DNA from: Coriobacteriaceae bacterium
GTDB lineage: Bacteria; Actinomycetota; Coriobacteriia; Coriobacteriales; Eggerthellaceae
NCBI GenBank assembly: GCA_015062635.1
Contig: SUUF01000001.1
Coordinates: 1-48,763 of the forward strand
Length of the DNA stretch: 48,763 nucleotides
Direction: 5' to 3'
Part shown: positions 1 to 48,763 of the stretch, piece by piece
Layout of the letters: every line of letters begins with the position of its first letter
Numbering within the stretch: the first letter of the stretch is position 1
Notes under the pieces: generated by a model
Told to the model about the DNA's origin: nothing
Database searches by the model: none
The model's input: the letters and a program-made list of their open reading frames with translations, nothing else
Translations under genes and position numbers: made by a program

Positions 1-185
1 ATCTGGGCACGCCAGTCCCAGTTATCCTTCAACACTGTTGCCAGGGTTTTAAACAAACCGCCCCATTCGCCTTTCGTTAACAAGACACGTCATTTTATCA
101 TAGCGGCACTACCCTGCTCCGCGCCGTCACCCGGCGCGTGCATGCTCCCCACATCTGCATCATAACCGAGGGCGACCGCCAGCGG

Positions 186-1379
186 TTACGCCATGCCCAT
201 GAACTCGAGGATACGGTCGGTGGCATGGCCGTCGCAAGCGCTCATGAATTTCTGCCTGAACGCGCGGACTTCCGACGGGTCGAACCCGCCCGCAAGCCCG
301 CGGATCCATGCGGCGAGCGGAGCGGTCTGCTCGAACACCGGCCCCGGCGTGAGTTCGTCGTAGTCGTAGTAGAAGCCGCGCCAGTCGTCGTAGTCGGCGC
401 GGTCGGGCGCGAAAAAGGCCATCGGACGCTCGAACAGCGAGTATTCGAACACGAGCGACGAATAATCAGACACGCACACATCAGCCGCCACGAGCAGCTG
501 GTCGATGGGCATATCGACGGTGAAGGCGAAATCGGCGCAGGAGGCGGGAATGGGCGTCGGGTGCTTCACGTAGGGGTGGTGCTTCACGAGCAGCGCATAC
601 TCGTCGCCGAGCTCCCGCTTCATCAACGCGAGGTCGAGGTCGTCGGGGCTTTTCGCCTGCAGCACATGCCCGCGGAACGTCGGCGCGTACAGGATGACCT
701 TGCGCCCTGCAATCCCGGGCACCGCGTCGCGCACCGCCTTCCGGGCCCGTTCGAGGAACGCCTCGTCGAAGAACACGTCGGTGCGGCTCACTCCGAGCGC
801 CTTCACGATATCGGGCGTGTCCTCGAGCATCATCGCCTCGCGGTACGCCCACGCCACCTCGGGCGCGCTCACGGTGACGAGCGCGAGGTTGCGATAGTAC
901 GGATGGCGCTCGATTTGGCTTCCCGTGGCGCCGAAATGCTTGTCGCCGGTGCTCATGCCCCACTTCTTGAAGGCGCCGCACGCATGCCACAGCTGGGCGA
1001 TCTTCGTTTCGGGACGAAGCTTCACGCAGCTTACGATGTTGCTCGCGTCGCACAGGAACGCGTAACGCGCCGTGGCGAGCTCCTTCACCATGGCCCGGCA
1101 GTTCGCGATGTAGCGCGGCAGGCTCACGTCGTTCAGGTCGAGGGTGATATAGCGGGCATCGTAGCGCGCATCGGCGCTCAGGCGGTCCCAGATGAGCTGG
1201 AAGGCATCGGGCATCGGGCCGAGCTTGCCCTCGATGAAGAGCACCTTGCGGGGGTCGACCGGCGCCTTTGCGGCCCGGTTGTAGGCGTGCGGGTAGATGC
1301 CGAACATCGTGACGTCTTTCGCCACGTCGCTTGCAAGTTGCCGCAGCGCCCCTCTCGCCGAATTGTTGCCTTTCGCCAT
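186..1379 (-). CDS. CDP-glycerol glycerophosphotransferase family protein (TagB/TagF-like)
   Basis: ORF 186..1442(-). Glyphos_transf-type motifs QLWHACGAFKKWG, ILYAPTFRG, VKHHPYV, CVSDYSSLVFEYSLFERPMAFF. Start set to ATG 1379 (MAKGNN) preceded by GAGGGGG; 1442 is the longest-ORF alternative. Confidence 0.8.
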   Translation of the reverse strand: MAKGNNSARGALRQLASDVAKDVTMFGIYPHAYNRAAKAPVDPRKVLFIEGKLGPMPDAFQLIWDRLSADARYDARYITLDLNDVSLPRYIANCRAMVKELATARYAFLCDASNIVSCVKLRPETKIAQLWHACGAFKKWGMSTGDKHFGATGSQIERHPYYRNLALVTVSAPEVAWAYREAMMLEDTPDIVKALGVSRTDVFFDEAFLERARKAVRDAVPGIAGRKVILYAPTFRGHVLQAKSPDDLDLALMKRELGDEYALLVKHHPYVKHPTPIPASCADFAFTVDMPIDQLLVAADVCVSDYSSLVFEYSLFERPMAFFAPDRADYDDWRGFYYDYDELTPGPVFEQTAPLAAWIRGLAGGFDPSEVRAFRQKFMSACDGHATDRILEFMGMA

Positions 1380-1483
1380 AATCGCCCCCTCGCCGGTTGC
1401 CGGCCCGATGGAATGGCCGACATCGTCCCTAACGCAGGACACCGGCCTGCAGCCGGTGCCCCTGTGTGCTTGTACGTTACGGC

Positions 1484-2455
1484 TTAGCCGTAGGCCGGCG
1501 GTGAATAGACCTCGTTCGGGTCGCCGCCCTTGTCGATGACGTCGACGATGGCCTTCCAGGTGTCGGCGTCATACCACGCCAGCCACCAGCCCGATTCGGG
1601 GTCGATGTCGCCCTCGATGGGGAACGATCCCGAGAGGAACTTCACGTCATCGGAATGCTCGATGAAGTCGCTCAGGTAGAACACGAGCGCCTCGTCGGGC
1701 ATGTTGGTGTGCACGATGTTCATGAAATCGCCGGTGTACTGCGCAAGCTGCTCGGGGTTGTCGATGGCCTTCTGCATCAGCGACTGCACGATTTGGCGGT
1801 CGTCATACTGACGCGACGAGTCCATGTTCACGAAGATCTTGCGCACGCGGGCGAACACGAGCGCCTCGTCGCCATTGAGCGTCTGCGCTCCAGGCTGCAG
1901 CGTGATGGTCTTGCCGTCCATCACGTTCCTGAACGACATCTCGACCGGCACGTCGACGTCGACGCCGCCGAGCGCATCGACCAGCTTGGTGAATTCCGAG
2001 AACGAAACGTCGAAGTAGTACTTGATGTTCACGCCGGTGAGTTCCTCGACCTTCGCAACCGAACCCTCAATGCCGCCGCGGTCGTACCACATGTTAACTT
2101 TCTTGTTCTGGCCATCCATGACAGTCCAGGTGTCGCGCGCGATCGAGACGATCGTGATGAGGTGGTCCTTCGGCGCCACGCGCATGAGCATCATCGTGTC
2201 GGAGCGCTGATGGCCGTCGGAGCCGTGCTTGCCCTTGCCTTCGTCCTTCGTTCCGTCACGCGAGTCGTTTCCCACGATGAGGCAGTAAAACGGCTTCATC
2301 GGGAACGTGGTCGCGGCGCGGTCGACGGTGTCGACCGGCTCGGGCTCGGGCGCGACCGCCGTCTCGTCAGGCGCTTTGTTCTGGCATCCCGCCAGGGCCA
2401 ACGCCAGCACGAACGCGCAGGCGAGCGTCAACAGTGCAGCTAGTTTCTTCTTCAC
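1484..2455 (-). CDS. LytR-CpsA-Psr (LCP) family glycopolymer ligase with lipoprotein-type signal peptide
   Basis: ORF 1484..2512(-). LCP motifs CLIVGNDSRDG, RSDTMMLMRV, SIARDT, NGDEALVFARVR. GTG at 2455 lies a few nt after GGAGGA and yields KKKLAALLTLACAFVLALALAGC, a signal peptide with a lipobox. Confidence 0.8.
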   Translation of the reverse strand: MKKKLAALLTLACAFVLALALAGCQNKAPDETAVAPEPEPVDTVDRAATTFPMKPFYCLIVGNDSRDGTKDEGKGKHGSDGHQRSDTMMLMRVAPKDHLITIVSIARDTWTVMDGQNKKVNMWYDRGGIEGSVAKVEELTGVNIKYYFDVSFSEFTKLVDALGGVDVDVPVEMSFRNVMDGKTITLQPGAQTLNGDEALVFARVRKIFVNMDSSRQYDDRQIVQSLMQKAIDNPEQLAQYTGDFMNIVHTNMPDEALVFYLSDFIEHSDDVKFLSGSFPIEGDIDPESGWWLAWYDADTWKAIVDVIDKGGDPNEVYSPPAYG

Positions 2456-2659
2456 GTCTTTCCTCCCGCTTCGGCGCGCGCACGCGCCTTCGTGGTTTGA
2501 AGTTGCTAACACTCTACCGCTTTATGCCGCCGCCCGCGCCCGCAACCGCAAATATCGACAGAATTCGAAGAGGCGGCGCTTCACAAGGCACCGCGAAAGC
2601 TTGCGCCGCAATGAGCCCGGGAATGGTACCCTATCTTCAACGCGAAGGAAGGAGGACAG

Positions 2660-3835
2660 ATGAAGCTCTTGGCCGTGAGGCTGCTCTCGGTTCTCCTCGA
2701 TGCCTGGTATGCGGCGTGCTCGCTGGGCGGGCGCAAGCAGCAGGCGCTCTTCCTCTCGCGGCAATCTGACGACATGAGCGTCGACTTCACGCTGCTCGCC
2801 GAAGCCCTGCAACGGCGGGGCGACTGGGACATCGTCGCGCGCACGAAAATGGTCGAAGACGGCTCTGCGGGCGCAGTGGCGCTCGTAGCGCGCATGTTCG
2901 GCGATGTCAAGGCACTCGCGAAATGCCGCATGTGCTTCGTCGAGGGCTACAACCCCGCGGTGAGCCTGCTGCACCTGCAAGGCGATGCCGCACCCGCCAG
3001 CCCGGGCGTCGTGAACAACCGCTTCCCGGCGCAACCAGTGGTCATGCAGGTCTGGCACGCGGCCGGCCATTTCAAGAAGTTCGGATACGAGGCGCTCGAC
3101 ACGCCCGAGGGCCGCAGCTCGCGCGATGCCGAGATCTTCCGCATGCACCGCAACTATTCCTGGGTCGCCTGCAGCGGCGAGGGAGCCCGCGAGGGATTCG
3201 CGCAGGCCTTCGCCTGCCCCGTCGAGCGCGTGGTCGCGCTCGGGCACCCTTCGTTTGACGAGCTGTATGAACCCGCTCCCGACGCCCGCGAGCGCATGCA
3301 CCGCGCCTACCCCGGCATCGATGACGCGAAGCCGATCGTGGTGTTCGCTCCGACGCTGCACCGTCAGGAAGGCAACCGCCGCTTCGAGGAGCTGAAGGCC
3401 GCCATCGAGGCCGATCCGCGCGCGAACGGCTACAACCTGCTGTGGTCATTCCACCCGGTGAGCCTGCAGGGCTCCGAGATCCGCGTCACCACACGCGAGC
3501 TCTTGCGCTGCGCCTCGCTCGTCGTGACGGACTATTCCTCGGTGGTCTACGACGCCGCGATCCTCGGCGTGCCATTCGCGTTCTACACGCCCGACATCGA
3601 CGAGTATCGCATCTCGCCGGGCCTGGCCACCGATCCCGGCACCCTGGCGCCCGGGCTGTGCCTCGACAGCCCCGATGCGCTGCTCGACTTCCTCGACCGC
3701 GTCTTCGCCGACGGCGTCGAAGCGCGCGGGTACCCCGATGCCGAGCGCGATGCTTTCGTCGGCACGACCCTCTCGGCATGCGGCCCCGGCTCAGCCGAGC
3801 GCATCGTCGACTTCACCCTCGCCCACCTGCAATAG
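2660..3835 (+). CDS. CDP-glycerol glycerophosphotransferase family protein (second TagB/TagF-like paralogue)
   Basis: ATG preceded by GAAGGAAGGAGGA. Motifs QVWHAAGHFKKFG, VVFAPTLHRQ, WSFHPVS, VVTDYSSVVYDAAILGVPFAFYTPD. Confidence 0.8.
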   Translation: MKLLAVRLLSVLLDAWYAACSLGGRKQQALFLSRQSDDMSVDFTLLAEALQRRGDWDIVARTKMVEDGSAGAVALVARMFGDVKALAKCRMCFVEGYNPAVSLLHLQGDAAPASPGVVNNRFPAQPVVMQVWHAAGHFKKFGYEALDTPEGRSSRDAEIFRMHRNYSWVACSGEGAREGFAQAFACPVERVVALGHPSFDELYEPAPDARERMHRAYPGIDDAKPIVVFAPTLHRQEGNRRFEELKAAIEADPRANGYNLLWSFHPVSLQGSEIRVTTRELLRCASLVVTDYSSVVYDAAILGVPFAFYTPDIDEYRISPGLATDPGTLAPGLCLDSPDALLDFLDRVFADGVEARGYPDAERDAFVGTTLSACGPGSAERIVDFTLAHLQ

Positions 3836-3837
3836 GA

Positions 3838-3877
3838 AACGCGCCCCATCGATATCCCTCAATCGATGGGGCGCGTT
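3838..3877. terminator. Bidirectional terminator-like hairpin between convergent genes
   Basis: Perfect 16-bp inverted repeat AACGCGCCCCATCGAT / ATCGATGGGGCGCGTT with an 8-nt loop, 3 nt after the stop at 3835 and 29 nt before the stop at 3906. No strong U-tract on either strand. Confidence 0.6.
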
Positions 3878-3905
3878 GCATTACCCGATGCGGTTGTTCC
3901 TGCGG

Positions 3906-5180
3906 CTATTCCCAGCCGGTGTAGTCCTCGGTGTAGCCCTCGACATACCCGTCGGCGTACCCTTCCACGTAATCGCCGATGTAGTTGCCGTACTCGTCGT
4001 ACTGGGCGACGGCCTCGGACTGCGCCCGTGTGCCGTAGGAATCAGCGTCGACCTTCGAGGGGTCACCGCCCGCATCGACGACTTCCATGACGGCCTGCCA
4101 GCCCTCGGGGTTGTCATAGCATAGCCAGATGCCGCCGGCGCTGTCGTCGATTTCGCCCTCCGTCGGGCCCGTGCCGGAATAGATCGTCAGGCCACCGGAA
4201 CCGAAGTCCTTCATCAGCTTCGCGAAATCGACGAGGCTCATGTCGGTACCCAGGCAATCGGCGATCTTCAGCCCCAGGAACGGCCACTCGAACAGGGGCT
4301 TTTCGCGCATCGTGTCGGCGATGGCCATGATGAGCGTGCGGACGTTGCTCTGACGGGCCGAATCGACTCCGCCATACGCATTCCTCACGCGGGCAAAGAT
4401 CTGCGCCTCCTGCCCGTTCAGCACGCGCCGGCCGGCTTCGACCTTCACCTTCTCACCGGTGAGCGCGTCTTTGTACGAGATGTCTTTGGGAACGTCGACC
4501 TCGACGCCGCCGAGCGCGTCGACGAGGCCCTCGAGCCCCGAGAAGTGCGTCTCGATGGTATGCGCGATGGGCACGCCCGTGAGCTCGGACACCAGCTGGG
4601 TCTGCAGGGCGGCGCCGCCGGCGTTGTATGCCTCGTTGATCTTATTCACGGTACCGTCATGGTACCAACGGGTGTCGCGTGGCACCGACACGAGCGTGAC
4701 CTGCTTGTTCGCCGGGTCCATGCGTGCGAGGATGATGACGTCGGCGCGCTGCTGGTCGCCGCTCATCTCGGCCTTCTTGCTGGTGCCGGAATTCTCGCGC
4801 CAGTCGGATCCGAGCAGCAGGATGTAATAGGGCTCGTCCGCCGCCGCGGGCGTGAGCTGCTCTTGCAGGGCCTCGGGGTTGGACAGGCTCCCGTGGAGCT
4901 TGCCTTCGAACACCAACGCATAGGCGACGACGGCGATGACAAGCGCCGCGATGATGGCGACGATGGCGATGGCGATGCGCTTTGCCAGCTTGCCTTTACG
5001 CGGAGCGCCACCTGCCGGGTAAGCGCCGCCCTGGCCGACGTACCGGTCGCGAGAGAAACTCGCCGCGCTCTGCCCATCTGAGGGATGCCCCAAATCGGAA
5101 GATGCCGCATGCTGTTCCCGCGACCCCTGTTGATATGAATTTTCCCAGTACGCTTCAGATTGCTTCGATGTGCGCGCCAA
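3906..5180 (-). CDS. LCP family glycopolymer ligase (membrane-anchored paralogue)
   Basis: TTG start 8 nt after GGAGG. Motifs ILLLGSDWRE, RADVIILARMDP, VSVPRDT, NGQEAQIFARVRN. TM segment IAIAIVAIIAALVIAVVAYALVF. Tyr/Gly/Glu-rich C-terminal tail. Confidence 0.8.
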   Translation of the reverse strand: MARTSKQSEAYWENSYQQGSREQHAASSDLGHPSDGQSAASFSRDRYVGQGGAYPAGGAPRKGKLAKRIAIAIVAIIAALVIAVVAYALVFEGKLHGSLSNPEALQEQLTPAAADEPYYILLLGSDWRENSGTSKKAEMSGDQQRADVIILARMDPANKQVTLVSVPRDTRWYHDGTVNKINEAYNAGGAALQTQLVSELTGVPIAHTIETHFSGLEGLVDALGGVEVDVPKDISYKDALTGEKVKVEAGRRVLNGQEAQIFARVRNAYGGVDSARQSNVRTLIMAIADTMREKPLFEWPFLGLKIADCLGTDMSLVDFAKLMKDFGSGGLTIYSGTGPTEGEIDDSAGGIWLCYDNPEGWQAVMEVVDAGGDPSKVDADSYGTRAQSEAVAQYDEYGNYIGDYVEGYADGYVEGYTEDYTGWE

Positions 5181-5367
5181 TGAATTCGCCTCCGGCTATG
5201 CTCTGGTCTCACTGCCGATTTTTGAGTATACGGCCTGATATAGCGTGTCCTTAAAACCACACGATTTTTGCGGGGTTCGACTAAAGACCATTCACCCGAA
5301 GAAGCACCTGTCGGCCTCACCGCATTTCGAAACGATGCCGCCCGACGGTCTGGACGCAGCAGCGGCG

Positions 5368-5484
5368 GGCGCTTCGCCCCTCGGGGCATGCTTCCCCCCG
5401 GGCATGCCTCGCCTCCTTGGGGCACGCTTCGCCTCCTCGTGGCACGCTTCGCCTCCTCGTGGCATGCCTCGCCTCCTTGGGCAT
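5368..5484. repeat. 20-bp tandem repeat in A-B-B-A order
   Basis: Four exact 20-mers at 5401-5480: A=GGCATGCCTCGCCTCCTTGG (5401, 5461), B=GGCACGCTTCGCCTCCTCGT (5421, 5441). Shortened degenerate copies at 5368-5400 and a partial copy at 5481-5484. Confidence 0.9.
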
Positions 5485-5812
5485 TAATGTACAAACTTCG
5501 AGGTCCGTTACACAAAACCCCAGGTCGCGTTTTCAGAAGGTGAAGTTTGCACAGTAATCGCCAACGCGCCGGACTCTTGCGGCACTCTGCGCAAGGAATG
5601 CGGGGCTTTTCCGCCGGTATGGCTCTTCATGCCCACGCTGCGCATCGGAATTGCCTAGGGACGGACCATGCCTGCATGATGCCAAGGGAGCCAACATGTT
5701 TATGAGATGATGCAGCTCACGATATTGCGAAGGCTCCCGGGAAACGCAACGTCCACGCTGGTGTGATGAAAGCCATGAGGCGTCATTCCCTTTCTTTCAA
5801 GCTACGATGTGT

Positions 5813-6289
5813 CACGCAGCCGAATTGGCGACAAGGAAAATGCCGCTCGATCGGCTGCGTGGCGCGGCGCACCATTCAGCCGGATTGGCGACAGTCGAGA
5901 TGTCGCTAGATCGGCTGCGTGGCACGACATGCCGCCTGATTTGCACGATGGGCCTGGATTTGCGCCACACAGCCGAATTGCCGACAGGGGAAGTGTCGCT
6001 AAATCGGCTGCGTGGCGCACCATGTCGACGGATCGGCTGTATGGCACGAAAGTTGCGCCATACAGCCGATTCGCTGCCACGGCGCGCCATGCGGCCGATT
6101 CGACGACACGAGTAATGTCGCTGGATCGGCTCTGTGGCGCAAATCGGACCCGAAACGATTGCGCGCCTTCTTCGTTGCACCACGCAGCCGATTTGGCGAC
6201 ACCGGAACTGTCGACGGATCGGCTCTGTGGCGCTGCGCACCATTCAACCGAATCGGCGACATCGGAAGTGTCGCTCGATCGGCTGTATG
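5813..6289. repeat. Array of seven imperfect hairpin doublets (14 arms of a 21-nt motif in alternating orientation), REP/BIME-like
   Basis: Arm A ~CACGCAGCCGAWTTGGCGACA and its complement A' ~TGTCGCYNGATCGGCTGYRTG. A-7nt-A' hairpins start at 5813, 5873, 5966, 6088, 6181 and 6241. One A'-loop-A unit lies at 6023-6079. The double-hairpin block 5813-5921 recurs directly at 6181-6289. Confidence 0.9.
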
Positions 6290-6476
6290 GCGCAATACAT
6301 GCACGAAGCACCTGCACGGTGCTGCGATGGCTGTGATAAAGCGCAGCGTTTATGCTTGCCTTCCGCCATTCAATCGACATTTCGATTCGAAAGCATGGCG
6401 TGAGCATGCAGAACGACGAAGCCGAACATATCCCCCAAGTCAACCATGGTTGGGGCGCTGGAGATTTCTCGCTTCG

Positions 6477-6660
6477 CTCGAAATGAAAGAGGGTGGGAAG
6501 CTCGTCGGTATGACGTGGGATGAAACGTTCCTCGAAAGAGGGTGGACGTTCGCCGGAATGACGACGGGAGGCGGGACGTTCTTCGAAAGGGGGTGGGACG
6601 CTCTTCGAATGGCAGAGGGTGAAGCGTACGGCGAAACGACACTGGGAGGCGGGACGTGCG
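6477..6660. repeat. Degenerate 51-57-bp tandem repeat (about 3.4 copies)
   Basis: Units begin at 6477, 6531, 6582 (truncated, 22 nt) and 6604. Shared blocks are TCGAAAGRGGGTGGRACG and GGGAGGCGGGACGT. Confidence 0.75.
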
Positions 6661-6730
6661 TCGTGGCGGGAAGGAAGGCTGCTTTTGCCCTTCAACCGGC
6701 TTCCCGCACCCGGCGCAATTGCCTGCAACG

Positions 6731-6757
6731 AAAAGCGCCACCCCGTGGGATGGCGCC
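6731..6757 (-). terminator. Rho-independent terminator of glf
   Basis: GCGCCACCC / GGG(A)TGGCGC hairpin with a 3-nt loop, about 24 nt downstream of the glf stop. Followed on the minus strand by TTTTCGTT. Confidence 0.7.
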
Positions 6758-6780
6758 GTTTTGCGATGCGGTATGCCCGT

Positions 6781-7893
6781 TTAGCCGATCTTCACGCCCA
6801 GCTCACGTTCGACCAGGTCGAAGGCTGCGTCAATGGCCTTGTCCATGTCGTAGTACTTGTAGCCGCCGAGCCTGCCGGCGAAGACGACCTTGCCCTCCTT
6901 CGCGGCAAGCGCCTCGTACTGCTCGTACAGCGCGGTGTTGCGCTCGTCGTTGATGGGATAATACGGCTCGTCGCCCGGCTTCCAATCGGCCGGGTATTCG
7001 CGCGTGACGACCGTCTTCGGCTGCTCGCCGTACTCGAAGTGCTTGTGCTCGATGATGCGCGTCCACGGCACCGCGCGCTCGGTGTAGTTCACCACGGCGT
7101 TGCCCTGATGGTTCACCTCGTCGAGGATCTCGCTCTCGAAGCGAAGCGAGCGGTATTCCAAGCGCCCAAGCTGGTAATCGTAGAACTCGTCGATGGGCCC
7201 GCAATAGATGACGCGCGCTGCGATATCGGGCTCGGCGGCGATGAGGTCGCGGTACTCGGTGTTCAGGCGAATCTCGACGTCGCCGAACATGCGCTCGACC
7301 ATCTTCGTGTAACCGCCCATCGGGATGCCCTGCCAACGGTCGTTGAAGTAGTTGTTGTCGAAGCGGAAGCGGCACGGCAGACGCTTGATGATGCTCGCCG
7401 GTAGGTCCTTGCAATCGCGGCCCCACTGCTTTTCGGTGTAGCCCTTGATGAGCTTCTCGTACACATCGCGGCCCACAAGCGAAAGCGCCTGCTCCTCGAG
7501 GTTTCTCGGCTCGCCGATTCCCGCCTCGGCGACCTGTTCGGCGATCTTCGCCTGGGCCTGAGCGGGCGTGCGCACATCCTTCCACATCTGTGCGAAGGTG
7601 TTCATGTTGAACGGCAGGTTATACAGCTCGTCTCCATACACCGCCACCGGCGAGTTGATGTAGTTGTTGAACTCGGCGAACTGGTTCACGTAATCCCACA
7701 CGCGCCGGATGGAGGTGTGGAAGATATGCGCGCCGTACTTGTGCACGTTGATGCCCTCGACCTCCTCGCAATACACGTTGCCGGCGATATGCGGGCGCTT
7801 GTCGATGACGAGGCAGGTCTTCCCCGCTTTCAGGGCCTCGTGCACGAAGACCGCGCTCGAGATTCCCGCTCCCACCACCAAATAGTCGTACAT
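6781..7893 (-). CDS. glf: UDP-galactopyranose mutase
   Basis: ORF 6781..8037 trimmed to ATG 7893 (MYDYLVVGAGISSAVF, Rossmann GxGxxG) preceded by AGGAAGGA. Motifs HKYGAHIFHT, YNLPFNMNTF, GGYKYYDMDKAI. Confidence 0.9.
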   Translation of the reverse strand: MYDYLVVGAGISSAVFVHEALKAGKTCLVIDKRPHIAGNVYCEEVEGINVHKYGAHIFHTSIRRVWDYVNQFAEFNNYINSPVAVYGDELYNLPFNMNTFAQMWKDVRTPAQAQAKIAEQVAEAGIGEPRNLEEQALSLVGRDVYEKLIKGYTEKQWGRDCKDLPASIIKRLPCRFRFDNNYFNDRWQGIPMGGYTKMVERMFGDVEIRLNTEYRDLIAAEPDIAARVIYCGPIDEFYDYQLGRLEYRSLRFESEILDEVNHQGNAVVNYTERAVPWTRIIEHKHFEYGEQPKTVVTREYPADWKPGDEPYYPINDERNTALYEQYEALAAKEGKVVFAGRLGGYKYYDMDKAIDAAFDLVERELGVKIG

Positions 7894-7937
7894 GTTGTTA
7901 TCCTTCCTAACGTCTGCGCGCCGCCCCCGCGGCGCGA

Positions 7938-9218
7938 CTATTCCGAAAACTTCGCGAAAAGCGCCTTGTACGGGGCGCTCACCTGCACCTTCATGCGCGT
8001 GCCCTGGGCCGTGTGCTCTTCCTCGATGATGTGGCACTTGCTGTGCGCGAGGCTCGTCACGTCCCCGCGGTCATACGGTATCACCACTTGGAAGATGTAG
8101 CCCGTGTCGGCGGCCGCCTGCTGCACGCATGCGAGCAGCGCATCGATGCCCGTGCCCTCGTTCGCGCTGATGAACAGCCCCTCGGGGTATCGGTAGCGCA
8201 GGCTCTCGAGCTTCGCGGCGTCGAGCAGGTCGATCTTGTTGAACACCACCACGCGCCGGATGTCGGCGGCGTCGATCTGGTTCAAGATCTCGTCCACGGT
8301 CTTCATCTGCTTCTCGAAATCGATATCGGCCGCGTCGACGATATGCAGCACGAGGTCGGCCTCGCGAATCTCGTCAAGCGTGCTCTTGAAGCTCTCCACG
8401 AGCTTGGTCGGGAGCTTCTGGATGAAACCGACCGTGTCGGTGAGCGTGACCTCGCGTCCGTCGGGCAAGCTGAGGCGCTTGCTCTTCGAGTCGAGCGTGG
8501 CGAAGAGCTTGTCGTAGGAAAGCACGCCGGCATCGGTGAGCCGGTTGAGCAGGCTCGACTTGCCCGCATTCGTGTAGCCGGCCAGCGCCACGCGGAAGAT
8601 GCCGCTCTCCTGGCGATTCTGCCGCTGCAACGCGCGGTTCTTCTCGAGCTCCTTCAGCTGGCGGCGGATGCTCGTGATGCGGTCGCGCACGATGCGGCGG
8701 TCGACCTCGAGCTGGCTCTCGCCTTCGCCGAAGCGGCTGCCGACGCCGCCGCCCATGCGGTTGCTCGCCAAGTGCGCCCACATGCCGCGCAGTCGCGGAT
8801 ACAGGTACTCGTTCTGCGCGAGCCGCACCTGCAGGCGGCCTTCCTTCGTCGTGGCATGCAACGCGAAGATGTCGAGGATGAGCGCCGTGCGGTCGATGAC
8901 CTTCACGTCCTTGCCGACGGTCTTCTCGAGGTTCGACTGCTGGCTCGGCGTGAGCTCGTCGTCGAGGATGACGAGGTCGATGCCGTTTGCACGGCACATC
9001 TCGGCAATTTCCTCGGCCTTGCCGCTTCCCACGAAGGTGCGGGGGTTCGGCTTGTCGAGCCGCTGCGTCGTGGTCGCGACGACCTCGGCGCCGGCGGTCT
9101 CGGTCAGGCGCCGCAGCTCCTCGAGCGAGGATTCGAGCGACCAGGACGAATCGGGACGCTCGACGCCCACGAGGAGGGCGCGCTCCTGCTCTTCTTTCGG
9201 GTAATGGAATTCATTCAT
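7938..9218 (-). CDS. hflX: GTPase HflX
   Basis: HflX N-domain followed by G-domain motifs ALAGYTNAGKSSLLN, DTVGF, NKIDL. ATG 9218 (MNEFHY) preferred over TTG 9245. Confidence 0.9.
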   Translation of the reverse strand: MNEFHYPKEEQERALLVGVERPDSSWSLESSLEELRRLTETAGAEVVATTTQRLDKPNPRTFVGSGKAEEIAEMCRANGIDLVILDDELTPSQQSNLEKTVGKDVKVIDRTALILDIFALHATTKEGRLQVRLAQNEYLYPRLRGMWAHLASNRMGGGVGSRFGEGESQLEVDRRIVRDRITSIRRQLKELEKNRALQRQNRQESGIFRVALAGYTNAGKSSLLNRLTDAGVLSYDKLFATLDSKSKRLSLPDGREVTLTDTVGFIQKLPTKLVESFKSTLDEIREADLVLHIVDAADIDFEKQMKTVDEILNQIDAADIRRVVVFNKIDLLDAAKLESLRYRYPEGLFISANEGTGIDALLACVQQAAADTGYIFQVVIPYDRGDVTSLAHSKCHIIEEEHTAQGTRMKVQVSAPYKALFAKFSE

Positions 9219-9275
9219 GCGCGCTATTGTACCGCACTTGCCCAAAGGCGACGTGCGAGCCGAGGCTGCGAACCG

Positions 9276-10439
9276 CTAGCGATGCAACACGCCCCGCATG
9301 CGGACGATGGCCTCTGACAGGCGGTCGTCGGGAACCGTGAGGCTGATGCGGATGAACCCTTCCCCATCGACGCCGTAACCGCTGCCCGGCGTGACCGCGA
9401 CATGCACTTCCTGCAGCAGGTAGTCGGCAAACGCCGCCGAGGTCCAGCCTTCGGGAATGCGCGCCCATACGTAGATCGTCGCCTTCGGCGGCGTGCAGGC
9501 AAGCCCCATCTCGTTGAGCGCGGGCACGACGATGTCGCGTCGACGCTGGTAGCATGCGCATTGTGCGCGCACCGTCGACTGGTCGCTCGAAAGCGCGACC
9601 GCCCCCGCCCGCTGTATGGCCCCGAACACGCCCGTGTCGACGTTGCTCTTCACCGTTGCAAGCGCCTGCACGGCCTGGGCGTTGCCCGCCGCGAACGCGA
9701 TGCGCCAGCCTGTCATGTTGTATCCCTTCGACAGGCTGAAGAACTCGATGCCGACCTCGCGCGCACCGGGGCGTTGCAGCAGCGCCGGCGCGCGGTAGCC
9801 GTCGTAGCAGATGTCGCAGTAGGCGTTGTCATGCGCGAGCAGGATGTCGTTCTCGCGGCAAAACGCGATGGCCTCGTCGAGATACGACTCGGGCGCGCAG
9901 GCGCCGGTCGGGTTGTTCGGATACCCGAGGAACATGATCTTCGCGCGTTGCAGAACCTCGGCGGGCACCTGCGTGAAATCGGCCAGATAGCCGTTGCGTG
10001 CCGTCGTGGGCATCTTCCATACGTCGGCGTTGCGCAAGGTCGCAGCCGCGGAATACGACGGATAGCCGATGCTCGGCGCGAGAACGGCATCGCCCTCGTC
10101 GACGAAGGCGTTGCCCAGGTGCACGAGGCCCTCCTTGCTGCCGATGAGCGCAAGCACCTCGCGTTCGGGGTCGACATCCACGCCGAACCGGGATGCCAGG
10201 TAGCCCGCAGCCGCCTGCCTGAACTCCATCGAGCCGGCATACGACGGGTAATGGTGGAATGCGGGGTCATGCAGGGCGTCGACCATCGCGTCGACGATGA
10301 ATTCCGGCGTGGGGCGGTCGGGGTCGCCGACGGAAAGCGACACGACGTCGATTCCCCGCTCCTCAAGCGCCGCCCTCTTCCGCGAAAGCTCGACGAACAG
10401 ATACGGCTTTGTCTCGAGCAGGCATTTCGATACGCGCAT
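9276..10439 (-). CDS. dapL: LL-diaminopimelate aminotransferase (class I PLP aminotransferase)
   Basis: ATG 10439 preceded by AAGGAAGGAA. Motifs KPYLFVEL, SLSVGDPDRPTP, IGSKEG, YPNNPTG, FSLSKGYNMTGWR (PLP lysine). dapA and dapB lie in the same window. Confidence 0.75.
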   Translation of the reverse strand: MRVSKCLLETKPYLFVELSRKRAALEERGIDVVSLSVGDPDRPTPEFIVDAMVDALHDPAFHHYPSYAGSMEFRQAAAGYLASRFGVDVDPEREVLALIGSKEGLVHLGNAFVDEGDAVLAPSIGYPSYSAAATLRNADVWKMPTTARNGYLADFTQVPAEVLQRAKIMFLGYPNNPTGACAPESYLDEAIAFCRENDILLAHDNAYCDICYDGYRAPALLQRPGAREVGIEFFSLSKGYNMTGWRIAFAAGNAQAVQALATVKSNVDTGVFGAIQRAGAVALSSDQSTVRAQCACYQRRRDIVVPALNEMGLACTPPKATIYVWARIPEGWTSAAFADYLLQEVHVAVTPGSGYGVDGEGFIRISLTVPDDRLSEAIVRMRGVLHR

Positions 10440-10514
10440 GAACGGTTCCTTCCTTGCAAACCCCTTGCGCATTGTATCGCTTGTATGAGGCGGAGAATCT
10501 AACGTTCCGTCAAC

Positions 10515-11456
10515 TTATCGCGCGCAATCGATTTCGCGCAGGGCGGCTTCGAGCAGGCCGTCTCGCGAATTCGCATCGAGCCACCGCACCCGCGAATCGC
10601 CGCGCAGCCAGGAGCGCTGACGCTTCGCATAGCGGCGCGACGCGAGCTTGATGCGCTCGGACGCCTCGGTCATCGTGCAAAGCCCATCGAGCGCATCGAC
10701 GACCTCCTTGTAGCCGATGGCCTGCGGCGCGGTGACCGCTTCGCGCAAGCCCGCATCGAGCAGGCCCCGCACCTCGGCCGCCAGCCCGGCTTCGAACATG
10801 CCGTCGACCCGCTTCTCGATGCGGGCCGCCAGCAGCTCCGGGTCGACGGACAGCGCGAGGTAAACGGCCGGCAACACCTGGGGAATCGTCTGCAGGTTCG
10901 CGTTCTGGCGCGCATATGTCGTGCCTTCCGACAGCAATTCGAAGGCGCGGATGACGCGTTTCGTGTTATTGGGGTGGAGCAACGCCGCCGATTCGGGGTC
11001 TTTCTCGCGCAGCATCTCCCAGAGCGCCTGCGGCCCCACCTTACCGAGCAGCTCCGTGTAGGCATCGCGGACGGAATTTCCCACCTGGTCGCCTTTCGGG
11101 TACTCGTACCCGTCGATGACCCCGCGGATGTAGAGCCCGGTGCCCCCGCAGAGCACGACGCGCTTGCCGCGGGCGTCGATGTCGGCCGCCGCCCGGCGGG
11201 CGTATTCCTGGTACACCGCAACGGAATAGGGTTCGCCTGGATCGACGAGGTCGAGGCCCCAATGCGGAACGAGCCGCTCAGCCGGCGGAACCTTGCCCGT
11301 CCCGATATCCATGCCGCGATACACCTGCATGGAATCGGCGCTGATGATCTCGCCGCCTATCGCGAGCGCCACCTGCTGGGCCAAATCGCTCTTCCCCGAG
11401 GCCGTCGGCCCCGCGATGATGACGATGGGTTGGGAAAGCTGCGGCACGAACGCCAT
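10515..11456 (-). CDS. miaA: tRNA dimethylallyltransferase
   Basis: ORF 10515..11699 trimmed to ATG 11456 (MAFVPQLSQPIVIIAGPTASGKS). Motif ISADSMQVYRGMDIGTGK. The ATG overlaps the miaB stop by 1 nt (TGATG). Confidence 0.9.
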   Translation of the reverse strand: MAFVPQLSQPIVIIAGPTASGKSDLAQQVALAIGGEIISADSMQVYRGMDIGTGKVPPAERLVPHWGLDLVDPGEPYSVAVYQEYARRAAADIDARGKRVVLCGGTGLYIRGVIDGYEYPKGDQVGNSVRDAYTELLGKVGPQALWEMLREKDPESAALLHPNNTKRVIRAFELLSEGTTYARQNANLQTIPQVLPAVYLALSVDPELLAARIEKRVDGMFEAGLAAEVRGLLDAGLREAVTAPQAIGYKEVVDALDGLCTMTEASERIKLASRRYAKRQRSWLRGDSRVRWLDANSRDGLLEAALREIDCAR

Positions 11457-12823
11457 CAGCGCTCGACCAGGCCCGTATAGTCGGCGCGCAGGAACCACGG
11501 CCGCGCATCGGAAACATGGGCGGAAACGACCGAGCCGACCAACGATGCCGGATCGATATCCGCGGGCAATGCGACGTGGACGTTCTGGTTCTTCGGGCTG
11601 CGCCCCGAAACCGCGCCGGCGTCCTTGCGGTTCACGCTTTCCACCAGCACCTCGATATCGGTATCCTGGTCGCGGCGGTTCGCCTCCCACGCCTTGCATT
11701 CCACGAGGTCGCGCAGGCGGTCGAAACGCTCCTGGATGACCTCGCGCGGCGTGTCGTTCGGAAGCTTGGCGGCCGGCGTGCCCTCGCGCGGGGAATAGAT
11801 GAACGTGAACACCTGCGTGTACCCGACCTCCTTCACGAGGTCGTACGTCGCCTGGAAATCGGCCTCGGTCTCGCCCGGAAAGCCGACGATGATGTCGGTC
11901 GAAAGCGCGATGTCGGGACGGGCCGCGCGCACCTTCTGCACGAGGCCCAGATAATGCTCGGCCGTGTAGCGGCGGTTCATGGCCGCAAGCACCCGGTCGG
12001 AGCCCGATTGCACCGCCAAGTGCAGCGCCGGGGCGACCCGCTCGAGCGACCCGATGCGCTCGATGACCTGGTCGTTGAGATCCTTCGGATGGCTCGTCGC
12101 GAACCGCAGGTACCGCACGCCCGATTCGTGAACCGCATCGAGCACGTCGGCGAAGCGCGCTTCGCCGTACAGGTCGCGTCCATACGAGTTCACGTTCTGG
12201 CCGAGCAGCGTGATCTCCTTGGCGCCCGCGAGCACCAGGCCACGGGCCTCCTTGCGGATATCCTCGAGCGGGCGCGACTTCTCACGGCCGCGCACATAGG
12301 GCACGATGCAATACGAGCAGAAATTATTGCACCCGATGGTGATGGGGAGCCAGGCGCTCCAGTTCTTCTCGCGGTGGCTCGGCAGGCTCGTCGGGAAATC
12401 GAGCGAGGCGTCGAGCACTTCCACCTGGGCCGATTCCTTCTGGATGGCATCGGCGATGAGGCGCGGGAGCGACGCGAGGTTCATCGTGCCGAACACGACG
12501 TCGACGTTGGGCAGCTCGCGGACGAGCGCCTCGCCGTCGCGCTGGCCGATGCAGCCGCCGATGGCCACGTGACGCCGTCCCGTGGGAGACCCCGCGCGCA
12601 CGGGCACGTTCTTCATGGAATTCACCTGACCGCGCAGGCGCACATCTGCCGCCTCGCGCACGCAGCAGGTCATGAACACGACGACGTCGGCTTCCTCGAT
12701 CGTGGAAACCTGCTGCGCGCCGAGCGCCTCGAGCATGCCCACGACCCGTTCCGAATCGTGCTTGTTCATCTGGCATCCGAAGGTATGGATGCAGAAACGC
12801 AGGTCGTTGAAGACTTCGTTCAT
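11456..12823 (-). CDS. miaB: tRNA-2-methylthio-N6-dimethylallyladenosine synthase (radical SAM methylthiotransferase)
   Basis: UPF0004 N-domain FGCQMNKHDSE, radical-SAM CNNFCSYCIVP, C-terminal TRAM domain. Confidence 0.9.
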   Translation of the reverse strand: MNEVFNDLRFCIHTFGCQMNKHDSERVVGMLEALGAQQVSTIEEADVVVFMTCCVREAADVRLRGQVNSMKNVPVRAGSPTGRRHVAIGGCIGQRDGEALVRELPNVDVVFGTMNLASLPRLIADAIQKESAQVEVLDASLDFPTSLPSHREKNWSAWLPITIGCNNFCSYCIVPYVRGREKSRPLEDIRKEARGLVLAGAKEITLLGQNVNSYGRDLYGEARFADVLDAVHESGVRYLRFATSHPKDLNDQVIERIGSLERVAPALHLAVQSGSDRVLAAMNRRYTAEHYLGLVQKVRAARPDIALSTDIIVGFPGETEADFQATYDLVKEVGYTQVFTFIYSPREGTPAAKLPNDTPREVIQERFDRLRDLVECKAWEANRRDQDTDIEVLVESVNRKDAGAVSGRSPKNQNVHVALPADIDPASLVGSVVSAHVSDARPWFLRADYTGLVER

Positions 12824-12844
12824 GATTGCCCTACGCGCGCCCGG

Positions 12845-13144
12845 CTATTCGGCCTGCGGCACGACCGGCGTGCGCGGCTCGACCGAAAAGCGGATGGCGG
12901 TGCGGTATTCGCCGTCGATGACGATATCGGCGAACGCGGGAACGCACACGATCTCGATGCCGATGGGAGACAGGAAGCCGCGCGAGATGGCGATGGCCTT
13001 CACCGCCTGGTTCACGGCGCCGGCGCCCACTGCTTGGATATCGACATGCGAGCCGTCCTTGATCATGCCCGCAATGGCACCGGCAACCGATGCCGGCGAG
13101 GAATGGGAGGACACCTTCAGGCATCCGATTGACTGCTTTTCCAT
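12845..13144 (-). CDS. spoVS: SpoVS family protein
   Basis: 99 aa from ATG 13144 (MEKQSIGCLKVSSHSSPASVAGAIAG...IQAVGAGAVNQAVKAIAISRGF...VPAFADIVIDGEYRTAIRFSVEPR). Close match to the SpoVS pattern. The longer ORF 12845..13597 is rejected. Confidence 0.85.
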   Translation of the reverse strand: MEKQSIGCLKVSSHSSPASVAGAIAGMIKDGSHVDIQAVGAGAVNQAVKAIAISRGFLSPIGIEIVCVPAFADIVIDGEYRTAIRFSVEPRTPVVPQAE

Positions 13145-13325
13145 GGTGCTTCTTACGTGTCCTTCTATTGTTCCGTTTGCTCTGCGTGCAGTGGTGCGTC
13201 TCACCTGAGCGTAATCGCGTGTAGTTGCGGCAATGGATTCTAGCAAAGTTCCGGTGAAATGGGAAATCTCAACACCGAATAGCGGGCTTAGGCGGCATCG
13301 GGCATGCCCGGAAGCCGATTCATCC

Positions 13326-14339
13326 TCATGACGACAGGCGGTCTTTGATGGCGGTCGGTATCGCCATGATGGCGCGGCCGACCTTGAACGTGGTGGAATC
13401 GAGCACCTCGCCCATCGCGGCGGCCGGCCCGATGCCATGCAGGTCGAGCGCGATGCGCTCGCGGCGTTCGAGGGTCTCGCGGAAGGCGGCGACCTCTTCC
13501 ATCCCGATGGTGCGCACGTCCTCGGCCACGAGCTGCCAGGTGTGGTGGATGCGCGCGCAGTACGCATCGCAGAACGCCGCATCGAACTCGTCGGCATGGG
13601 ATTTGATCCACTCCTCCATGCGCATCGACGCCACGAGGTGGCCGCGGATGTTGCGCACGCTGCGCGCGCTCGTCATCGTCGAGTGCGCGCGCATGCGGCG
13701 CTGGTAGAACGTCTCGTTCAGAAACGCCGCGCGTTGCGCAAGCGGAATGCACATCATCGTGAACAGGAGGTCCTCATGGATGATGCCCTCCTCGAAGCGC
13801 AGCCCGGCGCGCTCGATCATCGAGCGGCGCATCAGGAACAGGCAGGCAGACGGCCGAAACGCCCCCGTGCGCTCGAGCTCGACGTAGATATCGGCGCCGG
13901 TGAACACGCCGGGCACATCGGGTCGGTCGTCTTGCGGCTCGGGATTGCTATGCGCGAGCGCCTCGGTCTCGTAAAAGGTCTTGGCCGCGAAGAACAGCAG
14001 GTCGAGCCCTTCGGAATCGGCTTTCGCGACGAGCCGCTCGAGCGTCTCGGGGCGGTAGTAATCGTCGGAATCGAGATTGAGCAGGTAATCGCCCCTTACC
14101 ACCTCGAGCGCGCGGTTGCGGGCAACCGACTGCCCGTTGTCGCCGCTTTCCAGGAAGACGAATCGGGCGTCGCCTCGCACCGTGCGTTTCGCGACCTCGA
14201 TGGAACGGTCGCTCGACCCGCTGTCGACGCATATCGCCTCGAAATCGGCGAAGGTCTGCGCCATCAGCGACTCCAGGCATTCGGCGATGTATTCCTGCAC
14301 GTTGTAGATGGGGATGATGACGCTCACTCGCGGATTCAT
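13326..14339 (-). CDS. Family 2 glycosyltransferase
   Basis: N-terminus MNPRVSVIIPIYNVQEYIAECLESLMAQT, then CVDSGSSD and DSDD (DxD). The ATG overlaps the stop of the upstream gene (ATGA). Confidence 0.85.
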   Translation of the reverse strand: MNPRVSVIIPIYNVQEYIAECLESLMAQTFADFEAICVDSGSSDRSIEVAKRTVRGDARFVFLESGDNGQSVARNRALEVVRGDYLLNLDSDDYYRPETLERLVAKADSEGLDLLFFAAKTFYETEALAHSNPEPQDDRPDVPGVFTGADIYVELERTGAFRPSACLFLMRRSMIERAGLRFEEGIIHEDLLFTMMCIPLAQRAAFLNETFYQRRMRAHSTMTSARSVRNIRGHLVASMRMEEWIKSHADEFDAAFCDAYCARIHHTWQLVAEDVRTIGMEEVAAFRETLERRERIALDLHGIGPAAAMGEVLDSTTFKVGRAIMAIPTAIKDRLSS

Positions 14340-15448
14340 GCCATTCCTCCTTGAACCTCTTCCCCGTCGGCGGCGCCCTGCTGCTCGGCGAACGGGATGA
14401 AGACCCGGATGCCATCGCGCCTGACGGTGATTTCGGGCTGCACCTGCGCATCGAGGTAATAGGCCTCGGCGAGCGGCCCGTATGCCGCGCCGACGCGCTG
14501 CGCGAACGCAACGCGGTCATCGGGCGCGATATGCACCGCCCGGCGTTCTGGACGCCGGGAATGTGCCGCGACGGCGCGTTTGCCGCCCGCGAGCGAGATG
14601 GCGTTCGCAAACGGCTCGAGCGGCGCGATCTCGCCGTCCATCACGCGGCGTGCGCTGCGCGTGGAAAGCTCGAGTCCCAGCTCGTGGGCCGTCTGCGCAA
14701 GTTCCTCGGGCGTCGCGGCAAGCGCCGGCCGCAGGCACACCGGGAATGCGCCCGCATCGGGCGCGAAGGCGCGCTCGACCGCCGAGAGCACGCGGCTGCC
14801 GTACGCGAGCAAGGTCGCGAGCACCTCGGTCGGCGAACCCAGGTACACGGCGCATGAACCGCGTTGCGCCAACGTGAACTCGGTGACGATGCGGTTGATG
14901 TTGCGCGGGCCCCGCATCACCGAGCGTCCGGTCGCGTCGACCACCAGATGCGGAACCGTGCTCTGGTCGGCCTTCTCGGGCAGGTTCCCGGTATCGGCGG
15001 ACACCGCCACCGACGTCCCGAGGCCCTCCCCCGATGCCGCGATTCGATGCTCCGCCGCATTGCAGGCGATGGAATAGAGCGCCATGCCGCGGCCGTGCAC
15101 GCCCCACTGGTCGGCGTGGAAGGTATCGAGCTTGCTCGTGACGCGCGGCTCGAAGACCTTCTGCCACATCTGGGGCGGTATGCCCTCGCCATCGTCGATG
15201 ACCACGATGTTGCGCATGCGCCCATCGCGGTTCGTCGCGATGCATATCATGCGCGCGCCCGCATCGCGCGCATTTCGCAGCAGCTCGAGGACGATATCCT
15301 CGACGCAGCGGATGTCCTGCTGGGCCTGCCGGCGCTCGGCCTCGGACGTCCTCAGGCGAACGAAGCCACCCCCGAGTTCCTCTTCAACCCGGAGGTGGCC
15401 TTCGCCCAATACTTCATCTATGAACCCGTGCAGGCCCGTGTCGCCCAT
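14336..15448 (-). CDS. GHKL-superfamily ATPase domain protein of unknown function (no HisKA, sensor or TM region)
   Basis: N-box ELLRNARDA, G1 VIDDGEGI, G2 GVHGRGMALY in the first ~150 aa. The C-terminal ~220 aa has no motif I recognise. Confidence 0.6.
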   Translation of the reverse strand: MGDTGLHGFIDEVLGEGHLRVEEELGGGFVRLRTSEAERRQAQQDIRCVEDIVLELLRNARDAGARMICIATNRDGRMRNIVVIDDGEGIPPQMWQKVFEPRVTSKLDTFHADQWGVHGRGMALYSIACNAAEHRIAASGEGLGTSVAVSADTGNLPEKADQSTVPHLVVDATGRSVMRGPRNINRIVTEFTLAQRGSCAVYLGSPTEVLATLLAYGSRVLSAVERAFAPDAGAFPVCLRPALAATPEELAQTAHELGLELSTRSARRVMDGEIAPLEPFANAISLAGGKRAVAAHSRRPERRAVHIAPDDRVAFAQRVGAAYGPLAEAYYLDAQVQPEITVRRDGIRVFIPFAEQQGAADGEEVQGGMA

Positions 15449-15457
15449 GGCGGGGTG

Positions 15458-17050
15458 CTACTTCGCGATGCCGATGGCGCGGCTCTCGCGGATGACGACG
15501 ACCTTCACCTGGCCGGGATACTGCATCTCGCTCTCGATGCGCTTCGCGATGTCGTGCGCGAGCACCGTGGTCTGCGCCTCATCGACGATTTCGGGCACGA
15601 CCATGACGCGCACCTCGCGGCCCGCCTGGATGGCGAACGTGCGGTCGACGCCCTCGTAGCTGTTCGCGATCTCCTCGAGCTTCTCGAGGCGCTTGATATA
15701 GGCGTCGAGCGTCTCTTTGCGGGCACCGGGACGCGCCGCGGAAATGGCGTCGGCCGCCTGCGTGATGACGTCGAGCACCGAATTCGGCTCGATGTCGTTG
15801 TGATGCGCCTCGATGGCGTGGACGATCTCGGGCTTCTCGCCGAAACGGCGCGCAAGGTCGGCGCCGATGACGGCATGGCTTCCGTCCACCTCGTGGGTCA
15901 CGGCCTTTCCGATGTCGTGCAGCAGGCCGGCGCGTTTCGCGGGAATCGGGTCGAGGCCGAGCTCGCTGGCCATGAAGCCGGCGAGATAGGCCACCTCGCG
16001 GGAGTGGTCGAGCACGTTCTGGCCGTATGACGTGCGGTAACGCAGCTTGCCGAGCGTCGTGACGAGCTCGGGATGCAGGTCGTGGATGCCCGTCTCGAAG
16101 CCCGCTTGCTCGCCGGCCTCCTGAACCTGCTTGTCGACGTACTTCGTGGCCTTCTCGAACATCTCCTCGATGCGCGCCGGATGGATGCGCCCATCGGCGA
16201 TGAGGTTCTCCATCGTGATGCGCGCGATCTCGCGGCGAACCGGGTCGAAGCAGCTGATGGTGACGCATTCCGGCGTGTCGTCGATGATGAGGTTCGCGCC
16301 GGTGATCTGCTCGAACGAGCGGATGTTGCGGCCCTCGCGGCCGATGATGCGGCCCTTCAGGTCGTCGCTCGGCAACGCCACGGTGTGCACCGTGTTCTCG
16401 GTGGTGTACTCGCTTGCCAAGCGCTGGATGGCCAGGCTCAGGATCTCGCGGCTCTTCTTGTCGGCCTCGAGCTTCGTGCGGTTCTCGGACTCGCGGATGA
16501 TGGCGGCCGACTCCATCGCGACCTCGCTGCGCAGGTTGTCGAGCAGCTCTTCCTTCGCCTCGTCGGCGGTCATGCCGCTCACCTGCTCGAGGCGCTCGTT
16601 GATCTGCCCGATGCGCTCCTCGGCCTCATCGAGGCGGTCCTCGTAATCGCGCTTGAGGTCGTCGAGCGCACGCTGCTCGCGCTCGAGATCGCGCTCACGC
16701 TTCTCGACCTGCCCCTGCATGCTCGAAAGGCGATGCTCGCGCGAATCGAGGGAATCGCTGCGCTTGTCGAGCGAACGCTCGCGGGCGTTCAGGCTCTTCT
16801 CCTGCTCGCGGGTCTTGTCGAGGCGGGCGGAATTCTCTGCCTCGGCCTTCTCGCGGAGCTTCGTGATCTCGTCTTTCGCCTCGATGAGCTTCTCGCGCTG
16901 CAGGATCTCGGCCTTCTCGCGCGCATCGTTCAACAGGCGCTCCGCCTCGGCGGCGGTGTTCTTAACCGATTGCGCGCCCATCGACCGCGCAACCAGCACG
17001 CCGGCGACAACGCCCAGTATCACGCCGACGACTGCAAATACCCATTCCAT
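15458..17050 (-). CDS. rny: Ribonuclease Y
   Basis: N-terminal TM helix, coiled-coil region, KH ([15 protein letters not shown]), HD domain (LLHDIGKA). Confidence 0.95.
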
Positions 17051-17096
17051 TAATCGCTCCTATGCTGTTCTCGGCACGGGTGTCCGTGCATAAAAA

Positions 17097-17116
17097 ATGC
17101 CAGGTGTATCTGGCAT
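17097..17116 (-). terminator. Terminator/attenuator-like hairpin inside the rny leader
   Basis: On the minus strand: ATGCCAG-atacac-CTGGCAT followed by TTTTTA. A second hairpin GCACGG-acac-CCGTGC (17074-17089) follows, just upstream of the rny SD AGGAGCG. Confidence 0.35.
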
Positions 17117-17119
17117 GAG

Positions 17120-17140
17120 CATACATGTGTCCTAGGGGGC
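17120..17140. repeat. Solitary degenerate copy of the 21-bp GGGGACATACATGTGGCGACC family
   Basis: CATACATGTGTC (17120-17131) matches 12/12 with unit 1 of the era-recO array (40369-40389). It is followed by ctaGGGGG, as at the unit junctions. Confidence 0.4.
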
Positions 17141-17343
17141 GCTATTCAGTTGTTCATATCTGAATACCCGATTGCCGGGTATGTATACTCATGGTGCACT
17201 CTATACTACCCCAACAAAAACTCCACCGCGTCTGCATCGCGCGATAGTCATTATTAGCCCATAAAGCCTGCAACCGATGCATCGTGCGATTTTCGCCGGG
17301 AAGCGGTAGAGTGTTCGCTGCAAGGATTCGTGGGAAGGACGCC

Positions 17344-18852
17344 GTGAACGAACGCTCCAAAGGCGCATTGATGAACTACCTGTACATGGCGGTGCAGGTG
17401 GTCGTGAACCTCATCTACGTGCCCCTGCTGCTCGGGTTCATCGGCACGAACGAATACGGCCTCTACCAGCTCGTGGGCTCGGTGATGGCCTATCTCCTCA
17501 TCATGAACTCGACGGTCGCCGCCGCCGTCCAGCGCTATTACAACAAGTACCTCGCACTGCACGACGACCTGCGCGCGCAAAACGTCCTGGGCGTCGCGCG
17601 CATCCTGTATTGGGTGCTCTCGGGCATCGCCGTCATCGTGGGCATCGCGCTCATCGCCATCGCGAACGTGGCCTACGCCGAATCGCTCACCGCCGCAGAG
17701 CTCGTCGAGCTCTCGTGGATGCTCGGCATCCTCATCGTCAACGTCATCATCGTGCTGAACAACTCCATCTACAGCGCGACCATCGAGGCGCACGAGCGCT
17801 TCACCTTCCAGTACGGCCTGCAGGTCGTGCTCACCGCCCTGCAACCGGCCGCCATCGCACTGGCAGTGTTCATCTACCCGTATGCGATCTCGGCGGTGCT
17901 GGTGCAGCTCGCCACCGTGGCCGCGGAAGCCCTCATACGGCGCACCTATGCCAGCCGCACGCTCGGCATCCACGTGCGGCTCCACGAGTTCGACCGCTCG
18001 CTCGCCCGCGCCCTGCTCGTCTTCTCGGGCGCCATCTTGCTGGCCACCGTGGCCGACCAGATTTTCTGGCGCACCGACCAGCTCATCTTGGGGTACTTCT
18101 TCGGCACCGGCTCGGTGGCCGTCTACGGCATCGCCTCGCAGATCTTCATGTGCTACATGCCCCTCGGCATCGCGGTCTCGGCCGTTTTCCTCCCCAAGGT
18201 CACGCGCATCTACCGCGGCGAGGAAAACGACGAAACCCTCTCCGAGCTCTTCATCCGCATCGGCCGCATCTCGTTTCTCGTGCTGTTCGCCGTGCTCACC
18301 GGCTTCATCGTGTTCGGACGCGATTTCATCGGCCTGTGGGCGGGCGATGGTTTCGACGAGGCGTATGCCATCGCCGTCATCATCATGGTGCCGTTCACCA
18401 TCGACCTCATCCAGAATGTCGGCCTCACCATCTTGCGCGTGAACAACACCTACGGGTTCCGCGCGCGCATCTATTTCGCGACTGCCGTCATCAACATCGT
18501 CGCCACCATCGTGCTCGTGCAGCAGCTCGGCATCATCGGCGCGGCCATCTCGACCGCGCTCGCGATGCTCATCGGCAGCGGCATCATCATGAACTGGTTC
18601 TATTGGAAGCGCACCGGCATCGACATCCCCGCATTCTGGAAGCAGATATGCCGGGTGGCGGCCGCGCCCTTCGCGCTGTTCGCCATCGTGTTCCTTCTGT
18701 ACGCCACCGTGTTGCCGGCAGCGTCGGGATGGCTCGCGCTCGTCGGCTATCTCGTCGCCTACGTCATCCTCTATGTGGCTATCTGCTGGGCATTCTCGTT
18801 CAACGCGTACGAGAAGGGCCTCCTGCGCACGCTCGTCAGGCGGGGTCGCTAA
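17344..18852 (+). CDS. Polysaccharide flippase (Wzx / MOP superfamily)
   Basis: Polytopic membrane protein. N-terminus SKGALMNYLYMAVQVVVNLIYVPLLLGFIG is typical of Wzx-type flippases. GTG 17344 follows GGGAAGGA; the alternative ATG is at 17371. Confidence 0.75.
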   Translation: MNERSKGALMNYLYMAVQVVVNLIYVPLLLGFIGTNEYGLYQLVGSVMAYLLIMNSTVAAAVQRYYNKYLALHDDLRAQNVLGVARILYWVLSGIAVIVGIALIAIANVAYAESLTAAELVELSWMLGILIVNVIIVLNNSIYSATIEAHERFTFQYGLQVVLTALQPAAIALAVFIYPYAISAVLVQLATVAAEALIRRTYASRTLGIHVRLHEFDRSLARALLVFSGAILLATVADQIFWRTDQLILGYFFGTGSVAVYGIASQIFMCYMPLGIAVSAVFLPKVTRIYRGEENDETLSELFIRIGRISFLVLFAVLTGFIVFGRDFIGLWAGDGFDEAYAIAVIIMVPFTIDLIQNVGLTILRVNNTYGFRARIYFATAVINIVATIVLVQQLGIIGAAISTALAMLIGSGIIMNWFYWKRTGIDIPAFWKQICRVAAAPFALFAIVFLLYATVLPAASGWLALVGYLVAYVILYVAICWAFSFNAYEKGLLRTLVRRGR

Positions 18853-18878
18853 GACGCTTTTGCGCGGAAAGCCGCTCC

Positions 18879-19820
18879 CTAATCGAGGCTATACTGCTTG
18901 AACACATCGCGCAGCATCGACTTGTAGGATCCGGCGATGTCGGCGATATGGCGGAACGTCTTCGTCGCCGTCACGCTGCGGATGGCGCGGGCGCGGGCCT
19001 GCAGGATCTCCTTCTCGTTGAAGATGAGACCGATCGAGTCGGCCGCATAGACCATGAGCAGCTCTTTTTGCCAATCGCGCAGCGTCTGGTAATCGTGTTC
19101 ATAGGAAATCGCGAGGATCTCGGAGATGGCCTCGACCGCATCGTCGATCGATTCGGCGCCGAGCATGCGCGGCTTGTGGTGGAAGCGGTAGCGGTAGACG
19201 ACATCGGGAATGGCGTAGAACCACCCCGCCGCAACCATCGCGCGCACGAGGAACACCGGGTCTTCATGCCGGATGAGGTTCGGGAACTCGATGCCGTTCT
19301 GCTCGAGCAGCGACCGCTTGAAGATGAACCGCTGGAAGCCGAAATCGCCTTGCCAATCGCGATATTCGAAGCGGCGCTCCTCCGTGAAGGTGAAGCAGGA
19401 CAGATGGCCCTCGTCGGTATAGTCTTCCTTCACGACATTCGTCCGGTTGTCGAATTCGCTGAACGACCCGCCGGCGATGGGCGCATCGTGCTCGACGGCG
19501 GCGTGATAGAGCTTCTCGAGCGTCGTCTTCTCGGGATACCAATCGTCATCGTCGAGAAATGCGACATATTCGCCACGCGCCGCGCGAAGCGCCTCGTTGC
19601 GCGCTGCCGAGACGCCCCGGTTCTCGTGGAAGGTGATGCAGCGGAAACGCGCATCGTCGTGGGCGAACAGCTCGTAGATGCTCTTCGTGTTGTCTTCCGA
19701 GGCATCGTCCACGCAAATGACCTCGATATCCTCGAGCGTTTGCATCTCGACGCTCGCCAATGCCTCGGCGAGGTATTCGGCGCTGTTGTGCATGGGCACG
19801 ATGACGGAAACGGTAGGCAC
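18879..19820 (-). CDS. Family 2 glycosyltransferase
   Basis: PTVSVIVPMHNSAEYLAEALASVEMQT, CVDDASEDNT, DDDD. GTG 19820 lies 5 nt after AGGAGGG. ATG 19841 is the longest-ORF alternative. Confidence 0.85.
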   Translation of the reverse strand: MPTVSVIVPMHNSAEYLAEALASVEMQTLEDIEVICVDDASEDNTKSIYELFAHDDARFRCITFHENRGVSAARNEALRAARGEYVAFLDDDDWYPEKTTLEKLYHAAVEHDAPIAGGSFSEFDNRTNVVKEDYTDEGHLSCFTFTEERRFEYRDWQGDFGFQRFIFKRSLLEQNGIEFPNLIRHEDPVFLVRAMVAAGWFYAIPDVVYRYRFHHKPRMLGAESIDDAVEAISEILAISYEHDYQTLRDWQKELLMVYAADSIGLIFNEKEILQARARAIRSVTATKTFRHIADIAGSYKSMLRDVFKQYSLD

Positions 19821-19911
19821 AAGACCCTCCTGTAAATCCATGCTGCTATGACCCGGTTATTCTACCGCATGCGGCATGCGGGCACGAGGTCGAACGGCAC
19901 TGCGCGGATCG

Positions 19912-19933
19912 GGGCCGGGTAATTCCCCGGCCC
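19912..19933 (-). terminator. Candidate recX terminator hairpin
   Basis: GGGCCGGG-taattc-CCCGGCCC, 6 nt downstream of the recX stop. No U-tract. Confidence 0.35.
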
Positions 19934-19938
19934 ATTCC

Positions 19939-20562
19939 TCACGCACGTTGACCGTATTGCGCGAACCAAGCGCTCGACACCTCGCCGGCGATATTCGGGC
20001 TGTATCCTTTGCGCATGAGCTTCGCATACGCCGACCCGCGCAGGTTCTTCGATTTCGGAGGGTTCTTCTCGAGCACGCGCATCGCCCGCTCATGCTCGGT
20101 GCCGAACCGCTCCTCGTAAGCCGTCGGCCACCCGTGAATCTTATCTGCGGCGATGCCGTTTTCCTTCAGCTCGCGCACGATGCCGCTGTTGCCCATGCCC
20201 TTGCGCATGAGCGCGCTCGCGCGCATCTCGCCCCACCGCAGATCGTCGATAAGGCCGATGCGCACCGCCTTGGCTATCGCCTTTTCGGCGATATCGGGCG
20301 GGACATCCTCGCGCAGCAGCCGGGTGCGCATCTTCGCCTGGCAAAACTCGTGGTAACCGCATAAATCGACGACCCGCTGATACGCCGCCTTATCGGGCGG
20401 CAACTCGTCCTCGCCTCGCACTTTCCTCGATGGCCTCTTCCCGGTCGCCGGGGACTGTGCGGCATCGACGCCGAGGTCGAACATGCCGCTGCCCTCGGAC
20501 GACTCGATGGCATCCATCATCGATTGCAGCTTGGCGATGACATCGGCTTTCGACCTTGCCAT
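19939..20562 (-). CDS. recX: Recombination regulator RecX
   Basis: Immediately downstream of recA. RecX-like helical repeats (GLIDDLRWGEMRASALMRKG, AYAKLMRKGYSPNIA). ATG 20562 lies 8 nt after GGAGG. Confidence 0.75.
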   Translation of the reverse strand: MARSKADVIAKLQSMMDAIESSEGSGMFDLGVDAAQSPATGKRPSRKVRGEDELPPDKAAYQRVVDLCGYHEFCQAKMRTRLLREDVPPDIAEKAIAKAVRIGLIDDLRWGEMRASALMRKGMGNSGIVRELKENGIAADKIHGWPTAYEERFGTEHERAMRVLEKNPPKSKNLRGSAYAKLMRKGYSPNIAGEVSSAWFAQYGQRA

Positions 20563-20579
20563 CGCATGCACCTCCGTGG

Positions 20580-21635
<1,056 letters not shown>

Positions 21636-21666
21636 GTGCACTCCTCGATGTTTCTAGATTGCATCC

Positions 21667-21694
21667 ATTATACGAACGGACGTTCGCGTGTCAA
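21667..21694 (-). promoter_or_regulatory. recA promoter (TTGACA-16 nt-TATAAT)
   Basis: On the minus strand, TTGACA is at 21694..21689 and TATAAT at 21672..21667, a 16-nt spacer. The -10 lies about 30 nt upstream of the recA ATG. Confidence 0.75.
21673..21686. promoter_or_regulatory. LexA SOS (Cheo-type) box CGAAC-N4-GTTCG
   Basis: Perfect palindrome CGAACGGACGTTCG fills the spacer of the recA promoter. Confidence 0.75.
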
Positions 21695-21830
21695 GCACGG
21701 TGCCCGTCTTTGCGAAAAGCATAGAGACCCCAACCTCAGAAAAAGTTCCGAGATTTCTCAGATAGACCTCAGGAATACCTCAGGAAAAGCTCAAGAATAG
21801 CTCAAATGCCGACTCTGAACTGGCACGTTG

Positions 21831-23015
21831 CTAGGCACCGATGCGTTCCGAAAAAAGTCTCAGGCTTTCGCGCACCGCCTGCGAGCGCACTTGCGAACGG
21901 CTGCCCCCGAACGTGAACAGATGCGCCTGCGTGCCCGCGGCATCGCTCACACCGATCCACACGGTCCCCACCGGCTTGCCGGGCACGGCACCGCCGGGAC
22001 CGGCGATTCCGGTGACGGAAACCGCGATGTCCACGCCGAGCTGCTCGCGCGCGCCCTGCGCCATCGCGCAGGCCGTCTGCTCGCTCACGGCACCGTGCTC
22101 GGAGAGGACCTGTTCCGGCACGCCGAGCCGCGCCATCTTCACGTCGTTGGAATAGCTCACGATGCCGCCCTCGACGACATCGCTCGAGCCGGCGATATCG
22201 GTGAGCGTCGCCCCGATGAGGCCTCCGGTGCAGCTTTCGGCCGTGCCGAGCTTCTTGCCCGCCGCACGGGCCGAATCGATGACGGAGCGCGCCATCTCCT
22301 CGAGGTCGCCCTTCGTGGGATATTCGCGTTCCCACGAATCATCTGACATGCGCATGTAGTCGAACGGCTCGACGTCGGCGCGCTTCGCCCGCTTCGTGAA
22401 TCCCAGCAGGTCGGCGGCCTTCCGGAAGTAATCGAGCATGCTCACGATGGTGAAGAACACCGCGAGTATCATCGCGGCCCATGCGAGCACGTACATGCCA
22501 TCCGAGAAGTTCTGGTCGAAATCGCCCAGCAGTGGCGTCCCCTTCACCAGGAACAGCACGATGGCGACGATTTGCGTGACGGTCTTTATCTTCCCCCACC
22601 AACTGGCCGCGATGACGACGCCCTCGCTAGCCGCCACCATGCGGATGCCCGAAACGATGAACTCGCGCGAGATGATGATGAGCGCAACCCACGAAGGCAG
22701 GACGCGCAACTCGACGAGCACGAGCAATGCGGCGGTCACGAGCAGCTTGTCCGCCAAGGGGTCCATGAACTTGCCGAGGGTCGTGACCTCTCCCCTGCTG
22801 CGCGCCAAATGCCCATCGACCGCGTCGGTCGCCGAGATGACGATGAACACGATGGCCGCGATGAGCGGCTTCCACGACTCGGCGTGCGGCCAGTCGGGCA
22901 GGTATTCCGGCCACGGGGCGATGATGACCGCAAGGAACACGGGAATCGCGAGGATGCGCGCCAACGTGACCTTGTTCGCCGGCGTCCAGAGCTTTTGGGT
23001 GGTTTCGTTGGCCAC
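21831..23015 (-). CDS. pgsA: Fusion protein: CDP-diacylglycerol-glycerol-3-phosphate 3-phosphatidyltransferase (PgsA) fused to a CinA C-terminal (PncC-like) domain
   Basis: N-terminal half has the CDP-alcohol phosphatidyltransferase motif DAVDGHLARSRGEVTTLGKFMDPLADKLLV plus TM helices. C-terminal half has the CinA_C pattern LGTAESCTGGLIGATLTDIAGSSDV...VSYSNDVK...GVDIAVSVTGIAGPGG. Single uninterrupted 394-codon ORF, GTG start 1 nt after the rimO stop. Confidence 0.85.
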   Translation of the reverse strand: MANETTQKLWTPANKVTLARILAIPVFLAVIIAPWPEYLPDWPHAESWKPLIAAIVFIVISATDAVDGHLARSRGEVTTLGKFMDPLADKLLVTAALLVLVELRVLPSWVALIIISREFIVSGIRMVAASEGVVIAASWWGKIKTVTQIVAIVLFLVKGTPLLGDFDQNFSDGMYVLAWAAMILAVFFTIVSMLDYFRKAADLLGFTKRAKRADVEPFDYMRMSDDSWEREYPTKGDLEEMARSVIDSARAAGKKLGTAESCTGGLIGATLTDIAGSSDVVEGGIVSYSNDVKMARLGVPEQVLSEHGAVSEQTACAMAQGAREQLGVDIAVSVTGIAGPGGAVPGKPVGTVWIGVSDAAGTQAHLFTFGGSRSQVRSQAVRESLRLFSERIGA

Positions 23016-23016
23016 G

Positions 23017-24357
23017 TTATTCGCCTTCCATCTCGTACATGAGCGTGCCCGAGATCTCGACCTCGACGATGTCGCCCGGCTTGCCAGCCGAAACGAACGT
23101 CACGCCGTCGACATCGGGCGCCTGGCATTGCGCACGACCGAACAGCTGGCCGTCTTCCTCGCGTCCAAGCACAAGCACGGGCATGCGCGTGCCAACACGC
23201 GCGGCGATGACGCCCGCAGATATGCCGTCGGCAAGGTCGCGCACCTCCTGCGCGCGCTCCTGCTTGAGCTCCTCGTCAAGCTGGCCCTCGAGCTCCGCCG
23301 CCTTGGTGCCGTCCTCGCGCGAGTACGGGAACACGCCCACGTAATCGAGCTCGGCTTCCTCGATGAAATCGAGCATCTCGGCGAACTGCTCCTCGGTTTC
23401 GCCCGGGAACCCCGCGATGAGCGTCGTGCGCAACGTGACATCGGGCACCGTCTCGCGCACATGGGACACCAGCTGCAGGAAATCGTCGCCGCAACCACGC
23501 CGGTTCATCGCGCGCAAGACGGGCTTCGCCGCATGCTGGAACGGGATGTCGAGGTAGCTGCAGATGTTCTCGTGGTCGCGCATCGTGGCAAGCAGCTCAT
23601 CGGTGACGCCTTCAGGCTGGATGTACATCACGCGGAACCACGTTTCGGGAAAGCGCTCGGCCAGATGCCCCATGAGCTGCGCGAGCGTTTTCCGTTCCTC
23701 GAAATCGGCGCCCCACCGGCCGGTATCCTGCGCGATGAGTGTGATCTCGCGCACGCCAGACGCCACCTTATAGGCCACATCGGCCTCGATCTGCTCCAGC
23801 GTGAAGCTGTGGTAGCGGCCGCGGATGAATGGAATCGTGCAATAGCTGCACATGCGGTTGCAGCCATCGGAGATCTTGACATATGCGACCCAGGGGGAAT
23901 CTCCCGCCGTCGTGAGCGCATATTCGTTGGCGCCGATCGTGCCATCGTCGGCAAGCTGGGGCGCCGCGGGAAGGCGGTCGGGGAACAACCCGGCAACCAC
24001 CTGCACGATGTCATCCTCGCGCGAGCAGGGCACGAAGGCCTGCGCCTCGGTGAGTTCTGACTCGAGATCGGCGCCGTAGCGGGCCGGCAGGCAACCAGCC
24101 ATGATGATCTTCGCGTCGCCGGCGGCCACGCGGTCGAGCCCGGCAAGCGCGAAGAACGTGTCGATGCTCTCTTCGGTAGCTGCCTGGATGAACGAGCAGG
24201 TGTTGATGATGATGGCATCGGCGGCTTCGGGGTCGTCGACGAGCGGATAGCCCGCACGCACGAGCTTCGCGGCCATCTCCTGCGAATCAACTTCGTTTTT
24301 CGCGCACCCGAGCGTGACGAAGGCCACGCTCGGCGCAAGGTTCGTAGCAATAGGCAT
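23017..24357 (-). CDS. rimO: Ribosomal protein S12 methylthiotransferase
   Basis: VAFVTLGCAKNEVDSQ, radical-SAM CNRMCSYCTIP, C-terminal TRAM. Conserved position upstream of pgsA. Confidence 0.9.
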   Translation of the reverse strand: MPIATNLAPSVAFVTLGCAKNEVDSQEMAAKLVRAGYPLVDDPEAADAIIINTCSFIQAATEESIDTFFALAGLDRVAAGDAKIIMAGCLPARYGADLESELTEAQAFVPCSREDDIVQVVAGLFPDRLPAAPQLADDGTIGANEYALTTAGDSPWVAYVKISDGCNRMCSYCTIPFIRGRYHSFTLEQIEADVAYKVASGVREITLIAQDTGRWGADFEERKTLAQLMGHLAERFPETWFRVMYIQPEGVTDELLATMRDHENICSYLDIPFQHAAKPVLRAMNRRGCGDDFLQLVSHVRETVPDVTLRTTLIAGFPGETEEQFAEMLDFIEEAELDYVGVFPYSREDGTKAAELEGQLDEELKQERAQEVRDLADGISAGVIAARVGTRMPVLVLGREEDGQLFGRAQCQAPDVDGVTFVSAGKPGDIVEVEISGTLMYEMEGE

Positions 24358-24367
24358 GAGCAGGGGC

Positions 24368-24865
24368 CTAGCGGTAGTTGACGAACTGGAGCGGACGGCC
24401 GTAGTCCTGCTCCTTCAGGAAGGCGATGACCTCCTGCAAAACGTCGATCTTCGGGCCCGAGACCCGCACCTTGTCCTCTTCAATCGTCACCTTCACCTTG
24501 AGCTTCTGGGCCTTGATGTCCTTGTTGATCTTCGCCGCGGTGTCGCGGTCGATGCCCTCGATGATCGTGCCCACCTGGCGCACGTTGCCGCCGGCGGCGT
24601 TTTCGACCTTGCCCCAGCTGATGCTCTTGATATCGACCTTGCGCTTGATGAGCTTCGACTGGATGATGTCGATGATCTGCTTGACGGTGAAGTCGCTCGG
24701 CGCGGTGATGGTGATGGTCTTCGCGCGCTTGTCGAGGTCGATCTTCGAACCCGTGTCCTTCAGGTCATAGCGCTGCTTGAGCTCCTTGGTCGCCTGGCCG
24801 TATGCGTTGTCGATCTCCTGCATGTCGACCTGCGACACCACATCGAAGCTGGAATCCTTTGCCAT
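24368..24865 (-). CDS. yajQ: YajQ family nucleotide-binding protein (UPF0234)
   Basis: 165 aa. MAKDSSFDVVSQVDMQEIDNA...LQFVNYR is the typical YajQ signature. Confidence 0.9.
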   Translation of the reverse strand: MAKDSSFDVVSQVDMQEIDNAYGQATKELKQRYDLKDTGSKIDLDKRAKTITITAPSDFTVKQIIDIIQSKLIKRKVDIKSISWGKVENAAGGNVRQVGTIIEGIDRDTAAKINKDIKAQKLKVKVTIEEDKVRVSGPKIDVLQEVIAFLKEQDYGRPLQFVNYR

Positions 24866-24940
24866 CGTCTGTCTCCCCTCTTACACGCGCAAGCGGCCCC
24901 GGGGGCCGCAAGCGCTCACAATACGTTTTCAGATATGCGG

Positions 24941-26245
24941 CTACTCGTAATACTCTTCGGAATCCTCGCCCTCATCCTCGGACCCTTCCTCCTCATCGGA
25001 GTATTCCTCATCCTCGGATTCCTCGTCGGACTCCTCATCCGATTCCTCGTCCTTGGCCTCGGCTGCCGCCGCATTTGCCGCCTCGCGCGCATCGTTATCG
25101 ATGCCGCGCAGGTTCTGCGCCGAAGAGGACGACGATGCCGATGAGCTCGTCGAAGCGGAGGACCCGCCGGCACCATGGTCGGCCTGCCACGCCGCGAGCA
25201 CGTCGTTGAAATCGATCTTGATATCGACCACGCCCTGGTCATTCGGCGTAAGCGCGATGTCCTTGCCATCCTGGACGGCCTTCACGCCCGTCGGGTCGGC
25301 GCAGATGAACTCGAGCGTGCCAGAGGTCGTGAAGGTCTTCGTCGACGGCCCCTCGACGTTTTCGGCGATCTGCTTCTCGCCGTCGATGTACACCTCGATC
25401 CACGTGGTCGTGCCGCCGTTGACGGTGTAGCTGAACGTGAACGACGTCGGCGCGGCGGCCGTCGTGCCGCCCGCCTCGGCGCTCGATTCGGTTTCGGAAG
25501 CGGCCGACACGGGCAGGTTGCTCACGTCCTCGGACGATCCCTTCGGCCCGAACACCAGCACCAACAGCACGATGAGCAGCACCGCGGCGACGGCGACGAT
25601 GCCCAGCAGCGGCCAATTCACATTCGCGAACCGCCCGCCGAACAGCCCCCGCGAAGGTGCGGGGCTCGCCACGGCGTTGAAGATGGGCTCCTCGCCCAGC
25701 GCCCGTCCGCGGCTGCGGTGACCGCCGTTGCGGTAGGTGCGCTCGGCCTCGGAGCGGGCCATGATGCGGCCGGAATCGTAATCGTCGTACATGCGGCGCC
25801 CCGGACGCTCGCTATCGCGGTAGCGGTCGCGCGGGCGGCCATAGCGCGGCTGGGAAAGGTCGCCGCGTTCGTAGCCTGAAACCTCGTAATGGCGCGTCTG
25901 CGACTGGCGCATGCGCGCCGCCTCGGCGCGTGCCGCCGCCGAACGGCTGGACGAGGGCATGTCGAAACCCGTCCCCCGCGTGTTCTTGCGCGCCGCGTTC
26001 ACCTGGTAGGCATACTGCTCGTCCAGGTACTGGCGGGTTATCTCAGAAGCGTTCAATCCCAAGAGCTGGGCATATGAATTAATCATGTTGCGGGCGTATC
26101 CCCGCGGCGGCATGCGGTCGAAATCGCTTTCCTCGATGGCCTGGATGATGTCGGGGCGAATGCGCAAGCGACGCGCGACCGTGTTGACATCGAGTCCCTT
26201 TCGCGTGCGCGCGCGGCGCAACTGCGAGCCGAAATCGTCTGGCAC
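24941..26245 (-). CDS. RodZ-like HTH / DUF4115 membrane protein with poly-acidic C-terminal tail
   Basis: N-terminal HTH (LRRARTRKGLDVNTVARRLRIRPDIIQAIEE), one TM segment, DUF4115-like beta domain (TWIEVYIDGEKQ). Tail is DEESDEESDEESEDEEYSDEEEGSEDEGEDSEEYYE. GTG 26245 lies 7 nt after AAGGAGG. Confidence 0.7.
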   Translation of the reverse strand: MPDDFGSQLRRARTRKGLDVNTVARRLRIRPDIIQAIEESDFDRMPPRGYARNMINSYAQLLGLNASEITRQYLDEQYAYQVNAARKNTRGTGFDMPSSSRSAAARAEAARMRQSQTRHYEVSGYERGDLSQPRYGRPRDRYRDSERPGRRMYDDYDSGRIMARSEAERTYRNGGHRSRGRALGEEPIFNAVASPAPSRGLFGGRFANVNWPLLGIVAVAAVLLIVLLVLVFGPKGSSEDVSNLPVSAASETESSAEAGGTTAAAPTSFTFSYTVNGGTTTWIEVYIDGEKQIAENVEGPSTKTFTTSGTLEFICADPTGVKAVQDGKDIALTPNDQGVVDIKIDFNDVLAAWQADHGAGGSSASTSSSASSSSSAQNLRGIDNDAREAANAAAAEAKDEESDEESDEESEDEEYSDEEEGSEDEGEDSEEYYE

Positions 26246-26266
26246 GTCCAAACCTCCTTGCGGATG

Positions 26267-28801
26267 CTAATCGTTGGCCTCGAAGGCCTTGATGCTCTCG
26301 AGTTCCAGCTCATCGACCAGTACCTCGCGCGGCTTGCTGCCGTTCGCGGGCCCGACGATGCCCTTCTCCTCGAGCATGTCCATTATACGGCCTGCTCGCG
26401 AATATCCAATGCTGAAGTGGCGTTGGATATTCGATGTAGAACCGAACTTCGCGCCCACCACGAGCTCGGCCGCATCCCACAGCAGCGGGTCCTCGTTGCT
26501 CGCGCTGCCATTGCTGCCCGACACCGGCGTGCCCATGCTCATGAGGTTCGTCTTCAGGATGTCGTTATGGTATTCCGGCTCGCCCTGCTCCTTCAGGTGG
26601 TTCACGACGGCCTCGATCTCGTCGGGGCTCACGAAGCAACCCTGCAGGCGCACGGGCTTCGGGAACTCGGGCTTGCCGAACAGCATGTCGCCGTTGCCGA
26701 TGAGGTTCTCGGCGCCGGTGGTGTCGAGGATGACGCGCGAGTCGATGCCCGAGGCGACGGTGAGCGCCATGCGGTTCGTGATGTTCGCCTTGATGAGGCC
26801 GGTGACGACATTCGTCGAGGGACGCTGCGTCGCGACGATCATGTGGATGCCCGCCGCACGCGCGAGCTGCGCGATGCGCGAGATGCTGAACTCGACGTCC
26901 TTGCCCACGTTCATCATGAGGTCGGCGAGCTCGTCGATGACGATGACGATATAGGGCATCTGCTTCGCGGGCTCGGCGCCCTCCTCGTCGAGCACGCCCT
27001 GGTGCACCTTCGTGTTGTACTGGCCGATGTCGCGCGCGCCCACCTTCGAGAACACCTTCAGTCGGCGCTCCATCTCGGCCACGCCCCACGAGAGGGCGCT
27101 CGCCGCCTCGCGCGGCTCGGTGACCACCGGTACGTACAGGTGCGGGATGCCGTTGTAGGGCGCGAACTCGACGCGTTTCGGGTCGATCATGATGAAGCGT
27201 ACCTCGTCGGGTGTGGCGCGCATCAATATGCTCATGATCATCGAGTTGATCGAGATCGACTTGCCAGAACCCGTCGTGCCGCCGACCAGCAGGTGCGGCA
27301 TCTTCGCGAGGTCGAACACCATCTTATGGCCCTCGACGTCCTCGCCGATGGCCACCTGCAGCGGGCCGGGCTTGGCCGCGGGCAGGATATCGCCCAGGTA
27401 AACGTTCTGGCGCACCTTGTTCGGTACCTCGACGCCCACGTAGTTCGTGCCCGGGATGGGCGCGAAGATGCGCACGCCCGGCGCCGCCAACGCGAGCGCG
27501 ATATCGTCGGTGAGGTTCGTTATCTTGTTCACGCGGATGCCCGAGGGAAGGTCGATCTTGAACAGCGTGACCGTGGGACCGGCCACCCAGCCCACGACAT
27601 CGACCGGCACGCCGAAATCCTCGAGCGTCTGCTGCAGCAGCTCCGCCGTATCCTGCAGGCTCTCTTCGCTCTCGCGCTTCTTGTCACGCGCGCCCGACTT
27701 CTTCAGCAGCTTCATCGGCGGAAGCTCGAACCCTTCCGTGGCCTGCGGGAATGCGAGCGTCGCCGCCTGAGACGGCTTCTTTGCGGCCTTCTTCCGGGAT
27801 ACAGGCGCCTGCTTGGCCGCACCGAGCTTGCGCGTGAGCTGCGAAGGGGGCTCCTCCTCGTCGAAGCAGCGCGTCTTCGCATCGGCGATGTCGACGACCT
27901 CGGCGTCGATCACGTCATCGAAGCGTTGCGTGGCCGCGTTCGCCGACACGCGCCGCGAGCGCTTCGGCTGCGGCGCAGGCGCCGATCCGAGCCGCATCGT
28001 CTTGCGGTTGGCCGATTGCGGCATCTGCTCGAACCCGCCGATCGTCGGCGCGGCTTCGAGCGCGGGCTGCTGCCTGCGTGCCTGACGGCGGCCCAGCAGC
28101 CCCTTGCGTGCGGGCGCGCCGCCGCTGAACACGGGTTGCTCTGCCGTCTGCTGCTGCGCCTGCGCCTGCTGCATGCGCTTGCGCTCGCGCAGCTCGTGCA
28201 CGCGGTCGATGAGGCTGTTGATGGTGAACCCGATGATCATGAGCGCGACGATGATGACGCCGACGAGCACGATGACAGACACCGCGAGGCCGAGGTATTG
28301 CAACCCCGCCCAGGCGATGCCCGCGCCCACATAGCCGCCCTGCGCGAGCAGGTTCTGCCGCAGGAACAGCTTGTCGAGCGTCGAGAGGTCGGCGCCGGGC
28401 GTGAACAGGCCCATGATGCCCAAGATGGCCAGGAATATGAGGAAGAGACCCACCGCGACGCGCGTGGGCATCTTCTGCCGTTGGAAGCGGATGATGAAGC
28501 TCACGCCGATGAGCAGCAAAAACGCCGGCAGCACATAGGCGCCCGCACCGAACGCGAGGCGCAGCACCTCCGAGAGCACCGAGGTCACGACCGCCTTCGA
28601 CGGAATCATCATCATCGCGAAGAGCGCGATGCCCAGCACGATGAAGACGACGCCGCAGATATCCCGCTTCGTGCGCTCGTCGACGAAACCGCCGCTCTCG
28701 TAGGGCGCGGCCGCCACATTGGCCGCCTGCGCCTTCCGCTGCGCCGATTTCACCGCAGGGGAATTGGCCCTGCCCTGTTTCTGCTGTTGCTTCTTCGCCA
28801 A
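26267..28801 (-). CDS. ftsK: DNA translocase FtsK/SpoIIIE
   Basis: N-terminal TM helices, linker, motor domain with GGTTGSGKS and IVIVIDELADLMM, gamma wHTH domain at the C-terminus. TTG start follows GGGAG. Confidence 0.95.
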   Translation of the reverse strand: MAKKQQQKQGRANSPAVKSAQRKAQAANVAAAPYESGGFVDERTKRDICGVVFIVLGIALFAMMMIPSKAVVTSVLSEVLRLAFGAGAYVLPAFLLLIGVSFIIRFQRQKMPTRVAVGLFLIFLAILGIMGLFTPGADLSTLDKLFLRQNLLAQGGYVGAGIAWAGLQYLGLAVSVIVLVGVIIVALMIIGFTINSLIDRVHELRERKRMQQAQAQQQTAEQPVFSGGAPARKGLLGRRQARRQQPALEAAPTIGGFEQMPQSANRKTMRLGSAPAPQPKRSRRVSANAATQRFDDVIDAEVVDIADAKTRCFDEEEPPSQLTRKLGAAKQAPVSRKKAAKKPSQAATLAFPQATEGFELPPMKLLKKSGARDKKRESEESLQDTAELLQQTLEDFGVPVDVVGWVAGPTVTLFKIDLPSGIRVNKITNLTDDIALALAAPGVRIFAPIPGTNYVGVEVPNKVRQNVYLGDILPAAKPGPLQVAIGEDVEGHKMVFDLAKMPHLLVGGTTGSGKSISINSMIMSILMRATPDEVRFIMIDPKRVEFAPYNGIPHLYVPVVTEPREAASALSWGVAEMERRLKVFSKVGARDIGQYNTKVHQGVLDEEGAEPAKQMPYIVIVIDELADLMMNVGKDVEFSISRIAQLARAAGIHMIVATQRPSTNVVTGLIKANITNRMALTVASGIDSRVILDTTGAENLIGNGDMLFGKPEFPKPVRLQGCFVSPDEIEAVVNHLKEQGEPEYHNDILKTNLMSMGTPVSGSNGSASNEDPLLWDAAELVVGAKFGSTSNIQRHFSIGYSRAGRIMDMLEEKGIVGPANGSKPREVLVDELELESIKAFEAND

Positions 28802-28907
28802 ACGATTACTCCCGGAAAGTGCGTTTCATCTGCGTTTTACCCACGGAAGTATACCCCAATGCACGCAGCCGTCCGAAAACATCCGAACGACTCCACATGG
28901 CAGGCGC

Positions 28908-29696
28908 TTACAGCCGGTACGCCTCGGCGAAATGGGCTGGAGCCTCGACGGGGGTGCGCCAATCGCCGTACTCGGCGGTCAGGCATTCCTCGTACCCGAT
29001 CGGCGCCCAGTATTCGCGGTCCTCGAACGGAAGCTTCACGGTCTCGGCCATCCACGCATAGTCGTACTTCAGCAACCGGCGCCGTTTGCCGCCATACAGG
29101 CACACGGCGTCGCTCGGCACCCGGCTCTGCGCACGCGAGAGGCTGTCGACCTCGTTCGCGATGAGCTGCGGGCTCACGAACAGCCGCGCGATGGGGCACA
29201 CGATGCGCTTCGCGAGCTTGATGGGCAGCGTGCTTCCCGAACGCGGGTCGGTGGCGGCCACGAAGCCGATGCGCTTCAGCAGGTAGCAGCGCTTCTTTAT
29301 CTCTTCGGCCTCGGGCGTCACCCAATCGAGCGGGAAGATGTCGACCCACAGCCCCGAGCAGTATTCCTCGCGGATGTAGGTCTGCTTCACGAACGTGGTC
29401 GTGTCGATGACCTTCGCCATGTAGTTGGGCGAGTTCAGCTTGCGCGGCGCCTGAATCGCGAAGCGGTCGGACGAGCGCCACTCGTCGAAGTGCTCGACGA
29501 GCGTGTCGTAATCGTCGCGCAGCATCATCAGGTCGAGGTCGTCGTCCCACGGGATGAACCCCTTGTGGCGCGCGGCGCCCAGCAAATTGCCGGACGACAG
29601 GTAATAGGTGAGCCCATGCGCTTCGCAGATGGCGGCCACCTCGTCCGCGATCTGCATCTGGATCTCGCGCACTTCGTCGACAGTCAAGCGTTCCAT
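28908..29696 (-). CDS. LicD family phosphotransferase
   Basis: LSSGNLLGAARHKGFIPWDDDLDLMM (LicD signature). Directly downstream of tagD. Confidence 0.85.
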   Translation of the reverse strand: MERLTVDEVREIQMQIADEVAAICEAHGLTYYLSSGNLLGAARHKGFIPWDDDLDLMMLRDDYDTLVEHFDEWRSSDRFAIQAPRKLNSPNYMAKVIDTTTFVKQTYIREEYCSGLWVDIFPLDWVTPEAEEIKKRCYLLKRIGFVAATDPRSGSTLPIKLAKRIVCPIARLFVSPQLIANEVDSLSRAQSRVPSDAVCLYGGKRRRLLKYDYAWMAETVKLPFEDREYWAPIGYEECLTAEYGDWRTPVEAPAHFAEAYRL

Positions 29697-29720
29697 TGCC
29701 CCACCGGCCCTTTCCGCGGC

Positions 29721-30167
29721 TTATGCCTTCGCTTCGTCGTCAGAGAGCTGCTGGCGAATGCCCGAGGTGCTTATCCCGTGCGTGTACGGGAGGTACTCGA
29801 TGCAGGCGCCGAGCTCGGCGAACTGCGCCTCGGTCTTCAAGTAGCGCTCGGATCCCTTCCAGTCGTCGCCCGAGAACAGCACGTCGAACTTGAATCGCTC
29901 GAGCGCGATCATCTTGTCGTTCGTCGTCTCGATGTCGACGATCTGCGCATCGTCGACGCATTTCAGCGCCCGCAGGATGCGCGCCCGGTCCTCCTCGGGA
30001 ATCACCGGGTCCTTATGCTTCACGACGCGCACGTATTCATCGTCGCACACGCCGACGATCAGCACGTCGCACATCTCCTTGCAGCGCTCCAGCAGATTCA
30101 AGTGACCCACATGGAACAAGTCGAAAACGCCGCAGGTGTATCCCACATGGTATTTCTTTTCGCTCAT
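29721..30167 (-). CDS. tagD: Glycerol-3-phosphate cytidylyltransferase
   Basis: 148 aa. GYTCGVFDLFHVGHLNLLE (HxGH motif), and length and pattern typical of TagD/TarD. Confidence 0.9.
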   Translation of the reverse strand: MSEKKYHVGYTCGVFDLFHVGHLNLLERCKEMCDVLIVGVCDDEYVRVVKHKDPVIPEEDRARILRALKCVDDAQIVDIETTNDKMIALERFKFDVLFSGDDWKGSERYLKTEAQFAELGACIEYLPYTHGISTSGIRQQLSDDEAKA

Positions 30168-30188
30168 GGTGCGCCCCTTCCGTCGCGC

Positions 30189-32054
30189 TTACACATCCAA
30201 AACGTTGACGATGACCATCGGGCGCTGCTTTATCTCTTCCCAGAGCACCTTCAGCAGCGCGTTGCGGCACGCCTTCTTGATCTCCTTTGTCGCGGAACCC
30301 GCGTCGAGCGCGTCCTGCAGCGCACGGCGCACCCGCGACTGCGCCTCGGACACGAGGTCGGCATCGCTCGTGATGCCGTGCATCTCGACCAGCACGTTGC
30401 CGATGATGCGGTTCTGCAAGCGGTCGATGGCGCAGGCCACGGTCGCGAAGCCCTGCGCCGCGAGGCTGCTGCGCTCGTCGAGCACGTCCTGGCTCGTATC
30501 GCCCACGCGCAGGCCGTCGACGAGCACGATGCCGTTCTGCACCTGTTCGCCCAATCGCACGCCCTTCGCGGATAGCTCGAGCGTGTCGCCGTTTTCCATG
30601 ATGAAGATGTTTTCGGCCGGCACGCCCGTGAGCTCGCCGAGCTTCGCATGGGCACGCAGGTGGATGGCCTCGCCGTGCACCGGCACGAACGCGCGCGGGC
30701 GGGCGATGGAGAGCACGATCTTCAGCTCTTCCGATCCGCCGTGCCCGGAAACGTGCACGAGGTCGCGTCGCTTGTCCCACACGTCGGCGCCGACCTTGGC
30801 CAACAGGTTCATGACCTTCGTGACGGCCTTCTCGTTGCCCGGCACCGGCGTGGCCGAGATGATGACGGTGTCACCGGCGTCGAGGCTGATGGTCTTGTGG
30901 TTCCCGCTCGCGATGCGCGCGAGGGCAGAAAGGGGCTCGCCCTGGCTGCCGGTGCACATCACGACGATTTCCTCGGGCGGCACGCCCTTGATGTCGTAGG
31001 CGTCGATGAGGTCGTCATCGCTCACATGCAGGTAGCCCAGACGGCGCGCGATATCGGTGTTCTGCACCATCGAACGGCCGGTCACGACGACCTTGCGGCC
31101 GCTTTCCACCGCCGCGTCGCAGATCTGTTGCATGCGATGGATGTGGCTCGCGAACGACGCGATGACCACGCGGCCCGTGGCCTGGCCGATGATGCGGCGC
31201 AGCGCCTTGCCCACTTCCGCCTCGCTCGGCGTGAACGTGGGGATGGTCGCGTTCGTGGAGTCGGACATCATGAGGTCGACGCCGATCTCGCCGAAGCGCG
31301 CGAGCGCGCCGAAGTCGGTGTAGACGCCGTCGATGGGGCTCTGGTCGAGCTTGAAGTCGCCGGTGTGCAGCACGGTGCCAGCCGGGCTCTGGAAGAACAC
31401 GCCCACCGACCCGGGAATCGAGTGGTTCACCGAGAAGAAGTCGCAGGTGAAGCACCCCAGCTTGATTTGCTCGCCCGGTTTGATCTCGATGAGCTTCGCG
31501 TTTTTCACGCGATGCTCCTTGAACTTGCCCTCGATGAGCCCGAGGGTCATCTTCGTGCCGTAGATGGCGACCTCGTCCTCGAGGTCCTTCAGCAGGTACG
31601 GCAGCGCGCCGGTGTGGTCTTCATGGCCGTGCGTGATGACGATGCCGCGCAGCTTCTCGGCGTTCTGCAGCAGGTACGAGTAATCGGGCAGGATGAGGTC
31701 GATGCCCGGATGGCTGTCATCGGGGAACATGCAGCCCGCGTCGTCGAGCACGATGTCGTCGCCGCACTCGAAGACGGTCATGTTCTTGCCGATGGCATCG
31801 AGGCCGCCGAGCGGGATGACCTTCAAGACGGCATCGGGGTCTTTGCCCGGCGTGTCGAAATTGCGGCGGCGGTCGGCTTCCGACACGCGCTGCGCGCCGG
31901 CGCTCCCCCGCGAAATGTGCGGACGCTCGCGCTCGAGCTGCACATGCTTGTAATACTGCGTGCGGTTATGCTGCGCCGCAGCCTGCGCATTCGCACGCTT
32001 CGAAGCCGCACGGCCCTCGGTCGCGCGGTTTTCCTTCCTATTCTGTTCTGACAT
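30189..32054 (-). CDS. rnj: Ribonuclease J
   Basis: Metallo-beta-lactamase motif ITHGHEDHTGALP, beta-CASP and C-terminal domains. About 60-aa basic N-terminal extension. Confidence 0.9.
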   Translation of the reverse strand: MSEQNRKENRATEGRAASKRANAQAAAQHNRTQYYKHVQLERERPHISRGSAGAQRVSEADRRRNFDTPGKDPDAVLKVIPLGGLDAIGKNMTVFECGDDIVLDDAGCMFPDDSHPGIDLILPDYSYLLQNAEKLRGIVITHGHEDHTGALPYLLKDLEDEVAIYGTKMTLGLIEGKFKEHRVKNAKLIEIKPGEQIKLGCFTCDFFSVNHSIPGSVGVFFQSPAGTVLHTGDFKLDQSPIDGVYTDFGALARFGEIGVDLMMSDSTNATIPTFTPSEAEVGKALRRIIGQATGRVVIASFASHIHRMQQICDAAVESGRKVVVTGRSMVQNTDIARRLGYLHVSDDDLIDAYDIKGVPPEEIVVMCTGSQGEPLSALARIASGNHKTISLDAGDTVIISATPVPGNEKAVTKVMNLLAKVGADVWDKRRDLVHVSGHGGSEELKIVLSIARPRAFVPVHGEAIHLRAHAKLGELTGVPAENIFIMENGDTLELSAKGVRLGEQVQNGIVLVDGLRVGDTSQDVLDERSSLAAQGFATVACAIDRLQNRIIGNVLVEMHGITSDADLVSEAQSRVRRALQDALDAGSATKEIKKACRNALLKVLWEEIKQRPMVIVNVLDV

Positions 32055-32087
32055 CTCTTCCTTCTGTTTGCTTTCCCATTACATAAC

Positions 32088-32117
32088 GCGCGCACGGCCG
32101 TCTGGCCGTCCGCGCGC
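32088..32117 (-). terminator. Candidate dapA terminator hairpin
   Basis: GCGCGCACGGCC-gtct-GGCCGT(CC)GCGCGC GC-rich stem, about 40 nt downstream of the dapA stop. Followed on the minus strand by GTTATGTAAT. Confidence 0.4.
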
Positions 32118-32155
32118 TTCATTTCGGCGCACCGCTTCCGGCGCGCATTCACGTG

Positions 32156-33055
32156 TTACAGGACGCCCACCTGGCGCATGACCTCGGCAAGCTCGGCCGA
32201 CTGCTCGGGCGTTGCGGGGATCAGCGGAAGGCGCAGGCCGCCCACCGGGAATCCCGCGAGGTTCAGCGCCTCCTTCACCATGATGGGGTTCGAGGTGATG
32301 AAGAGCTCCTTCATCAGCGGCAGCAGCGCCTCGTTCGCCTTGGCGGCCGCCTCCCAGTCGCCGGCCGCGCACAGGTCGACGACCTCGCGCATACGCGCAG
32401 GCGCCACGTTGCCGATGGTCGAGATGATGCCGGCGCCGCCCATCTTCATGATGTCGTAGGTCTGCTCATCTTCGCCGGAATACACGTAGAAGCCCTTCGG
32501 AGCAGCATCGATGATCTGCCCGATCTGCTCGAGGTTGCCGCTCGCCTCCTTCACGCCGACGATGTTGTCGACATCGTTGGCAAGGCGCAGCGTGGTCTCG
32601 GGCAGCATGTTGATGACGCAGCGGCCCGGGATGTTGTAGAGGATGCACGGCAGGTCGATGGCCTCTGCGATCGTGCGGAAGTGCTGGTAGAGGCCCTCTT
32701 GCGGGGGCTTGTTGTAATACGGCACGACGAGCATGCAGCCGTCGACGCCGAGCTTTTCGACTTCGCGTGCGAACTGCACGGTGTCGGCCGTGCAGTTGTC
32801 GCCGACGTTCGCCACGATGGGCACCCGCCCGCTCACGGCCTCAACGACGGCGCTGAACAGCTTCATCTTCTGCGGATAGAACACCGTGGGGCTCTCGCCC
32901 GTGGTGCCGTTGATGACAAGGCCGTCGGCTCCATTGTCGACGAGGCGTTTCGCAAGCGCCTGAGCCTGGTCAAGATCGAGCTCGCCCTCCTTGTCGAACG
33001 GGGTCACCATCGCGGGGATCATCGTTCCAAAAATCGGCTTGCTATCGTAGACCAT
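32156..33055 (-). CDS. dapA: 4-hydroxy-tetrahydrodipicolinate synthase
   Basis: 299 aa. TPFDKEGELD, INGTTGESPT, YYNKPPQEGL pattern of DapA. Confidence 0.93.
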   Translation of the reverse strand: MVYDSKPIFGTMIPAMVTPFDKEGELDLDQAQALAKRLVDNGADGLVINGTTGESPTVFYPQKMKLFSAVVEAVSGRVPIVANVGDNCTADTVQFAREVEKLGVDGCMLVVPYYNKPPQEGLYQHFRTIAEAIDLPCILYNIPGRCVINMLPETTLRLANDVDNIVGVKEASGNLEQIGQIIDAAPKGFYVYSGEDEQTYDIMKMGGAGIISTIGNVAPARMREVVDLCAAGDWEAAAKANEALLPLMKELFITSNPIMVKEALNLAGFPVGGLRLPLIPATPEQSAELAEVMRQVGVL

Positions 33056-33167
33056 GCCAGAGTCCCTTCATTCGAGTTTCGCGCCGTCGGAACCGGTTTT
33101 CCGCGGCATCGGCGGGTCGAGCCCGCGCCATTTCAAGGATTATCCCACGCAAAAGCGGGGATGCCCG

Positions 33168-33935
33168 TTAAAACATGAAGTTTTCCAAACCAACGATGAG
33201 GCCCGACCGCTCGCGGACGTTTCGAACCGCCAGCAGCACGCCAGGCATATACGAGGTGCGGTCCCACGAGTCGTGCCGGATGGAAAGCGACTGCCCCATC
33301 GACCCGAACAGCACCTCCTGGCTCGCCACGTAGCCCATCGAGCGCACCGAATGCACCGGGACGCCCTCGACGTCGGCGCCGCGCGCGCCCTCGCAGCCGG
33401 GCAGCTCGCTCTCGCGCCCGGGAACGGCCGGCGCGCCCTTACGGGCGGCGGCGATGATCTCGGCCGTGCGCTTCGCGGTGCCCGACGGGGCGTCCTTCTT
33501 GCGCGCATGGTGGAACTCGATGACCTCAGCCTCGTCGAGATACGGTGCCGCCATCTCGGCGAAGCGCATCATCAGCACCGCGCCCACCGTGAAGTTCGGG
33601 GCCACGAACAGGCAGGTTCCCTCGGGCGCGAGCGTCGCGAGCTCGTCGAGCGTGTCATTCGAGAGGCCCGTCGTTCCGATGACGCAATCGACGCCCGCCG
33701 GCAGCGCGGCGCGGATATTGCCCTCGACGACATCGGGCTGCGTGAAGTCGACCATCACGTCAAACGATTCGGACGCGAGCGCCGACACGACATCCGCATA
33801 CACGGGAAAACCGCAGCCGTCCTTCGCAAACGGGTCGATGCCGCATACGAGCTGCATGTCGTCGGCGCCGTTCACCGCGTCCACAACCGCCTGGCCCATG
33901 CGCCCGGCACACCCAGAAACCGCAACCTTGATCAT
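33168..33935 (-). CDS. dapB: 4-hydroxy-tetrahydrodipicolinate reductase
   Basis: ORF 33168..34058 trimmed to ATG 33935 (MIKVAVSGCAGRMGQAV) after GAGGAGGAG. Motif EFHHARKKDAPSGTA. Confidence 0.9.
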   Translation of the reverse strand: MIKVAVSGCAGRMGQAVVDAVNGADDMQLVCGIDPFAKDGCGFPVYADVVSALASESFDVMVDFTQPDVVEGNIRAALPAGVDCVIGTTGLSNDTLDELATLAPEGTCLFVAPNFTVGAVLMMRFAEMAAPYLDEAEVIEFHHARKKDAPSGTAKRTAEIIAAARKGAPAVPGRESELPGCEGARGADVEGVPVHSVRSMGYVASQEVLFGSMGQSLSIRHDSWDRTSYMPGVLLAVRNVRERSGLIVGLENFMF

Positions 33936-34124
33936 CGTCTCCTCCTCGATTCGCGCGGTGCGGCCTTCCAGTCGGAGGAAGCGCCGTGCACCGTTCTTCG
34001 CTTGTTTCGACGATGATACTAGCAAACCTGCACCCGCCGCGCATGCCCGGGCGCGCATGGGCGGGAAAAAACCCCGTTTGCCTGGTGGATGGCGTCATTC
34101 GCGCCATGGGGCGGCGCCGAGCCG

Positions 34125-35381
34125 TCACCCCATGACCAAGGAGCGGGCCTCATCTTCGCCATAGGGCGAGATGACGGCGGCCGTGGGCGATGCCGTCAGG
34201 TAGCGCTCGGCGACGGCGCGCACGTCCTCGGGGGTCACGCTCCGGTAGCGCTCGATGAGCTCGGAGACCCCGGTCTGCGGAAGGCCCAGCGTCTCGCGGC
34301 GTCCGATGCGCGCCATGCGGTCGCTCGTCGATTCCACGCCCAGCAGCAACTGCCCGCAGATGACCTCGCACGAACGCTTCACCTCTTCCGGCGTCGGCGG
34401 TTCCTCGGCGATGCGCGCGAGCTCGCGGCGGATGATGGCCATCGCCTTCCCCAGGTTCTCGGGACGCGTGCCGCAGTACACGTAGAACTGGCCGGCGTCG
34501 CTGTAGGCGTTCGACCCGGCCATCACGGTGTAGGCCAGGCCATTCTTCTCGCGCACCTCTTGGAAGAGCCGGCTCGACATCGAGCCGCCCAGGATGGCGG
34601 CGAGCGTGGTGCCCGCGAAGCGGAACGGATCGCCTGCGGCATACCAGGGGAAACCGTATACGATATGCGCCTGCTCGATGTCGCGTTTCTGCGCGACGAA
34701 GCTCCTGCGGCCGGCCTCGACGGCCTTGACGCGCACGCGGCGCTCGCCCACCCGCACACCGGATAGGGCGTGCTGCACCTTCTTCACAAGCCGCCCGTGG
34801 TCGATGTTGCCCACCGCCGCCACGACGAGGTTGCCGCTGTGGTAATGCTCGTCGTGGAAGGCCCGGCAATCGGCGTGCTGGTAGGCCCGCACGAGCTCGC
34901 GCTGCCCCAGCACCGGGCGGCCGAGGGGATGCGTGGGCATGAGCTCGCCCATGTACAGCTCGAACACATGGTCGTCGGGCTGGTCCTCGCTGCGGGCTAT
35001 CTCCTCGACCACGACCTCGCGTTCGGTGACGATATCCTCGTCGCGGAAGCTGGAGTAGACCACCATGTCGGCGAGCAAGGGCAGCACATCATCGAGCCGC
35101 TCGTCGACGAAGCGCGCGTAAAAGCAGGTGCATTCCTTCGAGGTGAACGCGTTCGACTCGGCACCGAGCGCGTCGAAGGCCTCGGAAACCTCGAGCGCCG
35201 ACATCGTCGGCGTCCCCTTGAACATCATATGTTCCATGAAGTGCGCGAGTCCCGCCTGGTCAGGCCGCTCGTCACGGCTTCCCACGCGGTACCAGAAACC
35301 CATCGTCACGCTGCGCACCCAGGGCATCGATTCCGACACGATCGTCAGGCCATTATCCAACACGGTCTTTTCAACTGGCAT
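34125..35381 (-). CDS. M16 family (pitrilysin-like) zinc peptidase
   Basis: HxxEH zinc motif in LAHFMEHMMFKGT. 418 aa. Conserved position between pnp and dapB. Confidence 0.88.
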   Translation of the reverse strand: MPVEKTVLDNGLTIVSESMPWVRSVTMGFWYRVGSRDERPDQAGLAHFMEHMMFKGTPTMSALEVSEAFDALGAESNAFTSKECTCFYARFVDERLDDVLPLLADMVVYSSFRDEDIVTEREVVVEEIARSEDQPDDHVFELYMGELMPTHPLGRPVLGQRELVRAYQHADCRAFHDEHYHSGNLVVAAVGNIDHGRLVKKVQHALSGVRVGERRVRVKAVEAGRRSFVAQKRDIEQAHIVYGFPWYAAGDPFRFAGTTLAAILGGSMSSRLFQEVREKNGLAYTVMAGSNAYSDAGQFYVYCGTRPENLGKAMAIIRRELARIAEEPPTPEEVKRSCEVICGQLLLGVESTSDRMARIGRRETLGLPQTGVSELIERYRSVTPEDVRAVAERYLTASPTAAVISPYGEDEARSLVMG

Positions 35382-35450
35382 GTTCTCCCCTTGTCTTTCG
35401 GTCGCACATCATGATAGCCGAACCCGCAACGCGCAAAACGGCACAATAAT

Positions 35451-35477
35451 GCGCCCGCATCGATCGGATGCGGGCGC
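35451..35477 (-). terminator. Terminator of the TetR gene
   Basis: GCGCCCGCATC-gatcg-GATGCGGGCGC (11-bp perfect stem), 29 nt after the stop at 35506. Followed on the minus strand by ATTATTGTGCCGTTTTG. Confidence 0.65.
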
Positions 35478-35505
35478 GGATGGCGAGCCGTTTGATTATC
35501 TGCGG

Positions 35506-36072
35506 CTAATGGCCCGAATTGGCCGCCCGTGCCCCTTCGAGCTGGTTGAGGATCGTCCGAACCCAATTATGCGCAAAGTCCTCGATGGTCGAATAGGCGA
35601 TGCCGCGGGCGTGCCGCTCGATGAACTCGAACACCACGAGCGCATACATGCGGAGCAGGAATTCGCGATACACGTCATCGAACCCGGCTTCATCGAAGTA
35701 GTTCCTGAAAATCGGCTCGAACTTCTCGGTGAGGCAGCCGATGATCTCGGTGCGCAGCGTCGGATAGTAATTTCGCGAATTGTAAATCGCAAGATAGCAT
35801 TCGCGGTCATTATCGAATGCAAGCAGAAGCTGGTACAGCGATTCTTCCCACGACTCGATGTTCTCCGTCAACTGGATGGCGTCGTTGATATCGCGGATAT
35901 ACATCCATTTCACGAGGTCATAGATGTCCTTGAAATGGTAATAAAACGTCTGCCTGTTAAGCCCGCATGCATCGGTGATGGTCTTGATGGAAATGCGGTC
36001 GATTGGCGCGTCCTGCATGCACGTACGCAATGCTTGGGCCATCGCCGCCTTCGTGTCTCCGTTCTTTTTCAT
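35506..36072 (-). CDS. TetR/AcrR family transcriptional regulator (DhaS-like C-terminal domain)
   Basis: N-terminal HTH DRISIKTITDACGLNRQTFYYHFKDIYDLVKW. 188 aa. Visibly lower GC than the neighbouring genes. Confidence 0.85.
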   Translation of the reverse strand: MKKNGDTKAAMAQALRTCMQDAPIDRISIKTITDACGLNRQTFYYHFKDIYDLVKWMYIRDINDAIQLTENIESWEESLYQLLLAFDNDRECYLAIYNSRNYYPTLRTEIIGCLTEKFEPIFRNYFDEAGFDDVYREFLLRMYALVVFEFIERHARGIAYSTIEDFAHNWVRTILNQLEGARAANSGH

Positions 36073-36169
36073 CCTTTCGGATCCCCCTCGAATAGAAACA
36101 AACCCCCTGCTTGGAAACCAAACGACCGGTGTCTGGTCTCCCTGTTATTATCATAGTGCATAATGCGAA

Positions 36170-36209
36170 AAGATGGCCATTCCCTTTTCAACCGGGGAAT
36201 AGCCATCTT
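36170..36209 (-). terminator. Rho-independent terminator of pnp
   Basis: 15-bp stem AAGATGGCCATTCCC / GGGAATAGCCATCTT with one mismatch, about 40 nt after the pnp stop. Followed on the minus strand by TTCGCATTA. Confidence 0.7.
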
Positions 36210-36249
36210 CAATCGGTCAGCGTCAAGCCGACAAATAATCTAAATACTA

Positions 36250-38457
36250 TTAGTCACGACGACGCGGCTTGCGGTGGCTGCTGCCATCACCGGGACGACG
36301 GGCCGGACGATCGCCACGTGAGGGACGCTCGCTGCGCTCGCCACGCGGACGGTCGTTGCCGGAAGACGCCGGGGCCTCGGGCTTGTCGACGCGGTCGAGG
36401 CTGATCTTGCCCTGGTCGCTCACCTCGATGACCTCAACCTTCACGGTGTCGCCGAGGTTCAGCACGTCCTCGACGCGGCCGACGCGGCCGTTCGCCATGC
36501 GCGAGATGTGCAGCAGGCCGTCCTTGCTGGCGGTGAGCTTCACGAATGCGCCGAAGTCCTTGATGCCGACGACCTCGCCCTCGAAGACCTCGCCCACCTC
36601 GGGGACCTTGACGATGTCGAGGATGGCCTGCTTGGCCGCCTCGCCGCCCTTGCCCTCGACCGAAGCGATGCGCACGGTGCCGTCTTCCTCGACCTCGATC
36701 TTCGCGCCGGTCTCGTCCTGCAGGCCGCGGATGACCTTGCCGCCGGTGCCGATGACGTCGCGGATCTTGTCGACCGGGATCTTGATGGTCTCGATGCGCG
36801 GGGCGTAATCGGAAAGCGTCTCACGCGGGGCCTCGATCTGCTCGAGCATCGCGTTCAGGATGAACGCGCGACCTTCCTTCGCCTGCGCGAGCGCGCGGCC
36901 GAGGATCTCGGTGGAAAGGCCCTTGGCCTTGTTGTCCATCTGCAGGGCGGTGATGCCCTCGGTGGTGCCGGTCACCTTGAAGTCCATGTCGCCGAGGAAG
37001 TCCTCGATGCCCTGGATGTCGGTGAGGATGACGACGTCATCGCCTTCCTTGATGAGGCCCATGGCCACGCCGGAAACCGGGCGCTTGATGGGCACGCCGG
37101 CATCCATCAGCGCGAGGGTGGAACCGCAGGTGGAAGCCATGGAGCTGGAACCGTTGGACTCGAGCACCTCGCTCACCACGCGGATGGCATAGGGGAATTC
37201 CTCTTCGGAGGGCAGCATCGGCTCGAGCGCGCGGCTCGCGAGCGCGCCGTGGCCGACCTCGCGGCGCTTCGGGGCGCCCATGCGGCCGACCTCGCCGGTG
37301 CAGTACGGCGGGAAGTTGTACTGGTGCATGTAGCGCTTGCCCTCGGCCGGGTCGATGGTGTCGAGGCGCTGCCACTCGGAGAGCATGCCGAGCGTGCAGA
37401 CCGAGAGCACCTGGGTCTGGCCGCGCTGGAAGAGGCCGGAGCCATGCACGCGGGGCAGGTAGCCGGGCTTGATGTACAGCGGACGCACCTCGTTGGCGCG
37501 ACGGCCGTCGGCGCGCTCGCCGGTCTCGATGACCATGCGGCGCATCGCATGCTTCTCGAGGGCTTTGCAGGCGGCGGCGATGTCGCTGCTCCAGGCGGCA
37601 CGCTCTTCCTCGGTGAAGTCGTTCTCCTTGATGGCGGACTTCAGGGCCTCGACCTTGGCCATGCGGTTGAGCTTGTCGGCATCCTTCAGGGCGGCGCTCA
37701 TCTCGTCGAAGTGGGCGTCAACGCGCTCGGCGATGGACGGGTCGGCCACATGGATGGGCCATTCGACGGGCTTGATGTCGCACTTGTCGAGGAACGCCTG
37801 CTGCTTCTCGCAGAACGCGCGGATGGCCTCCTGGCCGAATTCCATGGCGGCGAGCATGTCCTCTTCGGAAATCTCATGCGCGCCGGCTTCGACCATGCTG
37901 ATGAAGTCGGGGCCGCCGGCGATGGTGAGCTCGAGGTCGGAAGCCTCCTGCTCGGCATAGGTGGGGTTCACGATGAACTCGTGGGTCTCGGGGTCGCGGG
38001 CGATCTTCACGCAGGCAACGGGACCCTCGAACGGGGCGCTCGCCAGCATGAGCGCGGCGGAGGCGCCGCCCACGCAGATGCAGTCGGGCTGGTTCTCGCC
38101 GTCGACCACGAAGGTGGTGGCCACGACGTGCACTTCCTGCTTGAAGCCATCGGCGAAGCCCGGGCGGATGGGGCGGTCGATCATGCGGGCGGTGAGCGTG
38201 CCCTTGTCAGACGCCTTGCCCTCGCGCTTCAGGTAGCCGCCGGGAATGCGGCCGACCGCGTACATCTTCTCCATGTAGTCGACGGTCAGCGGGAAGAAGT
38301 CGTAATCCTTCTCGTCCTTCGAGATGACGGCCGTCACGAGGATCTGGGTCTCGCCCTGCGTGACGAGGACGGCACCGTTGGCCTGCTTGGCCAGCTCGCC
38401 CGTCTCGAAGCGGTACTGCTTGCCGTAGAGCTCGAAGCTTTCAACGATCTTGTTCAA
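36250..38457 (-). CDS. pnp: Polyribonucleotide nucleotidyltransferase (PNPase)
   Basis: Two RNase PH domains (GSSSMASTCG), KH and S1 domains, and an Arg/Pro-rich basic C-terminal tail. Start set to TTG 38457 (LNKIVESFELYGKQYRFETG) after GAGAAAGAGAAAG; the ORF track extends to 38571. Confidence 0.93.
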   Translation of the reverse strand: MNKIVESFELYGKQYRFETGELAKQANGAVLVTQGETQILVTAVISKDEKDYDFFPLTVDYMEKMYAVGRIPGGYLKREGKASDKGTLTARMIDRPIRPGFADGFKQEVHVVATTFVVDGENQPDCICVGGASAALMLASAPFEGPVACVKIARDPETHEFIVNPTYAEQEASDLELTIAGGPDFISMVEAGAHEISEEDMLAAMEFGQEAIRAFCEKQQAFLDKCDIKPVEWPIHVADPSIAERVDAHFDEMSAALKDADKLNRMAKVEALKSAIKENDFTEEERAAWSSDIAAACKALEKHAMRRMVIETGERADGRRANEVRPLYIKPGYLPRVHGSGLFQRGQTQVLSVCTLGMLSEWQRLDTIDPAEGKRYMHQYNFPPYCTGEVGRMGAPKRREVGHGALASRALEPMLPSEEEFPYAIRVVSEVLESNGSSSMASTCGSTLALMDAGVPIKRPVSGVAMGLIKEGDDVVILTDIQGIEDFLGDMDFKVTGTTEGITALQMDNKAKGLSTEILGRALAQAKEGRAFILNAMLEQIEAPRETLSDYAPRIETIKIPVDKIRDVIGTGGKVIRGLQDETGAKIEVEEDGTVRIASVEGKGGEAAKQAILDIVKVPEVGEVFEGEVVGIKDFGAFVKLTASKDGLLHISRMANGRVGRVEDVLNLGDTVKVEVIEVSDQGKISLDRVDKPEAPASSGNDRPRGERSERPSRGDRPARRPGDGSSHRKPRRRD

Positions 38458-38600
38458 TTCTTTCTCTTTCTCTCTCCCCCACGCCCTATTGCGAGGGGCT
38501 TCTTCGGCGGCTCGGCCCACTCCGGCCGCCGCGAGCAGCTGCACACCTCGTGCCGCCGACCGCTTCCGCACCGGCGCCCATCATGAGGCCCCGGATACGA

Positions 38601-38627
38601 CAAAAGGCCCGCTCGTCGGAGCGGGCC
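38601..38627 (-). terminator. rpsO terminator / rpsO-pnp intergenic hairpin
   Basis: GGCCCGCTC-cgac-GAGCGGGCC followed by TTTTG on the minus strand, 13 nt after the rpsO stop and about 145 nt before the pnp start. Confidence 0.8.
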
Positions 38628-38639
38628 GTTTGCTGCGTC

Positions 38640-38927
38640 TTAGAGGTTGTCGCGGATACCCAGCTTTGCGATAAGGGCGCGGTACTCCTCGATGTCGCGG
38701 TCCTTGATGTAGACCAGCATGCGACGGCGCTTACCGATGAGCTTCAACAGGCCCGTGCGGGTGTGGAAGTCCTTCTTGTGCACCTTCAGGTGCTCGGTGA
38801 GGTTGCGGATGCGCTCCGTGAGGATGGCAACCTGGACCTCGGCGCTGCCGGAGTCGTTCGGCGTCTTGCCGTACTCGGCCATGAGCTCGGCGACGCGCTC
38901 CTTGGAAATGCTGTTGCGATCAGCCAT
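38640..38927 (-). CDS. rpsO: 30S ribosomal protein S15
   Basis: 95 aa from ATG 38927 ([61 protein letters not shown]). Confidence 0.95.
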
Positions 38928-39111
38928 GATTTCACCTATCTTTCTTTCCTTACTTTCCGCTGAGCCGGCATCCGGTGAAAATGCCCGCCAAGCGAAAAGC
39001 GCCTGAAAACACAACCGGAAGAATATAACCGTTCTTGCCACCAGGGGCAATGACCTCTATTATTCACACACATAAATTTGGGGGCAGTGAGTTCCCGACA
39101 AAGGAGACGAT

Positions 39112-39363
39112 ATGTACAACTACATTCCGGAGCGTGTGTGCTCGCGGGCCATACAGGTCGAGCTCGATGCGAACGACCGGGTGAAGAGCGTGAATTTCAT
39201 CGGCGGCTGCGATGGCAACCTCAAGGCCATCGGCAAGCTCGTGAAGGGGATGTCGGTCGACGAGGTGGCCGAGGTCTTGGAAGGCAACGACTGCAAGGGA
39301 CGCGGCACGAGCTGCGCCGACCAGCTCGTCAAGGCGCTGCGCGGCGCACAGGCCGCGAAGTAG
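39112..39363 (+). CDS. TSCPD-domain small protein (TIGR03905-like, conserved Cys residues)
   Basis: 83 aa. CSRAIQVELD...FIGGCDGNLKAIGKLVKGMSVDEV...CKGRGTSCADQL. SD AAAGGAG lies upstream. Confidence 0.7.
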   Translation: MYNYIPERVCSRAIQVELDANDRVKSVNFIGGCDGNLKAIGKLVKGMSVDEVAEVLEGNDCKGRGTSCADQLVKALRGAQAAK

Positions 39364-39378
39364 GAATCGGGGGAAACC

Positions 39379-40362
39379 ATGGCTGAAGAGCTCTCGGGCG
39401 ACGCGCTCATCGACGCGTTCTTCGCGGAGAATCCGGATATGGCCGACGGCATGCCGTTGCAGAAGGCGGAATTGCGCTCGGGCTTCCTCACGCTCGTCGG
39501 GCGCCCGAATGCGGGCAAGTCGACGTTGCTCAACGCCATCATGGGCAAGAAGATCGCCATCACGTCGAGCACGGCGCAGACCACGCGCCATCGGTTCCGC
39601 GGCATCTACAACCGCCCGGATGCGCAGCTCATCATCGTCGACACCCCCGGCGTGCACAAACCGCACGACGCCCTGGGCGAGGAGCTCAACGAGAGCGCGA
39701 TGAAGGGCATGGAGGATGTCGACGTCGTGGCGTTCCTGCTCGACGCGAGCATGCCGTTCGGCCGCGGCGACGAGTGGGTGCTGAAGCAGGTGGCTGCGAG
39801 CGACGCGCAGAAGGTGCTCGTGGTGTCGAAGACCGACAAGGTCGATGCCGACGCGCTCGCCGCGCAGATCGACGCCGCCCGCGGCACGGCCGACTGGGAC
39901 GCCATCTGCCCGCTCTCGTCGGTCACCGGCGAAGGCGTGCAGGAATTCATCGACGAGGTATGCGACCTGCTGCCCCCGGGTCCGCGCTGGTTCCCCGAGG
40001 ACATGGAGACCGACCAGCCGCTCGAGGTGATGATCGCCGAGTTCATCCGCGAGAAGATCCTGTACCACACGCACGACGAGGTGCCCCATGCCGTGGGCGT
40101 CGTCTGCGAGGAATTCGAATACGACCGCAAGAAGAAGCTCTACCGCATCTACGCGCTTATCTATGTCGAGCATGAAAGCCAGAAGGGCATCATCATCGGC
40201 AAGGGCGGGCGCGGCATCAGCCGCATCGGCACCGAGGCGCGCGAGGACCTCGAGCAGCTGCTGGGAAAGCGCGTCTACCTGGATTTGCGCGTGAAGGTGC
40301 GCAAGAACTGGCGCCGCGATCTCAACCAGATCCGCCGCTTCGGCTACGGCGAGGGCAACTGA
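39379..40362 (+). CDS. era: GTPase Era
   Basis: G1 GRPNAGKSTLLN, DTPG, SKTDK, and a C-terminal KH domain (IIIGKGGRGISRIG). Confidence 0.93.
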   Translation: MAEELSGDALIDAFFAENPDMADGMPLQKAELRSGFLTLVGRPNAGKSTLLNAIMGKKIAITSSTAQTTRHRFRGIYNRPDAQLIIVDTPGVHKPHDALGEELNESAMKGMEDVDVVAFLLDASMPFGRGDEWVLKQVAASDAQKVLVVSKTDKVDADALAAQIDAARGTADWDAICPLSSVTGEGVQEFIDEVCDLLPPGPRWFPEDMETDQPLEVMIAEFIREKILYHTHDEVPHAVGVVCEEFEYDRKKKLYRIYALIYVEHESQKGIIIGKGGRGISRIGTEAREDLEQLLGKRVYLDLRVKVRKNWRRDLNQIRRFGYGEGN

Positions 40363-40368
40363 TCCTCT

Positions 40369-40452
40369 GGGGACATACATGTGTCGCCCGGGGACATACA
40401 TGTGGCGACCGGGGACATACATGTGGCGACCGGTGTATGTCCCCGGGCGACC
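40369..40452 (+). repeat. 21-bp tandem repeat array, cluster 1 (4 units; the last carries an inverted core that forms a hairpin)
   Basis: Units at 40369, 40390, 40411 and 40432: GGGGACATACATGTG(T/G)CG(C/A)CC x3, then GGTGTATGTCCCCGGGCGACC. A 12-bp stem CCGGGGACATAC (40409-40420) / GTATGTCCCCGG (40435-40446) encloses a 14-nt loop. Confidence 0.9.
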
Positions 40453-40515
40453 AGGGACACACCCCTCCAAACGGCATAACGCCCCTTTCAATACCCGCAC
40501 CGATCCGGAGACGCA

Positions 40516-41265
40516 ATGGCAGGAAACACTTACAAGGAACGGGTGATCGTGCTGCGCAAGACGCGTTTGCGCGAAGCCGATCTTGTGGTGACGCTGCTCG
40601 CCGAAGACGGGCGGCAAATACGCGCCGTTGCGAAGGGCGCGCTGAAGCCCTCGGGGAGTTTCGCCTCTCGCCTGGAACTGTACTCATGCGCCGATGTCCT
40701 GCTCGTGAAGGGCCGCTCTCTCGACATCGTGAAAGAAGCGCGCCTGGTTGATGCGCATGCGCAACTGCGCTTCGATTTTGACCGAAGCGTCTGCGCAGCT
40801 CCCATGGCGGAACTCTTGGCGCAAGCAACCCAGGACGAGTTGCCGGTGGAACGGCTGTTTCCCATGACGCAAGCCGCGCTTTCCTGCTTGGAATCGGTCG
40901 ACTGTTCGCGCACGCGCCTCGTGATGAGCGCATTTCTGCTGAAGGCGGCGTCGCTGCTGGGCTTTCGGCCGAGCCTGGCGCATTGCACCGATTGCGGGCG
41001 ACCGCGCGAGGCGGGCGCACCGTGGATGTTCTCGTTTTCCGCCGGCGGCATGCTATGCCCCGAATGTGCGGTCATGCATGCGGCGGCGACAGCCCAGCCA
41101 GCTTCAGCCGTGCTCGCCGATGCGCTCATCCATGCCACCTTCGCCCAGGTTGCGGCCATGGATGTTGATCAACGCTCGCAAGTCGACCTCGCCCGCTTCA
41201 CCGGAAGCTGGATCCAGGAGCACATGACGACCCTGAAAAGCCTCCCCTTCGCCTGCGCCCTCTAA
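40516..41265 (+). CDS. recO: DNA repair protein RecO
   Basis: OB-fold N-terminus (KERVIVLRKTRLREADLVVTLL) and zinc motif CTDCG...CPEC. Downstream of era. Confidence 0.88.
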   Translation: MAGNTYKERVIVLRKTRLREADLVVTLLAEDGRQIRAVAKGALKPSGSFASRLELYSCADVLLVKGRSLDIVKEARLVDAHAQLRFDFDRSVCAAPMAELLAQATQDELPVERLFPMTQAALSCLESVDCSRTRLVMSAFLLKAASLLGFRPSLAHCTDCGRPREAGAPWMFSFSAGGMLCPECAVMHAAATAQPASAVLADALIHATFAQVAAMDVDQRSQVDLARFTGSWIQEHMTTLKSLPFACAL

Positions 41266-41274
41266 CGCAACATC

Positions 41275-41350
41275 GGGGACATACATGTGGCGACCGGGGA
41301 CATACATGTGGCGACCGGGGACATACATGTGGCGACCGGGGACATACATG
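41275..41350 (+). repeat. 21-bp tandem repeat array, cluster 2 (3 identical units plus a 13-nt partial unit)
   Basis: GGGGACATACATGTGGCGACC at 41275, 41296 and 41317. Partial GGGGACATACATG at 41338-41350. Starts 10 nt after the recO stop. Confidence 0.92.
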
Positions 41351-41388
41351 CCACGGCCACGTTTCGCCTCATCGCATAGCCCGAATAA

Positions 41389-41619
41389 TCATTCATCGCC
41401 ACGAGAACCGTCAAGGCTCACAAAAGCGTAGCTAACCTCTTCCATGACGTCCACCACGGCATCTTCCTGGATTACCCCAGCCATGGAAGCCGGGCAGATT
41501 ATCACCCATGGCTTGTTATTCTTCAGAACGGTCACGGGCTTTCCGGTCCTGTTCACCTCGCTTGTAAGTTTGGAAAAGTTCTTTTTCGCCTCGGCGAGGC
41601 CAATCGTGAATGCCGCCAT
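41389..41619 (-). CDS. Phd/YefM family antitoxin (orphan; no toxin gene adjacent)
   Basis: 76 aa. FTIGLAEAKKNFSKLTSEVNRTGKPVTVLKNNKPWVIICP. SD GGGAAGGA. Confidence 0.7.
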   Translation of the reverse strand: MAAFTIGLAEAKKNFSKLTSEVNRTGKPVTVLKNNKPWVIICPASMAGVIQEDAVVDVMEEVSYAFVSLDGSRGDE

Positions 41620-41637
41620 CTCGTCCTTCCCAACGAC

Positions 41638-41665
41638 TTGCGTTAACCTTCTTTCTGACTAGAAT
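41638..41665 (+). promoter_or_regulatory. Candidate promoter TTGCGT-16 nt-TAGAAT for the 41704 ORF
   Basis: -35 at 41638-41643, -10 at 41660-41665. The AT-rich divergent intergenic region contains the inverted repeat AGAAT(41661)...ATTCT(41676). Confidence 0.4.
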
Positions 41666-41703
41666 ATAGCATACAATTCTGGTCATTGAGGAAAGGAGCA
41701 ATC

Positions 41704-41967
41704 ATGGCATTATATTGGCCCGATCAAAAAGTCGCCCTCGATATTGTTGACGATGCATTGGCGGAACATATTGGCCCAGGAGACCTACCCTCAGACTGGA
41801 GAGTCCTCCGAGTAACAGCCGCCCAGGTAGATAACCTGGAAGGAATGCGTCAAATAGGTGACACCCTATGCATCATGTTGGGCGTCGATCCGCCCGAGAA
41901 GACCCCCGAATGGCTTGAGGCGAATGAGCGCTTGTTTAATGCATTGCGCACACCCCTTTGGCTTTAG
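41704..41967 (+). CDS. Hypothetical small protein, possibly a degenerate DUF559/Vsr-fold fragment
   Basis: ATG 41704 lies 5 nt after GGAAAGGAG. LYWPDQKVALDIVDD...DWRVLRVTAAQV resembles the core and C-terminal strands of DUF559 endonuclease-like proteins, but the usual E-x-D-G and K residues are absent. Confidence 0.35.
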   Translation: MALYWPDQKVALDIVDDALAEHIGPGDLPSDWRVLRVTAAQVDNLEGMRQIGDTLCIMLGVDPPEKTPEWLEANERLFNALRTPLWL

Positions 41968-42009
41968 AGCTGCCCATGGGCAGATTCCGACAATTCCGAG
42001 GAGGCTCAA

Positions 42010-42789
42010 ATGGCACGCATGGCACGGCAGTTGGCTGGAACGGGGTTTTATCATGTCGTGAGCAAAGGAGATGGCGGGCGGCTCATTTTCGAGTCAGACA
42101 AGAGCCGGTTGAAATACCTGACGCTCCTTGATGAAACGCTCGGGGAGCATCGTGTTTTACTGCACGCATACTGCCTGATGGGCAACCACGTGCATCTTCT
42201 TCTGCAAGACCCCGAAGATGAGTTAAGCGCTTTCATGAAAAGGCTGAACGAATCGTACGCGCGGTATTTTGCCTGGACGACTGGTCATGTGGGCCATGTA
42301 TTCCAGGGAAGGTTTTGGAGTGGGCCCATCGATACCGACGAGCGTTTTCTCACGACCATGCGCTACATCCACGCTAATCCGGAACCTGCGCGGATATGCC
42401 GCGCACAAGATTACCCGTGGAGCAGTTATCGCGCATACACACGTGCCCCGAGCATCACTTCGGCGAAAGGACATCCCAGCGTTGAAGTGCAGTTCGCCCT
42501 TTCACTGCTCGGGGGCGTCGAGTCTTTCGCGCAATTCAGCAGGTCAGGAGGAAACTACCCACGCCCCTTCCCCGAATGTGCGATGAAGGGCCATCTTTCC
42601 GATGATGAGATGGCCACGATAGCGGTTAACCTGCTTGGACGCGATGTCCTTACAGAGATCCGGAGCATGGAACCTAAGAAACGAGAAGCGCACCTTGCCC
42701 GGCTTTCCCGTGCGGGATTTAGCAAGAGCGAGATTGCGCGACTGACCGGACTTGGAAAAACATCCATATCCCGTGCGCTTCGCTGTTAA
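42010..42789 (+). CDS. IS200-like Y1 (HUH) transposase of the REP-associated (RAYT / COG1943) type with C-terminal HTH
   Basis: FYHVVSKGDGGRLIF, HUH motif in CLMGNHVHLLLQ, FQGRFWS, catalytic Tyr motif MRYIHANP, PWSSYRAY. C-terminal HTH is GFSKSEIARLTGLGKTSISRAL. SD GAGGAGG lies 5 nt upstream. Confidence 0.8.
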   Translation: MARMARQLAGTGFYHVVSKGDGGRLIFESDKSRLKYLTLLDETLGEHRVLLHAYCLMGNHVHLLLQDPEDELSAFMKRLNESYARYFAWTTGHVGHVFQGRFWSGPIDTDERFLTTMRYIHANPEPARICRAQDYPWSSYRAYTRAPSITSAKGHPSVEVQFALSLLGGVESFAQFSRSGGNYPRPFPECAMKGHLSDDEMATIAVNLLGRDVLTEIRSMEPKKREAHLARLSRAGFSKSEIARLTGLGKTSISRALRC

Positions 42790-42900
42790 CGGCTCGGTTG
42801 CATTGCGCGTATCCTTCAGATTAGCCGCTCGTGCGCTTCGGGAATGCAATTGGCGAACGGGGCATACCTCAGGTAGTCAGCTTGTTCCCGCCTATAGCAA

Positions 42901-42973
42901 GTATGTCCCCGGTCGCCACATGTATGTCCCCGGCCGCCACATGTATGTCCCCGGCCGCCACATGTATGTCCCC
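42901..42973 (-). repeat. 21-bp tandem repeat array, cluster 3 (inverse orientation: a 10-nt partial unit plus 3 units)
   Basis: GTATGTCCCC (42901), then GG(T/C)CGCCACATGTATGTCCCC at 42911, 42932 and 42953. A plus-oriented degenerate copy GGCGAACGGGGCATAC (42852-42867) can pair with 42901-42917. The array ends 16 nt before the dgkA stop. Confidence 0.92.
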
Positions 42974-42988
42974 AAGCGACTCGTGCTC

Positions 42989-43357
42989 CTAGTGGAACAG
43001 GGCGAGGATCTTCGGGAGGAAGATGACAATGCCGACGGCGAGGCTGCCGAGGGCGAACAGCAGCACAGCGCCCGCAGCCTGGTCTTTCGCGGCCTTCGCG
43101 TCGGGATGCCTATCGGGCATGGCCAAATCGACCGTATGCTCGATGGCGGTGTTGAAGCACTCGCCGCCGAGCACCAGGCCGCAGCAGATGAAGATGGCAA
43201 GCCATTCCAGCTCGGATATCTGGAAGATGAGCCCGAGCGCGATGGCCAGCACGCCGCCCGCCGCCTGGATGCGGATGTTGTGGCCTTCCTGGAAGGTGGC
43301 GATGATGCCGTCGATTGCGTACTTGAACGATGAGACGACCGTATAGCGCGGCTTCAT
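42989..43357 (-). CDS. dgkA: Diacylglycerol/undecaprenol kinase
   Basis: 122 aa from ATG 43357. FKYAIDGI, ECFNTAIEHTVD, three TM helices. ATGA overlap with the ybeY stop. Confidence 0.88.
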   Translation of the reverse strand: MKPRYTVVSSFKYAIDGIIATFQEGHNIRIQAAGGVLAIALGLIFQISELEWLAIFICCGLVLGGECFNTAIEHTVDLAMPDRHPDAKAAKDQAAGAVLLFALGSLAVGIVIFLPKILALFH

Positions 43358-43821
43358 GAGCGCGAGGCTTCCCACTGGGCCAGCAGGTCATCTTCGAGCG
43401 GCTCCATGATGGCGGCCAGCTCGTCGGTCACGTGGTCGTAACCGCACAAGTGCAGCAGCCCATGGATCGTGAGAATGGTGATCTCGCGCTCGAATGTGGT
43501 GCCATAGATGGCGGTCTGGCGTTCGGCCACGTCAACCGCGATGACGATGTCGCCCAGCTCGTACACCGGCTCGACGCCCGGCGCAAAGGCCTCCTCGGGC
43601 ATCGGGTCGTTGTCGCATTCGAAGCTCAGGACGTCGGTGGGACCGACCTTCCCGCGGTACTGCTCGTTCAGGCGGGCGATTTCCTCGTCGTCGACAAACG
43701 AGATGGAAACCTCGGTGTTCTCGGGCTTGCCCACCTTCTGCAGCACGAACGTCGCGAGCTCCACCAGGGGCAGCGGCGCAATATCCTCTTCGCGGTATGT
43801 CGCATCCACCAGAATGTCCAT
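43354..43821 (-). CDS. ybeY: rRNA maturation endoribonuclease YbeY
   Basis: ATG 43821 (MDILVDAT). Zinc motif HGLLHLCGYDH. Confidence 0.92.
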   Translation of the reverse strand: MDILVDATYREEDIAPLPLVELATFVLQKVGKPENTEVSISFVDDEEIARLNEQYRGKVGPTDVLSFECDNDPMPEEAFAPGVEPVYELGDIVIAVDVAERQTAIYGTTFEREITILTIHGLLHLCGYDHVTDELAAIMEPLEDDLLAQWEASRS

Positions 43822-43822
43822 G

Positions 43823-44785
43823 TCAGTTATCCTTTCCCGCTTCCGCCTTCGCGTAAGCCTCCACGATTTTCGCCACCAGCGAATGGCGGACGACATCCAC
43901 CTCACCGAACCGGCAGAACGCGATGTCATCGACATCGCCCAGTATCTTCTGAATGCCCTTCAGGCCCGAGATGCCGCGCGGCAAGTCGAGCTGCGTGTCG
44001 TCGCCCGTCACCACCATCTTCGAGCGGAAGCCCAAGCGCGTCAGGAACAGCTTCATCTGCTCGGGCGTCGTGTTCTGGGCCTCGTCGAGGATGAGGAAGC
44101 TGTCGTTGAACGTTCGTCCGCGCATGAACGCGAGCGGCGCGACCTCGATGACACCGCTATCGAGCAGGGCATTTGCCTGCTCGCGCTCGACCATGTCGAA
44201 CAGTGCATCGAACAACGGCCGAATATAGGGGTCGATCTTCTCTTCGAGCGTGCCGGGCAGGAAGCCCAGGTTCTCGCCCGCCTCGACCACCGGCCGCGTG
44301 AAGACGAGCTTGCGCACCTCCTTGGCGCGCAACGCGGCGATGGCGCTTGCCATGGCCAGATAGGTCTTGCCCGTACCCGCAGGCCCGATGCCGAAGGTTA
44401 TCGTGTTCTTGCGGATGGCGTCGACGTAGCGCTTCTGCCCGAGGGTCTTCGGCCGCACGAGCCGCCCCTGCGCCGAAAGCACGACGTCGTCGTTGAAGGG
44501 GTTCACATACCGCCCCTCGGCCTTGATGTGCGCGATGGCGCTGCGCACGGCATGCGCGTCGGCCGGACGTCCGGCCAGCACATGGTCGATGAGGTCGGAA
44601 TACAGCTTCGCAAGGGCATCGGCCTCGGCCGGCTCGCCCGAAATCGCAATCGTGTCGCCGCGCAACGTGACGGTGGAATCGAAGGAATCCTCGATGAGAT
44701 GCGCGATGCGGCTGCCCGGCCCCACGAGCTCGAGCATGTCGACGCCGTGGGGAATCGCGATGGTGATGTTGGCTCGCTCGTTCAT
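43823..44785 (-). CDS. phoH: PhoH family ATPase
   Basis: ATG 44785 (MNERANITI). Walker [24 protein letters not shown] overlap with the mtaB stop. Confidence 0.9.
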
Positions 44786-46020
44786 GCGTAGAAGATACCA
44801 CCCTCCGATAGCTCTGTTAAGCGCACGCGCACCAATTCGCCCGGTTGCGGCCCCGCAGCACGCCACCGCACCGGATGATACGATTCCGAGGTCCCCTGCC
44901 CCTCGCGTTCGACGAGCACGCGCTCGCTCGTGCCGAGCCGCGATCGCGCATCGGCCTGGCACAGCGCGCGGCCGAGCTCTTGCAGGCGCATCGAGCGGTC
45001 GGCGGAAATCTCGGCAGGCACCTGGTCGGCACGTTCGGCCGCCGGCGTTCCCGCGCGTTTCGAGTAGCGGAACACGTGGATCTTCGAGAACACGGCATCG
45101 CGCGCCACCGCGAGCGTCTGCTGGAAATCGCCTTCGGTCTCGCCGGGAAACCCGACGATGATGTCGGTGGAAAGCGAGATGGACGGCATCGCCGTGCGCA
45201 GGCGGTCGACCAATTCCCGGAATTCCCGCGCATCGTAGGGCCGGTTCATCTGCGAGAGCACGCGCGAGCTGCCCGATTGCAGCGGCAGGTGCAGATGCCG
45301 GCAGATGCGCCCGTCGGATTCCGCCATCAGGCCGATGAGGGCATCGTCGACATCGCGCGGCTCGATCGAGCCGATGCGGAACCGCACGCCCGGGCAGGCG
45401 TCGAGCAACGCCTCGAGCAAGCCGGCAAGCCCGGTTCCCCCATCGTCATAGGCCCCCAAGTTGATGCCCGTCAGCACGAGCTCGCGGGCGCCGGCAGCGG
45501 CCTGCGTGCGCGCATCGGCGAGCACCTGGGCCATCGGAACCGAACGCGATGCTCCCCGCGCCACGTGCACGATGCAGAACGTGCAGGCATTGTTGCAGCC
45601 GTCTTGGGCCTTGATGCCCACGCGCGTGCGGAACCCAAGGCCGCTGCGCGCCGGCGCGCCATGGGCGGCAACCGCCTCATGCGGCGCATCGGGGGCGAAC
45701 AGCTTCCAAGCCGCATCGGCGACCTGGGGTTTCGCCACCACGTGAATGCGCGGGTCCAAACTCTCGAACCATGACGGATTCATCACGGCAGCGCATCCCG
45801 TCACGACAAGCTGCGCGGTGGGGTTGGCCTTCAGCGCCTGCCGAACCGCTTTGCGGGTCTTCTTGTCGGCTTCGGCCGTCACCGTGCACGTGTTCACGAC
45901 CACGATGTCGGCCGGCTCGCCCTGCACCATCTGGGCGCCGCGCGCCATCAGCTCGGCCGCCGCCGCATCGACTTCGACGCGGTTCACCTTGCATCCTATG
46001 TTCACGATGGAAAAACGCAT
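44782..46020 (-). CDS. mtaB: tRNA t6A37 methylthiotransferase MtaB
   Basis: ATG 46020 (MRFSIVNIGCKVNRVE), radical-SAM CNNACTFCIV, TRAM-like C-terminus. Conserved position after rsmE. Confidence 0.85.
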   Translation of the reverse strand: MRFSIVNIGCKVNRVEVDAAAAELMARGAQMVQGEPADIVVVNTCTVTAEADKKTRKAVRQALKANPTAQLVVTGCAAVMNPSWFESLDPRIHVVAKPQVADAAWKLFAPDAPHEAVAAHGAPARSGLGFRTRVGIKAQDGCNNACTFCIVHVARGASRSVPMAQVLADARTQAAAGARELVLTGINLGAYDDGGTGLAGLLEALLDACPGVRFRIGSIEPRDVDDALIGLMAESDGRICRHLHLPLQSGSSRVLSQMNRPYDAREFRELVDRLRTAMPSISLSTDIIVGFPGETEGDFQQTLAVARDAVFSKIHVFRYSKRAGTPAAERADQVPAEISADRSMRLQELGRALCQADARSRLGTSERVLVEREGQGTSESYHPVRWRAAGPQPGELVRVRLTELSEGGIFYA

Positions 46021-46027
46021 GCGCGGC

Positions 46028-46798
46028 CTACCGCAAGCCGCCGAGCGCCGAGATGAGCAGCGTCGGCGCCACAAGGCCGGCGGTCTCGACGCGCAGGATG
46101 GCGGGTCCCAGGCTCACGGTGGCGAGCGCCTCGTTCGAGCCGCCGATGGCGGCCATCTCGGAATCAGTCAAGCCGCCGCGCGGGCCGACGACTAGCGCGA
46201 CGTCGATGCCGGTGCGCCCGGCGAGTCCCAAATGCGCCACCGCCTCGTCCATCGACCGTTCGACTTCGCCTTCCCAGCACACGATGACGGCATCGAAGCC
46301 CGCAAGCGTCTCGCAAGCGCCAGAGAGCGGCTCGATGAATCCCACGTCGGGTGCCTTCGGAAGGCCGGCCTGACGCGCCGCGATGCGCGCGAGGCGCGCC
46401 CAACGCATGTGGAGCTCCTCGGCCCGCGCCGGGCTCACCGACGGGCTGAACGTCGAGCGGAACGGCAGGATGCCGGCCACGCCCAGCTCCGAGACCTGGC
46501 GGATGATCGTGTCCATGGCCTCGTCGTTCGAAAGCCCCTGCACCAGGTGGACGCGCGGGCGGGCCGCCCCGGCATCATCGCGCGCCGTGATGCGCACGCG
46601 GATGCCCGCCGGGCCCGCCTCGATTACCTCGCAGGGGAAATAGTCTTGCGCGCCGTCGACGACGGCGATGGTGTCGCCAGATGCGATGCCCTGCCCGAGC
46701 GCGGCGGCGAGCGTCGCCTCATCAAGGCGCAATGCGAAGATTTCCTCGGTCTCGCATGCGATAACCTGCGTCTGCAGGTAGAGCGTCTGCCCCGCCAT
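46028..46798 (-). CDS. rsmE: 16S rRNA (uracil1498-N3)-methyltransferase
   Basis: 256 aa. PUA-like N-terminus and SPOUT C-terminus (VGPRGGLTDSE...LGPAILRVETA). Confidence 0.85.
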   Translation of the reverse strand: MAGQTLYLQTQVIACETEEIFALRLDEATLAAALGQGIASGDTIAVVDGAQDYFPCEVIEAGPAGIRVRITARDDAGAARPRVHLVQGLSNDEAMDTIIRQVSELGVAGILPFRSTFSPSVSPARAEELHMRWARLARIAARQAGLPKAPDVGFIEPLSGACETLAGFDAVIVCWEGEVERSMDEAVAHLGLAGRTGIDVALVVGPRGGLTDSEMAAIGGSNEALATVSLGPAILRVETAGLVAPTLLISALGGLR

Positions 46799-46831
46799 CG
46801 CTACCTCCGTTTCCGCCGTGGACGCACGTCG

Positions 46832-47965
46832 CTAGTTGAATGCGTCGCGCAGCTTCTGCCAGGCAGGACGCTCGGGATTCACGCTCTCGCCCATTTCGGC
46901 GGCGATCTTCTCGAGGGCCTCGCGCTGCTTGCGCTTGAGCTTCTTCGGCACGGTCACGGTCACATGGGCGTACAAATCGCCGCGCGCGGTGCTGCGCAGC
47001 TTCGGCATGCCCTTTTCCTTCACGCGGATGATCTGGTCGTTCTGGCATCCCTCGGGAATCTTCACCATGACTTCCTCGTCGGGCATGATGCCCTGCACGT
47101 AGATTTGCGCGCCGAGGGCGGCCTGGAACATCGACACGTTGATGCGCGCGTGCAGGTCGTCGCCGTCGCGCTCGAACAGCTCATGCGGCTCGATGCGGCA
47201 GCTCACGATGAGGTCGCCCGCCGCAGCGCCGTTCATGCCGGCCTCGCCGAAGCCGCGCAGGCGCAGCTGCTGGCCGTCGCGGATACCCGCGGGCACCTCG
47301 ACCGTCAAACGCTGGCGGTCGGGCACGCGGCCCTGGCCATCGCACTCGGGGCACGGGTTCGACACGCTCTTGCCGGTGCCGCCGCACTTCGTGCAGGTGC
47401 TCGCCGACTGCATGGCGCCCAGGAAGGTCTGCTGGACGGTGACCACGCGGCCGCTGCCATGGCATTCGGTGCACTCGATTTCCTGGCCGCCCGGGCCCAG
47501 GCCCGAACCCTCGCATTCCTCGCAGGGCGTCAGGCGGTCGTAGACGATCTCGCGCTTGATGCCGGTCGCCGCCTCCTCGAGCGTCAGGCGCAGCGAGCGT
47601 CCCATGTCGCGGCCCTCGCGGCTTACCGGCCGCCCGCCGCCGCGCGACCCGCCACCGCCGAAGAAGGTGCTGAACAGGTCGCCCATGCCGAAACCGCCGC
47701 CGAAGAGGTCGTCGAAGTCGACGTATTGCGGACCGCCCGATGCGGCGCCCGGAATCGTGCCGAAGCGGTCGTAGGCGCTGCGTTTCTGCGGGTCGGAAAG
47801 CACATCGTAGGCCTCGTTGAGTTCCTTGAACTTCTCCTCGGCGTCGGGCTCCTTGTTCACGTCGGGATGAAGGTGGCGCGCCTTGTTGCGGAACGCCTTC
47901 TTGATCTCGTCGTCGGTGGCGTTCTTCGAGACGCCCAGAACCTCGTACAGGTCCTTGTCTGCCAT
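46832..47965 (-). CDS. dnaJ: Molecular chaperone DnaJ
   Basis: J domain ([31 protein letters not shown]), G/F region, four CxxCxGxG zinc repeats. Confidence 0.95.
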
Positions 47966-47992
47966 GCTGATGCTAGCCTTTCTAATCTCGTG

Positions 47993-48712
47993 TTAAATCT
48001 CGCCGAGCGCATGCCGCGCGGCCTCGACCGCGCAGATGGCCCGTTCGTAATCCATGCGGGTCGGCCCGATGATGGCGATGATGCCCGCATCGGCGCCGCT
48101 GCCGAAATGCGACGCGACCACCGACACGTTGTCGAGTGACTCGTCACCGTTCTCGTGCCCGATGCGCACCACCGGGCCGTCGTCGCCGGCGGCGTCGTTG
48201 ATGTACATCAAGAGCGAATCGTCCTCGATCATGCGCAGCAACGGCACGAGCACCAGCGACGAGCGAAACTCGGGCTGCTGCATGAGCGTCGAGAGCCCGA
48301 TGCTGCGAAGCGGCAGGTAGGCCGCCCGTGCGGGTAGGACGATCGACAGGCATTCCGTGAGCTGCGTGAGCATCGACGACGTGCGGTCGAGCAACTCGTC
48401 GAGCTCGCGGGCGCTTTGCCTCAGGGCGCGGATGGCGTCGGCGGTCTCGGCATCTTCGTCGATATCGGCGCGCGCGAGCAGCGCATCGACGAAGCTGCGG
48501 TAGCCGTGGTCGGTGGGAATGCGCCCGGCCGAGGTGTGGGGCTGCTGGATGTAGCCGTCCTCTTCCAACGCCGAAAGCTCGTTGCGCACCGTCGCCGAGC
48601 TCACGCCGAGCGGATACCCTTCCACCAGCGTGCGCGACGCGACCGGCAGCGCATGCGCGACGTACTCGTGGATGAGCGCGGCAAGCACCCGTTGCCTTCT
48701 GTCTGTAAGCAT
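47993..48712 (-). CDS. hrcA: Heat-inducible repressor HrcA (unusually short, 239 aa)
   Basis: N-terminal wHTH MLTDRRQRVLAALIHEYVAHALPVASRTL...SSATVRNELSALEEDGYIQQPHTSAGRIPT and C-terminal IIGPTRMDYERA motif. The region between LSIVL and MQQPEF is only about 11 aa. Confidence 0.8.
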   Translation of the reverse strand: MLTDRRQRVLAALIHEYVAHALPVASRTLVEGYPLGVSSATVRNELSALEEDGYIQQPHTSAGRIPTDHGYRSFVDALLARADIDEDAETADAIRALRQSARELDELLDRTSSMLTQLTECLSIVLPARAAYLPLRSIGLSTLMQQPEFRSSLVLVPLLRMIEDDSLLMYINDAAGDDGPVVRIGHENGDESLDNVSVVASHFGSGADAGIIAIIGPTRMDYERAICAVEAARHALGEI

Positions 48713-48753
48713 GGCCCTCCTTCCGCATCGCGATAACTTGCAACCAACGTATT

Positions 48754-48762
48754 CTAGCAGTC
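48754..48762 (-). promoter_or_regulatory. Possible CIRCE half-site, truncated by the window end
   Basis: The minus strand reads GACTGCTAG, 7/9 to the CIRCE half GAGTGCTAA. It overlaps a TAGAAT -10-like hexamer (48751-48756), about 40 nt upstream of the hrcA ATG. The partner half would lie beyond the window. Confidence 0.3.
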
Positions 48763-48763
48763 T

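Follow-up and report, generated by a model that had tools for sequence, protein, structure and literature searches.

A putative lineage-restricted composite palindromic repeat element in intergenic DNA of an uncultured Eggerthellaceae bacterium

The stretch of DNA analysed here, referred to below as the window, comprises 48,763 nucleotides of an uncultured member of the Eggerthellaceae (Coriobacteriaceae bacterium, GenBank assembly GCA_015062635.1, contig SUUF01000001.1) and carries at positions 5809-6293 an array of hairpins. With a probability of roughly 60%, the array is best explained as a paralogous copy of a composite palindromic repeat element that is non-coding and restricted to its lineage. 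The element is narrowly distributed and low in copy number, occupies at least seven intergenic loci and shows constrained pairing. DNA of the host occurs in faecal and bovine gut metagenomes and its UDP-galactopyranose mutase (Glf) shares 88-89% identity with the Glf proteins of Denitrobacterium detoxificans and Curtanaerobium respiraculi.

Repeat finding revealed a 57-nt near-palindrome in six direct copies starting at 5809, 5869, 5962, 6084, 6177 and 6237 (start-to-start spacings of 60, 93, 122, 93 and 60), in each of which an L arm and an R arm of 25 nt enclose a loop of 7 nt. These six units and one central junction hairpin, formed by an R-arm/L-arm pair at 6022-6076, make up 14 arms. The arm motif CAGCCGAWTNGNCGACA, searched with up to two mismatches, has 12 matches, every one inside 5817-6285, against 0.53 expected from shuffled sequences, and none of 100 shuffles reached 12. 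Each arm contains the conserved blocks GCGCCA, AGCCG and GCGACA (positions 1-6, 10-14 and 20-25), the centres of which are about one helical turn apart, with variable and often mismatched positions between them; in an alignment of 35 units, the unit starts with GCGCCA and ends with TGGCGC. The stem of the 57-nt unit is about 25 bp long and interrupted, and a single arm is not self-palindromic but pairs only with its neighbouring arm.

The original prediction, made from the sequence of the window, had described 14 alternating arms and six hairpins, which are the same units with their starts (5813 etc.) set 4 nt further in. The 11 bp of perfect outer pairing that it gave for the first unit (CACGCAGCCGA/TCGGCTGCGTG) can be read directly in the sequence. 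The oppositely ordered central unit is likewise present, with a predicted stem of about 17 bp (about 6029-6073) instead of 14, and the double hairpin at the 5' end (block 5802-5923) recurs at the 3' end (6170-6291) with 77% identity. The array is predicted to fold far more stably than shuffled sequences on both strands (z = -13.9 on the plus and -15.1 on the minus strand). A reading of the whole 1.6-kb spacer that holds the array as one giant palindrome was rejected, in-register complementarity being found only at about 5760-6340.

Further arrays were found by way of the spurious open reading frames (ORFs) that cross them. Proteins were searched with the translated array and with a profile, and 1.84 billion protein representatives were screened exhaustively with an HMM; this screen gave 11 matches, ten of them spurious array ORFs (P0121-P0130) and one an unrelated repeat protein (P0131). 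Profile and covariance-model scans placed these other arrays in intergenic DNA. Seven further arrays were thus located at six other intergenic loci from the same metagenome assemblies: upstream of an MFS transporter gene (L101), as a pair flanking a DUF559 gene that adjoins mreB (L102/L121), after a nitroreductase gene (L106), after a NiFeSe hydrogenase gene and its terminator (L110), before an AlbA_2-domain gene (L119, the same as L124-L126) and after rpiB (L120). With the window copy, the family amounts to eight arrays at seven loci with about 55 hairpins, a lower bound as no complete genome is at hand. The elements measure about 0.4-0.65 kb and their copy number is low, about ten. The inference of a dispersed family in the original prediction is thereby borne out, the motif being extragenic, non-coding and anything but confined to one site.

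The assembly ERZ27248377 contains the window locus and three other array loci, and the DNA flanking the L101 and L106 arrays matches the window in composition; judged by this co-occurrence and composition, all the arrays probably belong to one genome. In contigs from four faecal metagenome runs, compared at 80% likeness, sequences 80-95% alike pile up over the hairpins and then continue into unrelated sequence. The depth over the array in one of the runs (X1) is 223 against a baseline of 18, and the four metagenomes span about 4-12 times the baseline. When a covariance model of the unit was run over 131 kb of DNA from the organism and its relatives, all significant matches fell inside or at the edge of arrays; solitary hairpins or doublets were found nowhere in these 131 kb and the relatives gave no matches. 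The low copy number and the absence of solitary units in the 131 kb count against the explanation preferred here and are unlike REPs and REPINs.

The narrow distribution is apparent from the pattern searches. A pattern of the R arm gave 72 single matches in 185,579 species-representative genomes, against about 70 expected by chance. Every array found later matches this pattern one to eight times, and its absence from the representative genomes is therefore meaningful. The same pattern gave 17 single chance matches in a collection of metagenome contigs, a weak negative because the collection failed to return known JGI contigs, and two single chance matches in viral contigs, where a palindromic two-block pattern gave eight matches with no inner similarity. 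A BLAST search of plasmids and phages with the array found nothing.

Alignment of the arrays revealed a core of 369 nt common to them, in which the modules p1, A, B, C, D, E and F follow one another in a fixed order, except that the L120 array lacks module p1, its first ~93 nt being non-homologous in the core alignment. Module p1 comprises a 57-nt hairpin and a 36-nt linker (a degenerate R arm ending in GGATTT); A is a 57-nt hairpin; B (36 nt) is an R-type arm followed by GAAAGTT; C is a 54-nt hairpin with a GAAA loop; D (36 nt) consists of ..ATTT and an L-type arm ending in GCCACGGC; E is another 57-nt hairpin and F is a 36-nt linker (AAATCGG..CGAAACG..TTCTTC). Zero to three extra 57-nt units lie outside the core on each side, so that the array ends are ragged and the termini of the element cannot be defined.

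The window copy as a whole (5809-6293, plus strand) is collinear with L101:276-821. It begins with an outer hairpin unit, L-1 (5809-5865; 65.5 bits with cmsearch), and a 3-nt linker, followed by module p1 at 5869-5961 (hairpin 5869-5925, linker 5926-5961), module A at 5962-6018 (loop GGGGAAG; 77.6 bits; 93% identical to the corresponding module of L101) and module B at 6019-6054, the R-type arm of which pairs with the next L-type arm. At 6055-6083 the start of the L arm of module C is fused to the end of module D. Module E follows as a hairpin at 6084-6140 with linker F at 6141-6176, and the array ends with two outer units, R+1 (6177-6233) and R+2 (6237-6293), which correspond to L101:705-821 with 86% identity. 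All these modules are on the plus strand.

The fusion at 6055-6083 is the scar of the single indel within the aligned array sequence, a gap of 61 nt (columns 195-255) present only in the window copy and in none of the seven others. The alignment shows that 61 nt have been deleted from the window copy, one endpoint lying in the L arm of module C and the other in that of module D, and the loss may have come about by recombination or slippage between these two arms. Because the deletion fuses C and D, the central unit of the window looks reversed, and the spacing of 122 has the same cause.

The collinear cores have a mean column identity of 84% (six cores) or 82% (eight cores), and paralogous arrays differ by 12-30%. 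For most units, the neighbour is less similar than the unit at the corresponding position of a different array, as with module A of the window and of L101, and the best match is the same position in another array for 12 of the 18 core units. The array is accordingly one composite element of fixed order, and a cluster assembled in situ from independently inserted REPs or REPINs is not supported.

The array lies in a repeat-rich spacer of 1.6 kb (5181-6780). On one side the spacer is bordered by the stop codon of glf (6781-7893, minus strand) and on the other by the start of a LytR-CpsA-Psr (LCP) gene (3906-5180, minus strand). An intrinsic-terminator-like hairpin (6734-6757, minus strand) directly follows glf, and the array lies beyond it. 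The spacer is 100% identical in four other metagenome contigs with an identical Glf (over 1600 nt in three and 1227 nt in one); as these copies are all identical, they carry no information on covariation or polymorphism. In the two nearest relatives, with Glf 96% and 94% identical and DNA about 84% identical, the spacer and the array are missing and the gap between glf and the LCP gene measures only about 113 and 96 nt (L078:11138-11250, which has a terminator hairpin, and L079:1530-1625, respectively). The whole repeat-rich spacer is therefore specific to the lineage. A TATACT box conserved in the gap of the relatives is kept in the window at about 5225-5235, which places the repeat island between the old terminator and the old promoter.

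By this comparison, the element reached the site in company with other small repeats, after the split from the nearest sampled relatives. Neither an insertion polymorphism nor an empty-site pair was seen, the five metagenome copies of the glf-LCP locus being identical, and no target-site duplication was seen at empty sites of the relatives that are too diverged to show one. Lying between a terminator and the next promoter, the element is probably nearly neutral at this site, and at most a structural barrier or insulator. A contig of one run (X25, library type not on record) stops at 6731, just past the predicted terminator of glf; if this run is RNA, the contig end would mean termination ahead of the array.

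The spacer holds several repeats besides the hairpins. A 20-nt tandem repeat of about 5.8 copies lies at 5370-5483, upstream of the LCP promoter region. Read on the minus strand, like the LCP gene, each of its units has AGGAGG, then 6 nt and ATG or GTG, and the repeat thus iterates a Shine-Dalgarno-plus-start-like motif. At 6470-6670, G-rich repeats (GAAAGAGGGTGGG.. and GGGAGGCGGGACG) show partial complementarity to the CGCCTCC of these 20-mers, which lie on the other side of the array; the complementarity amounts to about 70% over 30 nt and is approximately in register with the dyad of the array. A module of about 90 nt is common to window positions 5481-5568 and the left flank of the L101 array (L101:47-135; 72% identity). 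A second small dispersed repeat, found at 6441-6519 in the window, at L106:4041-4082 and at L119:7120-7201 and 9262-9288, lies 0.1-3 kb from hairpin arrays at three loci and is about eightfold over-represented in run X1. These spacers with hairpin arrays are mosaics of several repeat families.

The affinities of the family were examined by comparison with the known classes of palindromic repeats. A REP is an imperfect palindrome of 20-40 nt with a stem of 5-13 bp and a conserved unpaired tetranucleotide, GTAG or CGTC, at one end (PMC3733652). By the published criteria, REPs usually exceed 100 copies per genome, many of them singlets and doublets, and themselves flank their cognate RAYT gene (PMC3733652; PMC2817692, PMC3337134). 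The present unit is 57 nt long with an interrupted stem and arms that are not self-palindromic, and the 35 aligned units show no conserved GTAG or CGTC. The copy number (eight arrays as a lower bound, a depth several-fold above baseline and no solitary units) is far from that of REPs, and the RAYT-like gene of the window is flanked by an unrelated 21-mer. Canonical REP/RAYT membership thus fails on unit size, tag, copy number and transposase flanking. The extragenic location is shared with REPs, since all eight arrays lie between real genes and are overlapped by spurious ORFs only.

The layout is nearer to that of BIMEs, as L and R arms alternate and the linkers GAAAGTT, GGATTT and AAATCGG..CGAAACG are conserved across arrays. 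BIMEs are mosaics of REPs that bind IHF, gyrase or Pol I. Like them, the present element is an extragenic mosaic of alternating palindromic arms with conserved short and long linkers and a variable number of units, situated between transcription units. Unlike them, it is not built from 20-40-nt self-palindromes with a GTAG tag, its modules follow a fixed order over 369 nt, it exists in about ten copies and not hundreds and its host belongs to the Coriobacteriia. The REPINs of Pseudomonas and E. coli resemble it in having two inverted sequences of about 25 nt that form a mismatched hairpin, in their extragenic location, in their tandem clusters and in the presence of a RAYT-like Y1 transposase gene within the same genome window; they differ from it by the GTAG/CGTC tag, by solitary copies and by the relation to the RAYT gene, which here has an unrelated 21-mer at its flanks.

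Two further classes are similar in general plan. Pneumococcal BOX elements consist of boxA, boxB repeated n times and boxC and are present in about 100 or more copies per genome. They too are modular non-coding composites with a conserved order, variable internal or edge units and a strong predicted structure, dispersed in intergenic DNA without a transposase of their own; however, they are not built from one palindromic arm in both orientations, and a relationship in sequence is not expected. Some MITEs, such as Chunjie of Geobacter, have REP-like internal hairpins and are non-coding multi-hairpin elements of a few hundred nucleotides that lie between genes without disrupting them. The present element differs from these in having no defined terminal inverted repeats beyond the arms, its ends being inverted arms by construction but ragged, with zero to three outer units, and no related autonomous IS was identified. 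CRISPR arrays were rejected as a class because the linkers are 3-36 nt long and conserved between arrays, instead of being unique spacers, and integron attC, parS and origin readings were ruled out on anatomy.

The arrays are therefore best read as a new family of composite extragenic palindromes, narrow in distribution and low in copy number, that resembles BIMEs, REPIN clusters and BOX elements. The original prediction of a BIME/REPIN-like cluster holds for the alternating arms and the conserved linkers; it does not hold as regards independent insertion, and the low copy number, the missing tag and the absence of solitary units set the family apart. To our knowledge, nearly all REPs, BIMEs and REPINs described so far come from Proteobacteria and a few further phyla, and a full-text literature search found no report of extragenic palindromic repeats in Eggerthella, Coriobacteriia or Actinobacteria. 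A gut lineage of the Coriobacteriia would thus have evolved or acquired an analogous repeat element that exists only as a fixed-order composite, which raises the question of how a nested palindrome of 0.4-0.65 kb comes to be copied elsewhere when there is no recognisable transposase.

A plausible course of events can be outlined by analogy with non-autonomous repeats of the REPIN, BIME or BOX type, which the element seems to resemble in its behaviour. It would spread as a unit, probably via single-stranded hairpin intermediates, and a nuclease or transposase provided in trans would be the enzyme that processes these. After copying, unequal recombination between the near-identical arms would reshape the element, and the 61-nt deletion and the variable edge units may be examples of such reshaping.

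The only RAYT-like gene seen lies in the window itself. The gene at 42010-42789 has a Y1_Tnp match (Pfam E-value 1e-9) and scores 55.6 bits with the NCBIfam model REP_Tyr_transpos (cutoff 80), against 17.7 bits for IS200, and is best described as a RAYT-like Y1 transposase gene that falls below the cutoff of the RAYT model. It lies with a Phd/YefM antitoxin gene (41389-41619, minus strand) in an island of low GC content (41351-42900; 56%), at the ends of which tandem arrays of the 21-mer GGGGACATACATGTGGCGACC (41274-41350 and 42901-42973) stand in inverted orientation. Another array of this 21-mer, at 40369-40433, precedes recO (40516-41265). RAYT genes flanked by long terminal inverted repeats have been described by Di Nocera et al. 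(PMC3733652), and the island resembles a RAYT gene of this kind. That the gene is flanked by a repeat different from the hairpins had been noticed in the original prediction, which also pointed to TGGCGAC as a sequence shared by the two repeats, perhaps by coincidence. Coincidence is the best reading of it, as the 21-mer is absent from all the other array loci, and nothing in the sequences compared links the RAYT-like gene to the hairpin family. No mobilising enzyme was thus found, which counts against the explanation preferred here.

Evidence for constrained pairing comes from the distribution of changes between arrays. A smaller share of the columns varies in the stems (72 of 222) than in the linkers and loops (78 of 147), and 84% of the cells in the 57-nt L-R units are paired, the stem being broken by a conserved A.A mismatch and by variable triplets. 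Covariation between the L and R arms of the same unit shows no excess (0.133 against 0.141 in shuffles). The central junction helices, formed by B with the L arm of C and by the R arm of C with D, are paired in 90.4% of the cells, contain nine double-change cells where 4.0 are expected and show a covariation of 0.114 against 0.079, a value reached by none of 500 shuffles; resting on eight related sequences, this covariation is indicative and not a proof. The nested alternative, with the C hairpin inside a B.D stem, shows no covariation, and the evidence favours the two junction hairpins at the centre of the core. Template switching within palindromes can also give rise to paired changes.

These compensatory changes, as well as the retention of a collinear 369-nt core among the paralogues, could also be accounted for if the core were a multi-copy gene for a structured non-coding RNA, with five or more hairpins and purine-rich loops on the plus strand, serving for example as a protein-binding scaffold or sponge. 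In every array the loops of one strand are rich in purines (76%), although the loop sequences differ, and on this strand, which is taken as the sense strand and is the plus strand of the window, G.T mismatches outnumber A.C mismatches by 57 to 32. Together, the purine loops and the G.T excess point to a strand-specific constraint that a purely double-stranded neutral element would not need, and to that extent they count against the explanation preferred here. GAAA motifs in module C, in the B/C loop and in linker F, and a weak terminator-like site just past the array (6330-6347, plus strand), agree with such a gene. The two strands, however, do not differ in folding energy (-33.6 against -33.0 kcal/mol over 28 units, p = 0.41), and the missing covariation within the 57-nt hairpins, the ragged ends and the variable number of units are also unfavourable to an RNA gene. 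No promoter-like site was found upstream, and the window has no match in Rfam 15 at the gathering score, an E-value threshold giving only weak matches at chance level. The sparse runs that contain glf have no contig over the spacer, which is a weak argument, and the spacer occurs in no RNA run. The sense strand is co-directional with the neighbouring genes at four loci and antisense at three, including the window, so that no rule of orientation emerges. An RNA gene is on balance rather unlikely, and the repeat element is preferred.

Binding of a host protein to the arrays as double-stranded DNA is an improbable alternative. The arrays would then be platforms for a nucleoid-associated protein, for gyrase as at BIME-2 or for a regulator, kept for chromosome organisation or insulation. 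The spacing of the three conserved arm blocks by roughly one helical turn, with variable positions between them, would suit such a role, as would the symmetry of the arrays on both strands and their position between transcription units, which at L110 and in the window is behind a terminator; an analogy is offered by BIMEs, which bind IHF and gyrase (PMC2817692). The arrays are nevertheless absent from the same site in close relatives and from all the species-representative genomes, which would be unexpected for a housekeeping function of the host, the paralogues differ by 12-30%, and no candidate protein is known.

A different partnership, a good deal more speculative, is suggested by the L102/L121 locus (L102:379-2922, the same as L121:3148-5691 reversed), where a complete hairpin array stands on each side of a DUF559 gene. 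The gene encodes a product with a Vsr/restriction-endonuclease fold, adjoins mreB and mreC and appears foreign, with a GC content of 51% against 64%. By our own estimate, two arrays would bracket one gene by chance with a probability of a few percent, given about eight arrays and about two thousand intergenic regions, and the arrangement echoes RAYT genes flanked by their REPs. It is conceivable, although with little probability, that the arrays are the repeat partner of a dedicated non-RAYT enzyme, with the DUF559 nuclease or a strand-specific RNA or single-stranded DNA form driving their spread or function. If true, Actinomycetota would have yielded a novel type of repeat-nuclease partnership.

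That the array arose purely locally, through replication slippage or palindrome amplification, or that it forms part of a protein-coding repeat gene, to which the long ORFs annotated by gene callers across it on both strands might point, is refuted by the seven other arrays with the same module order in unrelated contexts, by the codon-phase counts and by the protein searches described above. The variable core columns are distributed over the codon phases as 54/50/46, several reading frames are open across the arrays on both strands and the ORFs crossing the window array have no Pfam match. Lacking codon periodicity in its variation, the region is non-coding and not a conserved gene, the eventuality in which the original prediction was to be abandoned. 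The module lengths are nevertheless all multiples of three (57, 36, 54, 93 and 60 nt, with a core of 369 nt) despite the absence of periodicity, and this helps long spurious ORFs to stay open. The arrays consequently yield spurious "proteins" of 170-310 amino acids in public databases, for which an annotation flag is worthwhile, and it is equally worth flagging that many metagenome contigs end at the arrays, which act as assembly breaks.
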